Source: Nanobdellota archaeon (GTDB lineage Archaea > Aenigmatarchaeota > Aenigmatarchaeia > Aenigmatarchaeales > Aenigmatarchaeaceae). Taken from it: a stretch of DNA of 54,865 nt. Within the stretch, counting starts at the first letter, position 1. Every line of letters starts with the position of its first letter. Positions 1 to 54,865 of this stretch are shown here, in pieces. The DNA is taken from positions 1 to 54,865 of the forward strand of contig JAHIEG010000013.1 of NCBI GenBank assembly GCA_018901655.1. The letters are read 5' to 3'. Below the pieces are notes generated by a model. That model worked only from the letters and a program-made list of their open reading frames with translations, was not told the DNA's origin and did no database searches. Both the position numbers and the translations under genes were made by a program.

Positions 1-5
1 AAAAT

Positions 6-197
6 ATGGAAAAATCAATTGTAAACATAAACTCAGTAGGAGTTTCATATAAATCAGGACCTGTAAAAACAGCAATGATAAACGGAAATGGCTATGCCTC
101 TTCAACAGATCTTTCAAGTCTTCAAAACATGTCAAGCGATTTAACAAGTTGTGTTGATCGAAATAATGAAAGAGTATACAAATTAATGAGTGATTAA
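6..197 (+). CDS. hypothetical protein
   Basis: 63-aa ORF closely followed by the next ORF; no recognisable motif. Confidence 0.45.
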   Translation: MEKSIVNINSVGVSYKSGPVKTAMINGNGYASSTDLSSLQNMSSDLTSCVDRNNERVYKLMSD

Positions 198-198
198 A

Positions 199-450
199 AT
201 GTATAGCACATCTGTAAGTTCAAAAATAGTATTTGAAAACAATAGTGAACCAAAATTAACAAAATTAGATATCAGTGTAGATGGATATAATGAAGAAAAG
301 AATCTTAAACGACATAAAAAATATTATACAAAAGAAGAATTTGAAAACGAACTTGAATATCATATCCTTGACTGGAGAATTCCTCTATGGAATACCATGT
401 TCTATGACATGGTAGATCGATTCAAAAGATGGAAATATCGAAGAATGTAA
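199..450 (+). CDS. hypothetical protein
   Basis: ATG at 199 preceded by SD-like GAGTGA; followed by a hairpin. Confidence 0.55.
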   Translation: MYSTSVSSKIVFENNSEPKLTKLDISVDGYNEEKNLKRHKKYYTKEEFENELEYHILDWRIPLWNTMFYDMVDRFKRWKYRRM

Positions 451-470
451 GTTGCTCTTAGGAGCAACTT
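449..470 (+). terminator. inverted-repeat hairpin, possible terminator
   Basis: AAGTTGCTC-ttag-GAGCAACTT perfect 9-bp stem at the stop codon. Confidence 0.5.
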
Positions 471-495
471 TATATTCTAAGAACCTAATTTTATT

Positions 496-2181
496 ATGCA
501 AACCCCATGGACAGATTTAAAAAAAGAAATCGCTAAACAAGTTAAGAAGATAACTAAGATTGATGTTTCAAATCTAATAGAAGAACCTAACATACTTGGA
601 CACGGAGACTTAGCCCTACCTTGTTTCGCACTATCTAAACAATTTAAAATCTCTCCTAACGAAATATCAGAAGACCTGGCTGGACAGATAAAAATAAAGT
701 ACTTTAATAAAATTGAGTCTCTTGGACCATATGTAAATTTCTACATCGATTGGAATTTATTTGGTAAAAACATTTTAAAAGAAATTAATAAAGATTATGG
801 AAAAACAAAGATTGATAAAAATAAAAATGTTATGGTCGAATTTTCTACTGCTAATACAAACAAGTCTCTACACATTGGTCATACAAGAAATATTGTAATC
901 GGAGACAGTCTTTCAAAAATAATGAGCGCTGCTGGATTTAATGTAATAAAAGTAGATTATATGGGAGATATTGGTTTGCACATTGCTAAAACAATTTATG
1001 CTTATGATCATTGGGGAAAGGGTAAAGCTCCAAAAGAAAAACCTGATGTATATATTGGTAAACTTTATTCTATGTTTGCAAAACGTATGGATAAAAAACC
1101 GGAACTAGAATTAAAAGCAAGAGAAGTTTTAAAGAAATGGGAAGAAGGAGATAAAGAGACTAGAAAAACTTGGATTAAATTAAAAAAATGGGCACTTGAA
1201 GGAATTAATGAAACATATAATCGTTTTGGAATAAAATTTGATCACGTTTATTATGAAAGTGAATTTGAAGAAAGTGGTAAAAAATTTGTAGACACGATGT
1301 TAAAAAAACAAATAGCGTTCAAGGCTGAAGAAGGTCAAATAGTTGCCAATCTAGAAAAATATGGTATTCCGAATTTTATTATTCTAAGGTCAGATGGAAC
1401 AAGTTTATATCAAACGAAAGAACTTGGTTTAATTGATGAAAAATTTACAAAATACAAGTTATTCAAATCAATTAATGTTGTTGGACGAGAGCAAGAATTA
1501 TATTTTGAACAATGCTATAAAGTAATGGATTTATTAAATCATAAAAGCGCAGGAAAGTGTCACCATCTTTCTTATGGACTTGTAATGGGAACAGAAGGAA
1601 AAATGTCTGGTCGAACAGGAGAAGCAGTATTTCTTGATAATTTATTAGACGATACTAAAAAAATAATTATGAGAGTTGTTTCCAAAAAATATAAGAAAAA
1701 AGAAGCAGAAAAAATAGCTGAAGATGTTGCAGTCGGTGCAATCAAATATGCTTTGATAAAATATTCCCCAGATAGAAGCATCATGTTTGATCAAAAGGAA
1801 ATAACAAAATACGAAGGAGATACTGGTCCTTATTTACAATATACTTATGCAAGAGCAAATTCTATTTTAAAGAAAGCTAAAAGAATTCCTAAAAACTATG
1901 ATGCAACCTTATTAACAAATGAAAGAGAAATTGGATTAATAAAACTAATAGCAAGATATCCTGAGTTTATAGAAAAATCAGCTAGAGAACTTAGACCACA
2001 TCATATGGCAAATTATGCTTACATGTTAGCAGAAACGTTTAATAATTTTTATCAAACTCTTCCAGTTATAGGAAAAGATGTTGAATTAGAAAGTGCAAGG
2101 TTAAAACTGGTTGACTCAGTAAAAACAGTTCTAGGGAACAGTTTAAGCCTGTTGGGCATACCGCTCCTAGATAAAATGTAA
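496..2181 (+). CDS. argS: arginyl-tRNA synthetase
   Basis: VEFSTANTNKSLHIGH (HIGH), GKMSGRTG, GDTGPYLQYTYARANSIL, C-terminal anticodon-binding domain ending LDKM. Confidence 0.97.
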   Translation: MQTPWTDLKKEIAKQVKKITKIDVSNLIEEPNILGHGDLALPCFALSKQFKISPNEISEDLAGQIKIKYFNKIESLGPYVNFYIDWNLFGKNILKEINKDYGKTKIDKNKNVMVEFSTANTNKSLHIGHTRNIVIGDSLSKIMSAAGFNVIKVDYMGDIGLHIAKTIYAYDHWGKGKAPKEKPDVYIGKLYSMFAKRMDKKPELELKAREVLKKWEEGDKETRKTWIKLKKWALEGINETYNRFGIKFDHVYYESEFEESGKKFVDTMLKKQIAFKAEEGQIVANLEKYGIPNFIILRSDGTSLYQTKELGLIDEKFTKYKLFKSINVVGREQELYFEQCYKVMDLLNHKSAGKCHHLSYGLVMGTEGKMSGRTGEAVFLDNLLDDTKKIIMRVVSKKYKKKEAEKIAEDVAVGAIKYALIKYSPDRSIMFDQKEITKYEGDTGPYLQYTYARANSILKKAKRIPKNYDATLLTNEREIGLIKLIARYPEFIEKSARELRPHHMANYAYMLAETFNNFYQTLPVIGKDVELESARLKLVDSVKTVLGNSLSLLGIPLLDKM

Positions 2182-2259
2182 ACTATTTACAAAGATTTGA
2201 AAGTTTTTTTCCATTGCTCAGTTCCTTATAACTATTTTCTATATCTCCTATCATCATAA

Positions 2260-2766
2260 TTATGAATAATTAAGCAGTGTTTGTATTTTTTCCATTGAAC
2301 TATAAAGATTATTTAAGTTCATTCCAATAATTGGAACTTGGAAATTTTTCTTATGCATCATTTCTTCAATCTCTTCTATCAATATTCCTTTACCAGGACC
2401 TCTTTTACTTCCATTTTCAACTTGATGTACACCACATGTTGAAGACATTTCAACACCAATTATACCAAGAACCTGATATTTGTTTTGAAGATAATTTTGT
2501 ACTTGATTTAAAATATCTGTTGAAAGATTTTTACAATGTTTTCTATATGAAGCATTATCATAAGAATCTTTTGTTTTTAATTTCCGATTCAAACCACCAT
2601 TATAATTAATTTGTGGACAAGGAAGCTGAATAATTCCAACACCAGACTCTGTTAACATGTCAGTAAGATCTTTTACAGCACCAGGATATTTTTCACTACC
2701 AAATGCCCTAGCATTTTGATTCAATAAACAATGCGATACAAAAACTATTTTCTTGCTTCTTTCCAT
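2260..2766 (-). CDS. DUF523/TudS-related (thiouracil desulfidase-like) Fe-S protein
   Basis: SHCLLNQN, QLPCP(Q) and SSTCG cysteine motifs; start reassigned to ATG at 2766 (MERSKK). Confidence 0.75.
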   Translation of the reverse strand: MERSKKIVFVSHCLLNQNARAFGSEKYPGAVKDLTDMLTESGVGIIQLPCPQINYNGGLNRKLKTKDSYDNASYRKHCKNLSTDILNQVQNYLQNKYQVLGIIGVEMSSTCGVHQVENGSKRGPGKGILIEEIEEMMHKKNFQVPIIGMNLNNLYSSMEKIQTLLNYS

Positions 2767-2898
2767 ATTCAACACGTCTCGGGTAATAATAAAATATGGG
2801 TATAAATGATATTTAAACTTACTTGTTGGTGGTAAGTAGTAACAAAATAAAAAAGTCAATTGTCGTATGGACTAATTGGCTTAAATATTTTACTTTGA

Positions 2899-2913
2899 TA
2901 CTATTTTACAGTT
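2899..2913. promoter_or_regulatory. TACT-N7-AGTT palindrome, putative TrmB operator (autoregulatory)
   Basis: Lies between TATA-like TTAAATA (2881) and the trmB ATG; a second, one-mismatch copy TACT-N7-GGTA is at 2820-2834. Confidence 0.5.
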
Positions 2914-2927
2914 AAAAAGGTTAAAAT

Positions 2928-3710
2928 ATGGAGATGACTGAAATTGAAGCAATGTTTAAACATCTAGGTCTTAAACATTATGAATCTAAAGCAATGATAA
3001 CACTTTTTAGTTATGGTAAAAATACTGCTGAACAAATTACTTCTTTATCTGGAATTCCATTACCTAGAGTTTATGATACAATGAATGGATTAGCAAAAAG
3101 AGGTTTTGTTTCTGTTTCTAAAACAAGACCAGAAATGTTCAAAGCAATTGATCCTAAAAGACTTCTATCTTTATTAGAGGAAGAAGAAACAAAAAAAACA
3201 AATAAAAAATTAAAAGAAATGAGCAGTATCATGCCTCAATTATTAAAACATATCAAACTAGTAGATAACGGCCACACAGATATTGAAGATGATATAATTG
3301 CTGTCATTAAACGAAGAGTCAATATTAGAAAAGATAGAGAAGAATTTCATATGTTAGCTAAAAAAGAAATTCTTGTATTTAGTGGTGACATGTCTTGGGT
3401 AAGACATGTTGAAGATCTTGTAAAAGATGCAATAAAAAGAAATGTTGATTATAAAATTATATATTGCAAAAATAATAAAGATTCTATTACAAATGCTAAC
3501 AAGTTTAAAAAATTGGGTGCAAAGGCTAAATACTTTAAAGATACAGCAGAATTAAGATGTTTAGTATTTGATAGAAAAGCTGTTTCTGTTATTATTAAAA
3601 AATATAAGGTTTCTGGAGATTTTGAATATAGCATTGTTAACATTCACAATTCGATAATTGCTGATGTATTTGCTAGACACTTTGATTCTGTTTGGAAACA
3701 GGCAAAGTAA
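2928..3710 (+). CDS. TrmB-family transcriptional regulator
   Basis: N-terminal wHTH LGLKHYESKA...SGIPLPRVYDTMNGLAKRGFV...RPEMFKAIDP; C-terminal PLD-like effector domain. Confidence 0.92.
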   Translation: MEMTEIEAMFKHLGLKHYESKAMITLFSYGKNTAEQITSLSGIPLPRVYDTMNGLAKRGFVSVSKTRPEMFKAIDPKRLLSLLEEEETKKTNKKLKEMSSIMPQLLKHIKLVDNGHTDIEDDIIAVIKRRVNIRKDREEFHMLAKKEILVFSGDMSWVRHVEDLVKDAIKRNVDYKIIYCKNNKDSITNANKFKKLGAKAKYFKDTAELRCLVFDRKAVSVIIKKYKVSGDFEYSIVNIHNSIIADVFARHFDSVWKQAK

Positions 3711-3740
3711 GGTTAAATCCTTTTCTGTTCAAGTTTAATT

Positions 3741-4427
3741 ATGAGTAAATTGCCACCGCTAATTACGAGAAAAAAATATATTCACGAAACCATTAAAAAT
3801 AAAATTAAAAATTACACCGATAGCTTTTATCATATAGGAGATGAAATTGAATTAACACTATCTAATATTAAACCTATTGAAATCGGTGGAAAAGAAGTTT
3901 ATCCAGATTATATCTTTCTTGGAAGAAGTTCAACAGATCAGAAAAAAATGAAATTGGTTAGAAATCTAATTCAACAACCAATTAATAAATTGATAGAAAA
4001 ATACGACCTAATAAATCAATATAAGTTTTTAAGTTTCACAGAAAACTACTTACCATACGTACCTAATGACAGAGATTATACACTTTTTACAAAAACCACA
4101 ATTAACGATAAGGAAAAAGAAAAAATAAAAGATTATTTACAAACCAATATACCGTTAATACAAAACGCACCTAAAGCAGAATTTAGAATAGAAACTTTGG
4201 ATTCCTGGAAAAGGATTCTTAGAACATTTCCTTATGAAAAGCCACATAGAGATCACATTAAAGATATCCCATTTAATTCCGTCATCCTTCAATCGAATAA
4301 TGATCCTAAAATCAACGAATTGTTAAAAAATATAAAAACAAAAACCGGAAATCCAAGAACATATGAAGAGTTTAAAATCGAAGTGAAAGAATTTCAAAAC
4401 GCAGTTGAAATCAGTCCTTGGTTTTAA
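3741..4427 (+). CDS. hypothetical protein
   Basis: 228-aa ORF, no recognisable motif. Confidence 0.6.
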   Translation: MSKLPPLITRKKYIHETIKNKIKNYTDSFYHIGDEIELTLSNIKPIEIGGKEVYPDYIFLGRSSTDQKKMKLVRNLIQQPINKLIEKYDLINQYKFLSFTENYLPYVPNDRDYTLFTKTTINDKEKEKIKDYLQTNIPLIQNAPKAEFRIETLDSWKRILRTFPYEKPHRDHIKDIPFNSVILQSNNDPKINELLKNIKTKTGNPRTYEEFKIEVKEFQNAVEISPWF

Positions 4428-4451
4428 ATAATCTCCAGTCCAATTCTAATT

Positions 4452-4856
4452 ATGAAATTCAAATTCGTAGAACATACAGCAGATATAGGTATTGAAGCTT
4501 ATGGTGAAAATATGAAAGAAACTTTCGCAAATGCAGCTTTAGGTCTGTTTGAAATAATGATAGATACAACCAAAGTTGAAGAAAAAGAAACAATAGAAAT
4601 TACAGCCAAGGGTGAAGATATACAAAGTTTACTTTATGATTTCTTAGAACAGTTCTTAATCATTCATGATACAGACAACCTTGTCTTTTCACGGGTTGTA
4701 GTTAATAAACTAACTGATGACTTTAAGATTGAAGCAACTGCTTATGGAGAAGAGTTTGATACAAACAAACATGAAGGGCGAAGTGGAATTAAAGCAATAA
4801 CCTATCAAAGAATGAACATAACAGATAAAAAGATATTTTACTTAGTAGACATTTGA
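4452..4856 (+). CDS. archease
   Basis: EHTADIGI N-terminus, IKAITY motif, ends VDI; near rtcB. Confidence 0.95.
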   Translation: MKFKFVEHTADIGIEAYGENMKETFANAALGLFEIMIDTTKVEEKETIEITAKGEDIQSLLYDFLEQFLIIHDTDNLVFSRVVVNKLTDDFKIEATAYGEEFDTNKHEGRSGIKAITYQRMNITDKKIFYLVDI

Positions 4857-5267
4857 ATCGCTATTATGCGTCTCGATGAATTTTACAATATCATTCTTAG
4901 AAACGTGAACAACGCGTGGCACATATTCTCCAAAAACCATCTTAGAATAATCAGCAATCTTAATAGGTTTCTCTAACATTGGGTCATAAATTAAATTATT
5001 ACAATCGCAAACAAGATGTAATTTCCATTGAACTTTACCACCATATAATTGAGGTGTTATCAATTTCAGTTTTTCATCAGTATATTTACTGAATTCTAAT
5101 ACTTGTGATATTTTATCATCTTCTAATAATCTTTTAGATATATCAGCTGCAACCACATCACAATGATTAATAAATTTTCTATCTGGAAGCCGAGAATAAC
5201 GATTAAATCGCATTTCACGAATTAGTTGTCTATGCAATTCGATTAAATATTGTTCTCCTAAACCCAT
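4842..5267 (-). CDS. hypothetical protein, possible papain/transglutaminase-like Cys-His-Asp fold
   Basis: HCDVVA...WKLHLV...LIYDP pattern. Confidence 0.55.
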   Translation of the reverse strand: MGLGEQYLIELHRQLIREMRFNRYSRLPDRKFINHCDVVAADISKRLLEDDKISQVLEFSKYTDEKLKLITPQLYGGKVQWKLHLVCDCNNLIYDPMLEKPIKIADYSKMVFGEYVPRVVHVSKNDIVKFIETHNSDSNVY

Positions 5268-5319
5268 ATTATAATTACATAATAATAAACTTTTAAACTC
5301 TTCTTACGTAATAAATTAT

Positions 5320-6762
5320 ATGCAATTGAAAAAAATCGATGATGTAAGATGGGAAATACCAATAGGTTCAATTCCTGGAATGAAAGTTCCTGGTCGAATC
5401 TATGCATCTGAAAAACTAATTGAAAAAATGAAATCAGATCGAACATTAAATCAATTAGCTGGTGTGGCAACATTGCCAGGTATTTACAAACATGCTATAG
5501 TCCTACCAGATGGACATGAAGGTTATGGATTTCCTATCGGTGGAGTTGCTGCTTTAGATTTTAAAACAGGTGGAATAAGTCCAGGTGGAATTGGTTATGA
5601 TATTAATTGTGGCGTACGATTACTTAGAACAAATCTTATGGCTGACGAAGTAAAAGGTAAAATGAAAGATATTGTCAATCAAATGTTTCAAAACGTACCT
5701 TCTGGACTTGGTTCTAAAGGTTTAATTAAAGTAAAATCTCATAATGAACTTGATGAACTTCTTAGAAAAGGAGCAAGGTGGGCAGTTGAACAAGGATATG
5801 GTTGGAAAGAAGATTTAGAACGACTTGAATCAAACGGCGAACTTAAAGAAGCAGATCCATCTTGTGTTTCAGACCAAGCTAAAAAAAGAGGAATGCCTCA
5901 AACAGGATCATTAGGTTCTGGAAATCATTTTTTAGAAATTCAAAAAGTAGATAAAATTTATGACAAAGAAATTGCTAAAACATTTGGGATTGACCGAGAA
6001 GGACAAGTTATGGTTATGATTCATACTGGATCTAGAGGTCTTGGTCATCAAGTTTGTTCAGACTACTTAAGAGAAATGGAAAGAACTTACCCAGACATAG
6101 TTGCTAAATTACCAGATCGTGAATTAATTTATGCTCCAGCAGGTTCTAAACTAGCTGATCGTTATTTCAAAGCAATGGCTTGTGCTGCTAATTATGCTTG
6201 GTGTAATAGACAAATGATTGTTCATTGGGTTAGAGAAAGTTTTGAAAACGTGTTTAACAAAACTGCAAAAGAGATGGATATGAGTATTGTTTATGATGTT
6301 GCTCACAATATTGCTAAAATTGAAAATCACGAAATTGATGGGAAAATGGTTAAAGTTTACATGCATCGAAAAGGAGCGACTAGGGCTTTTCCACCAGGAC
6401 ATTCTGAACTTCCAAAGATTTATCAAAAAACAGGACAACCTGTATTATTACCAGGATCATTCGGAACAGCATCTTATGTTTTAGCTGGAACTGAGGGAGG
6501 TAAAGAAACATTTTATTCAACTGCCCATGGAGCTGGACGTGTTATGAGTAGAAGTGCTGCACTTAGACAGTTCTCCGGAGATCAAATTATAAAAAATCTT
6601 GCAAAAAAAGGAATAACAATCAAAGTAGCTAGTAAAGAAGGAGCCGCTGAGGAAGCTGATCAATGCTATAAAGACATCGACGAAATTGCCAGGGTAAGTG
6701 ATGTTGCAGGAATAGCCAAAAGAGTAGTTAGATTACTTCCTCTTGGTTGTTGCAAAGGATGA
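5320..6762 (+). CDS. rtcB: tRNA-splicing ligase RtcB
   Basis: LPDGHEGYGFPIGG, GYDINCG, GSGNHF, HTGSRG, HRKGATRA, HGAGR motifs. Confidence 0.98.
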   Translation: MQLKKIDDVRWEIPIGSIPGMKVPGRIYASEKLIEKMKSDRTLNQLAGVATLPGIYKHAIVLPDGHEGYGFPIGGVAALDFKTGGISPGGIGYDINCGVRLLRTNLMADEVKGKMKDIVNQMFQNVPSGLGSKGLIKVKSHNELDELLRKGARWAVEQGYGWKEDLERLESNGELKEADPSCVSDQAKKRGMPQTGSLGSGNHFLEIQKVDKIYDKEIAKTFGIDREGQVMVMIHTGSRGLGHQVCSDYLREMERTYPDIVAKLPDRELIYAPAGSKLADRYFKAMACAANYAWCNRQMIVHWVRESFENVFNKTAKEMDMSIVYDVAHNIAKIENHEIDGKMVKVYMHRKGATRAFPPGHSELPKIYQKTGQPVLLPGSFGTASYVLAGTEGGKETFYSTAHGAGRVMSRSAALRQFSGDQIIKNLAKKGITIKVASKEGAAEEADQCYKDIDEIARVSDVAGIAKRVVRLLPLGCCKG

Positions 6763-6870
6763 ATAGTTTTCCAATTCCATTTTAGCATTTCTTATTATGT
6801 TTACAAATTCCAAACCCTTTTTATTAAGTCTATATTTATTCTTGGTTTTAATTAGAAATCCTCTTTTCAT
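6733..6870 (-). pseudogene. possible winged-helix C-terminal remnant (45 aa)
   Basis: MKRGFLIKTKNKYRLNKKGLEFV resembles the wing of a wHTH; overlaps the rtcB 3' end. Confidence 0.3.
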
Positions 6871-6958
6871 ATTCTAAAAATTCTTATTTATTCATAATTA
6901 TAATTAAATCGAAAAGTATTTATAGTTTAGTTCAACCTGGTATAATTAAAAGACAAAT

Positions 6959-7261
6959 CTATCTTTTAATTGAAAGTTCTTCTACGTATTTTCCACTCCT
7001 ATCTGCGTATTCTTGTGAACGATCCAAAATAGATTGTACGTCTTCTTTCAATAAATTGTCTTCTGAACACATGCTTATCAAATTATTACCACAAACAGAT
7101 ACCAAGTCGTAAAAACCAAGTGACTTTTCAATATGTCTTTTTGCGCTAGTTAATTCTTTACGTAGTTTAGCATTTTTACCTTCTATATATTCAGCAATCT
7201 GCCAACTTGTCATAATTCCCAAATGATTACAATATTGTTTAAATTTATCATCATTCATCAT
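6959..7261 (-). CDS. hypothetical protein
   Basis: 100 aa, AGGTGA SD upstream, probably co-transcribed with 7271-8185. Confidence 0.65.
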   Translation of the reverse strand: MMNDDKFKQYCNHLGIMTSWQIAEYIEGKNAKLRKELTSAKRHIEKSLGFYDLVSVCGNNLISMCSEDNLLKEDVQSILDRSQEYADRSGKYVEELSIKR

Positions 7262-7270
7262 AAATCACCT

Positions 7271-8185
7271 TTAAGTATCTAATAGATTTCTCCAATTTAC
7301 ATCTTCAGATTCTTTTACAATTTCAGGATTAAATGTATTACAATTTTTTCCATGACATACCATGTTAAACATTGAAATGTTTTGTTCTCTTTCACCAAGT
7401 CCTGCTCCTTGGCTTTCTAATTTATCTAAATTTTCATATGCTTGTTTATGAATAGGATTATCAGAGTGATAGGCCTGAATCCAATACCCCTTTTCTAATA
7501 TTTCTAATCCTAATAATTCTTTGTAGATTTTGCTCCTATTATTTTTTTTCATTTCCACTGTTTCCCATATCATTGCTTTTGAAAATGCAGTTGCTTTCAT
7601 CTCTTCTTCAATGCCATATCCTAGATATGGATTAAGAGAATGTCCATATTCGTGGAAAAGTGTATTGAGTACCCATGGCCTCTTTTCATTTAATAAAAAT
7701 ATATCATGTTTTTCTCTGCACCCTCTATGAAACCCACCAATACTATAATTTAAATTTCTACCATATTCTTTTAAAAGCATTGCACTATCTACTACTTTTA
7801 TAATTCTATTATCTAATGGAAAATTAACATTATGTTTACTTGCTACATAATTTATTGTCTGTTTGAAAAGTTCTTGTATTTCAGAATAATTTCTAATAAA
7901 AGGAGATTGTCTAAATGCAACTACATTTGGATTTTCAGGCTTAGTTTCAAGCTTAGTTTTTTTATCACCTAATTCATATCCAATATCATCATATCCGATA
8001 CCACCTAATTCATATCCAATATCATCATATCCGATACCACCTAATTCATATCCAATATCATCATATCCGATACCACCTAATTCAATATTTTTTATACCTT
8101 CAATACCCGTGATACCTTTCAATTTATATTTATCATAACTAAAAATATCTTCCACTTTTTGTTCATAAAAGCCCGTATATCCCAT
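7271..8185 (-). CDS. putative zincin metallopeptidase-like protein with tandem repeat
   Basis: TLFHEYGH (HEXXH) followed by EEEMKA. Confidence 0.6.
   Translation of the reverse strand: MGYTGFYEQKVEDIFSYDKYKLKGITGIEGIKNIELGGIGYDDIGYELGGIGYDDIGYELGGIGYDDIGYELGDKKTKLETKPENPNVVAFRQSPFIRNYSEIQELFKQTINYVASKHNVNFPLDNRIIKVVDSAMLLKEYGRNLNYSIGGFHRGCREKHDIFLLNEKRPWVLNTLFHEYGHSLNPYLGYGIEEEMKATAFSKAMIWETVEMKKNNRSKIYKELLGLEILEKGYWIQAYHSDNPIHKQAYENLDKLESQGAGLGEREQNISMFNMVCHGKNCNTFNPEIVKESEDVNWRNLLDT
7966..8084. repeat. perfect 36-bp tandem repeat x3.3 (ELGGIGYDDIGY)
   Basis: ccacctaattcatatccaatatcatcatatccgata repeated identically with no spacers, in frame. Confidence 0.95.
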
Positions 8186-8194
8186 AATAATATT

Positions 8195-8209
8195 TACTAC
8201 TTAGTAGTA
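8195..8209. promoter_or_regulatory. TACT-N7-AGTA palindrome, putative operator
   Basis: TACTACT-T-AGTAGTA between the minus-strand TTTATATA box and the ATG at 8185. Confidence 0.5.
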
Positions 8210-8284
8210 TATAAATATATCTATTCATCAATAAGCTAAAATCTATATAAACGTTAAACACCTAGCTAATAAGGAGGTAATTTA

Positions 8285-8566
8285 ATGCCAGTATCAAAAG
8301 CACCATATACAAGGAGTTATGCTCATACGAAGTCTAGAGGAAGTAACTCTATGGTAGATTGTGGATATTGTGGAAAAAAAGTACCTAGATATAAGACTTT
8401 TATTAAAACTAAAGGATTTAGAATTAATGATCCTACACTTCTACAACAAATAGATACAAGATTTCTTCACTTTGGACATGAAAAAATGTATGTTTGCCCA
8501 AAATGTGCAAGACATCATAAAATAGTTCAGCCTGGAAAGACAGTAAGGAAGAAGCATTTGAAATAA
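8285..8566 (+). CDS. rps26e: 30S ribosomal protein eS26 (S26e)-like
   Basis: Basic N-terminus ..RG, VDCGYCGKKVPRYK, YVCPKCARHHKIV zinc ribbon; GGAGGT SD. Confidence 0.75.
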   Translation: MPVSKAPYTRSYAHTKSRGSNSMVDCGYCGKKVPRYKTFIKTKGFRINDPTLLQQIDTRFLHFGHEKMYVCPKCARHHKIVQPGKTVRKKHLK

Positions 8567-8607
8567 CTTTAAAAGGTTTAAAACAATAATAATCTTAGGT
8601 GTTATAA

Positions 8608-8934
8608 ATGAAGATAATAGAAATAGAACCAGTATCAATGCCAGAAGCTAAAAGTATAATGGCAAAAAGAGAAAAGGTTGGAGAAATGAATTATGAGCAA
8701 AAATTAGCTCTAGAACACCTAAAATGCTTTACTAGGTTAACACCATCTGATGCAAAAAAGATGACAGAAGAGATAACAAATATAATTAAGATGTCTCCAG
8801 AAACACTAGTACAGATAATTAACATTCTACCAAAAAATGCAGATGAGTTAAGAATGATATTTGCAAGAGAGAAGTTTAGTCTCCAAGAAGAAGAAGTCAA
8901 AAAAATACTAGAAATAGTGGCTAAATTCAAATAG
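8608..8934 (+). CDS. rpo4: RNA polymerase subunit Rpo4 (RpoF)
   Basis: MNYEQKLALEHL, IINILPKNADELRMIF; upstream of DUF655. Confidence 0.93.
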   Translation: MKIIEIEPVSMPEAKSIMAKREKVGEMNYEQKLALEHLKCFTRLTPSDAKKMTEEITNIIKMSPETLVQIINILPKNADELRMIFAREKFSLQEEEVKKILEIVAKFK

Positions 8935-8943
8935 GTGAAAAAA

Positions 8944-9501
8944 ATGGTTCTAAAAGACGACAATGTAATAGTTTTAGATTTCCTATCATCTGGACACTCT
9001 AGGGGAAGAAGTGAACCAATAGCTCAAGTTATTGGAGTAAAATACTTTTCTATACTTGAAGTTGTAATTAAGAAAGATGTTATTGTTAAAAATGGTGAAA
9101 AATTATACATAGGTGGAGATAAGAGAGATAGAGTAGATCATATTAAAAGAAGAATAGGAGTTAATGAATTAAGCACATTTTCTAAATCTGAATTACCATT
9201 TATGATTAGAAAGATCGTTGAAGAAGATGAAAAAAGATTTTATGACTTTTTTAACACTGCTAGATCTGTTTCAACTAGAATGCATCAACTTGAATTATTA
9301 CCAGGAGTTGGGAAAAAACACATGTGGCAAATAATTGAAGAACGAAAGAAAGGTGTGTTTACTAGTTTTGGAGATGTTAAAGCTAGAATTAAATTACTTC
9401 CAGATCCAAAGGAAGCAGTAATCAAAAGGATTATGGAAGAAATTGAAAACGATGAAGAAAGATATAGACTTTTTGTAGCTGGAAAACCTAAACGATATTA
9501 A
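8944..9501 (+). CDS. DUF655 family HhH nucleic-acid-binding protein
   Basis: VLDFL, TRMHQLELLPGVGKK; conserved position after rpo4. Confidence 0.93.
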   Translation: MVLKDDNVIVLDFLSSGHSRGRSEPIAQVIGVKYFSILEVVIKKDVIVKNGEKLYIGGDKRDRVDHIKRRIGVNELSTFSKSELPFMIRKIVEEDEKRFYDFFNTARSVSTRMHQLELLPGVGKKHMWQIIEERKKGVFTSFGDVKARIKLLPDPKEAVIKRIMEEIENDEERYRLFVAGKPKRY

Positions 9502-9508
9502 ATTCTTG

Positions 9509-9525
9509 TAACTATATAGTAGTTA
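9509..9525. promoter_or_regulatory. TAACT-N7-AGTTA palindrome, putative operator
   Basis: Upstream of the TTTATATA box (~9539) of the 9592-12481 operon. Confidence 0.45.
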
Positions 9526-9591
9526 AATAATAGATAACTTTATATACTAGCTCACCATATATATTTACTATAGAGAAGTGGTGAAACAAAA

Positions 9592-10587
9592 ATGAATTAT
9601 GAATGCGACGGTGAAGGAAATTATTGCGACGGAATAGCAAATATAGCTATGCCAACAAATATTTTGGGTACACTTATTTTTGATAATTTACAAATTACAG
9701 GTTCTCTATATGGTATTAACTCTCAAATAATTGGAGAAGTTAAACAAAACGATATGATTATTGGAAAAGATGTTATTGAAAGTGGGATGAAAATTTATAA
9801 ACGGCCCGATGACTATGCAAGAGGAATTCAGCAAAAGAGATGTAGAATTATGGGAGATCTTTATCAAAATAATTTACATGTTGACGGTGGTGTTGGACAA
9901 GCTGATATTATTGTCAATGGTAATGTTAAACAAAAAGAAATGAATATTACTGATAATCTGTGGCAAAGTGGATCAACATTTAAAAATGATGTTGATCAAG
10001 AAAATAGTAAATTTCGTTCTCTTTCACAGGATCATATAACTGTTGGGGGTGTTCTCAACCAAACTCATGTTAAAGTTGGTGAAGTTTATCAAAGAGATTC
10101 AACTATTAAATACTTAAATCAAATGGGAATAAAAGCTAAAGGTCTTAGTCAATATGATTCGAGATTTAAAGGTATTTATCAAGAAAATATGGAGATAGAA
10201 GGTAGCGTATACCAAAACAAAATAATAGTATCTGATGATCTTGATCAAGAAAATGCTATTGTCAAAAAACATCTATATCAAGAAGATTCAAAAATTAATT
10301 CTCTTAAACAAGATAAAATGATAGTTGAAGGAACGTGGCTACTGGATAATATAAATGTAACTAGTTATACTGGCCAACCTAAAAAAATAGGTGGAATTAA
10401 GTATAGATCTTTTGATGTACCGAGAGAAATGCTTGATATTGTTGAGGGGTGGGAAGTATTAACAGAACTTCATGAAAATAAAGATTATTCTCCTGCTTAT
10501 GATTTGTGTGGAGAAGAATATTTTACACTTGAAAAAATTGAAGAAGATCTTATAGACGAAGTTTTAGAAAATATAGAAGGTGAATAA
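9592..10587 (+). CDS. beta-solenoid repeat protein with Gln ladder
   Basis: About 15 repeats of 10-11 aa, each with a conserved Q (GDLYQNNLHV, GGVGQADIIV, GNVKQKEMNI...). Confidence 0.75.
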   Translation: MNYECDGEGNYCDGIANIAMPTNILGTLIFDNLQITGSLYGINSQIIGEVKQNDMIIGKDVIESGMKIYKRPDDYARGIQQKRCRIMGDLYQNNLHVDGGVGQADIIVNGNVKQKEMNITDNLWQSGSTFKNDVDQENSKFRSLSQDHITVGGVLNQTHVKVGEVYQRDSTIKYLNQMGIKAKGLSQYDSRFKGIYQENMEIEGSVYQNKIIVSDDLDQENAIVKKHLYQEDSKINSLKQDKMIVEGTWLLDNINVTSYTGQPKKIGGIKYRSFDVPREMLDIVEGWEVLTELHENKDYSPAYDLCGEEYFTLEKIEEDLIDEVLENIEGE

Positions 10588-10589
10588 AA

Positions 10590-10778
10590 ATGGCAGTAAT
10601 GTTTAGAAAAATAAAACCATTAAGACCTACAGTTGTACGAGTTGTAGACAAGGTAAAGACTTGTAATTATTATGCTGAAATGGGCCACTGTGTTGGACCA
10701 AGATGTTTTTGGTCTCAGATTGGAACTTGTAGATTTTTTAACGTGGCTAAAAAAACTAATAATTTTGCAGCGAAATAA
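10590..10778 (+). CDS. small Cys-rich zinc-finger-like protein, copy 1
   Basis: C-x8-C-x4-C-x7-C; GGTGA SD; paralog adjacent. Confidence 0.85.
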   Translation: MAVMFRKIKPLRPTVVRVVDKVKTCNYYAEMGHCVGPRCFWSQIGTCRFFNVAKKTNNFAAK

Positions 10779-10792
10779 ATGAGATGAAAAAT

Positions 10793-10981
10793 ATGTCAGT
10801 AATGTTTAGAAAAATAAAACCATTAAGACCAACAGTTGTTCGTATTGGAGACAAAGTAAAAACTTGTCACTATTATAATGAACTTAAACACTGTATTGGA
10901 CCTAGATGTTTTTGGTCACAGATCGGAACATGTAAGTTTTTTAATACAGCTAAAAAAAGCGATAACTTCGCAGCTAAATGA
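10793..10981 (+). CDS. small Cys-rich zinc-finger-like protein, copy 2
   Basis: Tandem paralog with the same Cys spacing and many synonymous differences. Confidence 0.85.
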   Translation: MSVMFRKIKPLRPTVVRIGDKVKTCHYYNELKHCIGPRCFWSQIGTCKFFNTAKKSDNFAAK

Positions 10982-10989
10982 GGTGATTT

Positions 10990-11343
10990 ATGATGAGTGA
11001 ATATGAAATGAAAAAAAATATAACTACAATTGAAGCAGCAGATATGTTTGGAGCAATTGCAAAAATTGGAGCTAAATCCGTGAAAGAATTTAGTGAACTT
11101 ATTTTAAAAGACGCAAATATCTATTGTGAACTTGATAATGAAACTTATAACGCAACCGGACAATTAAACAAAGATATAACACAAGAAATAATTGAAGGAG
11201 TAAGAATTAATGTTAATTTCTTAAATGGTGTAAATCAAATATTAGATATTTATATTAAAAACCCAAATAGGGATTTATATAGCATGATAAACTGTGCTCC
11301 AGTTATTCCAGTGGGTTGGACAGAATTTTTCAATCAGGTATAG
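10990..11343 (+). CDS. hypothetical protein
   Basis: GAGGTGA SD, operonic. Confidence 0.7.
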   Translation: MMSEYEMKKNITTIEAADMFGAIAKIGAKSVKEFSELILKDANIYCELDNETYNATGQLNKDITQEIIEGVRINVNFLNGVNQILDIYIKNPNRDLYSMINCAPVIPVGWTEFFNQV

Positions 11344-11360
11344 ATAATGAGGTGAAATGA

Positions 11361-11804
11361 ATGACAGAATACGAAAATGTTCATATATATTCCAGAAAAG
11401 ATTTTACTATAAATGGACTAGATGACGATGATAAAATATCTAAAGGTCAATATATTTTTAATGCAATGGAAGTAGGTGGAGATTATGAAGCATTTAATTC
11501 TTTGGAAGATATAGCTAAAGAAATGATTGTTTTCTCTAATCAAAATATAGATCAAGAACCTTATGAAGAATGTTTTGATTTTGAACTTGGAGAAGCACCA
11601 GTAGCAATATATCCTGGTGATGGAAATGAACCAGTTTTAAAAATTAATAAATGTTTAACAGATCAAGAAAAGAATGAATTGCAAGATATGTTAATATCTC
11701 TTTTTGAATCTGGTAAAGCAAAACAGATTTATGAAAAGGAAATTAATAGTATAAAACAAGGTACATCGTCAGGAGCTGACAATGTAAAAATAAAAAGTAA
11801 ATAA
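11361..11804 (+). CDS. acidic hypothetical protein
   Basis: GAGGTGA SD, operonic. Confidence 0.7.
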   Translation: MTEYENVHIYSRKDFTINGLDDDDKISKGQYIFNAMEVGGDYEAFNSLEDIAKEMIVFSNQNIDQEPYEECFDFELGEAPVAIYPGDGNEPVLKINKCLTDQEKNELQDMLISLFESGKAKQIYEKEINSIKQGTSSGADNVKIKSK

Positions 11805-11819
11805 AAACGAGGTGAAAAA

Positions 11820-12035
11820 ATGGTAAAATATTTTTTCAAAGAAATACAAGATGAAACCCGAAAAATGAATAATGAAATTAATAATAATAATTATATTAAA
11901 GCTTTGTACCATTCAGAAGAGGTTCTAAATTATATAATTGAACAAGACAATAATGCTTGGCAGGAATTTCCACTAATACCCTCAATAAAACGATATAGAG
12001 CTAAAAAAACTGCAGAGAAGAAATGCCTACTTTAA
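11820..12035 (+). CDS. hypothetical protein
   Basis: GAGGTGA SD, operonic. Confidence 0.6.
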   Translation: MVKYFFKEIQDETRKMNNEINNNNYIKALYHSEEVLNYIIEQDNNAWQEFPLIPSIKRYRAKKTAEKKCLL

Positions 12036-12481
12036 TACACACTAGAAAAAATATAATTTCAAAATTAGAACAATATTTAAACATTAAAAATTCTGAAAAC
12101 TATGTTTCTGAATTAATAGAAAGTGGTTCTAGTGATTCGTGGAACGAGCATCAAAACAAAAAACAACATATTAATGATATGATAAATGATACAAAAAAAA
12201 TAGATTATGTTGCTGCTGGCGGTATTATCATGTTGGTTGCCGTAAGCATGGCAAATAATAATGACCCATTTGAAAATATTTTATATGGCACAACAATGGG
12301 AGTGGGGCTCGGTACTATTCTTATTCATGGGAAAAACACACTAAAAAAAAGATGTGAAGAAAAGGCAGTTACAGATGAAGAACTAATTAAAACAGATATG
12401 AGAATAGATAAAATATATGAAGAAGCTGCCAAAAACGGTATGGAAGGAACCAAAGTAAATAGAAAATATAAAAGATATTAA
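12023..12481 (+). CDS. hypothetical membrane protein
   Basis: Two Gly/Ala-rich hydrophobic segments. Confidence 0.65.
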   Translation: MPTLIHTRKNIISKLEQYLNIKNSENYVSELIESGSSDSWNEHQNKKQHINDMINDTKKIDYVAAGGIIMLVAVSMANNNDPFENILYGTTMGVGLGTILIHGKNTLKKRCEEKAVTDEELIKTDMRIDKIYEEAAKNGMEGTKVNRKYKRY

Positions 12482-12482
12482 T

Positions 12483-13484
12483 TTATAATATTTTCATAAA
12501 TTCTTCTAACTTAGCATTTGTCTTAACCCCAGTATCACAAAGTGAAGACCTAGAAGCTTCAAACCCATTCTCTTTAAGTTTCAAAATAATATCATGAACA
12601 GCTGGAACTTTAGCAAGATGCATTTTACTAATATCATAATAAAATGGAACATTTATCTCTCTAAGAATTTTAGTAAGAATAGCAATCTCTTTATCTTTAT
12701 TTTTAAAATCTCTTTTTTCAAGCTCATCTATAACTTGTTTAATAAACTCATCATCTTTAATTGGGCCAAGATAGATTGGACCGATATTATCAATAGTTCC
12801 ATATTGTTTCAACATCTTAGTTACTTTTCCACTACCTTCAATAATTCCATAAACTCGATAATAGTGTTTATAGATTAAAAACAATAATGGTCTAAACGCC
12901 TTATCATATCTAGCAAAAGAATTCATAATAAATGTTATCAAAACTCTAATACCAAGTTCAGAATAATAAGGAGTACGACCAACTTTAATTGCATACTTTC
13001 TAAAACAAGCATTAGGAAAACTTCCACTCAAAGCTCCACCATCTGTTGCACTAACTGCTAAAAGCCTATTATATTTTAAAGAACGAGCTACAGAGTCCAT
13101 AAATATCGAAGGACTACCAAAAGGATCAAGATCTATAAAATCAAATAATCTTTCTCTCATAATTAGATTAGCATCTTTATTTGAAACTTCGACCTCAACC
13201 GAATTTAGTTCAATATTATTTTTTATTAACTCAATTGCTTTAGGATTATTATCATTTAGAACTGCTTTAACTCCAACTTCTTTAACATATCTTATTCCAC
13301 TTACCCCACTAGCAGATAGGGCATCTAGCATTTCAATATCTTCAACTTTTGTTTTGAAAACAGACAAAACAGCTACAGAAATGTCTCTAACAATTTCAGC
13401 ATCTTTATTATAAAACACTGCTGCATCATAAATTCTACCAGTTGGAACATTTATCTCAATCTTACCTTCTTTTACTTTATCCAT
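12483..13484 (-). CDS. trm1: tRNA (guanine26-N2)-dimethyltransferase
   Basis: VFYN, LDALSASG, IDLDPFGSP, SATD, ELGIRVL motifs. Confidence 0.93.
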   Translation of the reverse strand: MDKVKEGKIEINVPTGRIYDAAVFYNKDAEIVRDISVAVLSVFKTKVEDIEMLDALSASGVSGIRYVKEVGVKAVLNDNNPKAIELIKNNIELNSVEVEVSNKDANLIMRERLFDFIDLDPFGSPSIFMDSVARSLKYNRLLAVSATDGGALSGSFPNACFRKYAIKVGRTPYYSELGIRVLITFIMNSFARYDKAFRPLLFLIYKHYYRVYGIIEGSGKVTKMLKQYGTIDNIGPIYLGPIKDDEFIKQVIDELEKRDFKNKDKEIAILTKILREINVPFYYDISKMHLAKVPAVHDIILKLKENGFEASRSSLCDTGVKTNAKLEEFMKIL

Positions 13485-13563
13485 AAAATCAATTGAGTGT
13501 TAACAAATAAAAGTTTAAGCAATCGAACAATAAGCATTTAAACATACACATCTTAACAAAAAT

Positions 13564-14445
13564 ATGAATAAAGAAATTGTAATAGTATATGCAGGTTTAG
13601 CAACAGAAAAAATAACTAAATTTGGAAATAAAACATTTATGGAATTTCAAAACGGACCAAATATATTTAAAAAATATTATGAACAAAATGATATACCTAC
13701 TATCAATTTAAATGAAATATTCAAAGAAGAAGGTGGAGTTTTAACAAAAGATAATACCCAAAAATATACTGATTTTTATAAAAAGCTGTTTAAACAAAAT
13801 AAGATTCCAATAACAATTGGTGGAGATCACGGAATAACTGTTTCAGCAACATTGGCCGCTAACGAAATTTATGACAGTGATACTGTTCGTTTTGATAGAC
13901 ATATAGATGCAATAAGCTATATGGAAAACAATCTGCTTCCATACCATCATAAAAATCCAGACGAAGAAAACTTTACAATAATACTAAATACATTACCAGA
14001 ATCTAGTTTTGTACATATTGGCGGACCGTTTGATGAAAATTCAGAAACAAGTTATATGTTTGAACCAGAACTTGAAGATCATATAGCTAGTAGTATTAGA
14101 AAAATTAAAAGAAGTAGAGATGTTGAATTTTTAACAGAAAAAAATATGAACGAACACAATGCTCTTTTAAACAAATTTGCTGACAAATCAAATAAGGATA
14201 TATATATTTCAATTGATGTTGATATTCTAAAAGAAGTAAAACCAAAAGGATGTAAACATGTCCCAAATTCTGGACTTATAGATTCAAAGAAAATAAAAGA
14301 ATATGTAGAAAGTTTAAGTCGGAAAAAAAATATAGTCGGATTAGATATATGTGAAATATCAGATGCACCAAATCACGAAATATCTGGAAAATGCGGTGGC
14401 GAAATAATGAGAAACACTCTACCTTTATTGAATATTTCTAACTAG
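13564..14445 (+). CDS. arginase/agmatinase (ureohydrolase) family protein
   Basis: GGDH, DRHID, YISIDVD, GLDICE metal-binding motifs. Confidence 0.8.
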   Translation: MNKEIVIVYAGLATEKITKFGNKTFMEFQNGPNIFKKYYEQNDIPTINLNEIFKEEGGVLTKDNTQKYTDFYKKLFKQNKIPITIGGDHGITVSATLAANEIYDSDTVRFDRHIDAISYMENNLLPYHHKNPDEENFTIILNTLPESSFVHIGGPFDENSETSYMFEPELEDHIASSIRKIKRSRDVEFLTEKNMNEHNALLNKFADKSNKDIYISIDVDILKEVKPKGCKHVPNSGLIDSKKIKEYVESLSRKKNIVGLDICEISDAPNHEISGKCGGEIMRNTLPLLNISN

Positions 14446-14500
14446 TAAACCTTTATAAATTTAGGAAATATAGATAGTAGAAGTACATAGAGGTGATATT

Positions 14501-15217
14501 ATACAACAACCAGAAGCAGCTGCTCAAATGGCATATGATAGAGCAACAGTAACATTTTCTCCTGATGGAAGACTATATCAAATAGAATACGCAAGAGAAG
14601 CAGTTAAAAAAGGAAGTACTTTAATTGGCTTAATATTTAATAATGGAGTTATAATTGCAACAATAAGACCTATAGAAGAACTTTCTGTACCAAGTGTTGG
14701 AAGTGATAAAATACATGAAATTGATTCACATCTAGCTACAGGTATGGCAGGATTTCTTGCAGATGGTAGGGTATTAATAGATTTTGCAAGAATAAAAGCA
14801 CAAATTCATAAAATAACATATGATGAACCACTTAGTGTACTAGGTGGAGTAAAAGAAGTTGCAGACCGAATGCAATTATTTACACAATATGGTGGTGTAA
14901 GACCTTATGGAGTTGCATTATTATTAGGTGGAATAGATGAAAAAGGTCCACAGTTATTTGAAATTGATCCATCGTCAGCATTTTCTTCATGGAAAGCACA
15001 AACATTAGGAAGAGGTTCTGTAGAAGCTCTAAAAGTATTAAAAAATGATTGGAAGGAAAAATTAAGTAAAGACGATGGTATTAGATTAGCATTAAAAGCT
15101 CTGAAAGCTGGAGAAAAAGGAGTTAAACTTCAAGAAATTGAATTATCAATAATTGATGCTCAAGGATTTAATGAATATAGGGGAGAAAATATTAAGGAAA
15201 TAAAGAAATATTGGTAA
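14501..15217 (+). CDS. psmA: proteasome subunit alpha (start may be ATA at 14501; first ATG 14528)
   Basis: AYDRATVTFSPDGRLYQIEYAREAV, GGVRPYG. Confidence 0.97.
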   Translation: MQQPEAAAQMAYDRATVTFSPDGRLYQIEYAREAVKKGSTLIGLIFNNGVIIATIRPIEELSVPSVGSDKIHEIDSHLATGMAGFLADGRVLIDFARIKAQIHKITYDEPLSVLGGVKEVADRMQLFTQYGGVRPYGVALLLGGIDEKGPQLFEIDPSSAFSSWKAQTLGRGSVEALKVLKNDWKEKLSKDDGIRLALKALKAGEKGVKLQEIELSIIDAQGFNEYRGENIKEIKKYW

Positions 15218-15228
15218 AGTTGATACAA

Positions 15229-15924
15229 ATGACAGTTTCTGTAGAGAATGCAGTAATAGCACGAATTACAAAAGGTGGAGAAAAATTTGAAATTCTAGTT
15301 GACCCAAGAAAAGCTTTAGAAGTAAAAGGTGGAAAAGATATTCCATTAGATGAACTTGTTGCTGTAGAAGAATTATATGAAGATGTAGGAAAAGGTTTAA
15401 GAGTTTCTGAGGAAAAAATAAATAAAGCTTTTGGAACAAATGATTTAAAAACAATTATCTATAAAATAATCAAACAGGGAGATGTCCAGTTAACAACAGA
15501 ACAAAGAAAAGAATTTGCAGAGAAAAAAAGAAAAACAATTGTTAACATAATAGCAAAACAAGGCATTAATCCTCAAAACAATTTACCACATCCAGCACAA
15601 AGAATAGAGAATGCAATGGAGCAGGCAAAGGTTAAAATAGCTTTAGAACAAAGTGCTGAAGAACAAGTTGAGTCTATTTTAAAACAAATTCAAGCAATAA
15701 TTCCAATAAGGTTTGAAACAGTAAGACTATCAATAAAAATACCAGCACAATATGCAGGAAAGGCAGCTGGAACAATAAGAGGTCTTGGAAAAATAATTAA
15801 AGATGAATGGAAAGGTGATGGAAGTTACTTTTGCATGATAGAGATTCCTGGAGGAATGCAACAGGATGTTTATGATAAACTTAGTGACCTAACACATGGT
15901 CAATTTGAAGTTAAAAAAGATTAA
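15229..15924 (+). CDS. ribosome maturation factor SBDS/Sdo1
   Basis: GEKFEILVDP, QLTTEQR, PHPAQRIENAM. Confidence 0.95.
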   Translation: MTVSVENAVIARITKGGEKFEILVDPRKALEVKGGKDIPLDELVAVEELYEDVGKGLRVSEEKINKAFGTNDLKTIIYKIIKQGDVQLTTEQRKEFAEKKRKTIVNIIAKQGINPQNNLPHPAQRIENAMEQAKVKIALEQSAEEQVESILKQIQAIIPIRFETVRLSIKIPAQYAGKAAGTIRGLGKIIKDEWKGDGSYFCMIEIPGGMQQDVYDKLSDLTHGQFEVKKD

Positions 15925-15937
15925 GGAGGTAATTTAA

Positions 15938-16651
15938 ATGGAAGACGAACAAGTTACAGAAAATACTAGCAACTCGACATTACTTGTTAAAGAGCGAGAA
16001 CTAGTAACACCAGGAGACGTTTTAGCCGAAGGTTTAGATTTTCTTCCAAGTAGCGGATGTTACAGAGAAGATAATCAAATAAAAGCTAAACTTCTAGGTT
16101 TAATAAAAATAAAAAACAGATTCATAGGTATAATTCCTTTGTCTGGAGTATATGTACCAAGACCAGGTGATGGAATAATTGGGTTTGTCAAAGATATGCA
16201 ATCAACATCTTGGATAATTGATATAAACAGTCCATACGATGCTTTACTAGTATTAGGCGAAGCTGTTGGAGAATTTGTAGATATTACAAAAAGAGACATA
16301 TCATCATATTTTGATATCGGTGATATAATTTATGCCAAGGTTTTGAATGTTACAAAATCAAAACATGTTCAACTAACAATGAACGATCATAGAGCTAAAA
16401 AGCTTTCTGACGGAAGATTATTAAAAATAACACCATCAAAGGTTCCAAGACTAATTGGTAAACAAGGTTCAATGATTGAATTAATCAAGAACGAAACAAA
16501 ATGCCAAATAATTGTTGGACAAAATGGTGTTGTTTGGATTAGAGGAGAAAAAGAAGGTCTAGCATCAAAAGCAGTTAAAACAATTGAACAAGAATCACAC
16601 ACTGGTGGATTAACTGAAAAGATAACAAAACTGTTGGAGAAAGGTGATTAA
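15938..16651 (+). CDS. rrp4: exosome RNA-binding subunit Rrp4
   Basis: VTPGD, YVPRPGD (S1), KVPRLIGKQGSM (KH), VGQNG. Confidence 0.95.
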   Translation: MEDEQVTENTSNSTLLVKERELVTPGDVLAEGLDFLPSSGCYREDNQIKAKLLGLIKIKNRFIGIIPLSGVYVPRPGDGIIGFVKDMQSTSWIIDINSPYDALLVLGEAVGEFVDITKRDISSYFDIGDIIYAKVLNVTKSKHVQLTMNDHRAKKLSDGRLLKITPSKVPRLIGKQGSMIELIKNETKCQIIVGQNGVVWIRGEKEGLASKAVKTIEQESHTGGLTEKITKLLEKGD

Positions 16652-16652
16652 T

Positions 16653-17390
16653 ATGACAAAAGTAGGAGCACCAGAAAAATTAATAATCGGAACTAAAAGA
16701 TTAGATGGAAGAAGTCTTGAAGATATGAGACCAATGGAAACAGATGTTGGTATTATAAAAAAAGCAACTGGATCAGCAATCTTTAAGTTCGGTAACACAT
16801 ATGCACTTGCAGCTGTATATGGACCAAAACCATTTCATCCAAGGTTTTTACAAGATCCTCAAAAAGCAGTATTAAAATGTAGATACAATATGGCACCGTT
16901 TTCAACAGGTGATAGAATTAGACCAGGATATAATAGAAGAAGTACAGAAATATCAAAAGTTATAAGACTGGCTTTAGATAGTGTTGTATTTGTAGAAGAT
17001 TATCCAAGAACTGGAATAGAAATATTTGCAGAAATTATACAAGCAAATGCATCAACCAGATGTGCTGGATTAAATGCAGCATCATTAGCACTTGCAGACG
17101 CAGGAGTTCCAATGAGAGAATTAGTATGTTCTTGTTCAGTTGGAAAAGTTGAAGACACTATTATCATGGACTTAGATGGACCAGAAGATATGTTTGGACA
17201 AGTTGACTTAGCAGTTGCAACAATTGGAAATCAAGATAAGTTTGTATTAGTTCAAATGGATGGAGTTGTTACAAAAGACGAATTCATGAAAATGATTGAA
17301 TTGTCAAAAAAAGGATGTGGAAGTGTATATAAAAAACAAAAAGAAATCCTTAGAGAAAAATACAAAACGGGTGAGTTAAATGACGAATGA
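16653..17390 (+). CDS. rrp41: exosome catalytic subunit Rrp41
   Basis: RLDGR, YNMAPFST, RRSTEIS, ALADAG RNase PH motifs. Confidence 0.96.
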   Translation: MTKVGAPEKLIIGTKRLDGRSLEDMRPMETDVGIIKKATGSAIFKFGNTYALAAVYGPKPFHPRFLQDPQKAVLKCRYNMAPFSTGDRIRPGYNRRSTEISKVIRLALDSVVFVEDYPRTGIEIFAEIIQANASTRCAGLNAASLALADAGVPMRELVCSCSVGKVEDTIIMDLDGPEDMFGQVDLAVATIGNQDKFVLVQMDGVVTKDEFMKMIELSKKGCGSVYKKQKEILREKYKTGELNDE

Positions 17391-18150
17391 AACATACATT
17401 AAAAAACTCATAGAAGACGGATCAAGAATTGACAAAAGATCTTTTGATGAGTTTAGAGAAGTAACAATAGAAAAAGGAGTAATCAAAACTGCTGAAGGAT
17501 CTGCAAGAGTAAAAATAGGAAATACTCATGTAATTGCTGGAATCAAGATGTCTGTAGGAACACCATTCCCAGATACACCTGATGAAGGTATTTTAATTGT
17601 AAATACAGAACTTTCACCAATTGCATCACCAAAATTTGAAACAGGTCCTCCAAGTGAAGACTCAATTGAAATCGCAAGAGTAATTGATAGAGGAATTAGA
17701 GAATGTAAAGCAATTGATCTTGGCAAAATGTGTATTGTACCTGGAGAAAAGGTTTGGGTAATTAATGTAGATATACACGTACTTGACCATGATGGAAACC
17801 TAATAGATGCTGGTGGACTTGCAGCAGTAGCAGCATTACTTGATGCAAAAATACCAAAATACGACGTTGAAACTGAAAAGGTCATAAAAGATGAAACTAT
17901 AGGAAGTATTCCAATAGTAGATACACCAATTCCTGTAACTATAACAAAGATAGCAGATCAACTTCTTTTAGATACAAGCGTAGAAGAGGAAGAAGCAATG
18001 GATGCAAGAATAACAATAGCATCAACAAAGAATGGAAGTTTATGTGCTATGCAAAAAAGCGGAAAAGGCTATCTAACAACAGTAGAACTTGAAAAAGCAG
18101 TAGATTGGTCAATCAAGAAAGGTGAAGAGCTTAGAGCTCTTCTCACATAA
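17380..18150 (+). CDS. rrp42: exosome subunit Rrp42
   Basis: AEGSARVKIG, PFPDTP, FETGPP, DHDGNLID. Confidence 0.96.
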   Translation: MTNETYIKKLIEDGSRIDKRSFDEFREVTIEKGVIKTAEGSARVKIGNTHVIAGIKMSVGTPFPDTPDEGILIVNTELSPIASPKFETGPPSEDSIEIARVIDRGIRECKAIDLGKMCIVPGEKVWVINVDIHVLDHDGNLIDAGGLAAVAALLDAKIPKYDVETEKVIKDETIGSIPIVDTPIPVTITKIADQLLLDTSVEEEEAMDARITIASTKNGSLCAMQKSGKGYLTTVELEKAVDWSIKKGEELRALLT

Positions 18151-18187
18151 CTTTTTAAACGTTTAGTTTGTAATATGAGTTGATAAC

Positions 18188-18415
18188 ATGGCAACAAAAA
18201 AGATTGGTTCAGCAGGAAGATTTGGTCCAAGGTATGGAACAAGAACTAGAAAGATAGTTACAGCTATGGAAAAAAAGACAAAGAAAAAGCTAATGTGTCC
18301 ATATTGCGAAAGACCAGCACTAAAAAGAGTTGCAGCTGGAATATGGAATTGTAAAAAATGTAATGTTAAATTTGCTGGAGGAGCATATTTTCCTAAATTT
18401 GTAAAAGGTGAATAA
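18188..18415 (+). CDS. rpl37ae: 50S ribosomal protein eL43 (L37ae)
   Basis: AGRFGPRYG, CPYC, GIWNCKKC, FAGGAY. Confidence 0.96.
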   Translation: MATKKIGSAGRFGPRYGTRTRKIVTAMEKKTKKKLMCPYCERPALKRVAAGIWNCKKCNVKFAGGAYFPKFVKGE

Positions 18416-18550
18416 ATGTATAAGTGCTTAAAATGTGAAAAAGAAATTGAACTTGAACATGTAAGAGATAAAATAAGATGTCCATTTTGTGGTTATCGTA
18501 TAATTATGAAACAAAGACCTAACAAAGTAACTAAGGTTATTGCAAGATAA
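18416..18550 (+). CDS. rpo12: RNA polymerase subunit Rpo12 (RpoP), not in ORF track
   Basis: MYKCLKC...IRCPFCGYRIIMKQRP, 44 aa, canonical position after eL43. Confidence 0.93.
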   Translation: MYKCLKCEKEIELEHVRDKIRCPFCGYRIIMKQRPNKVTKVIAR

Positions 18551-18780
18551 TGATGAAAGCTAAAATAGAAATTGAATGTAAAGAACCACAAAAAGTTATC
18601 AATTCAATTGAACCTGACATGGATCAAAATGAAAAATTTGAAGCAAAATTAGAAACTGATGACAATAAAATTAAGTTAACAGTAAAGTCAGATGAAATAT
18701 CTGGTCTGTTAGCTGGAATCAATTCATATCTAAGGCTTATCAAAACAACAAACGATTTGGAGGAGATTAAAAATGACTGA
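18550..18780 (+). CDS. pcc1: KEOPS subunit Pcc1-like
   Basis: SIEPD...LLAGINSYLRLI; position in the exosome superoperon. Confidence 0.85.
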   Translation: MMKAKIEIECKEPQKVINSIEPDMDQNEKFEAKLETDDNKIKLTVKSDEISGLLAGINSYLRLIKTTNDLEEIKND

Positions 18781-19153
18781 AGTATTAAAAATACCAGTAG
18801 GTGCACAAGAAGGTTTTATGAAAATGCAAGAAATGCAACAGCAAATGCAACAAATAAATTATCAAAAAGAAACACTTAGATTTCAAAAAATCGAAGCTGA
18901 AAGAGCTTTAGAAGAAATGAAAGAAATAAATAATGATACAGAAGTTTTCAAAGCTGTTGGTCCAATTTTAATAAAATCAACTAAAATTGAACTTGAAAAA
19001 GAGCTTAAAGAAAAAATAGAAACTGCAGAAGTTAGAATAAGAAAGGTTGAAAAAGAAGAAGAGCAAATTAAAGAAGAATTAACAACTATTCAAAACGAAC
19101 TTCAAAAACTTTTAGTACCAGCTGACGATGAAAAACCACAAGCAGCTGGTTAA
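18773..19153 (+). CDS. pfdB: prefoldin subunit beta
   Basis: Coiled coils flanking VFKAVGPILIK. Confidence 0.93.
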   Translation: MTEVLKIPVGAQEGFMKMQEMQQQMQQINYQKETLRFQKIEAERALEEMKEINNDTEVFKAVGPILIKSTKIELEKELKEKIETAEVRIRKVEKEEEQIKEELTTIQNELQKLLVPADDEKPQAAG

Positions 19154-19161
19154 TTTATTTT

Positions 19162-19776
19162 TTATTTTTCTTCAGAAAACTGAACTACATCATCTGTAGT
19201 TAATTGATCTTCTACCGTAGAAGCTTCTTCACATTCAGGTGCTTCTTCTTCGATATATACTACTACAGGTGCTACCGAAGTTATATCTTCTGGCAATTCC
19301 TCTGAATGTTCGATACTATATCTTCCTCTATTTTTACCACTAGGATTTTTTAATGCTACAATCTCACATATTTCATCTTCATTTAAAAAGTGCCCTACAT
19401 GATTTCCCTGACTGTAGTTTTCATAATCAGTTCTCTCTTTAGGTTTTAATGAACTTAAATATATATTTTCTCGATTAACAATTGTAGAACCGGCAGTTAA
19501 TAATGCTAATCTAATTTTACGATGTTCTAAGCCAATATCAACAATTACATCCATCTTATGATATCCAACTTCTCCTGTTTTGCCAGGATTATCATTTACA
19601 GTTTGAATCAATTCAATAAGAAGATTTCTAGTTAGTGGCTGATCTCTCTTATCCAATATATCCAAAATATATCCATATTCTTTTTCTGCAATATTTGAAG
19701 GGGTTTTTCTAAGTTCAGTATACATTGACATTAAAGGATCGTTATTCATTTTATCACCATAAGCTTTGTATGACAT
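19162..19776 (-). CDS. hypothetical protein
   Basis: 204-aa ORF with acidic tail (start may be 19749). Confidence 0.6.
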   Translation of the reverse strand: MSYKAYGDKMNNDPLMSMYTELRKTPSNIAEKEYGYILDILDKRDQPLTRNLLIELIQTVNDNPGKTGEVGYHKMDVIVDIGLEHRKIRLALLTAGSTIVNRENIYLSSLKPKERTDYENYSQGNHVGHFLNEDEICEIVALKNPSGKNRGRYSIEHSEELPEDITSVAPVVVYIEEEAPECEEASTVEDQLTTDDVVQFSEEK

Positions 19777-19788
19777 ATGAACTTTATA

Positions 19789-19803
19789 TACTTAACGGTA
19801 GTA
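19789..19803. promoter_or_regulatory. TACT-N7-AGTA palindrome, putative operator
   Basis: TACT-taacggt-AGTA just upstream of the 19776 start. Confidence 0.45.
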
Positions 19804-19904
19804 GTAAATATTTAACTAAATATGATTAGATACTAAACCAAAACACATTTAAGGAACATATACCATTAATAATTCTTAAGTGAAAACAATATGAGGCAGA
19901 TTAT

Positions 19905-20147
19905 ATGTTTGAAGATATCGCAGAACTTATTAAACAGGTTTCAGAAGACAAATCTGTACCTAGAAATATTAGAGAAAAATGCCTTGAATCTATTAGAATT
20001 CTAAACGATCAAAAAGATCCAGTAGATATTAGAATAAATGCTGTTATTAGCTATTTAGATGAGATATCAAATGATCCAAATATACCAATGTACACAAGAA
20101 CACAGGTTTGGAACATAGTATCCCTATTAGAAAGTAAGCAAAAATAA
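19905..20147 (+). CDS. UPF0147 family protein
   Basis: DKSVPRNIR, LDEISNDPNIPMYTRTQVW. Confidence 0.93.
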   Translation: MFEDIAELIKQVSEDKSVPRNIREKCLESIRILNDQKDPVDIRINAVISYLDEISNDPNIPMYTRTQVWNIVSLLESKQK

Positions 20148-20190
20148 TTATATATACAAGAGAAACATAATAATAGTTGGAGGGTTTAAA

Positions 20191-20514
20191 ATGTTTGATA
20201 AATTATTTGGGAAAAAACTTGACGAAGGAGAATATATTGAACTTGATACAAGTGAAGAATTATTAGGAAATAAGATACAAATCAAGGTTGATAAAATAGA
20301 AGACTTCATTGATACAGACAAGGTCCAGAAAGCAGTTAGAGCAGGCGCAATAGTATTAGTTAAGATCAAAACTATTAGAGAAAGAGACTTAACAGAACTA
20401 AAAAGAGCTATTGACAAACTTAGAAAAACTGTAGTTGCAATGAATGGAAACATTGTTGGAATTGATGAAGATTATATATTACTGACACCACCTGGCGCAA
20501 CAATTTTAAGATAA
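20191..20514 (+). CDS. sepF: archaeal cell division protein SepF
   Basis: EYIELD, ELKRAIDKL, GNIVGIDEDYILLTP. Confidence 0.88.
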   Translation: MFDKLFGKKLDEGEYIELDTSEELLGNKIQIKVDKIEDFIDTDKVQKAVRAGAIVLVKIKTIRERDLTELKRAIDKLRKTVVAMNGNIVGIDEDYILLTPPGATILR

Positions 20515-20519
20515 ACTAG

Positions 20520-20834
20520 TTATTTTATTTTTGATCCATTTTTAACTGGTTTATCAACTGTCAGTAAAACTGGTTCTCCATCTGTCGCAGCTAAAAGCAT
20601 ACCATTACTTTCAACTCCTCTTATTTTTGCAGGTTCTAAATTATTAACAACAATTATTTGCTTTCCAATCAGTTCTTCAGGAGAATAAGCTGTTTTGATT
20701 CCAGCTACTATTGTCTTTTCTTCTCCAACATCTATTGTTAACTCTAAAAGCTTATCTGCTCCTTCAACTTCTTTTGCTTCTTTTATCTCTGCTACTCTTA
20801 GATCAAGTTTTGAGAACTCAACATATGTTATCAT
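20520..20834 (-). CDS. stand-alone tRNA-binding OB protein (MetRS C-terminal/Trbp111-like)
   Basis: FSKLDLRVAEI, GADKLL, NLEPAKIRGVESNGMLLAA; start reassigned to 20834. Confidence 0.92.
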   Translation of the reverse strand: MITYVEFSKLDLRVAEIKEAKEVEGADKLLELTIDVGEEKTIVAGIKTAYSPEELIGKQIIVVNNLEPAKIRGVESNGMLLAATDGEPVLLTVDKPVKNGSKIK

Positions 20835-21046
20835 TCTTTCACCTCTTTCAATGCTTTCTCTATAGTAACTATCTGTATTCCACTGAGATCGTCTGAGTCG
20901 TCTATAGCTTCTGACATAATTATGTCTGTCATTCTTTCTCTTCCCAAGTCTTTCCAATCAGGCTTCATAAACATTATCGACATAAACCTATCAAACTCTT
21001 CTTCTGATAATGATTCAATCTTTCTTCGTATCTCTTCTTTATTCAT
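20831..21046 (-). CDS. small acidic hypothetical protein
   Basis: 71 aa, GAGGTG SD, ATGA overlap with the next gene. Confidence 0.65.
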   Translation of the reverse strand: MNKEEIRRKIESLSEEEFDRFMSIMFMKPDWKDLGRERMTDIIMSEAIDDSDDLSGIQIVTIEKALKEVKE

Positions 21047-21048
21047 TT

Positions 21049-22548
21049 TTACACCTCTATTTTTTTGAAAAGAACTTCACCTTTAATTATTTTTCCTTCA
21101 AGTTTACCCCATTCTAAATCTTTCCAAACCGGAGCTTCTGTTAAACCAAGTTGTTCTCTTATTCTATCACATGTATCTGGAACAAATGGATGAAGTAAAA
21201 TAGATGAAAGTCTTATTCCTTCCAATAGTTCATACATTATCTTTCCAAGTTCATCCTTATCTTTAATCTTCCAAGGCTCTTTATCATTTACATATTTGTT
21301 AAGCTCATAAACGAATTTCATAATTTCTTCAACTGCATGATGTAGTTTAAATTCATTAATTAAATTTTCAACTTTTGTTGGAACATCTTTAAACTTCTCT
21401 TTAATCTCACCATCATATTTAGGAGGAACTTTTCCATCAAAATTCTTTTCAGTCAGAGTTAAAACTCGATTAACAAGATTACCTAATCCGTTTGCTAAAT
21501 CACTATTTGTTTTTGATATAAGTTCTGCATTACTATAATCTGCATCATCATCTGAAGTTATTCCGGCCAATAAATAATATCTTACAGCTTCTGGTCCATA
21601 CTTCTGTATCTGAGTCAAAGGATCAATAACATTTCCAGTACTTTTTGACATCTTCTTTCCTCTCGATGAAAGAAAACCATGAACTAGTAATTGTTTTGGA
21701 AGTGGTAGTCCTACAGATAACAACATTGCTGGCCAAAAAACTGCATGAAATCTTATAATATCTTTACCAACCAAATGAACATCAGCTGGCCAATATTTAT
21801 TAAATTTCTCTTTATCAGTTGTATAACCGATACCTGAAAGATAATTAGTTAGAGCATCACACCAAACATACATTGTATGTGTTTCATCCCCCGGAACCGG
21901 TATTCCCCACGATAATTTTTCTTTAGATCTTGAGAAACTTACATCTTCTAAACCAGTTTTTATAAAATTCAATATTTCATTTTTCTTAGAAGTTGGTATT
22001 ATCTTATATTCATCAGATTCAATTAATTTAATTAATTGGTTTTGATATTTTGAAAGTTTGAAAAAGTAATTTTCTTCATGAAGTATCTCTGGCTCTTTAT
22101 TATGTAGCTTACATTTTCCTTGAAATAAATCTGAATCTTTTACAAAAGCTTCACAACCAGTACAATATTTTCCTTCATATTCTTTTTTATAAATATCTCC
22201 TGATTTGACTAACTTAGTCCATATATCTTGTGCTGTTGGCCAGTGTCTTTCTTTATCTGTAGTTCTAATATAATCAGTGTTAGAAACCTTAAACAGTTTC
22301 AATATCTCTTTAATATATCCTGTATTTATGTTAACAAATGCTTGCGGAGTTTTATCAGCTTCTTTAGCTGCTCTAAAATTTTTAATTCCATGTTCATCTG
22401 AACCTGTTAAGAAAAACACATCATCTCCTTTTAATCGATGAAATCTAGCTATAGCATCAGCTTGTATTTCCTCTAAAGCATGCCCTATGTGAGGAGGCCC
22501 ATTAGTATAAATTATACTAGTTGTAATATAAAACTTATTTTTTATCAT
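21049..22548 (-). CDS. metG: methionyl-tRNA synthetase (short, single-knuckle form)
   Basis: YTNGPPHIGH, TGSDEHG, YVWCDALTNY, GKDIIRFH, KMSKS; ATG at 22548. Confidence 0.97.
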   Translation of the reverse strand: MIKNKFYITTSIIYTNGPPHIGHALEEIQADAIARFHRLKGDDVFFLTGSDEHGIKNFRAAKEADKTPQAFVNINTGYIKEILKLFKVSNTDYIRTTDKERHWPTAQDIWTKLVKSGDIYKKEYEGKYCTGCEAFVKDSDLFQGKCKLHNKEPEILHEENYFFKLSKYQNQLIKLIESDEYKIIPTSKKNEILNFIKTGLEDVSFSRSKEKLSWGIPVPGDETHTMYVWCDALTNYLSGIGYTTDKEKFNKYWPADVHLVGKDIIRFHAVFWPAMLLSVGLPLPKQLLVHGFLSSRGKKMSKSTGNVIDPLTQIQKYGPEAVRYYLLAGITSDDDADYSNAELISKTNSDLANGLGNLVNRVLTLTEKNFDGKVPPKYDGEIKEKFKDVPTKVENLINEFKLHHAVEEIMKFVYELNKYVNDKEPWKIKDKDELGKIMYELLEGIRLSSILLHPFVPDTCDRIREQLGLTEAPVWKDLEWGKLEGKIIKGEVLFKKIEV

Positions 22549-23648
22549 TTTATGCACCATATTTAAGATTTCTTTCTATAACATTTAGCCTTGCTAAATC
22601 CATATCGTTTCTTCTCTTTTTATGTTTTAGGTATGGTTCTAATGAATCAAATAGCCTTAATAAATATGATTTGTTGCCAGTATAAACGCCCCAGCAATCT
22701 TGATTCTGATTTCTAATACCACTTCTACTTTCCAATCCAAAATTTGTTTTTATTCCCAATATATTTAGTTTATTATGAATTTGATAAAGTATCTTTTTAT
22801 CATAGGATCTTAAACGAAATTTGGCCATATTACTATAAATTCCGATATTGCCTTCGGCATCCGTGTATCCTGCTAAAAATGAAAAGAAATATTTTTCATT
22901 ACCCAATATCCAATTATAAATATAATTTTCTTTTGGTAATAGGAAAGAAAAAGAGTTATTCATTTGACATTGAGTATAAAATACACTATTATGCTTTTTT
23001 GTATAAAAATGTCCGTATTTTTTGAAAAGGCTTCGAATTAATTCAACCTGTTCAGTTTTGGTGGTATTTGTTTTAAGTATAATTATTGAACCAATTCTTT
23101 TGGCGTGTAAATCACCTATTCTGAAACCAATTAAATATGCTTTTTCTTCCAAATCCCCAGAAAAATCTTTTTTAAGATATTTTGTACATGCTTCTGAAGT
23201 AGTACGTAATTTTATATTATGTAATTTCATATTTTTGAAAATTGTTGCTATAGAACAATTGAACTTTTTTGCTATTTTTGATAACGGGAGTCTTCTTTTA
23301 CTATATAAATATATTAATTCGCCTTTCAATATTTCAATTTTCTCCAATCGTCGTGTCTTTATTTTGGATTCTTCCAATTTTCTACCAATCGTAGAATTTC
23401 GACAATTATATAATTTAGCTATTTTGTAGGTAGAAAGTTTCTTTTTCAAATATAGATTTACTAATTCTTTCTTAGAAATAGAAATTCTTTTTTTTGGTAT
23501 TCTTCTTGGAATATCATATTCTTTTAGTCTGTTTTGGATAACTGTTGGATCACAAGCATATTCTTTTGCAATTTTATATGTGGATAATATTTTATTTACA
23601 TACATTTTTTCTAATTCTTTTTTTGGTATATTAATTTTCTTAATCTTA
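22498..23648 (-). mobile_element. putative homing element: endonuclease gene plus recoded metG 5' end (boundaries approximate)
   Basis: Two versions of the MetRS N-terminus flank the endonuclease (KFYISTAIIYTNG upstream, KFYITTSIIYTNG downstream). Confidence 0.7.
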
Positions 23649-23656
23649 ATCACCAT
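22550..23656 (-). CDS. free-standing LAGLIDADG homing endonuclease with 3 N-terminal HTH repeats
   Basis: AYLIGFRIGDL and FLAGYTDAEG motifs; three ~50-aa repeats EL..LY....LS..IAK.YNC. Confidence 0.9.
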   Translation of the reverse strand: MVIKIKKINIPKKELEKMYVNKILSTYKIAKEYACDPTVIQNRLKEYDIPRRIPKKRISISKKELVNLYLKKKLSTYKIAKLYNCRNSTIGRKLEESKIKTRRLEKIEILKGELIYLYSKRRLPLSKIAKKFNCSIATIFKNMKLHNIKLRTTSEACTKYLKKDFSGDLEEKAYLIGFRIGDLHAKRIGSIIILKTNTTKTEQVELIRSLFKKYGHFYTKKHNSVFYTQCQMNNSFSFLLPKENYIYNWILGNEKYFFSFLAGYTDAEGNIGIYSNMAKFRLRSYDKKILYQIHNKLNILGIKTNFGLESRSGIRNQNQDCWGVYTGNKSYLLRLFDSLEPYLKHKKRRNDMDLARLNVIERNLKYGA

Positions 23657-23705
23657 TTGTATAAATTATTGCTGTACTTATGTAAAATTTAATTTTAATC
23701 ACCAT
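23646..23705 (-). pseudogene. stranded metG 5' fragment (MVIKIKFYISTAIIYTNGD*)
   Basis: 10/13 aa identical to the MetRS N-terminus; ends just before the HIGH motif. Confidence 0.85.
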
Positions 23706-23820
23706 CGCATCCAACTGCTTCAAGATATTTATCTATATCAAAAGGAGACCAATCTTTGCATACTTGTTTAACCTTTTTACAAACCTTGATCTTAATACAA
23801 TTATTGCAGGTCTTCTTCAT
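23695..23820 (-). CDS. small Cys-rich protein (41 aa), not in ORF track
   Basis: MKKTCNNCIKIKVCKKVKQVCKDWSPF...; TATA-like TTTATAAA upstream. Confidence 0.55.
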   Translation of the reverse strand: MKKTCNNCIKIKVCKKVKQVCKDWSPFDIDKYLEAVGCDGD

Positions 23821-23880
23821 AACTCTTGATTATATTGTAAGTTTATAAATTTCACGCGACCCAAACCTTTAAATAGTATT

Positions 23881-23922
23881 ATGAATATATATTCATTATA
23901 GGATACCGAATATGTATTCATA
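23881..23922. promoter_or_regulatory. tandem palindromic operators upstream of the DUF5320-DUF134 operon
   Basis: Perfect 16-bp ATGAATATATATTCAT (23881-23896) plus near copy GAATATGTATTC, directly after TTTAAATA. Confidence 0.6.
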
Positions 23923-23938
23923 ACCGAGGTGAAATAAA

Positions 23939-24025
23939 ATGCCAGATAAAGATGGAACAGGCCCAAGATCAAGAAGCCCAAGACCAAAAGGAAAAAAGAA
24001 AGGAATGAAAAAGGGAAACTGTTAA
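23939..24025 (+). CDS. DUF5320-like micropeptide (28 aa)
   Basis: MPDKDGTGP...GNC; GAGGTGA SD; shares its N-terminal motif with the next gene. Confidence 0.65.
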   Translation: MPDKDGTGPRSRSPRPKGKKKGMKKGNC

Positions 24026-24057
24026 ATTAAAAATATTAAAATATGGAGGTGAAAACA

Positions 24058-24261
24058 ATGCCAGGAAGAGATCAAACAGGTCCTAATGGAATGGGAAGAA
24101 TGGGTGAAAGAGGGATGGGACCATGTGGTAAAGGAATGATGTATGGAAGGGGATTTGGTAGAGGATGTGGATTCAGACAAACTATAACAAAGGAAGAAGA
24201 AATTGAAATACTAAAACAAGAAAAAGAATCAATTAATAAAAAATTAGAAGAATTGGAATAA
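24058..24261 (+). CDS. DUF5320 family Gly/Arg-rich protein
   Basis: MPGRDQTGP.G.G...GRG.G..C, C-terminal coiled coil. Confidence 0.85.
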   Translation: MPGRDQTGPNGMGRMGERGMGPCGKGMMYGRGFGRGCGFRQTITKEEEIEILKQEKESINKKLEELE

Positions 24262-24290
24262 ATATATATTCAAAACGACAAGTATTATCT

Positions 24291-24566
24291 ATGCCAAGAC
24301 CAAGGAAAGGAAGAAATATTCGCTTTAGAGCAAAAAGCAATTACTACAAACCAGCTGGAATCCCAATTCGAGAACTAGAAGAAATTGTGATGAGCAAAGA
24401 AGAAATGGAAGCGCTTAGACTAAAAAATTCAGAAGATTTAGATCAAGGAGAAGCTTCAAAAAAAATGAATATCTCTCAACCAACATTCCATAGAACACTT
24501 ACGGGTGCCTATAAAAAAATAACTGAAGCTCTTGTAAAAGGTAAAGCAATAAGGATTGAGGATTAA
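24291..24566 (+). CDS. DUF134 family HTH DNA-binding protein
   Basis: MPRPRK, KPAGIP, EALRL, MNISQPTF, ALVKGKAIRIE. Confidence 0.93.
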   Translation: MPRPRKGRNIRFRAKSNYYKPAGIPIRELEEIVMSKEEMEALRLKNSEDLDQGEASKKMNISQPTFHRTLTGAYKKITEALVKGKAIRIED

Positions 24567-24567
24567 T

Positions 24568-24981
24568 ATGCAAAAATACACCCATCTCTTGTTTGCCTTA
24601 TTATTTTTCTTACTCCTAAATCAATATTTTCGTTTCCCATTATACTTAGCAGTATTTGCTTTTATAGGAGCAACAGTACCTGATATAGATCTTAAAATAA
24701 AAAGCCTACACAGAAAGCTCCTGCATAACATATGGACTCCGATAATCATATCGTTTATATTATTACAACTTAATCTAATCGATCAGATGATAGCAATAAT
24801 ATTTTCTATAGGATTTTTAAGCCACCTTCTTTCTGATTCGCTCACCCACATGGGAATAATGCCACTTTGGCCAATAACCAAACCAAAATTTAATGGACCA
24901 TTTAGAACAGGTGGACTTGGAGAATTTGGAATACTAGCTGGAATGTTAATAATCCTTTTCTTTATAATTGGAATAATCTAA
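24568..24981 (+). CDS. membrane-bound metal-dependent hydrolase (YdjM/DUF457-like)
   Basis: TH, PDID, HRKLLHN, SHLLSD motifs. Confidence 0.88.
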   Translation: MQKYTHLLFALLFFLLLNQYFRFPLYLAVFAFIGATVPDIDLKIKSLHRKLLHNIWTPIIISFILLQLNLIDQMIAIIFSIGFLSHLLSDSLTHMGIMPLWPITKPKFNGPFRTGGLGEFGILAGMLIILFFIIGII

Positions 24982-25142
24982 AATAACCAACCAAAATAGT
25001 ATAGAAGTGCTAATGCTACTCCAACTAAAATTGCTACTCCAACTAATCTTTTAATGATTTTAAAACCAAGATAGATAAGAATTATTACTAACACTATACT
25101 TGCTATTTGCTTGTATAATAGTGGCAAAGTTTCAAAGACCAT
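24978..25142 (-). CDS. small 2-TM membrane protein (54 aa)
   Basis: MVFETLPLLYKQIASIVLVIILIYLGFKII...; AGGAG SD. Confidence 0.6.
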   Translation of the reverse strand: MVFETLPLLYKQIASIVLVIILIYLGFKIIKRLVGVAILVGVALALLYYFGWLF

Positions 25143-25204
25143 ATCTAATTATACTCCTTCTTAGAATAAAAAGCTTTTTAAAGATTGAAATACATCAAAG
25201 CAGT

Positions 25205-25492
25205 ATGAAAATAAGCGAAACACAAGTGAATGCAAACGCAGACATTGTAGGAAACATAAAAGCAATAGAAGACTTGAAACAAGTTACAACAAAATTTGGA
25301 ACACAAGTATCTCTAACTGTTGCTATTCTAGAAGATGATAGTGGTACAATCAAATTAAATCTTTGGGGATCACAATCAGAAGGAATAGAAGAAGGTAAAA
25401 CAGTAGAAATAAAAAATGGTTTTGTTAAAGAATTCAAAGGAGAAAAACAAATAAGCGTCGGAAAAATGGGTTCTGTTAAGGTTGTAGAATAG
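25205..25492 (+). CDS. single-OB-fold ssDNA-binding protein (SSB/RPA-like)
   Basis: LEDDSGTIKLNLWG, IKNGFVKEFKGEKQISVG. Confidence 0.88.
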   Translation: MKISETQVNANADIVGNIKAIEDLKQVTTKFGTQVSLTVAILEDDSGTIKLNLWGSQSEGIEEGKTVEIKNGFVKEFKGEKQISVGKMGSVKVVE

Positions 25493-25592
25493 ATATAACC
25501 AAACTTCCTAAACATTTTTAATATTTCTTTAGCCTCAGCTAAATTGGTTTTTTCATTCTTAGGACAGTATATTCTATTCATTTCAAAGTAGT

Positions 25593-25640
25593 AACTAATC
25601 GATAGTTTTATATAGTTCTAATGTTAACTACTATTAAGTG
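25593..25640. promoter_or_regulatory. two ACT-N7-AGT palindromes flanking the TATA box
   Basis: AACT-aatcgat-AGTT (25593-25607) and AACT-actatta-AGTG (25626-25640). Confidence 0.45.
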
Positions 25641-25647
25641 ATTAACT

Positions 25648-25965
25648 ATGAATAACGCATACGATCAATTGACTATAAAACCAGAAGATTTTGCTGTTGA
25701 AGCAACAAGAGATCTTTGTAGTCAAACTCAGAATCAAAATGTATATTCTGTATCTTTAAACATTGATGATTACGAAGCAAAAGCACAAAGAGAATTTGAT
25801 AAAATTTTAGTTAAATCAGAAAAAGCACGTGTACAAAATTTATTATTAAAACAAGGCGAGGAATACATAGATTCGATAATAAGAGCTGCAAGTAACTATG
25901 TATTAAATCTTGAATTAGAAGATACTGAAGATGCATTGCTGACAGAAATAATATCTAAAATATAA
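25648..25965 (+). CDS. hypothetical protein
   Basis: 105-aa ORF after a TATA box. Confidence 0.65.
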   Translation: MNNAYDQLTIKPEDFAVEATRDLCSQTQNQNVYSVSLNIDDYEAKAQREFDKILVKSEKARVQNLLLKQGEEYIDSIIRAASNYVLNLELEDTEDALLTEIISKI

Positions 25966-25982
25966 ATAATGAGGTGAAAAAA

Positions 25983-26294
25983 ATGACATCATTCCAATAC
26001 GAAACGAACAAAATTGTTAAAGCACATAGAGAATATGGAGAAAAGCAATCTCAACCAGTTGCACCAGTAGCACCACACGCAGCTAATACAAATTATCCGG
26101 AAGAAGGAATTCCAGAATATGCACAAAACTTTTTGGAGACTTTAGATAACCAACCGGCAATTCCATCTGGTAAAACATGGGGAGATGTTTTTTATGAAAC
26201 ACCAGAAGATATCGCAAATGACATTTTAACTGAAATTGAAGCTAAAGAAATTGGAGAAAACGTATATTCAGAAGTTCAAAAAGCATATTCTTAG
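25983..26294 (+). CDS. hypothetical protein
   Basis: GAGGTGA SD, ATG at 25983. Confidence 0.65.
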   Translation: MTSFQYETNKIVKAHREYGEKQSQPVAPVAPHAANTNYPEEGIPEYAQNFLETLDNQPAIPSGKTWGDVFYETPEDIANDILTEIEAKEIGENVYSEVQKAYS

Positions 26295-26414
26295 GTAGCA
26301 TTATTTTTTATGCCACAAATGCTTCTTTTCAAATATACGTCAAAAGACGATAGTTTTAAATACTTGTTATAGACAACTATTAAATTCACAATAACATAAA
26401 AAACGGTGAAAAAA

Positions 26415-26522
26415 ATGATAGAATATAATAATAAAGAAACAACAGCAAAAAGATTAGAGAAAGCATTAGAACAGTTTCAGACTTATGAAAAAGCTGATCA
26501 GTATCTAATTAGAAATATTTAG
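26415..26522 (+). CDS. small hypothetical protein (35 aa)
   Basis: GGTGA SD, operonic with the next ORF. Confidence 0.45.
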   Translation: MIEYNNKETTAKRLEKALEQFQTYEKADQYLIRNI

Positions 26523-26531
26523 GTGAAAAAA

Positions 26532-26798
26532 ATGGGATATAATAACATGAACGATGTACCAAAAGAAGAATTACACGACTTTAAGTATAAAGATAATGTG
26601 TATGCTCTTTTAGATGAAATTATAAGCACTACTAGTGCGGTTAATAAGTTATCTGAAAATAAAAACAGAACAATTCAAGACAGAATATACAGAGGAGAAT
26701 TTTTTCCAGAAAGACTGAATGATACTCCGATGGCAACAGCAGAAAAAGAAAAAATTAATAGAATAATTAGAAATATTTCAAAAATCGAAAAATATTAA
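26532..26798 (+). CDS. hypothetical protein
   Basis: AGGTGA SD, ATG at 26532. Confidence 0.6.
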   Translation: MGYNNMNDVPKEELHDFKYKDNVYALLDEIISTTSAVNKLSENKNRTIQDRIYRGEFFPERLNDTPMATAEKEKINRIIRNISKIEKY

Positions 26799-29161
26799 TT
26801 TGGACCAGATATCATATTAATCTTTGTATGACCATCTTTCTTCTTTTCTCGATCTAATTTATAAAGATAACCAGATACTGCGGATTCTAAAGCAGGATCA
26901 TGTGTAATTAAAAATATCTGATCTACTATGTTAGTTACTTTTTCTCTGAGAACATTTCCTAATTCTTCAATAGCTCTTGAATCTAGATTCGCAGTAGGCT
27001 CGTCTAAAACTATCCATCTAAGCTGTGGAGCCAGTATTAACGAGAATGCTATCCTTAAAACAAGACATGCTATGCTTCTTTCTCCACCTGATACTACACC
27101 ATCTGCAGCTACCCAACCAGTTGAATCTTGGAGCTGTAAAACATAATCACCACCTTCTATTCCTAATCTAGCACCGAAAAAGTCATTATAAGGATAAACA
27201 TCCTCCCATATAGCTTGCATTGCAGTATTAACCGACTTGACAAAGTTTCGTCTTAGCTCTTCTTGGGTTAATACTAAACCAGATGATAGTAGCTTTAATT
27301 GATTTTCTAAGTACTCTACCTTTTCTATTTCTGTTTTAAACTCGTATAACATCTTCTTTTTACCTTCTAAATCATCAATAAGCCTTTCCTTATCAGAAAC
27401 TGTTGTTTTAGAACTTTCTATCTTTGTCTCTAGTTCTCTTTCAAAGACTATGACAGAACTATACTCTTTATCCTTAATATCCATCAAATCTGCTGAGAAA
27501 CCCGAAATAGAGACTCTTTGTGAAGCCAATACCCTTATTTCCTCCTTCATTTGCTTTATCTTATCCTTTTTTATGTCATATTGATTACGTTTAAGTATTA
27601 ATTGTTTGATCTTCTCTTGTTCGAGCTTCTTTACATCTACATCATTTTCTAAAACACTAATATTTTTTTCCTGCATCTTTCTTTGCATAAGATATGATTT
27701 CATAGAATCTTGTAATATATTTAATTCGTGTTCAGCTTTCTTTAGTTCTGTTTTAGGATCTTTTAGATAGCTATCTTTATGTCTCATTTCTTCAAGTTCT
27801 TTAACCTGTTTTTCAAGCTTCTCCAATCCTTTCTCAGATTTGGAAATATCTACTTTTACTTTCTTAATCTCTAGTTTTAACTTATCTAAAGATCTATTCT
27901 TTTTTGAAATTAATGATGCTTTCTTTTGAGTAGAAAGTTTACTATCGCATATTGGGCAATCTCCGCTCACTCCTTTTAGGTCTTTTAATCCTTCTTCTAG
28001 TTCTGTTATTTTTAATAAACTTTTTTGTAAATCAGTATTAAGTTTTTCTAAAACCGTCTTTTCTTTTTTAAACTCAGATTCAACTTTTTTAGTTTCTAAT
28101 GAATTTATTTTCTTAACAATATCTTTCTTTTGATCTGTTAATTTCATCAATTCTGGTATTTTATCATCTTTTAACATTTTAATTTTTGCATCAGATTGGG
28201 CATGCGATTCTACTAATACTGACAATCCTTCCTTTTCCCTTCCCAACATATACTGCTTTTCAGATGTTTTAGAAATCAAATCATTTAATTTATCTTTTAA
28301 TTGTTCGGTCGTATCTTCAGCATAATTTACTAACTCTTCTTTTAAATTTTCAAGATCAGCTTCTGTCATATCAATTAAAGCATTATTGGTATTAATTTTT
28401 TCATTAATTTGAATAAGTTGTTTTTGCTGCTCTTTCATTGTTTCTATCTCTCTTCTTATTTTTATCTTTCTTACTTTTGTTCCAGAAAGTTCTTTTCTAT
28501 ACTTTTCAGTATCTTCCAAAACCTTTCTTAACTCGTCTTTCATTCTATCTAAACTTCCTAAAGGAGAATCTACTTGCATGCTCTGTATTACTTGTCTTTT
28601 ATCCTTAGTTGATGAAGAACACTTGTTAATCAAAACATTTGTTGTTGTTCTTGCACTTTCAAACTTATCTATAAACAGTAATTCATCGATTTTTTTCATC
28701 CTCTGTCCTTTTGGAATAGTTAAAAACATATCTAATTGATTTTGTTCAGAATAGATTGCTCTTGTAAAAAGTTCATAATTTATTTTTAATACTCTTTCAA
28801 TCTCAGCTGTAACTTTAGAAGGTTGTGGTGATTCAATTAATTCTCCATTTTTTCTTAACTCTGCAGTTGATCGTCCGGTTTCTATTTTTCTTTTTACTAA
28901 CCATTTATCTCCATCTACATCAAATTCCAATTCAACAAATGCTTCAGTTTTCTTAGAAGGTTTCTTCATTATAACATCTTCTAATTTTAGTTTTTTATTT
29001 TTTAGTTCTGGGAATGTTCCAAATAAAGCAAAACATATTCCAGACATAATAGAGGTTTTTCCTGTTCCCATGTTACCAATAAAACAGTTTGTTCCACTAG
29101 AAAAATTAATATCACTATCTAAATGCGATCTCCAATTTTTTAATTTTAAGTTTGTTATCAT
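26795..29161 (-). CDS. rad50: DNA double-strand break repair ATPase Rad50
   Basis: Walker A GNMGTGKTS, CPIC zinc hook, SGGE signature, LDEPT Walker B, long coiled coil. Confidence 0.95.
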   Translation of the reverse strand: MITNLKLKNWRSHLDSDINFSSGTNCFIGNMGTGKTSIMSGICFALFGTFPELKNKKLKLEDVIMKKPSKKTEAFVELEFDVDGDKWLVKRKIETGRSTAELRKNGELIESPQPSKVTAEIERVLKINYELFTRAIYSEQNQLDMFLTIPKGQRMKKIDELLFIDKFESARTTTNVLINKCSSSTKDKRQVIQSMQVDSPLGSLDRMKDELRKVLEDTEKYRKELSGTKVRKIKIRREIETMKEQQKQLIQINEKINTNNALIDMTEADLENLKEELVNYAEDTTEQLKDKLNDLISKTSEKQYMLGREKEGLSVLVESHAQSDAKIKMLKDDKIPELMKLTDQKKDIVKKINSLETKKVESEFKKEKTVLEKLNTDLQKSLLKITELEEGLKDLKGVSGDCPICDSKLSTQKKASLISKKNRSLDKLKLEIKKVKVDISKSEKGLEKLEKQVKELEEMRHKDSYLKDPKTELKKAEHELNILQDSMKSYLMQRKMQEKNISVLENDVDVKKLEQEKIKQLILKRNQYDIKKDKIKQMKEEIRVLASQRVSISGFSADLMDIKDKEYSSVIVFERELETKIESSKTTVSDKERLIDDLEGKKKMLYEFKTEIEKVEYLENQLKLLSSGLVLTQEELRRNFVKSVNTAMQAIWEDVYPYNDFFGARLGIEGGDYVLQLQDSTGWVAADGVVSGGERSIACLVLRIAFSLILAPQLRWIVLDEPTANLDSRAIEELGNVLREKVTNIVDQIFLITHDPALESAVSGYLYKLDREKKKDGHTKINMISGPN

Positions 29162-30366
29162 ATATTCACCAGTGTCTTTTGTTTACCTGTTAAAATATCA
29201 AATATCAAATCAGAATTTCCTTCAACTAATAGATCAAAAATATCATCTGTTTTAATCGTTCCTCCTAATTGTTTTAAACTCTCATTTAAAATCTTTAATC
29301 CGTGTTCTTCTGGAGACATTCTATTATCTCTTAATCTTTTGAAAATTTCTATCTGATCTTCAAAATCTTGAACTTCTAATTTTTTATTAATATATAAAAT
29401 AAATTTATCTTTAAACCTTTCTTCAACATCTCTAAAGTTTGGTGGTGGAACATCTTTAGGTAATTGTCCATTAATCTTAACTACAACAATTGGTTTTGGG
29501 CTTTGTGATGGTATTGAAGTTAAAATATTTACTATCTTATCTTTTATTCCAGCGTCAAATTCTAATTCTTCTATTATGACTTTTCTTTGGTTTTCTAAAC
29601 GAACCCGTTCAATGTTTTTACCATCGTACTTGAAAATATATTTACCTCCTGTAGCTTCTTTAGCATGTATAGAAGTAGGAATTGTAGAACCTGCTAATAA
29701 TAATTTACCTCCATGTAAATCTCTAACCTCAGTCCAGTGCATATGTCCTAGGACATAAAGATCAAACCCCTTTGGAAGATCGGTGATATCAACAGTTGGT
29801 GGATCAAGAGGTGAATAAATATAAGGATTAACTGATTGATGAAATAATAAAATATTTGTTGCTCCTTCAACTGGTTGTGGATTCCATTCATCTAATGCTT
29901 CTTTAGCATACTTCTCTGAAACTCCTGACATTCCATGAATAGCAACTTTCTCACCATTAATGTCAAACACAACTGCTCCTCTTTCTAAATGTATTAGTAG
30001 CCCAGAATGTTCTAAACTGTGTACAGGATTAATCATTGTAGTTGATCGACGTTCATGTGTTCCATGAATAGCAACCATTGGTATTCCTCTAACTGCTGAA
30101 GGTGAAATGTCTTCTATGTTTTTTCCGATAGAATTAACAAATTTTGTTTGAGATGGTATACTTTGTATTCTACTTAATATCTTTGCTGTTCTAGCAAAAA
30201 CTTCAGGTCTTGGAATTCTTGTATCAAACATATCCCCCGCATTAAGTATTAAGTCACAATCCATGGACTTCGCTAAAGCTTCTTCTAATGCAATAAATGA
30301 ATCTTCACCCCTTTCTTCACCATACTTGAAGCCACAATGAGTATCAGAAAAAATAGCTATTTTCAT
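29158..30366 (-). CDS. mre11: DNA repair nuclease Mre11
   Basis: SDTH, AGDMFD, GTHE, FHQ, GHMH metallophosphoesterase motifs; upstream of rad50. Confidence 0.93.
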   Translation of the reverse strand: MKIAIFSDTHCGFKYGEERGEDSFIALEEALAKSMDCDLILNAGDMFDTRIPRPEVFARTAKILSRIQSIPSQTKFVNSIGKNIEDISPSAVRGIPMVAIHGTHERRSTTMINPVHSLEHSGLLIHLERGAVVFDINGEKVAIHGMSGVSEKYAKEALDEWNPQPVEGATNILLFHQSVNPYIYSPLDPPTVDITDLPKGFDLYVLGHMHWTEVRDLHGGKLLLAGSTIPTSIHAKEATGGKYIFKYDGKNIERVRLENQRKVIIEELEFDAGIKDKIVNILTSIPSQSPKPIVVVKINGQLPKDVPPPNFRDVEERFKDKFILYINKKLEVQDFEDQIEIFKRLRDNRMSPEEHGLKILNESLKQLGGTIKTDDIFDLLVEGNSDLIFDILTGKQKTLVNI

Positions 30367-30405
30367 ACACAACAATTATATACTAACAACTATTAATATT
30401 TGTAT

Positions 30406-31848
30406 ATGTCAGAACAGGAAGGTATTACAATAAAGAAGGCTGAAAACTTCTCAGAATGGTATTATGAAGTTCTACAAAAAGCAGAATTAGTTGATATTAG
30501 ATTTAATGTCAAAGGCTTTGATGTGTATATGCCTACAGCAGTAAAAGTTCTAAGAGAAATGGAAAAACTGTTTATAGACGAACTAGAATCTAGAGCACAT
30601 ATGCCAGTAATGTTTCCAATCATTATTCCAGAATCAAATTTAAAGAAAGAAGAAGAACATATAAAAGGATTTTCAGTTGAAGCTTTTTGGATAACCCATG
30701 CAGGTAAATCTAAACTTGATGAAAGATTAGCATTAAGACCTACGTCTGAAACAGCTATGTATCCGCTCTATTCATTATGGTTAAGATCGCATACACAGCT
30801 TCCAATGAAGTTCTATCAACAAGGAAGAGTTTGGAGATATGAAACCAAAATGACTAGACCTTTAATAAGACCTAGAGAATTTAAATGGTTTGAAGCTCAT
30901 TGCGCACAAGCAAGTGAAAAAGAAGCATTAAAACAAGTAGCAGAAGACACTGAAATATTTGAAAAAGTTGTCAGGGATTATTTTTCTATTCCGTTTATTC
31001 ATCTACAAAAACCAAGTTGGGATAAGTTTGCTGGAGGAGAAAATACATTTGCATTTGAAACTGTTCTACCAGATGGTAAGATTTTACAAATAGGTACAAC
31101 TCATTATCTTGGTCAAAAGTTTTCTAAAGCATTTGATGTTAAATATACAGATAAAGATGGAAAGAAAAAATATGTTTATCAAACTTGTTTTGGACCAGGG
31201 GTGTCTAGAATACTTGGAGCAATGGTTTCAATACACGGAGATGATAAAGGATTAATTGTTCCACCTACAGTAGCACCTGTTCAGATTGTTATAATTCCAG
31301 TATTTACTAAAGATACAGAAGTAGTTGTTATGAAAAAAGCTGGAGAATTATTAGGATCATTGGCTGAAAAAGGATTTAGAGTTGATTTAGACGATCGAAC
31401 ACAATTCAGACCTGGATTTAAATTCCATGAAGCTGAGTTAAAAGGCGTTCCAATAAGAATTGAAATTGGACCTAGAGATGTTGAAAAAGGAGAAGTTACA
31501 ATTGTTAGAAGAGACTTTCTTGAAAGAATTAGTATTCCTCAAGAAAAGGTTGAAGAACAGGTTCTTGAAATAATGGATTCTATAGGAGCACAATTACTAA
31601 AAAGAGCTAATATTCATCTTAAAATTCAAGATGCTAAATCTATTGATGAGATTAGAAAGAAATTAAAAGATGGTGGATTTATTAGAATTGATTTTTGTAT
31701 GAACGAGAAATGTGATGATGAGTTAAAAATAAAAACAGGTACTGAGGTTAGAGGTACTTTGTTTGGAAAGAAAGAGAAAGTTGGAACCAAATGTGCTATT
31801 TGTGGAACTAAGGCTAAAGAAAAAGCTTATATTGGAATAAGCTACTGA
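30406..31848 (+). CDS. proS: prolyl-tRNA synthetase (archaeal/eukaryotic type)
   Basis: NFSEWY, LALRPTSET, RYETK, HGDDKGL, C-terminal Y. Confidence 0.97.
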   Translation: MSEQEGITIKKAENFSEWYYEVLQKAELVDIRFNVKGFDVYMPTAVKVLREMEKLFIDELESRAHMPVMFPIIIPESNLKKEEEHIKGFSVEAFWITHAGKSKLDERLALRPTSETAMYPLYSLWLRSHTQLPMKFYQQGRVWRYETKMTRPLIRPREFKWFEAHCAQASEKEALKQVAEDTEIFEKVVRDYFSIPFIHLQKPSWDKFAGGENTFAFETVLPDGKILQIGTTHYLGQKFSKAFDVKYTDKDGKKKYVYQTCFGPGVSRILGAMVSIHGDDKGLIVPPTVAPVQIVIIPVFTKDTEVVVMKKAGELLGSLAEKGFRVDLDDRTQFRPGFKFHEAELKGVPIRIEIGPRDVEKGEVTIVRRDFLERISIPQEKVEEQVLEIMDSIGAQLLKRANIHLKIQDAKSIDEIRKKLKDGGFIRIDFCMNEKCDDELKIKTGTEVRGTLFGKKEKVGTKCAICGTKAKEKAYIGISY

Positions 31849-31913
31849 ACCAATAGAAAACTTTAAATACATCTAGAACATAACTAAGATTAGACATTTA
31901 TTCTGGTGAATTA

Positions 31914-32537
31914 ATGACCGAAATACAAAACATGAAAACAGGAACAACAACTGTTGGTATCTTATGTAAAGACTCAGTAATTATTGCAGCTGAAAAGAAA
32001 GCTACAATGGGTTACTTAGTAGCATCTAAAGAAGCACAAAAAGTATACCAATTAGATGATCATATAGGAATAACTATAGCTGGTGGAGTAGCAGATGCAC
32101 AAGCAATGATTAGATTATTAAAAGCACAATTTAAGTTATACAAACTAGAAAGGGGCCCAATAACTCTAAAAGGTGCAGCAAACTTATTATCAAACATATT
32201 ACACGGAAGTAAATATTATCCATACATGAATCAGTTTATTTTAGCTGGATATGATACAAAACCTCATGCTTATTCATTTGATCCTTTAGGAGCCTTTGAT
32301 GAAGAAGGAGAATTTGTATCAACTGGATCTGGTTCACCTTTTGCATATGGGGTCTTAGAAGATAGATACAAAGCAGGATTAGGAACAGAAGAAGGAATTA
32401 AATTAGCACTAAGTGCACTAAAAGCTGCAGTTGAAAGAGATATTGCATCTGGTGGAAAAGGATTTAGAGTAGCTGTAATAGATAAAGATGGATTTAAAGA
32501 ACTGACCGAACAGGAAGTTAAAAAATATGCTGCTTAA
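31914..32537 (+). CDS. psmB: proteasome subunit beta
   Basis: Propeptide KTG/TTTVG, TGSGSPFAYGVLE, RDIASG. Confidence 0.97.
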   Translation: MTEIQNMKTGTTTVGILCKDSVIIAAEKKATMGYLVASKEAQKVYQLDDHIGITIAGGVADAQAMIRLLKAQFKLYKLERGPITLKGAANLLSNILHGSKYYPYMNQFILAGYDTKPHAYSFDPLGAFDEEGEFVSTGSGSPFAYGVLEDRYKAGLGTEEGIKLALSALKAAVERDIASGGKGFRVAVIDKDGFKELTEQEVKKYAA

Positions 32538-32574
32538 AGATAGAGTTTCTCTGTTAAATTAAGAATTGATTTTT

Positions 32575-34455
32575 ATGGTAGAAGAAAAAACTACAGATTT
32601 ATTTGCTAGAGTAAAAGATGAATTACCTAGTGATGCAAAGGTTTCAGATATAAAGTTTGAAGGTTGTGAAGTAGTTCTTTACACCAAATCAAAAGACTTT
32701 TTCTTAGAAAATAATGGAGCATTAAAAAGCATTGTTAGTAAATTAAAAAAGAGAATTATTCTAAGACCTGATCCATCTATTTGTTTAGACATGGAAAAAG
32801 CAAAAATTATAATTGAAAAATTGATTCCAAAAGAAGCTGGATTAAAAGAAGTGACATTTGAACCAGCATTTTCTAGAGTTGTTATTGAAGCAGATAAACC
32901 CGGACTAGTAATAGGAAAAGGTGGAGAGACTCTTAGAGAAATTAAAAAACAAATCCTATGGTTTCCTCAAATTAAAAGAGCACCTGCAATTCCATCTGAT
33001 GTTGTAAAAGTTTTAAGACAAATAATACACGACGAATCTGATTTTAGAAAAGATTTTTTAAACAAAGTTGGTAAAGATATACATAGTGGTTGGAAAGAAA
33101 CAAAGTGGATTAGATTAACATCACTTGGTGGATTTAGAGAAGTTGGACGTTCTTGTATTTTAATTCAAACACCAGAATCGAGAATATTATTAGACTGTGG
33201 TATTAAACCGGGTAATAATGAATTCCCTCACCTTGAAGCACCGGAGTTTGATATTAATCATTTGAATGCTGTTATACTATCACATGCACACATGGATCAT
33301 TGTGGTGCGGTTCCTTTATTATATAAAATGGGTTATAAGGGACCACTTTATTGTACAACCCCTACAAGAGATTTAATGGTTCTACTATGTATGGATTATA
33401 TAGAAATAATGCAAAGAGAAGGTGGTCTTGTTCCTTATTCAACTAAAGATATCAAAGAAGCTGTTAAACACACAATATGCATTGACTATGATGAAGTTTC
33501 AGACATTACACCTGATGTTCGTCTAACATTACTAAACTCTGGACACATTATGGGTGGATCTCTAATACACTTACATATTGGAAATGGATTACATAATATT
33601 CTTTATACCGGTGATTATAAGTTTGATCGAACTGCACTGTTTGAACCAGCTTCAACGAATTTTGCAAGAGCTGAAACAGTAATTACAGAATCAACATATG
33701 GTTCAATTGAAGATGTTCAGCCAAGAAGAGATGAAACAGAAAGTAATTTACTGGAAATTGTAAATGAGACCATAAAAAGAGGTGGAAAAGTTTTAATACC
33801 TTCATTTGCAGTTGAAAGATCACAAGACCTAATGGCAATTCTATATAATGGTAAATTCAAAGGCACTGTTTATTGCGATGGTATGATTTGGGATGCAACT
33901 GCTATTCATACAACATATCCAGAATATTTTAATAGGGATTTACAAAAACAGATTCTTCAACAAGGAGAGAATCCATTTACCGATAAAATGTTTAAAAGAA
34001 TTGGCTCAATGAAAGAGAGGGAAAAAATACTAAAAAGTGAAGAGCCATGTGTCATAATCGCAACATCTGGTATGCTTATTGCTGGACCAAGTGTTTGGTG
34101 GTTAAAAAAATTAGCTGAAGATGAAAAGAGTACATTATTATTTGTAGGATACCAAGGTGAGGGTTCTCTTGGACGAAGAATACAAAAGGGGTGGTCAGAA
34201 ATACCAATGGAAGAAGATGGTAGAACAAAATCGGTTCCAATTAAACTTGAGGTTAAAACTATCACTGGGTTATCAGGTCACTCAGATATTAAACAATTAA
34301 TGAATTATTTGAAAAGACTAAAACAGAGACCGGAAAGAATTATTGTAGACCATGGAGAAAGTAAAAAATGTGTTGAATTTGCAAGAAACATTCATAATAC
34401 ATTTAGAATCGAAACTATGGCGCCAAAAAATCTAGAAACAATTAGACTAAAATAA
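32575..34455 (+). CDS. fttA: beta-CASP ribonuclease aCPSF1 (transcription termination factor FttA)
   Basis: KH domains (KPGLVIGKGG), EVGRSC, HAHMDH, SGHSD; follows psmB. Confidence 0.96.
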   Translation: MVEEKTTDLFARVKDELPSDAKVSDIKFEGCEVVLYTKSKDFFLENNGALKSIVSKLKKRIILRPDPSICLDMEKAKIIIEKLIPKEAGLKEVTFEPAFSRVVIEADKPGLVIGKGGETLREIKKQILWFPQIKRAPAIPSDVVKVLRQIIHDESDFRKDFLNKVGKDIHSGWKETKWIRLTSLGGFREVGRSCILIQTPESRILLDCGIKPGNNEFPHLEAPEFDINHLNAVILSHAHMDHCGAVPLLYKMGYKGPLYCTTPTRDLMVLLCMDYIEIMQREGGLVPYSTKDIKEAVKHTICIDYDEVSDITPDVRLTLLNSGHIMGGSLIHLHIGNGLHNILYTGDYKFDRTALFEPASTNFARAETVITESTYGSIEDVQPRRDETESNLLEIVNETIKRGGKVLIPSFAVERSQDLMAILYNGKFKGTVYCDGMIWDATAIHTTYPEYFNRDLQKQILQQGENPFTDKMFKRIGSMKEREKILKSEEPCVIIATSGMLIAGPSVWWLKKLAEDEKSTLLFVGYQGEGSLGRRIQKGWSEIPMEEDGRTKSVPIKLEVKTITGLSGHSDIKQLMNYLKRLKQRPERIIVDHGESKKCVEFARNIHNTFRIETMAPKNLETIRLK

Positions 34456-34515
34456 CTTTAAATATATGTTCGACGATTATTATATTCTATGAAATACCAT
34501 TACAATACATATAGT

Positions 34516-35136
34516 ATGCCAAATAAGAAAATCATAACAATAGTTTCATTAATACTTGTAATTACTATCATAGGAATTGCGTTTTCAGGTGGAATAACTG
34601 GAATGGCTTCTTTAGAAAAAGAATCAGAGAAAACAAATATTGATCAAGATTTTTTAAACGAGGCAGCTCTTTATGAAAATGATGATTGTGAAATAATCGA
34701 AAAAGTTTATACAGAATTAGAACAGTATACAGAAAATGAATGTATTAAATTTCCTTATGTAGAACCGGTTTGTGAAACAGGAAACCTTAATTATACTCTA
34801 TCAAAACAATGTTACTGGTCAAATAATTTAACAACTTTAAACACAAGATGTTCTATAACAAACATTGATGGAGTTGAAGGAGACTTTGCAATAGAAATTG
34901 GTATTATAAATAAAGATGGGGTAAGAATAACTGAACAACAAAGTGTAAGTATTTATCCTCGAGTAACAGAAAATTTAAAATATTCTTATGACATTGATAT
35001 GGGGACATGTTACTGTGATGTAATAGATATTCCAAAAAGAGAAGTATGTTATGATAATATAACATACACAGAAAAATGTTATGATCTTAAGAAGTATAAA
35101 GAAGTTGAAAAGACAAATTTAATCGAAGTTTGTTAA
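34516..35136 (+). CDS. membrane-anchored Cys-rich surface protein
   Basis: N-terminal TM followed by ITGMA motif, many Cys (alternative start 34489). Confidence 0.7.
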   Translation: MPNKKIITIVSLILVITIIGIAFSGGITGMASLEKESEKTNIDQDFLNEAALYENDDCEIIEKVYTELEQYTENECIKFPYVEPVCETGNLNYTLSKQCYWSNNLTTLNTRCSITNIDGVEGDFAIEIGIINKDGVRITEQQSVSIYPRVTENLKYSYDIDMGTCYCDVIDIPKREVCYDNITYTEKCYDLKKYKEVEKTNLIEVC

Positions 35137-35257
35137 ATTTTAATTAAAATTTCTTAAAATTTTTTTCTTGAAAAAATGTATTTGTTTTATATATCAAGAA
35201 AGTTATTTTAATTTATAGAAAACGCCACCGGTGGTGTTTATAGTGGAGGAGATTATT

Positions 35258-35314
35258 TTGGCAAAAAAGAAAGCAGCAAAAAAAACAGCAACAAAAAAGA
35301 AAAAAAAGAAATGA
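35258..35314 (+). CDS. Lys-rich micropeptide MAKKKAAKKTATKKKKKK
   Basis: GGGAG SD, TTG start, TATA box at ~35185, downstream hairpin. Confidence 0.55.
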   Translation: MAKKKAAKKTATKKKKKK

Positions 35315-35354
35315 TTTAAAAACCAATTAAGACTTTTTAAGTCATCCTTATTTT

Positions 35355-35381
35355 GTGGCGTTTCTACGCCACACTTTTATT

Positions 35382-35382
<1 letters not shown>
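35355..35382 (+). terminator. GC hairpin followed by T-rich tract
   Basis: GTGGCGT-ttct-ACGCCAC then acttttattt, between convergent genes. Confidence 0.55.
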
Positions 35383-36356
<974 letters not shown>

Positions 36357-36599
36357 TTATTCCTTTGGTTCTTCCTTTTTTACTTCAATAGGAACTTCTT
36401 GTTTTGATGGTTCTTCTTTCTTTACCTGCTTTTCTGAATAACCACATTTTCCACAAGTAACTCTATCTTTATGTGCTGCTAATTTTATTCCGGGACCACA
36501 TCTTGGACAAAATCTTCCTGTAAACTTTCCATCTTTATAAAAATCATTTCGATCAGATATCTGATGCTTTTTTCCTGAAATTTCAATATAATCTGCCAT
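36357..36599 (-). CDS. rps27ae: 30S ribosomal protein eS31 (S27ae)
   Basis: [23 protein letters not shown]. Confidence 0.95.
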
Positions 36600-36881
36600 T
36601 TACTCACCTTCTTTTTTCTCTTCTTTAGAAGCATTCTTATCTTTATACAATTCAATTTCTTTTACTTCCCAAACTTTTAACCAAACCTTACCCGAAGATT
36701 TACCATCAAAAGAAATTATCTTAGATATTTCAATTTTATTTGGTTCGGTTTTAAAATCTTTAGCAAGTAATTGTTGTAAAGCTACTTTACTTGGAGTAGG
36801 ACCATCATAAGTCATATTTAATACAATTTCCTTTCTCTTAAACAAAGGATTTGCTTTTTCACTAATTTTATCATATTGCAT
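36600..36881 (-). CDS. rps24e: 30S ribosomal protein eS24
   Basis: NPLFKRKEI, TPS; operon position. Confidence 0.9.
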   Translation of the reverse strand: MQYDKISEKANPLFKRKEIVLNMTYDGPTPSKVALQQLLAKDFKTEPNKIEISKIISFDGKSSGKVWLKVWEVKEIELYKDKNASKEEKKEGE

Positions 36882-36882
36882 T

Positions 36883-37065
36883 TTACTTCACCTTAACTGC
36901 GTATCGTCCAGGAGCTGCTATTCCAGCTACCTTAGCTATCTCTGATTCTGGATCAACTACAACTAAAATTCCTTTCCAATTCTTACTCAATTCAGTTGTT
37001 TTACAAGCTGGACATATGTTTCCTTTTACTATTCTTCTACAAAGCTTGCATGCTTTTTCTGGCAT
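36883..37065 (-). CDS. spt4: transcription elongation factor Spt4
   Basis: ACKLC, CPAC, SEIAK, PGRYAVKV. Confidence 0.95.
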   Translation of the reverse strand: MPEKACKLCRRIVKGNICPACKTTELSKNWKGILVVVDPESEIAKVAGIAAPGRYAVKVK

Positions 37066-37605
37066 TTACTCTTCCTCTTTTTTCATATCTAACCATTTCA
37101 TTGATCCTAAAAATGGTTGTCTCATTGTTAAACCAATTTTATTTTTATCTTTAAATGAGATTGAAATAATTCTTGCTCTTGCTTTATCTCCTTCTTTTAT
37201 CATTCGGTGAGACTGTTTGCCAACCAATTGGCTACTTTTTTCATCATATGAAACAAAATCATCCATAACTTGTGAGATATGAATTAGACCATCGAATCCA
37301 CCAACTCTTATAAATGCTCCAAATTCTGTTATATCTACAATTTCTCCTTCAACTATTTCATGATTTCTTGGCATCCAACTTAATAATCTAAATTTAACCG
37401 GATAATGAACAGATGGATCACCTGGTAAAATTCTACCTTCTCCAATTTCATCAATATTAACTACTGAAAGAATAACACCTAATTCATTATCTATTTTACC
37501 TTCATTTTTTTCACCAATTGATTCCATAATTGATATATTCAAATCTTTATCAAACTTTGATGGTGGTACTCCAATTTCATCTTCAACTTTTACTATTTGA
37601 TACAT
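37066..37605 (-). CDS. rpo7: RNA polymerase subunit Rpo7 (RpoE')
   Basis: EFGAFIR, DGLIHISQ, KIGLTMRQPFLG. Confidence 0.96.
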   Translation of the reverse strand: MYQIVKVEDEIGVPPSKFDKDLNISIMESIGEKNEGKIDNELGVILSVVNIDEIGEGRILPGDPSVHYPVKFRLLSWMPRNHEIVEGEIVDITEFGAFIRVGGFDGLIHISQVMDDFVSYDEKSSQLVGKQSHRMIKEGDKARARIISISFKDKNKIGLTMRQPFLGSMKWLDMKKEEE

Positions 37606-38081
37606 TATCTCTCTTCCTCCGAATATCTCTTTATTGCATGTTGTACAGTTTTCTTTGCATGCATTGAGTCAAAAACCTTTTGTGTTTTAAGATTTTTAAA
37701 GCTTTCAAAATAAGCCGTTATCATATTTAACTGGTTCATTGAAAGTTCTGAAACATCATTAATTTTTTTATCAAATGGTACTGCAATAATAATATCATCA
37801 TTAACTTTACCTGTTAATCTAATCACTCCAATAGCTTTTGTCTTAACAACTATTCCTGGTTCCAGAGGTTCTTCTGTAAGAACAATTGCATCCAATGTAC
37901 CACCGTCGTCATGAAAACTATTTGGAACAAATCCATAATTTCCTGGAAATGGCTGTTCTATTGTTTTCATCATAACCAGTGTATCTGTTTGATTTTCCTT
38001 ATCATAAAAGTTCTTTGATCCTTTTGAGACATTGATAAAGACATAAAATTCTTCACCAGATTGATCTTTATTGAAGTTCAT
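37605..38081 (-). CDS. family I inorganic pyrophosphatase homolog, probably inactive
   Basis: PGNYGFVP retained, but DGDPLD is DGGTLD and other catalytic residues are altered. Confidence 0.75.
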   Translation of the reverse strand: MNFNKDQSGEEFYVFINVSKGSKNFYDKENQTDTLVMMKTIEQPFPGNYGFVPNSFHDDGGTLDAIVLTEEPLEPGIVVKTKAIGVIRLTGKVNDDIIIAVPFDKKINDVSELSMNQLNMITAYFESFKNLKTQKVFDSMHAKKTVQHAIKRYSEEER

Positions 38082-38434
38082 ATTATCACATACTTTCTTT
38101 GTCTTATATATATAGATTTCCCACCTGCCTTTTTTACCATTTCTCTAAGTTCTCTGTCTTGGGTGGCAATAACATATCCTCTTTTACTATATATTATAAG
38201 AGATGTATCTGCTTTCTTTTCATTAGTTCTTAACACTTTTAAGCCTTTGTTATCTATCAAAAGCAAAGATAATTGCGCTGCTTTAGCATCTTTTGATCTA
38301 CCATTAGACTGTTCCTTTAATTCGTCAACAACTGTATTAATAACGTAAATATCATGTCCTCTAAGTTGTTCAAACACATCAATTTTGAACTGTGATACTG
38401 CCATTAGGAAGTTTGTATCTAAGATTACTTTCAT
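38078..38434 (-). CDS. PIN-domain protein (Utp24/Fcf1-like)
   Basis: VILDTNFL, VVDEL, AD, ATQDRELR. Confidence 0.92.
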   Translation of the reverse strand: MKVILDTNFLMAVSQFKIDVFEQLRGHDIYVINTVVDELKEQSNGRSKDAKAAQLSLLLIDNKGLKVLRTNEKKADTSLIIYSKRGYVIATQDRELREMVKKAGGKSIYIRQRKYVII

Positions 38435-38489
38435 AATAAAATATTAGTGTTATTTGTTATTAATAGCTACATTAGGTAGAAATATTTTA

Positions 38490-38555
38490 GACGCAATGGA
38501 AAAGATGGTGGACTCTGGATTAACTAGACAGATTGGTGTGTCTACACGAGAATAG
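38490..38555 (+). pseudogene. aldo/keto reductase gene remnant
   Basis: DAMEKMVDSGLTRQIGVS matches the AKR motif AMEKLVDxGLVRxIGVSN. Confidence 0.5.
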
Positions 38556-38579
38556 AATTTAAAATCATAACAAATTTAT

Positions 38580-39926
38580 TCATCCAAACCAACCAAATAG
38601 CCCTTTAGCATTTTTCTCCTTGTCTTCTGCTTTTTGTAAAAATTCTTTCGATTGTTCTTCTAAATTAATATATTGTTCAACTAAAACTGATTTGGCTGGT
38701 TCTTCAACCTGTTTCGATATTTGCAATAATAATTGAGATGTTTCAGTCAGCTTCGTTGCCTGTTCCTTGAAGAATGTTGCATCTTCCTTTTCCTGTTCTG
38801 CAACCATTCCAAAAAACCATTTGAATTTATAACCAAATCCTCTCTGATTTATTTCCTGTTCAAAATTATCTGTTTCTGTATTAACTATCAATATTTTATC
38901 TTGAACTGTTGTCACTTCCATAGCTTGTTCAGGAATATTTTCTTTAAGCGTTTCTAATGACGATATCACACTCATAGTAGTTTTTATAGTTGTTTGCACC
39001 CCAGCTTCATTTGACGTTATATTTGTTGAACACGAACCACATTTCTCTATTGTGCATGGAGTTAAACTTGACCAATAATGCGGTTTGTTTTCAGATGTCA
39101 TCCCACAAAAATAATGCAGAACTCCATATTCTCCACTTCCGCTACCATATCCACACTTGTCCATTAAAATCTGCGTAGAACCATCACTATATTCAACATT
39201 AATTGTACTTCCCGTTTCTGTACATTTTGTTATTTCTAAACTTGCTGTCATCAGACATGCGCCATCTTCGCAACCATATGGACATTTATTAGATGTTCCG
39301 ATAACATATCCTTTTGACCCTTCATCAATACCACAATAATATTCATTAACCCAATTTTTGAATTCAGATTCGGGATTGCAGAAATCTGTTATTGTTTTTA
39401 TTACTCCGGTTGTAGGATCTTGTATGCCTATTGTAGTACCTTTTTTCATATAGTCTATACCATCAGAATCCGTGCATGTTCTGCCTTCAGATATACATGA
39501 TGTATATGTACAAATATCCTCAATAGATTTAACAGACAAGCTAATAACATTAATTTCTTGTGTCGATACGCAAGATGGGTCAGCTGAAGAACACGCTGCT
39601 CCAAATAAAAATCCTATAACTTCTATTTTAACACATTTAGAAAGACTGCTGGAATAATACTCATCAAGCATATCTCTAAGATATTGTGTAGAATTATATT
39701 GTATAGAATCTGTAGGATGGTATTGTGTAAAATTATCAAATCTCATAGTATATACATTGACTGTAGCCAAACAGTCTTTAGGATAAATTGAACCTGGAAT
39801 AGTTGGACATGAAAACTTGAAACAGTCGACTACAGTTGTTTCGCCCTCTGCAAATACAGCTATAGAATTCAAAGATATTAGAACCAATAACACAAAAGCT
39901 AAAGTCACAAAACTTCTCATCTTCAT
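38580..39926 (-). CDS. secreted Cys-rich protein
   Basis: Signal peptide; CTDSDG...KGT and CPYGCEDGAC motifs; helical C-terminus. Confidence 0.8.
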   Translation of the reverse strand: MKMRSFVTLAFVLLVLISLNSIAVFAEGETTVVDCFKFSCPTIPGSIYPKDCLATVNVYTMRFDNFTQYHPTDSIQYNSTQYLRDMLDEYYSSSLSKCVKIEVIGFLFGAACSSADPSCVSTQEINVISLSVKSIEDICTYTSCISEGRTCTDSDGIDYMKKGTTIGIQDPTTGVIKTITDFCNPESEFKNWVNEYYCGIDEGSKGYVIGTSNKCPYGCEDGACLMTASLEITKCTETGSTINVEYSDGSTQILMDKCGYGSGSGEYGVLHYFCGMTSENKPHYWSSLTPCTIEKCGSCSTNITSNEAGVQTTIKTTMSVISSLETLKENIPEQAMEVTTVQDKILIVNTETDNFEQEINQRGFGYKFKWFFGMVAEQEKEDATFFKEQATKLTETSQLLLQISKQVEEPAKSVLVEQYINLEEQSKEFLQKAEDKEKNAKGLFGWFG

Positions 39927-40242
39927 AAATAGAATTGTTATTTTATAGAATTTAAAGGCTCGTATTTAATTAGGTCAAAGACTAATCAAAAGAAAAAATG
40001 ATGTATGTTGAAATAATACCCAAATTGTTATTACTAGAATTTGTACCAAAAGTATGGTAGACACCTAGTAATGTTACCTTTTAGGCGGTTAGCTGTTCGT
40101 TTCTATCATATATTTGGAACCATATGAGTGTTTATAATTGATATTTCTTAATAATTAATTAAGAAAAACGAATAGAAAACAATATTAACTAAATCTAATA
40201 TTATCATAATATTTATTAAGCTATTAACCTTATAATGTTTGT

Positions 40243-40683
40243 ATGAAATACAGAAAAGGCATAGCAGCTATCATATTTAGAAAAACACCAAATGGTTCAA
40301 AATTCTTAATATTCCATAGAACTAAAAATTGGGAAGGCTGGGAATTTCTTAAAGGCGGGGTCCAAGACGGAGAAGATTCGCTCAAATCATTAAAACGGGA
40401 GATTAAAGAAGAAACCGGAATTAAAACATATAAGATTATAGAAAATACTGGTAAAGTAACAAAATTTAAGTGGCCAAAACACTTTGTAAAAGATCACCGT
40501 GTTTATGATGGTGCTGAACTTGAATTTTTCCTAGTAAAAACAAATATTGCTAAAGTAAAAATTGATAAAAGAGAACATGATGATTACAAGTGGGTTACTG
40601 TAGAGGAAGCTTTAAAGCTTTTAACTTATAACAATCATAAAGAAGTATTAAAGACTGTTTTGAAAAAAGGTGAATTAAAATGA
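40243..40683 (+). CDS. NUDIX hydrolase (Ap4A hydrolase/RppH-like)
   Basis: WEFLKGG...REIKEETGI Nudix box, EHDDYKW. Confidence 0.92.
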   Translation: MKYRKGIAAIIFRKTPNGSKFLIFHRTKNWEGWEFLKGGVQDGEDSLKSLKREIKEETGIKTYKIIENTGKVTKFKWPKHFVKDHRVYDGAELEFFLVKTNIAKVKIDKREHDDYKWVTVEEALKLLTYNNHKEVLKTVLKKGELK

Positions 40684-40870
40684 AAAGTAAAAAAGCCCCA
40701 TGGGGAGTTCAAAAGTCACAAAGAAAGTATTCTCGACAGATTAAAAATGATGACAATAAATGAATTAAATAAAACCAAAACTAATAAAAAATCTAAATAA
40801 ATGCATTTTCCACATATTTGATTTAAAGCTTGCCATAAGGTTTATATTGTCTTATGTGAATTTAAACACT

Positions 40871-41659
40871 ATGATAGATTCACATTGTCATCTAGAACAA
40901 GAAATATATAAAAATGATCTGGATGAGATTATACAAAAATGTAAAACTAACGGACTTAGGGCAGTAATTACTTCATGTACTCATCCTAAGGATTTCAAAA
41001 AAACAATGGATATTATAAACAAGTATAGGGGTTTTGTTTTTGCAACTGCGGGGATTCATCCTTTATACATTAAAGAAATTTCAGAAAAAGAAATAAAAGA
41101 ATATATGGAATTATTAAGAAATAATAAAGATAAATTAGTAGGAATTGGAGAATGTGGGTTAGATTTTCATTATATTGAAGAACCTGAACAAAGAGAAAGA
41201 CAAAAACAATTATTTATTAAAATGATAGCACTAGCTAGGGAACTAAACAAACCACTTGTTATACATGCAAGAGATGCTTTAGAAGAAACACTTAAAATTC
41301 TCAATGAAGAAAATGCTGCAAATGTTATGCTTCACATGTGGGGAGGACATAATCTAATGGATCAGGTAAATACTTTAGGATATCATGTTTCAATGAATTC
41401 CATAATAATGAAAAGCAAGACTTATGGAAAAGTTATAAAAAAGATACCAATAGACAAATTAATGTTAGAAACCGATTCACCGTGGATAGCCATAAAGAAA
41501 GTAGATGATGGTTATGAAATAGATAATAAAGGTAAAAACGACCCAACAACAATTAAATTAATAGCAGAAAAAATAGCCAAAATAAAGAATGTTGAATTTG
41601 AAAAAGTTTGGAAAACATGTTCTGATAATGCTGTAATGTTCTTTAATTTAAATAGTTAA
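40871..41659 (+). CDS. tatD: TatD family nuclease
   Basis: DSHCH, GIHP, IGECGLD, IHAR, ETDSP. Confidence 0.95.
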   Translation: MIDSHCHLEQEIYKNDLDEIIQKCKTNGLRAVITSCTHPKDFKKTMDIINKYRGFVFATAGIHPLYIKEISEKEIKEYMELLRNNKDKLVGIGECGLDFHYIEEPEQRERQKQLFIKMIALARELNKPLVIHARDALEETLKILNEENAANVMLHMWGGHNLMDQVNTLGYHVSMNSIIMKSKTYGKVIKKIPIDKLMLETDSPWIAIKKVDDGYEIDNKGKNDPTTIKLIAEKIAKIKNVEFEKVWKTCSDNAVMFFNLNS

Positions 41660-41685
41660 TTACAATATATAATATAGGTGTTTAA

Positions 41686-42174
41686 ATGATTTTGGAAAAT
41701 ATGAAAAAAAACTTAGAAAGGATAAAAGATATGAGACCTAGATTTCGAGAAAAGCCTACTATAGCTTTTTTTGTAGACGGGCCAAATATCATAAGAAAAG
41801 AATTTAATATCAATCTTAGGGAAATGAAAAAGAAAGTAGAAAAGCACGGAAGGATCAGTATAGGAAAAGTTTTTTTGAATCAATTTGCTCCTGAAAAATT
41901 AATTGAAGCAGTGGCAAATGAAGGTTTTGAAACAGTAATTGCTTTAGGTGATCCAGAACAAAAAACAGATGTAGACGTAGCTGTTGCAGTTCATGCAATG
42001 GATGCAGTATATAATCCTGATATTGATATTATCGCAATAGCTAGTAGAGACGCAGATTTTTTAGCTTTAATTCAAAAAGCAAAAGAGAAGGGCAAACTTA
42101 CACTTTTAGTTGCAGTAACACCTGGCTTAGCAGTTTCATTGAAACATGCTGCAGACTTTGTAGAACTTTTATAA
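41686..42174 (+). CDS. NYN-domain protein (TIGR00288-like)
   Basis: FVDGPN, DVDV, SRDADF, ADF. Confidence 0.9.
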   Translation: MILENMKKNLERIKDMRPRFREKPTIAFFVDGPNIIRKEFNINLREMKKKVEKHGRISIGKVFLNQFAPEKLIEAVANEGFETVIALGDPEQKTDVDVAVAVHAMDAVYNPDIDIIAIASRDADFLALIQKAKEKGKLTLLVAVTPGLAVSLKHAADFVELL

Positions 42175-42193
42175 GCCCTTTCTTTTTTTTATT

Positions 42194-43393
42194 TTATAAC
42201 TTATATCTAAGAATTGCTCCAATTCCACCCATTTGATAAAGTTGTTCTCCTTCCCTCGTATCTCTAGAAATAACTTCAATTTCTGTACCATGACTCGTTA
42301 CTAACTCTTCAAACGCCTCGACAATATCTCTTTGACCCATCAATTGTATTGGTTGACTACATTTTTGACATGTTACTTCTTTTAATCGGTCATTTTTAAT
42401 AAATTTCTTACCGGCAGACCCACATGAACACTGATATTCAATTTCAGTATATTCCAAGTCTTCACTAATTAAAACCATATCAACCGCACCTATTTCTAAT
42501 GCTTTCAGGACAGATTGTACTCCATATGTAACTTTTCCACTATCGCTTTGTAATTCAAAAAAGAATTTCTTAACAAGTTCCTTTTCTTTTGAAACAGCTG
42601 ATTCTGCAAGAATATCTTGTGACTTTTCAACAAGTTCTTGTAATCCATGTTCATCTGTATAACCCACATCCTTTATTCCAAGTATTTTCTTTTTCATTAC
42701 TATTTCTAAAAATCTTCCATCGTGAAAGTCGTTCTTAGAAGGACCTGGACCACCAATTATTATTCCCTTTAACTCCTCACTAAAAGCTGCTTTTACTGTT
42801 TCACCAATTACTTTGTAAAAATCATGTATTAATCCATTTCTTACTCTCTCGTAGCGTTGTTGCGATTGGCCGCCTTTTCCTGCTTTTCCTGGAACAATAG
42901 ATTGTAAATTTTTTAAAACTAATATATTTTTTCCTCTAAGCATTCCTAACGTAGCTTCTTTTGTATCCATAACTAATAATCCATAAACTTCTTTTTCTTT
43001 CATCATGTGTCTTAACGGAGCTAATTCAAATGTTTGATCACACCAATATAGTTTTACATTTAATTTTTCAGGTGGTTCAATTGCCCATATATCTATATCT
43101 GTAACACCTTCATTTTCAGAAACGTTTCCAGAAAATAAAGCTAAACCATTTTCAGGTGTTTCCTTATACAATTTAAGATGTTGAATTATTTTATCTAGTG
43201 CACCTGTTACATTTTTTCTAACTGCTTTTGATTTAATATTAATTGCAGTTCCTTGTTCATTTCTTAACTGTGTAGAAATATCTGATATTTTATAACCTGC
43301 TGGAACATAAACAGTAACTAATTCTGTATGTCTTCCTCTTACACCTTCTAAACGTTTAATTAATTTTTTTAATTCTTTTTGTTGATTTACCAT
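42194..43393 (-). CDS. prf1: peptide chain release factor aRF1
   Basis: GRHTELVTVY, NIKS, YWCD, GGQSQQRY, GGIGAILRY. Confidence 0.97.
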   Translation of the reverse strand: MVNQQKELKKLIKRLEGVRGRHTELVTVYVPAGYKISDISTQLRNEQGTAINIKSKAVRKNVTGALDKIIQHLKLYKETPENGLALFSGNVSENEGVTDIDIWAIEPPEKLNVKLYWCDQTFELAPLRHMMKEKEVYGLLVMDTKEATLGMLRGKNILVLKNLQSIVPGKAGKGGQSQQRYERVRNGLIHDFYKVIGETVKAAFSEELKGIIIGGPGPSKNDFHDGRFLEIVMKKKILGIKDVGYTDEHGLQELVEKSQDILAESAVSKEKELVKKFFFELQSDSGKVTYGVQSVLKALEIGAVDMVLISEDLEYTEIEYQCSCGSAGKKFIKNDRLKEVTCQKCSQPIQLMGQRDIVEAFEELVTSHGTEIEVISRDTREGEQLYQMGGIGAILRYKL

Positions 43394-43394
43394 T

Positions 43395-45743
43395 TTAAAC
43401 AACTTCTATTTTTAATTCTTCTCCTTTTTTAAATTCTATTTCTTTTATTTTCATTGCACCCTTAATGTCGTTTTCAAATTCAGAAATATCTTCTACGCTT
43501 GAAATAATAACTTTATTTAATTCTGCATTAAGTGCCATCTTATTACTATGTTTGTATTTTCTTAACTCGACTATTGCTTCAACTGCTACATGTCCATTAT
43601 TTTCTTTTATGTTTTCCTTTTCTGGCCAACTTGAAATATGAATTGATTCAACTTTTTCTTTGTCTTTAAAATAATTTTGATAAATTTCTTCTGTAACATG
43701 TGGCATGATTGGTGCAAACATTTTTAAAATTCCTAACAAAGTTTTATACAAAGTATATCTTGCTGATTCTGTTGTTTCATCTTCATTGTATAATCGGTGT
43801 TTTGCAATTTCTAAATAATTGTCACAAAAATCTTTCCAAAAAAGTTGTTCTGTTAAAAACTTAGCTGAAGAATATTGATAGTCTTCAAATTCTTTTGTTA
43901 CCTGTTCAACTGTTTCTGAAAGTCTATTTAGTAACCATTTGTCAATTGATTCGATGTTTTTAGGTTCTTGATAATTATAATTTTCTAAACTCATTATAAC
44001 AAACTTCGATGCGTTCCATAATTTAGTTATTGTTTTCTGTGCAGCTACTAATTCTTTTTCTTGGAAAGAAATATCTTCTCCTAATTTTGCTGATGCTGCC
44101 CAAAATCTTAACGAATCTGCATTATAATTATCTAAAACCTCCATTGGATCAATAACGTTTCCAAGAGACTTGTGCATTGATTTCCCTTTTGAATCCAATG
44201 CATGCCCACTTACCATTACATTTTTCCAAGGAATTTCATTAAAATGATACAATGATTTTACTACTGTATAAAATGCCCAGGTTCTAATTATATCATGTGC
44301 TTGTGGTCTCATATCTTCTGGGGAATATTTCATCATATTATTTTTTTCAGTCCATTTCAAAACAATTTCAGGTGACATGCTTGATGTCATCCAGGTATCA
44401 AATACGTCTTTTTCTGGAATAAATTTAGAAGAACCACATTTACATTTTTGTTTTGGTTTGTCAACTTCTGGATCAATTGGTAAATCTTTTACATCTGGTA
44501 ATAATAATTCTCCACACTCACAGTACCAAACTGGAATAGAAATTCCGTGATGTCTTTGTCTTGAAATTAACCAATCCCAACTTAAATTATTAACCCAATC
44601 TTCATATCTTTTAACATAATAATTTGGATGCCAGTTTATCTTTCTACCTTGCTGAATTAACTTTTCTTTATTTTCAATAATTTTAACAAACCATTGTTTT
44701 GTAACTAAAAATTCAATTGGTTCATGACATCTCCAGCATGTTCCAACATTTTGTTTTAATTGCTCGTCTTTACCTAAAACTTTTAAATCGTCTAAAACTT
44801 TTAGAATTTCTTTTCTTGCTTCTTTTAATTTTAGGCCAGTATATTTTCCAGAATTTTGCAATTTACCATCAGCACTAACAATAATCTTTAATGGTAACTT
44901 ATGAATCTTCCACCATTCAATATCTGTCTTATCTCCAAAAGTACATATCATAACAATTCCTGTTCCAAATTTAGAATCAACTTTAGAATCTTTCATTATA
45001 GAAACCTCTTGCCCAAAAATAGGAACGGTAGCTTTCTTGCCAACCAATTTAGTATATCGTTTATCATCTGGGTGTACAAATATTCCAACACATGCTGGTA
45101 ATAATTCTGGACGGGTTGTTGCAATTGTTATTTTCTTACCTTCTGATACAAAATCAATGTCATATATTTTTGTATTTCTTTCCTGATCTTCAACATCTGC
45201 TTGAGATAAAGCTGTCTTACAACTTGTACACCAAATTGTTGGTTCTTCGCTTCGATAAACATAATCTTTTTTTAGTAAGTCTATAAAACTAGTTTGAGCT
45301 GTTTTAGCACAGTTGTCTTGTATTGTTCTATATGTTAAATCCCAATCGTGGGAATGTCCTAGTCTCATTAAATCTCTTTTATAACCGTTTTCGACTTCTA
45401 TTATATCTTTTTTAACTAGATTTATAAATTCACTTTTACTTATTTTAGTTAAATCGATATTGTGTTTTTTCTCAATATATCTTTCAGTTGGCTGTCCATT
45501 ATCATCAAAACCAATTGGAAACAAAACATTGAATCCTTGCATTCTCTTGAATCTTGCTATAAATTCAAACTGAGTATAATGCATTGCATGCCCAATGTGT
45601 AATTTACCAGAAACTGTTGGAGGAGGAGTATCTATAGAAAACACCGGTTTATTTGATTTTGGATCAAATTTATATATTCCACTATCTATCCAAAGCTTCT
45701 GTATCCTCGGCTCTACTTCCTTTGAATCATACTTCTTTTCCAT
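43395..45743 (-). CDS. valS: valyl-tRNA synthetase
   Basis: DTPPPTVSGKLHIGH, ATTRPELL, DWLISRQR, RPQAHDIIRTWAF, KSMHKS. Confidence 0.96.
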   Translation of the reverse strand: MEKKYDSKEVEPRIQKLWIDSGIYKFDPKSNKPVFSIDTPPPTVSGKLHIGHAMHYTQFEFIARFKRMQGFNVLFPIGFDDNGQPTERYIEKKHNIDLTKISKSEFINLVKKDIIEVENGYKRDLMRLGHSHDWDLTYRTIQDNCAKTAQTSFIDLLKKDYVYRSEEPTIWCTSCKTALSQADVEDQERNTKIYDIDFVSEGKKITIATTRPELLPACVGIFVHPDDKRYTKLVGKKATVPIFGQEVSIMKDSKVDSKFGTGIVMICTFGDKTDIEWWKIHKLPLKIIVSADGKLQNSGKYTGLKLKEARKEILKVLDDLKVLGKDEQLKQNVGTCWRCHEPIEFLVTKQWFVKIIENKEKLIQQGRKINWHPNYYVKRYEDWVNNLSWDWLISRQRHHGISIPVWYCECGELLLPDVKDLPIDPEVDKPKQKCKCGSSKFIPEKDVFDTWMTSSMSPEIVLKWTEKNNMMKYSPEDMRPQAHDIIRTWAFYTVVKSLYHFNEIPWKNVMVSGHALDSKGKSMHKSLGNVIDPMEVLDNYNADSLRFWAASAKLGEDISFQEKELVAAQKTITKLWNASKFVIMSLENYNYQEPKNIESIDKWLLNRLSETVEQVTKEFEDYQYSSAKFLTEQLFWKDFCDNYLEIAKHRLYNEDETTESARYTLYKTLLGILKMFAPIMPHVTEEIYQNYFKDKEKVESIHISSWPEKENIKENNGHVAVEAIVELRKYKHSNKMALNAELNKVIISSVEDISEFENDIKGAMKIKEIEFKKGEELKIEVV

Positions 45744-45782
45744 AAACATCATTTTAGATAGGCAAGTTATTAAAGTTTTGTT

Positions 45783-45941
45783 TTAGAAATCCCACTCACG
45801 TTCTGTGTATTTTGGATTTAATTTTCTTGGACAACCATCACTCTTACTCGCTCTCGGCTGTTTATAATAATAGCAACCCCCGCACTCATCATCATTTTCC
45901 GGCACACATTCATATGTTTTCCTTTTAACAAGTTCTGGCAT
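45783..45941 (-). CDS. small Cys-containing protein (52 aa)
   Basis: MPELVKRKTYEC...CGGC...GCPRK; not in ORF track. Confidence 0.45.
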   Translation of the reverse strand: MPELVKRKTYECVPENDDECGGCYYYKQPRASKSDGCPRKLNPKYTEREWDF

Positions 45942-46030
45942 AATTAAGATTGGTTAGAAAAAGATTTAACCTCATCAGAAACCGAATTTATCAAATATAT
46001 TTCAAATAATAGAAATGTTTATAAAAGTCT

Positions 46031-46192
46031 ATGAGAAAGTTAGGTAAGGGCCAATTGATCAGCCAAAATATATCAGATTATAAAAATACAGACGATTTGA
46101 ACATTGTCATAGATTCTAAAGATACATATTATTTAAGACCTAATCATGAGAATGAACAAGGATATGACATTGTTCCAATGAATAAGAAATAG
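46031..46192 (+). CDS. small hypothetical protein (53 aa)
   Basis: ATG after TTTATAAA; fills the intergenic gap. Confidence 0.35.
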   Translation: MRKLGKGQLISQNISDYKNTDDLNIVIDSKDTYYLRPNHENEQGYDIVPMNKK

Positions 46193-46193
46193 A

Positions 46194-46436
46194 TTAGAAA
46201 CCAACTTCTATTTCAACTGTATAGCCTTTTTTATCCAATTCTGTTGTAATCTCATCAATCATTCCATGTATTACCCCACAACCTGCACAGCCTGCTTCTG
46301 GAGGTACTAGTGTTAAAGTAACTTTCTTTCCAACCACTTTGATATTTTTAGCTATCTTAGCTTCTACTATATTCTTTCCAATATGAGGATCTTCTATCTT
46401 TTTCAGAACATCCATAACTTCTTTTGGTACTGGCAT
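46194..46436 (-). CDS. DUF59/MIP18-like Fe-S assembly domain protein
   Basis: LKKIEDPHIGKNIVE, GCAGC. Confidence 0.8.
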   Translation of the reverse strand: MPVPKEVMDVLKKIEDPHIGKNIVEAKIAKNIKVVGKKVTLTLVPPEAGCAGCGVIHGMIDEITTELDKKGYTVEIEVGF

Positions 46437-46481
46437 AAGGGGTAATTAAGTAATTAAAGTATAAAAAGATATATTATTGCC

Positions 46482-47114
46482 GTGGATGATTTGTCTTTGT
46501 TATATGGTATAATGGCTGGAGATGGGTGTCTTTCTAGGGGATTAAAAAATCGAACTATATCTATAACATGCAATTATTATAATGATAGGCCCTTCTTTGA
46601 TGAAGTAGTAATTCCATTATTAAATAAAATAAGAGGAAAGAAAACCAAATATAGATTAAGACCTAAATATGGTAAAATAGAAATTAATTTTAGCGACAAG
46701 GAGCTTTTCAATAAACTAGTATCAATTGGCTTTCCGGTTGGTAAGAAGTGGAGCAAGTTAGAAATACCTGACATATTTCAAAGTAATAAATATACTAAAA
46801 ATATCATAGCTGGTTTCTTTGCAACAGATGGTTCTGTGGTAAGGGCTAACAATCATGGGATCTTATACCCACGTTTAGAAATCCATAATAAATGTCATAA
46901 AATTTTAGAACAGATGCAATCATTTCTATTAACAAATAACATTAAAGCAAACATCTATAAAATTAAGCCGAGGAATGGTTTCTCTATAAGCAGGCTAGAT
47001 ATGAATGGAAAGATAAACTTATTAAAGTTTGAATCCTTAATAGGGTTTATAAATCCTAAACACAAAAGTTTATTTGAAGGATTTAGAGATGGGCGGGTGG
47101 CTCAGCCTGGTTAG
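46482..47114 (+). CDS. free-standing LAGLIDADG homing endonuclease overlapping tRNA-Ile
   Basis: LYGIMAGDGC and IAGFFATDGS motifs, IGFINPKH; stop TAG lies within the tRNA D arm. Confidence 0.88.
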   Translation: MDDLSLLYGIMAGDGCLSRGLKNRTISITCNYYNDRPFFDEVVIPLLNKIRGKKTKYRLRPKYGKIEINFSDKELFNKLVSIGFPVGKKWSKLEIPDIFQSNKYTKNIIAGFFATDGSVVRANNHGILYPRLEIHNKCHKILEQMQSFLLTNNIKANIYKIKPRNGFSISRLDMNGKINLLKFESLIGFINPKHKSLFEGFRDGRVAQPG

Positions 47115-47197
47115 AGCGCTACATCTATTTTTGGAAGAAATTAGAGGCGATGCTGATAACGTAGAGACCGGGAGTTCAAATCTCCCTCTGCCCACCA
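47091..47197 (+). tRNA. tRNA-Ile(GAU) with 29-nt intron at position 30/31; CCA encoded
   Basis: Acceptor GGGCGGG/TCTGCCC, D arm GCTC/GAGC, anticodon CTACG-CTGATAA-CGTAG after intron removal, T arm GGGAG-TTCAAAT-CTCCC. Confidence 0.93.
47123..47151 (+). other. archaeal BHB tRNA intron
   Basis: Central helix CGCT/GGCG, 3-nt bulges AC^A and AT^G, flanking helices TCTA/TAGA and AG/CT. Confidence 0.88.
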
Positions 47198-47205
47198 TTA
47201 TATTT

Positions 47206-47802
47206 ATGAACATACTCAAACGCGGTGCAGAAGCTATTCTCTATAAAGAAGATGATCAGTTAGTAAAAGAAAGAATAAGTAAGGGATATAGAATTTCTGA
47301 AATTGATAATCCTCTTAGAAAGAGTAGAACTAAAGGAGAAGCTAGATTATTATCAGAAGCTAGAAGAGCTGGAGTTAACGCACCAAAGGTATTTGAAACA
47401 GATGAGTTTAAAATTAAAATGGAATTTATTGATGGAATTAGAATTAAGGAATTGTTTTCTAAAAAAGCTGACCTGAAAATTGCGGAAGAGATAGGCAAAT
47501 CTGTAGGTTTATTACATAAGAATAAAATAGTTCATGGAGATCTAACAACTTCAAATATGATACTAAAAGATGATATTGTCTATTTTATTGACTTTGGACT
47601 AGGTTCTCAAACTCAAAGAATAGAAGATTTTGCTACTGACCTATCTGTCTTTAAAGAAGCAATCAAATCAACCCACTTTAAGGATATGGAATCAATTTGG
47701 GGAAGCTTTATTAAAGGTTACAAACAAACAAATACTAAGTCACAGGAAGTTTTAAATATATTAGAAAAAATAGAGAAAAGGGGAAGATATATCAAACGGT
47801 GA
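47206..47802 (+). CDS. bud32: KEOPS kinase Bud32
   Basis: RGAEA, KERISKGYR, HGDLTTSN, FIDFGL, RGRY; true start after the tRNA. Confidence 0.95.
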   Translation: MNILKRGAEAILYKEDDQLVKERISKGYRISEIDNPLRKSRTKGEARLLSEARRAGVNAPKVFETDEFKIKMEFIDGIRIKELFSKKADLKIAEEIGKSVGLLHKNKIVHGDLTTSNMILKDDIVYFIDFGLGSQTQRIEDFATDLSVFKEAIKSTHFKDMESIWGSFIKGYKQTNTKSQEVLNILEKIEKRGRYIKR

Positions 47803-47806
47803 AGAC

Positions 47807-47983
47807 ATGAAAATTAAATTTGAAGAGTTAAGCTATAAAACAATAGTAGGTTCAGCAGTAATGATATTTGTTGGACTATTACTTGGAAGCTATGTAAAAT
47901 ACACTGTATTACTAGCTGAGGTAGGTGCTTTTATACTTTTACTTGGTATTATATTTTACATAATATCACAAATGGTTGAATAA
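47807..47983 (+). CDS. small 2-TM membrane protein (58 aa)
   Basis: GGTGA SD, two hydrophobic helices, operonic; not in ORF track. Confidence 0.65.
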   Translation: MKIKFEELSYKTIVGSAVMIFVGLLLGSYVKYTVLLAEVGAFILLLGIIFYIISQMVE

Positions 47984-47985
47984 AT

Positions 47986-48444
47986 ATGGCAAGAATGTAT
48001 GCAAGAAAAAAAGGTAAATCGGGTAGTAAAAAACCACTTATAGTAGCACAGTGGACAGAATACAAAAAAGAAGAAATAGAAAAATTGATTCTTAAATTAT
48101 CAAAAAATGGTATGGCAACACCTGAAATTGGAAGAACATTAAAAGACCAATATGGTATTCCATCTGTAAAAGCTGTGACAGGAAAATCTGTTCTTAAGAT
48201 TCTTAATGAAAATAAAGCAGGACCAGAATTACCAGAAGACCTAATTAATCTTCTTAGAAAATCTGTTCTTCTTCATGATCATATGAAAATAAACAAAAAA
48301 GATAATACTTCTAAACATGGTCTTGAACTTTTAGAAAGTAAAATAAGAAGACTTGTAAAATATTATATCAAGACAAAGAAATTACCAGTTGGTTGGAAAT
48401 ACAACGCAGACAAAGCAAAACTAATTGTTCAGACAACAAAATAG
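47986..48444 (+). CDS. rps15: 30S ribosomal protein uS15
   Basis: MARMYARKKGKSGS, PEDL, ESKIRRLVKYY, LPVGWKY. Confidence 0.97.
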   Translation: MARMYARKKGKSGSKKPLIVAQWTEYKKEEIEKLILKLSKNGMATPEIGRTLKDQYGIPSVKAVTGKSVLKILNENKAGPELPEDLINLLRKSVLLHDHMKINKKDNTSKHGLELLESKIRRLVKYYIKTKKLPVGWKYNADKAKLIVQTTK

Positions 48445-48475
48445 GTTTAAATCCTTTTCTATGCCTATACTTATT

Positions 48476-48736
48476 ATGAAAATAGGATTTGTAACAATAA
48501 ACACTTTGCCATCAAAAGAACAGGAAATATATGACGAATTAATTAAGAAAGATTTTATTATCGAATTATATGGTTGTTTTGGTCAATATGATTTAATTGC
48601 AAAAGTAAAAGCTGAAAATTTTGATAATCTTGGAAAAATCGTTGTTGAAAAAATAAGAACGATAAAGGGTGTAAATGAAACAGAAACCTTAATTGTTGCA
48701 GAATATGAGAACATGCCAAGCTACTATAGAAAGTAA
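48476..48736 (+). CDS. Lrp/AsnC ligand-binding (RAM) domain protein
   Basis: FGQYDLIAKV, KIRTIKGVNETETLI; no HTH. Confidence 0.85.
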   Translation: MKIGFVTINTLPSKEQEIYDELIKKDFIIELYGCFGQYDLIAKVKAENFDNLGKIVVEKIRTIKGVNETETLIVAEYENMPSYYRK

Positions 48737-48763
48737 TTAAAGCTTTAACATCCATTAATTAAC

Positions 48764-51451
48764 ATGGATTTTCTAAACCTAATAAAAAAAGGCGTTGAGA
48801 AAGTTAAATCTACTAATAGTACTATTCAACTAGTTACTCATAATGATAGTGTTACAGAAGATAGCGAGATTCTTGTTAAAATCGAAGGCAAATTAAAAAA
48901 AATGAAATTCGAGAATTTATATCAATATTGCCATGATACTTATGGGGAAAGGAAAAGAAAAGACGGAAAAACTTATTCAATACCTAAAAAAATGAAAGTT
49001 TTTTCAGTAAATAAAAATGGTAAGGTTATTCTTGCAGAAGTCAGAGGTATAATAAAACATAAAACTAAGAAAAAAATATACGAAATTAAATCAAAAATAG
49101 GAACAATAAAAGTTACAGAAGATCATTCATTAATAACTTTAAAAGATAATAAATTAGGTATAGAGAGACCAGATAAAATTAAATTTGTCGCATCACCACG
49201 ACATTATAAATTTGGAAAATTTAACCCTCATTTAAATCTTCTAGATTTTAAATCCATTTTACCCGAATTTAAAGTTGTAGATAAACATATAGAAATCAAA
49301 AGAACTAAAAATAAAAACAGAATACCAATTGATATAATTTTAGACGAAGATATGTTTTCATTCTTTGGTATGTGGATTGCTGATGGGAGTTATGCAAAAA
49401 GAAAGGGTGGACAAGGAGTTCATATATCATGCTATAATGATCTAGAATGTAAGAAAATCATAGACAGGATTTTCAAAAGATTTGGAACTGAAAAACCGAC
49501 AGTTTTAGATAACGGTGTAACAGCCACAATCGGCTCATCTACCCTATTTAATCTGATGTATGTTTTAGACCTAAAAGGATATTCTTCAACTAAAAGGGTT
49601 CCTGGATGGATTTTTGGCTTAAAAGAAAATTTAATATCAGCTTTCTTAAGTGGCTACTTTTCAGGTGATGGTACAGTCAGTAAAGGTGACATAAATGCCA
49701 ACAGTGTATCTAAAAAATTATTAGAAGATATACAGACACTTTTATTATTTTTTGGAATAAGATCAATGATAAGAAAGGACACAAAAAGTGGGTTTAACCC
49801 CAAACATGATGGATATAAATTAAGTATAAATGCTAAAAATATGAAAAAAATATTTAAAGAAAGAATAGGATTTTTACAGAAAGAAAAGAATAAAAAGATA
49901 AAATTAGGTATAATAAATAAATCAAATTATAGAGATTATATTCCAATAGAAGAAAACTTAATAAAAGAATTAAGAAAAGAAAATATACATAAGAAATATA
50001 AGGATGCACTTTTATTAGCACTTAAAAATAAAAGAAAGCCAACGAGACATGTATTATCAAAAATACATAATGATTTATCAGATAAAAATAAGAGAATTGT
50101 TTCCAATATCATAAATAACGATATATTCTGGGAAATTCCGGAAGTTAGCTTAGTTTCAAGCAATAAAGAAAATGATGTCTATGATATAGAAACAGAATAT
50201 GGGAACTTTATATGTGAAAATTTTGTATTAAAAAATTCAGATGGAATATCTGCTGCAGCTATTTTGATATATACTTTAATGCATCTTGATAAAAGTTTTC
50301 AACTCTCGGTTGTAAAAAAAATAAGTTCTAAACTAATTGATGATATTAATGAAAGAGAACCTGAACTAACTATATTTACTGACATTGGTTCAAGTTATCC
50401 AAAAGAGATAAAAAAATTAAAATCAGATATTATAATCATAGATCATCATGATCTAAAAGAAGAATACGGAACTAACGTAATTCACATCAATCCTATGATG
50501 TTTGAGGTAAGGGGTCTATCTGGATCAGGTACAACTTATATATTTTCACAAGAAGTTCTAAAAACTAATATTTTAGCACCAATAGCCTTAGTTGGAACTG
50601 TTGGAGATTCAGAAGAAGGTAGTTACTTCATATTTGATGATATTGACACGATTGAAAGAAAAAGAGGATTAGACTTATATGGCCGTTTTTCTCGTCCACT
50701 TCATAATGCTTTACAATACTCTTCAAACCTAACTCATATAACAGATGAATCAAAAGCTATTCAATTTTTAGCAGAAGTTGGAATTAACATAAAAAATGGA
50801 GATGATTTTAGAACACTTGGAGATTTGTCTGAAGAAGAATATCAAAAACTATGTGATTCCTTAATTCAGGAGCAATTAAAAACTGGACAAAATATCGAAA
50901 AGCTATTTGGAGATGTTTGGACATTAAAACATTTTCCTCAAGGTGTGCAAGATGTAAAAGAATTTTCTACGTTATTAAATGGTTGTGGAAGAATGGGAGA
51001 AGGCGCAGTTGGAATTGCAATATGTCTTGGAAGTAAAAAAGCACTTGAACAGTCTAAAAGCGTGATTAGAAAATATAGAACAATTTTAAGAAATTCATTA
51101 AGATGGGTTGAAAATAATCCAAAATCTGTAAGACAGAGTAAACACGCAACATATATCACGGCTGGAGATAACATAAGTGAACATATAATTGGAACAATTG
51201 TTTCTATGTGCTTTAATGATCAAGCTGGTAAACCTATATTTGGATTTGCAAATGCAGAAGATGAAATTAAAGTTTCAGTTAGAGCTTCTGGAATCGATAT
51301 AAACAAGATAATAAATGAAGCTGCTGAATTTGTTGAAGGAAGCGCAGGAGGTCATTATCAAGCTGCAGGAGCTAGAATACCAATTGGAACTGAAGATAGG
51401 TTTATAGAAAAATGTGACGAAATGTTAGGAAACCTTTATAAAGTTAAATAA
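48764..51451 (+). CDS. RecJ-like DHH/DHHA1 phosphoesterase, intein-containing
   Basis: HND[intein]SDG, TDIGS, IDHH, GTVGD, GGHYQAAGA; uS15-DHH-eS1 context. Confidence 0.92.
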   Translation: MDFLNLIKKGVEKVKSTNSTIQLVTHNDSVTEDSEILVKIEGKLKKMKFENLYQYCHDTYGERKRKDGKTYSIPKKMKVFSVNKNGKVILAEVRGIIKHKTKKKIYEIKSKIGTIKVTEDHSLITLKDNKLGIERPDKIKFVASPRHYKFGKFNPHLNLLDFKSILPEFKVVDKHIEIKRTKNKNRIPIDIILDEDMFSFFGMWIADGSYAKRKGGQGVHISCYNDLECKKIIDRIFKRFGTEKPTVLDNGVTATIGSSTLFNLMYVLDLKGYSSTKRVPGWIFGLKENLISAFLSGYFSGDGTVSKGDINANSVSKKLLEDIQTLLLFFGIRSMIRKDTKSGFNPKHDGYKLSINAKNMKKIFKERIGFLQKEKNKKIKLGIINKSNYRDYIPIEENLIKELRKENIHKKYKDALLLALKNKRKPTRHVLSKIHNDLSDKNKRIVSNIINNDIFWEIPEVSLVSSNKENDVYDIETEYGNFICENFVLKNSDGISAAAILIYTLMHLDKSFQLSVVKKISSKLIDDINEREPELTIFTDIGSSYPKEIKKLKSDIIIIDHHDLKEEYGTNVIHINPMMFEVRGLSGSGTTYIFSQEVLKTNILAPIALVGTVGDSEEGSYFIFDDIDTIERKRGLDLYGRFSRPLHNALQYSSNLTHITDESKAIQFLAEVGINIKNGDDFRTLGDLSEEEYQKLCDSLIQEQLKTGQNIEKLFGDVWTLKHFPQGVQDVKEFSTLLNGCGRMGEGAVGIAICLGSKKALEQSKSVIRKYRTILRNSLRWVENNPKSVRQSKHATYITAGDNISEHIIGTIVSMCFNDQAGKPIFGFANAEDEIKVSVRASGIDINKIINEAAEFVEGSAGGHYQAAGARIPIGTEDRFIEKCDEMLGNLYKVK
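48848..50236 (+). mobile_element. intein (463 aa) with LAGLIDADG endonuclease
   Basis: N-term SVTEDS, block B VTEDHS, GMWIADG and GYFSGDG, block F VYDIET, C-term KN followed by Ser+1. Confidence 0.92.
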
Positions 51452-51471
51452 GTTAATAATGAGTGATACAT

Positions 51472-52020
51472 ATGGCAAAACCAATAATCAAAGAATGGTA
51501 TGATATAACATCACCTAAATATTTTGGAAGAAAAGTAATTGGACAAAGTCTAACAACAGACCCAAATAGACTATTAAACAGAGTTATTGAAGTAAGTCTT
51601 GTAGAATTAACAGGAGAAGCAACCAAGTATTACATAAAATTATATTTCAAAGCTGATAAAATTGAAGGAACAAAAGTAAGTACAGTCTTCTTTGGACACG
51701 ACACTACAAGAGATTTTGTAGCAAGAATAGTACAATTAGGAACAGATAGAATAGATACAAATAACATAGTTCAATTAAAAGATGGAAAAATGAGAATTAA
51801 AAGTATTATAATCACAAATGGTAATGTTAAAAGGGGGTTGGAAAGAGTAATAAGAAAAACCGCAATTGATGAAATTAAAATCGAGTTAGAAGATATGACA
51901 ATTGATGATTTCTTAAAAAACATGGTAACTGGAAGTTTACAAAAGAAACTTAGAAAGAAATTAAGCAAGCTTCATCCACTTAGACAATTTGAATTTAACA
52001 AATCTCAAATTTTAATTTAA
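51472..52020 (+). CDS. rps3ae: 30S ribosomal protein eS1 (S3Ae)
   Basis: KEWYDITSPKYFG, RVIEVSL.ELTG, KLHPLR. Confidence 0.92.
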   Translation: MAKPIIKEWYDITSPKYFGRKVIGQSLTTDPNRLLNRVIEVSLVELTGEATKYYIKLYFKADKIEGTKVSTVFFGHDTTRDFVARIVQLGTDRIDTNNIVQLKDGKMRIKSIIITNGNVKRGLERVIRKTAIDEIKIELEDMTIDDFLKNMVTGSLQKKLRKKLSKLHPLRQFEFNKSQILI

Positions 52021-52223
52021 TATTCTTCTACATGAACAACAGCTGTTGTTATCCAGAACATTCCACCAATCATTATCAGTATAAAGCTTATAATATAGGA
52101 CAATACTATTGAGATTGTAGATGCTCCTAAAACTTCTGGCTCAATATTTCCACCAATTAGGATTCCAAAAAATATACAAAGCGTTCCAATTGCCCAAAAA
52201 GCCAAAGCTCTATTATTTGTCAT
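52017..52223 (-). CDS. small 2-TM membrane protein
   Basis: 68 aa, two hydrophobic segments. Confidence 0.65.
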   Translation of the reverse strand: MTNNRALAFWAIGTLCIFFGILIGGNIEPEVLGASTISIVLSYIISFILIMIGGMFWITTAVVHVEEY

Positions 52224-52267
52224 ACAAATGAATTTAGTTTTCAGATTTATAAAACCTTACTATAGAA

Positions 52268-53947
52268 TTAATTTCTCCATTTATTATGAAGATTCTTCCA
52301 TGGAGTTCTTTTTTTATAAACATTTTCATAGTAATAATAACCTACAACACCAGCAATAATTAATATTACGAGCACCCAAATCCATGTATTGCTTCTTTCT
52401 GTTTCTTCTACTGTTTCTGATGTATCAACTGTTTCATCAGCTGGTTCTGCAAACTGTGTACCTTCAATTATAAAATATGAAAAACCTGTACTTGTTGCTT
52501 CAAACAAGTAATTTGTACTGTCATCTGAAACTTGTTTAGTTGAAAGTTTTTCCCAACCCTCATTCCATCTTTTCATTACAATTGTATCTAAATCTATTTC
52601 ATTAAACTCAACCCAAGATTTTGCTACTTTAAATTGTATTTTAACCTTACTAATATCTTCATCTTCCATTCTTGTCTGAACAAAATTAAAATATTTGTAT
52701 ACTGTTCCTGTAGGACTATCTACATTGCTTGGAAGTGTAGTTAATTTAGTTATTTTAAGAACGGCATTAGTCATTTCATTTTTTGCAGTTATCATAACTT
52801 TTGGTATACCAAGATCTGCATCAGTAAATGTCATTGTTTTGGTTTGACCTGCAGGAATAGTATTTATTTCAACTGTTTGTTCTATAGTTGTACTGCCTCC
52901 AGTACCGCCAGTTCCACCACTGCTAGCAAGTGTAACTGTCAATGTTCTAGTAACAGTTGATGAATTAGAATAATTTGCATTTCCAGTTATGTTTGCTTTG
53001 TAAACATATGTTCCTACTAATTTTGTTGTAGTTTGATATGTAGTTGATAATAAAACATTATCTAAATAAAGTCTTAGTGTTCCTATTCCTGAATGTGTTT
53101 TTGCAGCAGTTGCGTTTACAGATGTTCCAGATGTTACAGATATGTCTGTTTGATATCCATTAAGATACAGCAAAGCCAGGTTTGATGTATTTTGTGTAAT
53201 ATTGAAATGGAAGTGTTTTGAAGTCGCTGAATAATTAGCGTTTCCAGATGTATTATAATCATAATAAACATTTCCAACACCCCAAGTTTCTGATTGGTTG
53301 TTTGGTCCACTTGCAGTTATATCTGTTGTTGTATTTCTATAAAAATTAAATTGAATATTTTGTTCAGTAAACACAGATGTACTATAATTAGCAGTTACGT
53401 TCATGGCATCTCCGCTATATTGTTTAGTTAGATTTGCTTCAGCTCCATCAATTGTTAAATTCATCCAAGAATCAGTTGTTGTGTTTTGGGCAATTACATA
53501 TGTTACATTAGAAGTTTGGTTCCATGCACCATTATCTGTTCCATTTACAAACCATTCATAATAATATAATCCTGCACCGGTAAAATGATCTTGTACAAAA
53601 TTAATATAACAATTTGTTTGATTATTTGCAACATCAATTGTTTCCATTACTGGTATATCTGAAGATATAGCCGTATAATTTCTGAAGATTCCTGAAAAAT
53701 TTGCTGTAAAAGTACAATTACCAGGATGGTTTTCAGTTGAATTTGTTATATTTATTTCAAACCCATAATTTGTTAATGGTGCATATTGACTATTATTTGT
53801 AATTGATTCATTTGTTACTTCTACAAAAATTGGACTTCCTGTTTCAGGTACTGCAAATGCTGGAAATACAAATAACATAACTACTAAAATTATAACTATG
53901 CTTAGAATACCGTACTTAACTGCTCCGATTAAACCTTTACTATTCAT
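52268..53947 (-). CDS. cell-surface glycoprotein with PGF-pre-PGF domain
   Basis: Signal peptide, many NxS/T sequons, GGTGG linker, VYKYF...FKVAKSW...TGFSYF domain, C-terminal TM. Confidence 0.85.
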   Translation of the reverse strand: MNSKGLIGAVKYGILSIVIILVVMLFVFPAFAVPETGSPIFVEVTNESITNNSQYAPLTNYGFEINITNSTENHPGNCTFTANFSGIFRNYTAISSDIPVMETIDVANNQTNCYINFVQDHFTGAGLYYYEWFVNGTDNGAWNQTSNVTYVIAQNTTTDSWMNLTIDGAEANLTKQYSGDAMNVTANYSTSVFTEQNIQFNFYRNTTTDITASGPNNQSETWGVGNVYYDYNTSGNANYSATSKHFHFNITQNTSNLALLYLNGYQTDISVTSGTSVNATAAKTHSGIGTLRLYLDNVLLSTTYQTTTKLVGTYVYKANITGNANYSNSSTVTRTLTVTLASSGGTGGTGGSTTIEQTVEINTIPAGQTKTMTFTDADLGIPKVMITAKNEMTNAVLKITKLTTLPSNVDSPTGTVYKYFNFVQTRMEDEDISKVKIQFKVAKSWVEFNEIDLDTIVMKRWNEGWEKLSTKQVSDDSTNYLFEATSTGFSYFIIEGTQFAEPADETVDTSETVEETERSNTWIWVLVILIIAGVVGYYYYENVYKKRTPWKNLHNKWRN

Positions 53948-54051
53948 TAAATAGCCCCGCTTATGTTTAATATTTCTGAAAACTTACATATAAAGATTAT
54001 TATAATTTTTAATTATTCTATAATATAATTTAACTTCTAAGAAATACGGTT

Positions 54052-54864
54052 TTAATTTTTTGATTTAACACGACGTTCTTTTTTATGCTTATTTGAATAG
54101 GTGTAAAAGCCTATTATTAAAATTACTACAATTATTCCAATTACCATCCAGTTTGTTTCTTTAAGTGGTTCAATAATTTCTTCTGTAGCTGTTGTGTCTT
54201 CAACAGGTGCTGCAAATTGTGTACCTGTAATTGCAAAGTATGAAAATCCGCTTGTTTCTGCTTCATAATATGTGTATGTTGAATCTTCAGATGTCTTGAC
54301 AGTTGGTAATTTATTCCATCGTGTTATCCATCTATTCAACGCTACTGTATCTGGGTCTATGTTATTATCTGTTAACCAACTATTTGTTACCTTAAATTTG
54401 ATTTTTGCTGTTGACAAATCTGTTTCAGATATCTTTGTTGGAGTGAATTGAAGATATTTATACACTTCTCCTACCACGATTGATATGTCTGAAGGCAATG
54501 CTGATAAAGTTCCTATTTTCAATTCAATATTATTTAATGTATTTTTTGCAGTTATATCAACAGATGATACACCAAGATTAGTGTCAGTAAATATCATTGT
54601 TTTAGTCTCTCCTGCCAAAATTTGAGTTATTGAAACTGTTTGTTCTGTTGTTTCTGTTACAAATCCACCTGCTGAACTGCCAGCTGTTGAGGATGCCGCT
54701 GCTGTAGTCGTTCCTAATGCTGGAACAGAATAACGTATTGAAACACTTGAAACACCATTTTGTTGTGAATTTAATATTATTGAACCTGTTGTCCAATTAT
54801 AATAAGTTTGTCCATTGACATAAACAGTAATATTATTACAATCAGATGGTCCTTGATTTATTCT
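54052..54864 (-). CDS. second PGF-pre-PGF surface protein (5' end beyond the window)
   Basis: Frame stays open to the window edge; VYKYL...FKVTNSW...SGFSYFAI, C-terminal TM plus basic tail. Confidence 0.85.
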   Translation of the reverse strand, partial: RINQGPSDCNNITVYVNGQTYYNWTTGSIILNSQQNGVSSVSIRYSVPALGTTTAAASSTAGSSAGGFVTETTEQTVSITQILAGETKTMIFTDTNLGVSSVDITAKNTLNNIELKIGTLSALPSDISIVVGEVYKYLQFTPTKISETDLSTAKIKFKVTNSWLTDNNIDPDTVALNRWITRWNKLPTVKTSEDSTYTYYEAETSGFSYFAITGTQFAAPVEDTTATEEIIEPLKETNWMVIGIIVVILIIGFYTYSNKHKKERRVKSKN

Positions 54865-54865
54865 G

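What the first reader, a model, noticed from the sequence alone, without database searches (positions are those of the whole stretch)
22498..23705. Free-standing homing endonuclease at the 5' end of metG, flanked by two recoded copies of the MetRS N-terminus
Seen: on the minus strand, an unannotated mini-ORF (23705-23646) reads MVIKIKFYISTAIIYTNGD*. Functional MetRS, 1.1 kb downstream, starts MIKNKFYITTSIIYTNG-PPHIGH. A LAGLIDADG gene with three HTH repeats fills the space between them. Its ATG overlaps the AAT-GGT (NG) codons of the stranded fragment, and its stop lies 1 nt before the metG ATG. The two 13-codon copies encode nearly the same peptide but differ at most codons (aaa ttt tac ata agt aca gca ata att tat aca aat ggt vs aag ttt tat att aca act agt ata att tat act aat ggg). 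Inference: the element inserted just before the conserved HIGH motif, left the original 5' end as a leader that translationally couples the nuclease, and supplied a recoded, cleavage-resistant 5' end that regenerates the essential gene without splicing. Established: endonuclease genes that carry part of their target gene are known from fungal mitochondria (e.g. atp6/atp9 elements). I am not aware of this being described for an archaeal aminoacyl-tRNA synthetase.
Basis: partly seen in the sequence, partly recalled or inferred. Interest (0 to 1): 0.9.

Follow-up and report, generated by a model that had tools for sequence, protein, structure and literature searches.

The report
Homing endonuclease that restarts metG
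A selfish DNA-cutting enzyme gene sits inside the start of an essential tRNA-charging gene of a tiny archaeon and keeps that gene alive by supplying a new start, a trick that turns out to be widespread in ultra-small archaea and bacteria.

Summary
On the minus strand a 19-codon ORF (23705-23646) repeats the MetRS N-terminus. A 368-aa ORF with three HTH repeats and a double LAGLIDADG core follows (23656-22550). The complete metG then starts 1 nt after the nuclease stop (ATG 22548). The two 13-codon copies share 11/13 residues but 28/39 bases.

The closest relative lacking the nuclease (G012) has the same upstream gene joined directly to metG. Its 5' end matches the stranded copy better (43/54 nt) than the working copy (34/54).

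The arrangement is not a one-off. In 56 of 80 loci holding homologues of the nuclease, from DPANN archaea and CPR bacteria, metG lies directly downstream. In 20 of 56 testable loci a stranded metG N-terminal fragment lies upstream; controls gave none. Other members of the family sit at the ends of uvrA, groEL, lepA and iscU.

No intron or intein signature was found. My reading is a free-standing homing endonuclease that invades metG just before the HIGH motif and regenerates the gene with its own start and first codons. This mirrors, at the 5' end, the mitochondrial "mobile ORF" elements.

Cleavage, resistance of the working copy and translational coupling are untested. In one nuclease clade the stranded fragment travels with the nuclease.

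The parts
23695..23820 (-). Upstream neighbour, a 41-aa Cys-rich ORF. Its TAA overlaps the start of the stranded metG fragment.
   Evidence: ORF list. An orthologue with 75.6% aa identity lies directly upstream of metG in relative G012 (L022), which marks the empty site. No Pfam family was found.
23646..23705 (-). Stranded 5' fragment of metG. It is a 19-codon mini-ORF holding the start codon and N-terminal codons up to just before the HIGH motif.
   Evidence: Sequence. Local alignment score 68 against a shuffle maximum of 39. Profile score 24.6 against control maxima of 1.8 and 1.4. It matches the G012 metG 5' end at 43/54 nt.
23688..23705 (-). First copy of the 18-nt direct repeat, at the metG start codons M-V-I-K-I-K.
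   Evidence: Two matches in the window against 0.12 expected; 1 of 100 shuffles reached 2.
23639..23656 (-). Second copy of the 18-nt repeat. It forms the first six codons of the nuclease ORF. Four or five of these codons are extra compared with most family members, so they look like a second, nested relic of a metG start.
   Evidence: the family N-terminus is M-x-K-I-x-I-P-K, and the window protein and P0002 begin MVIKIK. That this is a relic of an earlier insertion is inference.
22550..23656 (-). Homing endonuclease gene, 368 aa.
   Evidence: ORF. Single copy in its own genome. 695 homologues in one database and 2264 cluster representatives in another. Model pLDDT 90.
23222..23623 (-). Three tandem helix-turn-helix repeats (residues 12-145), presumed to be an extra DNA-binding module.
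   Evidence: Pfam HTH_38, HTH_23, HTH_11 and HTH_7 hits. Three 3-helix units in the model. The repeats also match phage families annotated as HNH endonuclease. P0002 and contigs from a cold-seep run lack one repeat, a 150-nt deletion at 23460-23611.
22562..23152 (-). Double-motif LAGLIDADG nuclease core (residues 169-365). Motif 1 is LIGFRIGDL and motif 2 is LAGYTDAEG.
   Evidence: G181 D182 and D266 A267 E268 G269 are invariant in 18 sequences. Foldseek E-values are 1.5e-9 to 1e-5 to PI-PfuI, I-AniI, I-DmoI, I-Tsp061I and I-SceI, with TM 0.69 on I-DmoI.
22498..22548 (-). New 5' end of metG: ATG plus 16 codons that repeat the stranded fragment with different codons.
   Evidence: 28/39 nt and 11/13 aa identical to the fragment. 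It matches the G012 allele at 34/54 nt, against 43/54 for the fragment.
21049..22548 (-). Working metG (MetRS catalytic and anticodon-binding domains), with a canonical P-P-H-I-G-H.
   Evidence: Pfam tRNA-synt_1g at 3.2e-110 and NCBIfam metG TIGR00398 at 9.8e-150. The nearest MetRS sequences belong to nuclease-free relatives of the same family, at 58-72% aa identity.

Best explanation
A free-standing LAGLIDADG homing endonuclease gene has invaded the coding start of metG. The nuclease has three N-terminal HTH repeats and a double nuclease core.

The inserted DNA begins just before the codons of the HIGH motif. It ends the old reading frame after 19 codons. It encodes the nuclease, and it ends with a fresh ATG plus a differently coded copy of the first 16 codons. 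MetRS is therefore made whole, without RNA or protein splicing.

The old 5' end stays behind as a short leader ORF. All three reading frames abut or overlap, so they are probably read from one transcript that starts upstream of the 41-aa neighbour gene.

The element belongs to a large family in DPANN archaea and CPR bacteria. The family spreads by cutting nuclease-free alleles of conserved genes near one end. Repair then copies in the nuclease together with a replacement gene end. The two copies of the conserved K-F-Y-I-T-T stretch can serve as homology arms.

Shown here: the anatomy, the fold, the link to metG, the patchy distribution, the empty site and the recurrence of stranded fragments.

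Inferred: cleavage at or near the HIGH codons, resistance of the linked allele, translational coupling, and repair-mediated spread.
For: **Anatomy and chance test.**

**Nuclease identity.** Motif residues are invariant in 18 sequences. The model has pLDDT 90. Foldseek top hits are solved LAGLIDADG enzymes.

**Not an intron.** No Rfam family was found in the window at gathering score, or in 22300-23950 at E<=1. The two junctions do not pair beyond shuffles, z -0.25.

**Link to metG.**
- 56 of 80 homologue loci have metG downstream on the same strand. It begins within 170 nt of the nuclease match in 55 of them and 781 nt after it in L077.
- L059 is cut by its contig end but shows a metG start.
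- Both loci from the metagenome scan are also linked to metG.

**Mobility.**
- None of 29 relatives' metG loci holds the nuclease.
- Four of 42 genomes of the order match it at E<=1e-20. Only G000 and G025 have it beside metG.
- Pairwise identities of nuclease and MetRS correlate weakly, r 0.32 over 1378 pairs. Some pairs reach 76% in MetRS but 38% in the nuclease; others reach 64-67% in the nuclease but 43-51% in MetRS.
- The nuclease tree needs at least 4 switches between Archaea and Bacteria.

**Empty site.** G012 has the orthologous 41-aa gene and then metG. The stranded fragment matches that allele at 43/54 nt. The working copy matches at 34/54. The whole gene matches at 69.8%.

**Recurrence.** A profile of the MetRS N-terminus finds a fragment upstream of the nuclease in 20 of 56 loci. 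The best control scores were 1.8 (reverse strand of the same 56 regions) and 1.4 (upstream regions of 28 nuclease-free loci).

**Target hint.**
- All fragments end before or within the P-H-x-G codons.
- Among 57 nuclease-linked alleles, 32 keep P-H in frame, 20 have another residue there and 5 carry a 1-nt insertion there.
- All 29 nuclease-free alleles keep P-H.
- These counts are my reading of the table.

**Independent DNA.** Contigs from a run of another study, 88-91% identical, span the nuclease/metG junction.
Against: - No biochemical or RNA data exist for this element. Cleavage, the cut site and resistance are all inferred.
- The window's working copy keeps a canonical P-P-H-I-G-H, so nothing visible explains resistance.
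- Codon use in the conserved K-F-Y-I-T-T stretch does not differ between linked and nuclease-free alleles.
- 36 of 56 linked loci show no stranded fragment above control level. The duplication is therefore not obligatory, or it decays.
- In one nuclease clade the fragment tail A-I-D-Y-[IV]-N plus its junction is shared, while the metG behind it is of three sequence types. This does not fit a simple 'resident 5' end left behind'.
- The comparison of 43/54 against 34/54 nt rests on 18 codons.
- The nuclease-free control set comes from a single archaeal order, while the linked set is broad. The contrast at P-H is therefore not phylogenetically matched.
- The fragment/nuclease junction of the window is seen only in contigs that may be the source of this DNA.
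- Most records are metagenome bins, and bin labels can be wrong.
Confidence: 0.75

Rival explanations
1. This rival keeps the same element but gives the copies a different origin. The upstream fragment, or at least its 3' part, is cargo of the mobile element. It would be a relic of an earlier host that now serves as the left homology arm, not the original 5' end of this genome's metG. Only the start region, or nothing, of the working gene would then be imported.
For: Loci L036, L038, L040, L045, L052, L057, L062 and L087 share a fragment tail A-I-D-Y-[IV]-N, a junction reading [YH]-[FS]-stop/K-I-R-T, and an A+T-rich spacer. Their working MetRS N-termini are of three types: T-T-P-I-Y-Y, T-T-A-[IV]-D-Y and T-T-T-I-A-Y. 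Six of these nucleases form one starred clade; L057 and L087 were not in the tree. In each locus the working N-terminus matches the type of the gene body behind it. The window's nuclease itself begins with six metG start codons, which looks like a carried relic.
Against: In the window the fragment is of the host family's own type, I-I-Y-T-N. It is closer to the nuclease-free relative G012 than the working copy is: 43/54 against 34/54 nt. It follows the orthologous upstream gene directly.
Confidence: 0.15
2. The nuclease is a domesticated, no longer mobile partner of metG. It might act as a DNA-binding regulator or an RNA chaperone, inherited together with the gene. The mini-ORF would then be an old scar with no present role.
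For: The position upstream of metG is conserved across many phyla. There are three HTH repeats. Five loci have the nuclease fused in frame to MetRS. The nuclease tree is largely sorted by domain, with 4 changes against 14.9 in shuffles.
Against: The catalytic acidic residues are invariant. Distribution is patchy, with 2 of 42 genomes of the order and an empty site in the closest relative. Nuclease and MetRS similarities are weakly coupled. Sister lineages of the family sit at unrelated genes, namely uvrA, groEL, lepA and iscU, with duplicated gene ends at uvrA and iscU and borderline signals at groEL and lepA. That pattern fits a mobile element, not a metG regulator.
Confidence: 0.07
3. The 1.2-kb insert is an intron (archaeal bulge-helix-bulge or group I). 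It would be spliced so that the upstream fragment is joined to the HIGH codons, and the second N-terminal copy would be irrelevant.
For: Joining equivalent positions of the two copies would stay in frame, by construction. LAGLIDADG genes are common in archaeal rRNA introns (passages of PMC6125680 seen).
Against: There is no Rfam match. The junctions do not pair beyond shuffles. The downstream gene is complete, with its own ATG placed 1 nt after the nuclease stop. The same architecture occurs in bacteria and archaea, which lack a shared splicing machinery for such a site. An intron would not need to carry a copy of the exon.
Confidence: 0.02
4. The resemblance of the mini-ORF to the MetRS N-terminus is a chance product of an A+T-rich genome (30% G+C).
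For: The peptide is rich in I, K, Y, N and T, which are favoured by A+T-rich codons. The window's G+C is 0.30.
Against: The alignment scored 68 against a shuffle maximum of 39. The profile scored 24.6 against control maxima of 1.8 and 1.4. There are 19 further loci with the same feature.
Confidence: 0.01

Closest known systems
Mitochondrial mobile ORF elements (mORFs) that carry a foreign gene end: atp6 of Allomyces macrogynus; atp6, atp9, cox2 and nad3 of Glomus sp. (passages of PMC3630166 read)
   Same: An endonuclease ORF (LAGLIDADG or GIY-YIG) inserted in a protein-coding gene brings a duplicate of the displaced gene end. The displaced native end stays nearby. It is closer in DNA to relatives than the inserted copy, while the proteins stay nearly identical. 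No splicing is involved.
   Different: Those elements replace the 3' (C-terminal) end in fungal mitochondria. Here the 5' end of a chromosomal gene of an archaeon is replaced, and homologous elements do the same in bacteria. The element must therefore supply a start codon and depends on upstream expression signals. The nuclease carries three HTH repeats. Family members at uvrA show the 3'-end form.
Free-standing homing endonucleases of T-even phages ('intronless homing'; recalled, not read here)
   Same: A stand-alone nuclease gene lies next to the conserved gene it is thought to target. It spreads by repair of a break in nuclease-free genomes, with co-conversion of flanking sequence.
   Different: The phage enzymes are GIY-YIG or HNH proteins placed between genes. 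A 2026 paper states that free-standing genes are generally limited to intergenic sites so as not to disrupt host genes (passage of PMC13619312). Here the insertion lies within the coding start and is compensated by a duplicated gene end.
LAGLIDADG endonucleases in inteins and in group I or archaeal introns (PI-PfuI, I-DmoI, I-AniI)
   Same: They share the same fold and the same catalytic motif positions. They also target highly conserved sites of essential genes.
   Different: The host gene is preserved by restarting it, not by protein or RNA splicing. The ORF has its own start and stop and is out of frame with both metG copies. No intron model matches.
Synthetic Cleave-and-Rescue (ClvR) gene drive (PMC6442612; search listing and start of abstract only)
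   Same: It works on the same logic: a nuclease aimed at an essential gene is tightly linked to an uncleavable, recoded version of that gene.
   Different: ClvR is an engineered Cas9 system in diploid animals and carries a whole rescue gene at another locus. Here the system is natural, sits in the target gene itself, and replaces only the gene end. Resistance of the linked copy is not shown.

Membership tests
LAGLIDADG homing endonucleases (monomeric, two-motif) | Two LAGLIDADG motifs, each with an acidic residue at the catalytic position | tested here: met
   Motif 1 is L-I-G-F-R-I-G-D-L and motif 2 is L-A-G-Y-T-D-A-E-G. G181 D182 and D266 A267 E268 G269 are invariant in 18 aligned family members.
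LAGLIDADG homing endonucleases (monomeric, two-motif) | Two alpha-beta-beta-alpha-beta-beta-alpha halves forming the DNA-binding saddle | tested here: met
   The AlphaFold2 model has pLDDT 90 and the expected order of helices and strands. Foldseek probability is 1.00 to PI-PfuI, I-AniI, I-DmoI, I-Tsp061I and I-SceI, with TM 0.69 normalised on I-DmoI.
LAGLIDADG homing endonucleases (monomeric, two-motif) | Score above the curated Pfam threshold | tested here: inconclusive
   LAGLIDADG_3 scores 21.8 bits against a cut-off of 22.5. LAGLIDADG_1 scores 16.4 against 23.1. Many homologues carry PF14528 in precomputed annotation.
LAGLIDADG homing endonucleases (monomeric, two-motif) | Site-specific double-strand cleavage of a long target | not testable with these tools
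Free-standing (intron- and intein-less) homing endonuclease genes | Own ORF with start and stop, not inside a self-splicing RNA or an intein | tested here: met
   The ORF is out of frame with both metG copies. No Rfam match was found. The junctions show no pairing.
Free-standing (intron- and intein-less) homing endonuclease genes | Sporadic presence among close relatives, with an identifiable empty site | tested here: met
   None of 29 relatives' metG loci has it. Two of 42 genomes of the order have it beside metG. G012 shows the empty site.
Free-standing (intron- and intein-less) homing endonuclease genes | Cuts nuclease-free alleles, while its own allele is immune | not testable with these tools
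   There is only indirect evidence: altered P-H or HIGH codons in 25 of 57 linked alleles against 0 of 29 nuclease-free alleles (my count; the control is not phylogenetically matched).
Gene-end-replacing mobile ORF elements (mitochondrial mORF type) | Nuclease ORF flanked by two copies of the same gene end, one in the working gene and one stranded | tested here: met
   Window. Twenty of 56 metG-linked loci. uvrA-linked loci L072 (65 against a shuffle maximum of 39) and L106 (89 against 41). iscU locus L076 (79 against 44).
Gene-end-replacing mobile ORF elements (mitochondrial mORF type) | The stranded (native) copy is closer in DNA to relatives than the working (inserted) copy | tested here: inconclusive
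   The window matches G012 at 43/54 nt for the stranded copy against 34/54 for the working copy, over only 18 codons. In one nuclease clade the fragment follows the nuclease, not the host gene type.
Inteins | In-frame insertion in the host protein, with splicing residues at both ends | tested here: not met
   The nuclease ORF is in a different frame from both metG copies and has its own ATG and TAA. C-terminal tails of some homologues that look intein-like are the metG N-terminal codons read in another frame.
Group I or bulge-helix-bulge introns | Conserved RNA core, or pairing of the two exon-intron junctions | tested here: not met
   No Rfam hit at E<=1. Cofold of the junctions gave -15.0 kcal/mol against a shuffle mean of -14.3, z -0.25.

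The most novel reading that the evidence does not exclude
The family acts as a natural cleave-and-rescue drive in prokaryotes. It targets the DNA that encodes signature motifs at the ends of essential genes, which for metG is the class I HIGH motif. It has crossed between Archaea and Bacteria.

It has also forced an arms race on that motif. Linked MetRS alleles would escape cleavage by changing the otherwise fixed P-H or HIGH residues. In six loci they would escape by a 1-nt insertion inside the HIGH codons, which must then be read by programmed +1 ribosomal frameshifting.

The window would show two nested relics of metG starts and so record serial invasions.
Probability: 0.3. Interest if true: 0.9.

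Novelty: new variant of a known kind. Interest (0 to 1): 0.8.

Why it matters
Free-standing homing endonuclease genes are usually said to be confined to intergenic sites, because inserting into a gene would destroy it (passage of PMC13619312). This element shows another way in. It enters the coding start of an essential gene and restarts the gene behind itself.

The same strategy appears in hundreds of proteins from DPANN archaea and CPR bacteria, organisms with very small genomes and few other mobile elements. It is used at several core genes: metG, uvrA, groEL, lepA and iscU.

Consequences:
- Annotation is affected. Wrong metG starts, nuclease-MetRS fusions and apparent frameshifts can all result.
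- Signature motifs of aminoacyl-tRNA synthetases may vary because of this element.
- It offers a route for gene-fragment exchange between the two prokaryotic domains.
- The family is a pool of compact meganucleases whose likely targets can be read from their neighbours.
- It is a natural counterpart to synthetic cleave-and-rescue drives.

Tried and rejected
**Intron.** Rfam found nothing at gathering score on the whole window or at E<=1 on 22300-23950. A cofold of the two junctions was no better than shuffles. Rejected.

**Intein.** The frames and the own start and stop exclude it. Intein-like C-terminal tails in homologues proved to be metG codons read out of frame.

**Promoters and terminators.** The bacterial consensus scan gave 24 sites against 21.3 expected and no terminator. 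It is not informative for an archaeon.

**Locating the cut site.** I compared codon use in the K-F-Y-I-T-T stretch between linked alleles, nuclease-free alleles and stranded fragments. No systematic difference appeared.

**Co-conversion tract.** A sliding comparison with G012 shows 0.67 nt identity for windows starting at codons 0 and 10, rising to 0.73 at codon 20 and 0.87 at codons 30-40. The windows are too noisy to place a boundary.

**Sequencing runs.**
- No RNA holder was listed.
- No contig of the same strain lacking the insert was seen.
- The cold-seep contig ends at 23651, so it does not show what lies upstream of that nuclease.
- One contig of a relative in run X1 aligns to 20587-20711 and again from 23704 upward, with unknown content between. 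It is not interpretable.

**Other searches.**
- The metagenome scan with the single protein gave only two distant loci, at 49% and 45% identity.
- ARAGORN found no tRNA, although Rfam reports one.
- groEL- and lepA-linked loci gave only borderline duplicate signals: L109 35 against 32, L101 33 against 31, L104 34 against 33. Other loci of these two sets scored below the shuffle maximum.
- Loci L113-L115, which are distant nuclease matches in the order, were not analysed.

**Things I could not see or use.** Supplementary files of papers were not opened. Supplements of PMC6125680 and PMC3630166 might list further cases.

Full report
**What is in the window.** All features lie on the minus strand and follow one another without gaps.
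- A 41-aa Cys-rich ORF runs from 23820 to 23695.
- A 19-codon ORF runs from 23705 to 23646 and reads MVIKIKFYISTAIIYTNGD*.
- A 368-aa ORF runs from 23656 to 22550.
- One base later, at ATG 22548, comes a complete metG that runs to 21049.

Pfam and NCBIfam identify the last gene as methionine-tRNA ligase, with tRNA-synt_1g at 3.2e-110 and TIGR00398 at 9.8e-150. The mini-ORF and the MetRS N-terminus share 11 of 13 residues over K-F-Y...N-G but only 28 of 39 bases, and 8 of 13 codons differ. A local alignment of translated frames on the two sides of the middle ORF scores 68. Thirty shuffles gave a mean of 32.4 and a maximum of 39.

**The middle gene.** Pfam gives only near-threshold LAGLIDADG hits, with LAGLIDADG_3 at 21.8 bits against a cut-off of 22.5, plus several HTH families. 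Other evidence is clearer.
- An alignment with 17 homologues shows two motifs, L-I-G-F-R-I-G-D-L and L-A-G-Y-T-D-A-E-G, with invariant acidic residues at the catalytic positions.
- An AlphaFold2 model built on that alignment has mean pLDDT 90. It shows three 3-helix units at residues 12-145 followed by two alpha-beta-beta-alpha-beta-beta-alpha halves.
- Foldseek against the PDB returns solved LAGLIDADG enzymes first: PI-PfuI, I-AniI, I-DmoI, I-Tsp061I, I-WcaI and I-SceI. E-values run from 1.5e-9 to 1e-5, and the TM-score normalised on I-DmoI is 0.69.
- The HTH repeats also match phage families annotated as HNH endonucleases.

The gene has one copy in its 665-kb genome.

**Not an intron, not an intein.** The ORF has its own ATG and TAA and is out of frame with both metG copies. 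No Rfam family matches the window at gathering score, apart from one tRNA elsewhere. None matches 22300-23950 at E<=1. The RNA around the two junctions does not pair better than shuffled sequence, at -15.0 against -14.3 kcal/mol, z -0.25. The downstream metG is complete by itself.

**The family and its neighbours.** The protein has 695 homologues at E<=0.001 in one database and 2264 cluster representatives in another. Where sources name them, the organisms are Woesearchaeota, Pacearchaeota, Nanoarchaeota and Patescibacteria. A scan of one genome per species found 160 loci, of which the best 80 were kept.

In 56 of these 80 loci, tblastn finds metG downstream on the same strand. It begins within 170 nt of the end of the nuclease match in 55 of them and 781 nt after it in L077. 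L059 ends 70 nt after the nuclease but shows a metG start. Two further loci from JGI metagenomes are also linked to metG.

The other 23 loci were placed by my reading of the ORFs and by a Pfam check on one representative of each kind:

| Neighbouring gene | Loci | Position relative to the nuclease |
|---|---|---|
| groEL | 8 | 3' end, tail to tail |
| lepA | 4 | 5' end |
| uvrA | 3 | 3' end |
| iscU | 3 | adjacent |
| aconitase-type large and small subunit genes | 1 | between the two genes |
| another class I synthetase | 1 | upstream of it |
| rpsI | 1 | beside it |
| cut by contig end | 2 | unknown |

Duplicated gene ends flank the nuclease at uvrA. L072 scores 65 against a shuffle maximum of 39, and L106 scores 89 against 41. 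The same holds at iscU, where L076 scores 79 against 44.

**Evidence of mobility.**
- None of 29 metG loci of relatives (plus or minus 1.5 kb) holds a nuclease match.
- In the window's order, 4 of 42 genomes match at E<=1e-20. Only G000 and G025 have the gene beside metG.
- The nearest MetRS sequences belong to nuclease-free members of the same family, at 58-72% identity. MetRS of nuclease-linked loci are at most 52% identical. The body of the window's metG is therefore native.
- Across 53 linked loci (one a duplicate), nuclease and MetRS identities correlate weakly, r 0.32 over 1378 pairs. Examples are L040/L069 (MetRS 76%, nuclease 38%) and L058/L060 (nuclease 64%, MetRS 43%).
- A quick maximum-likelihood tree of 52 nucleases needs at least 4 changes between Archaea (32 rows) and Bacteria (18 rows). 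It is otherwise sorted by domain, since shuffles give 14.9 changes. Bin labels may be wrong in places.

**The empty site.** Relative G012 (locus L022) has the highest MetRS identity, 72% over the 289 residues available. It carries an orthologue of the 41-aa gene (75.6% aa), followed by a 50-nt A+T-rich spacer and then metG beginning V-I-Q-I-K-F-Y-I-T-T-A-I-I-Y-T-N-A-K-P-H.

Aligned by codon, the window's stranded fragment matches this allele at 43 of 54 bases and the working copy at 34 of 54. The whole gene is 69.8% identical, and 15-codon windows have sd 10% and a maximum of 89%. It rests on only 18 codons.

**Recurrence of the stranded fragment.** I built a profile from 80 MetRS N-termini and searched it against the three forward frames of up to 500 nt upstream of the nuclease. 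It scores between 2.4 and 26.5 in 20 of 56 testable linked loci, and the window scores 24.6. The best control scores were 1.8 (reverse strand of the same 56 regions) and 1.4 (upstream regions of 28 nuclease-free metG loci).

The fragments start with their own start codon. They stop at various points, from after I-T-T-S to after P-H-L, but never beyond the HIGH codons. In each locus the two copies differ at many synonymous sites, with 14-25 of 27 core bases identical.

**What complicates the simple story.** Loci L036, L038, L040, L045, L052, L057, L062 and L087 share the same fragment tail (A-I-D-Y-[IV]-N). They also share the same junction and an A+T-rich spacer with a TATA-like box. Yet the working MetRS behind them are of three sequence types. 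Six of these nucleases form one starred clade; L057 and L087 were not in the tree.

There the fragment, or at least its 3' part, has travelled with the nuclease. A model fits both patterns. In it the mobile unit lies between two copies of the very conserved K-F-Y-I-T-T coding stretch, and these copies act as homology arms. This is inference.

The window has its own trace of this. The nuclease ORF begins with M-V-I-K-I-K, the metG start codons. These are four to five residues more than the family's usual M-x-K-I-x-I-P-K start. They are encoded by an 18-nt repeat of the mini-ORF's start, found twice in the window against 0.12 expected. P0002, 89% identical, begins the same way. I read this as a second, older relic nested inside the first.

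**Where it probably cuts.** Fragment end points cluster just upstream of the P-H-x-G-H codons. Reading the table, I count the following among 57 distinct linked alleles.
- 32 keep P-H in frame.
- 20 have another residue at P or H (I, V, A, L, C, G or F for P; S or T for H).
- 5 have a 1-nt insertion there.

All 29 nuclease-free alleles keep P-H. Within the T-T-P-I-Y-Y type, 7 of 7 nuclease-free alleles read P-H-I-G-H, against 3 of 19 linked alleles with a canonical P-H-x-G-H. The control set comes from one order, so the contrast is suggestive and not a test. Codon use in the K-F-Y-I-T-T stretch does not separate the groups. The window's own working copy is canonical (P-P-H-I-G-H), so its presumed immunity is unexplained.

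**Expression (inferred).**
- The TAA of the 41-aa gene overlaps the mini-ORF's ATG.
- The mini-ORF's TAA lies 8 nt after the nuclease ATG.
- The nuclease TAA lies 1 nt before the metG ATG.
- Compared with G012, the spacer holding a TATA-like box before metG is absent.

The three frames are therefore probably read from a transcript that starts upstream of 23820. No RNA data were available (recorded under Tried and rejected).

**Independent DNA.**
- A 10,253-nt contig of run X1 spans the whole stretch with one difference. It may be the source of this DNA.
- A second groundwater run, X2, holds two identical 260-nt pieces.
- Contigs of a cold-seep run from another study, X3, are 88-91% identical. 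They cover the nuclease and its junction with metG, with one extra T at 22547. They carry a 150-nt deletion that removes one HTH repeat, as in P0002. They end at 23651, so the upstream junction is not independently confirmed.

**Comparison with what is known.** The closest described systems are mitochondrial mobile ORFs that carry a foreign C-terminal gene end into atp6, atp9, cox2 and nad3. In those, the native end is stranded downstream and is closer in DNA to relatives (passages of PMC3630166). The present case is the mirror image at the 5' end. It lies in chromosomal genes of archaea and bacteria, and the nuclease carries HTH repeats. The uvrA-linked relatives show the 3'-end form.

Phage free-standing endonucleases (recalled) share the logic but sit between genes. 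A 2026 paper states that free-standing genes are generally limited to intergenic sites (passage of PMC13619312). The logic also parallels synthetic Cleave-and-Rescue drives (PMC6442612, listing and start of abstract only).

Five searches found no paper describing a homing endonuclease at metG or free-standing ones in these lineages:
- LAGLIDADG with methionyl-tRNA synthetase;
- homing endonuclease with metG;
- free-standing homing endonuclease with candidate phyla radiation;
- LAGLIDADG, DPANN, Patescibacteria and free-standing;
- LAGLIDADG, free-standing, archaea, aminoacyl-tRNA synthetase, Woesearchaeota and Pacearchaeota.

The papers on CPR rRNA insertions (PMC11270868, passages) and on archaeal group I introns (PMC6125680, passages) deal with rRNA.

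**Verdict.** One qualification applies: stranded fragments can travel with the element. The finding is a new variant of a known kind.

Noticed in passing
L042 ~4130-4200, L044 ~3384-3450, L046 ~3273-3340, L047 ~4127-4200, L053 ~4111-4180, L116 ~3600-3700: Six nuclease-linked metG alleles carry one extra base inside the HIGH codons, of the form C-A-T [C/A]-T-T [C/T] G-G-[C/G] C-A-C. The frame that encodes K-F-Y-I-T-T...P-H-[LI] runs into a stop within about 5 codons, and the +1 frame continues G-H-A-Y-E-K to the end of MetRS. For five of the six genomes this is the only metG found at E<=1e-30; L116's genome was not searched. This looks like a conserved programmed +1 frameshift at the presumed nuclease target. 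In L053 the stranded fragment ends exactly at that point.
   Followed up: partly
L068, L075, L079, L091, L101, L105, L109, L111 (groEL); L072, L088, L106 (uvrA); L089, L099, L104, L108 (lepA); L070, L076, L083 (iscU); L085 (class I synthetase); L073 (aconitase-type subunits): More distant members of the same nuclease family (35-43% identity) sit at the ends of other core genes. Gene identities were checked by Pfam on one representative each. Duplicated gene ends are clear at uvrA (L072, L106) and at iscU (L076), and borderline at groEL and lepA.
   Followed up: partly
table; e.g. L036, L038, L040, L045, L054, L056, L062, L069, L080, L093, L096, L100, L102: MetRS alleles linked to the nuclease often have a degenerate class I signature, such as H-L-G-G, H-V-G-A, H-L-G-S, S-V-G-T, T-I-G-S or S-I-G-H. 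In the T-T-P-I-Y-Y type, 7 of 7 nuclease-free alleles are canonical against 3 of 19 linked alleles. The control is not phylogenetically matched.
   Followed up: partly
L036 2959-6039, L038 1648-4665, L040 588-3212, L043 2738-5347, L069 2974-5418: In five loci the nuclease and MetRS lie in one uninterrupted open frame, with no stop between them. A Met lies a few codons before the K-F-Y motif in each. In several other homologues (P0005, P0018, L042, L046, L047) the nuclease ORF runs on into the metG N-terminal codons in another frame.
   Followed up: no
window 20520-21046 (-): MetRS is split in this genome. The tRNA_bind domain (Pfam 1.2e-29) is a separate 103-aa gene at 20831-20520. A 71-aa ORF with no Pfam match (21046-20831) lies between it and the synthetase body. 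In relative G011 the open frame is 618 aa, which suggests a fused form. The 71-aa ORF has no tblastn match in the fetched loci.
   Followed up: partly
window 23690-23720 compared with L022 (reverse complement 1060-771): Compared with G012, the window lacks the roughly 50-nt spacer, with its TATA-like box, between the 41-aa gene and metG. The 41-aa gene ends differently (G-C-D-G-D against A-C-D-N-E-D-D-S), and its stop overlaps the mini-ORF start.
   Followed up: no
window 23460-23611; protein P0002: A close variant of the nuclease lacks one of the three HTH repeats. It is 89% identical in protein, and the cold-seep contigs are 88-91% identical in DNA. The variant has a clean 150-nt deletion.
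   Followed up: no
L040 ~590-650, L052 ~700-750, L057 ~2960-3000, L087 ~2960-3000, and L036, L038, L045, L062 upstream of the nuclease: A nuclease clade shares a conserved junction and spacer after the stranded fragment. In the fragment's frame it reads ...Y-[IV]-N-[YH]-[FS]-stop/K-I-R-T, and a TATA-like box lies about 25-40 nt before the nuclease start. This may be the element's own archaeal promoter.
   Followed up: no
window 47091-47194 (+): Rfam reports a tRNA spread over 104 nt (45.6 bits), while ARAGORN finds none. It may carry an intron.
   Followed up: no
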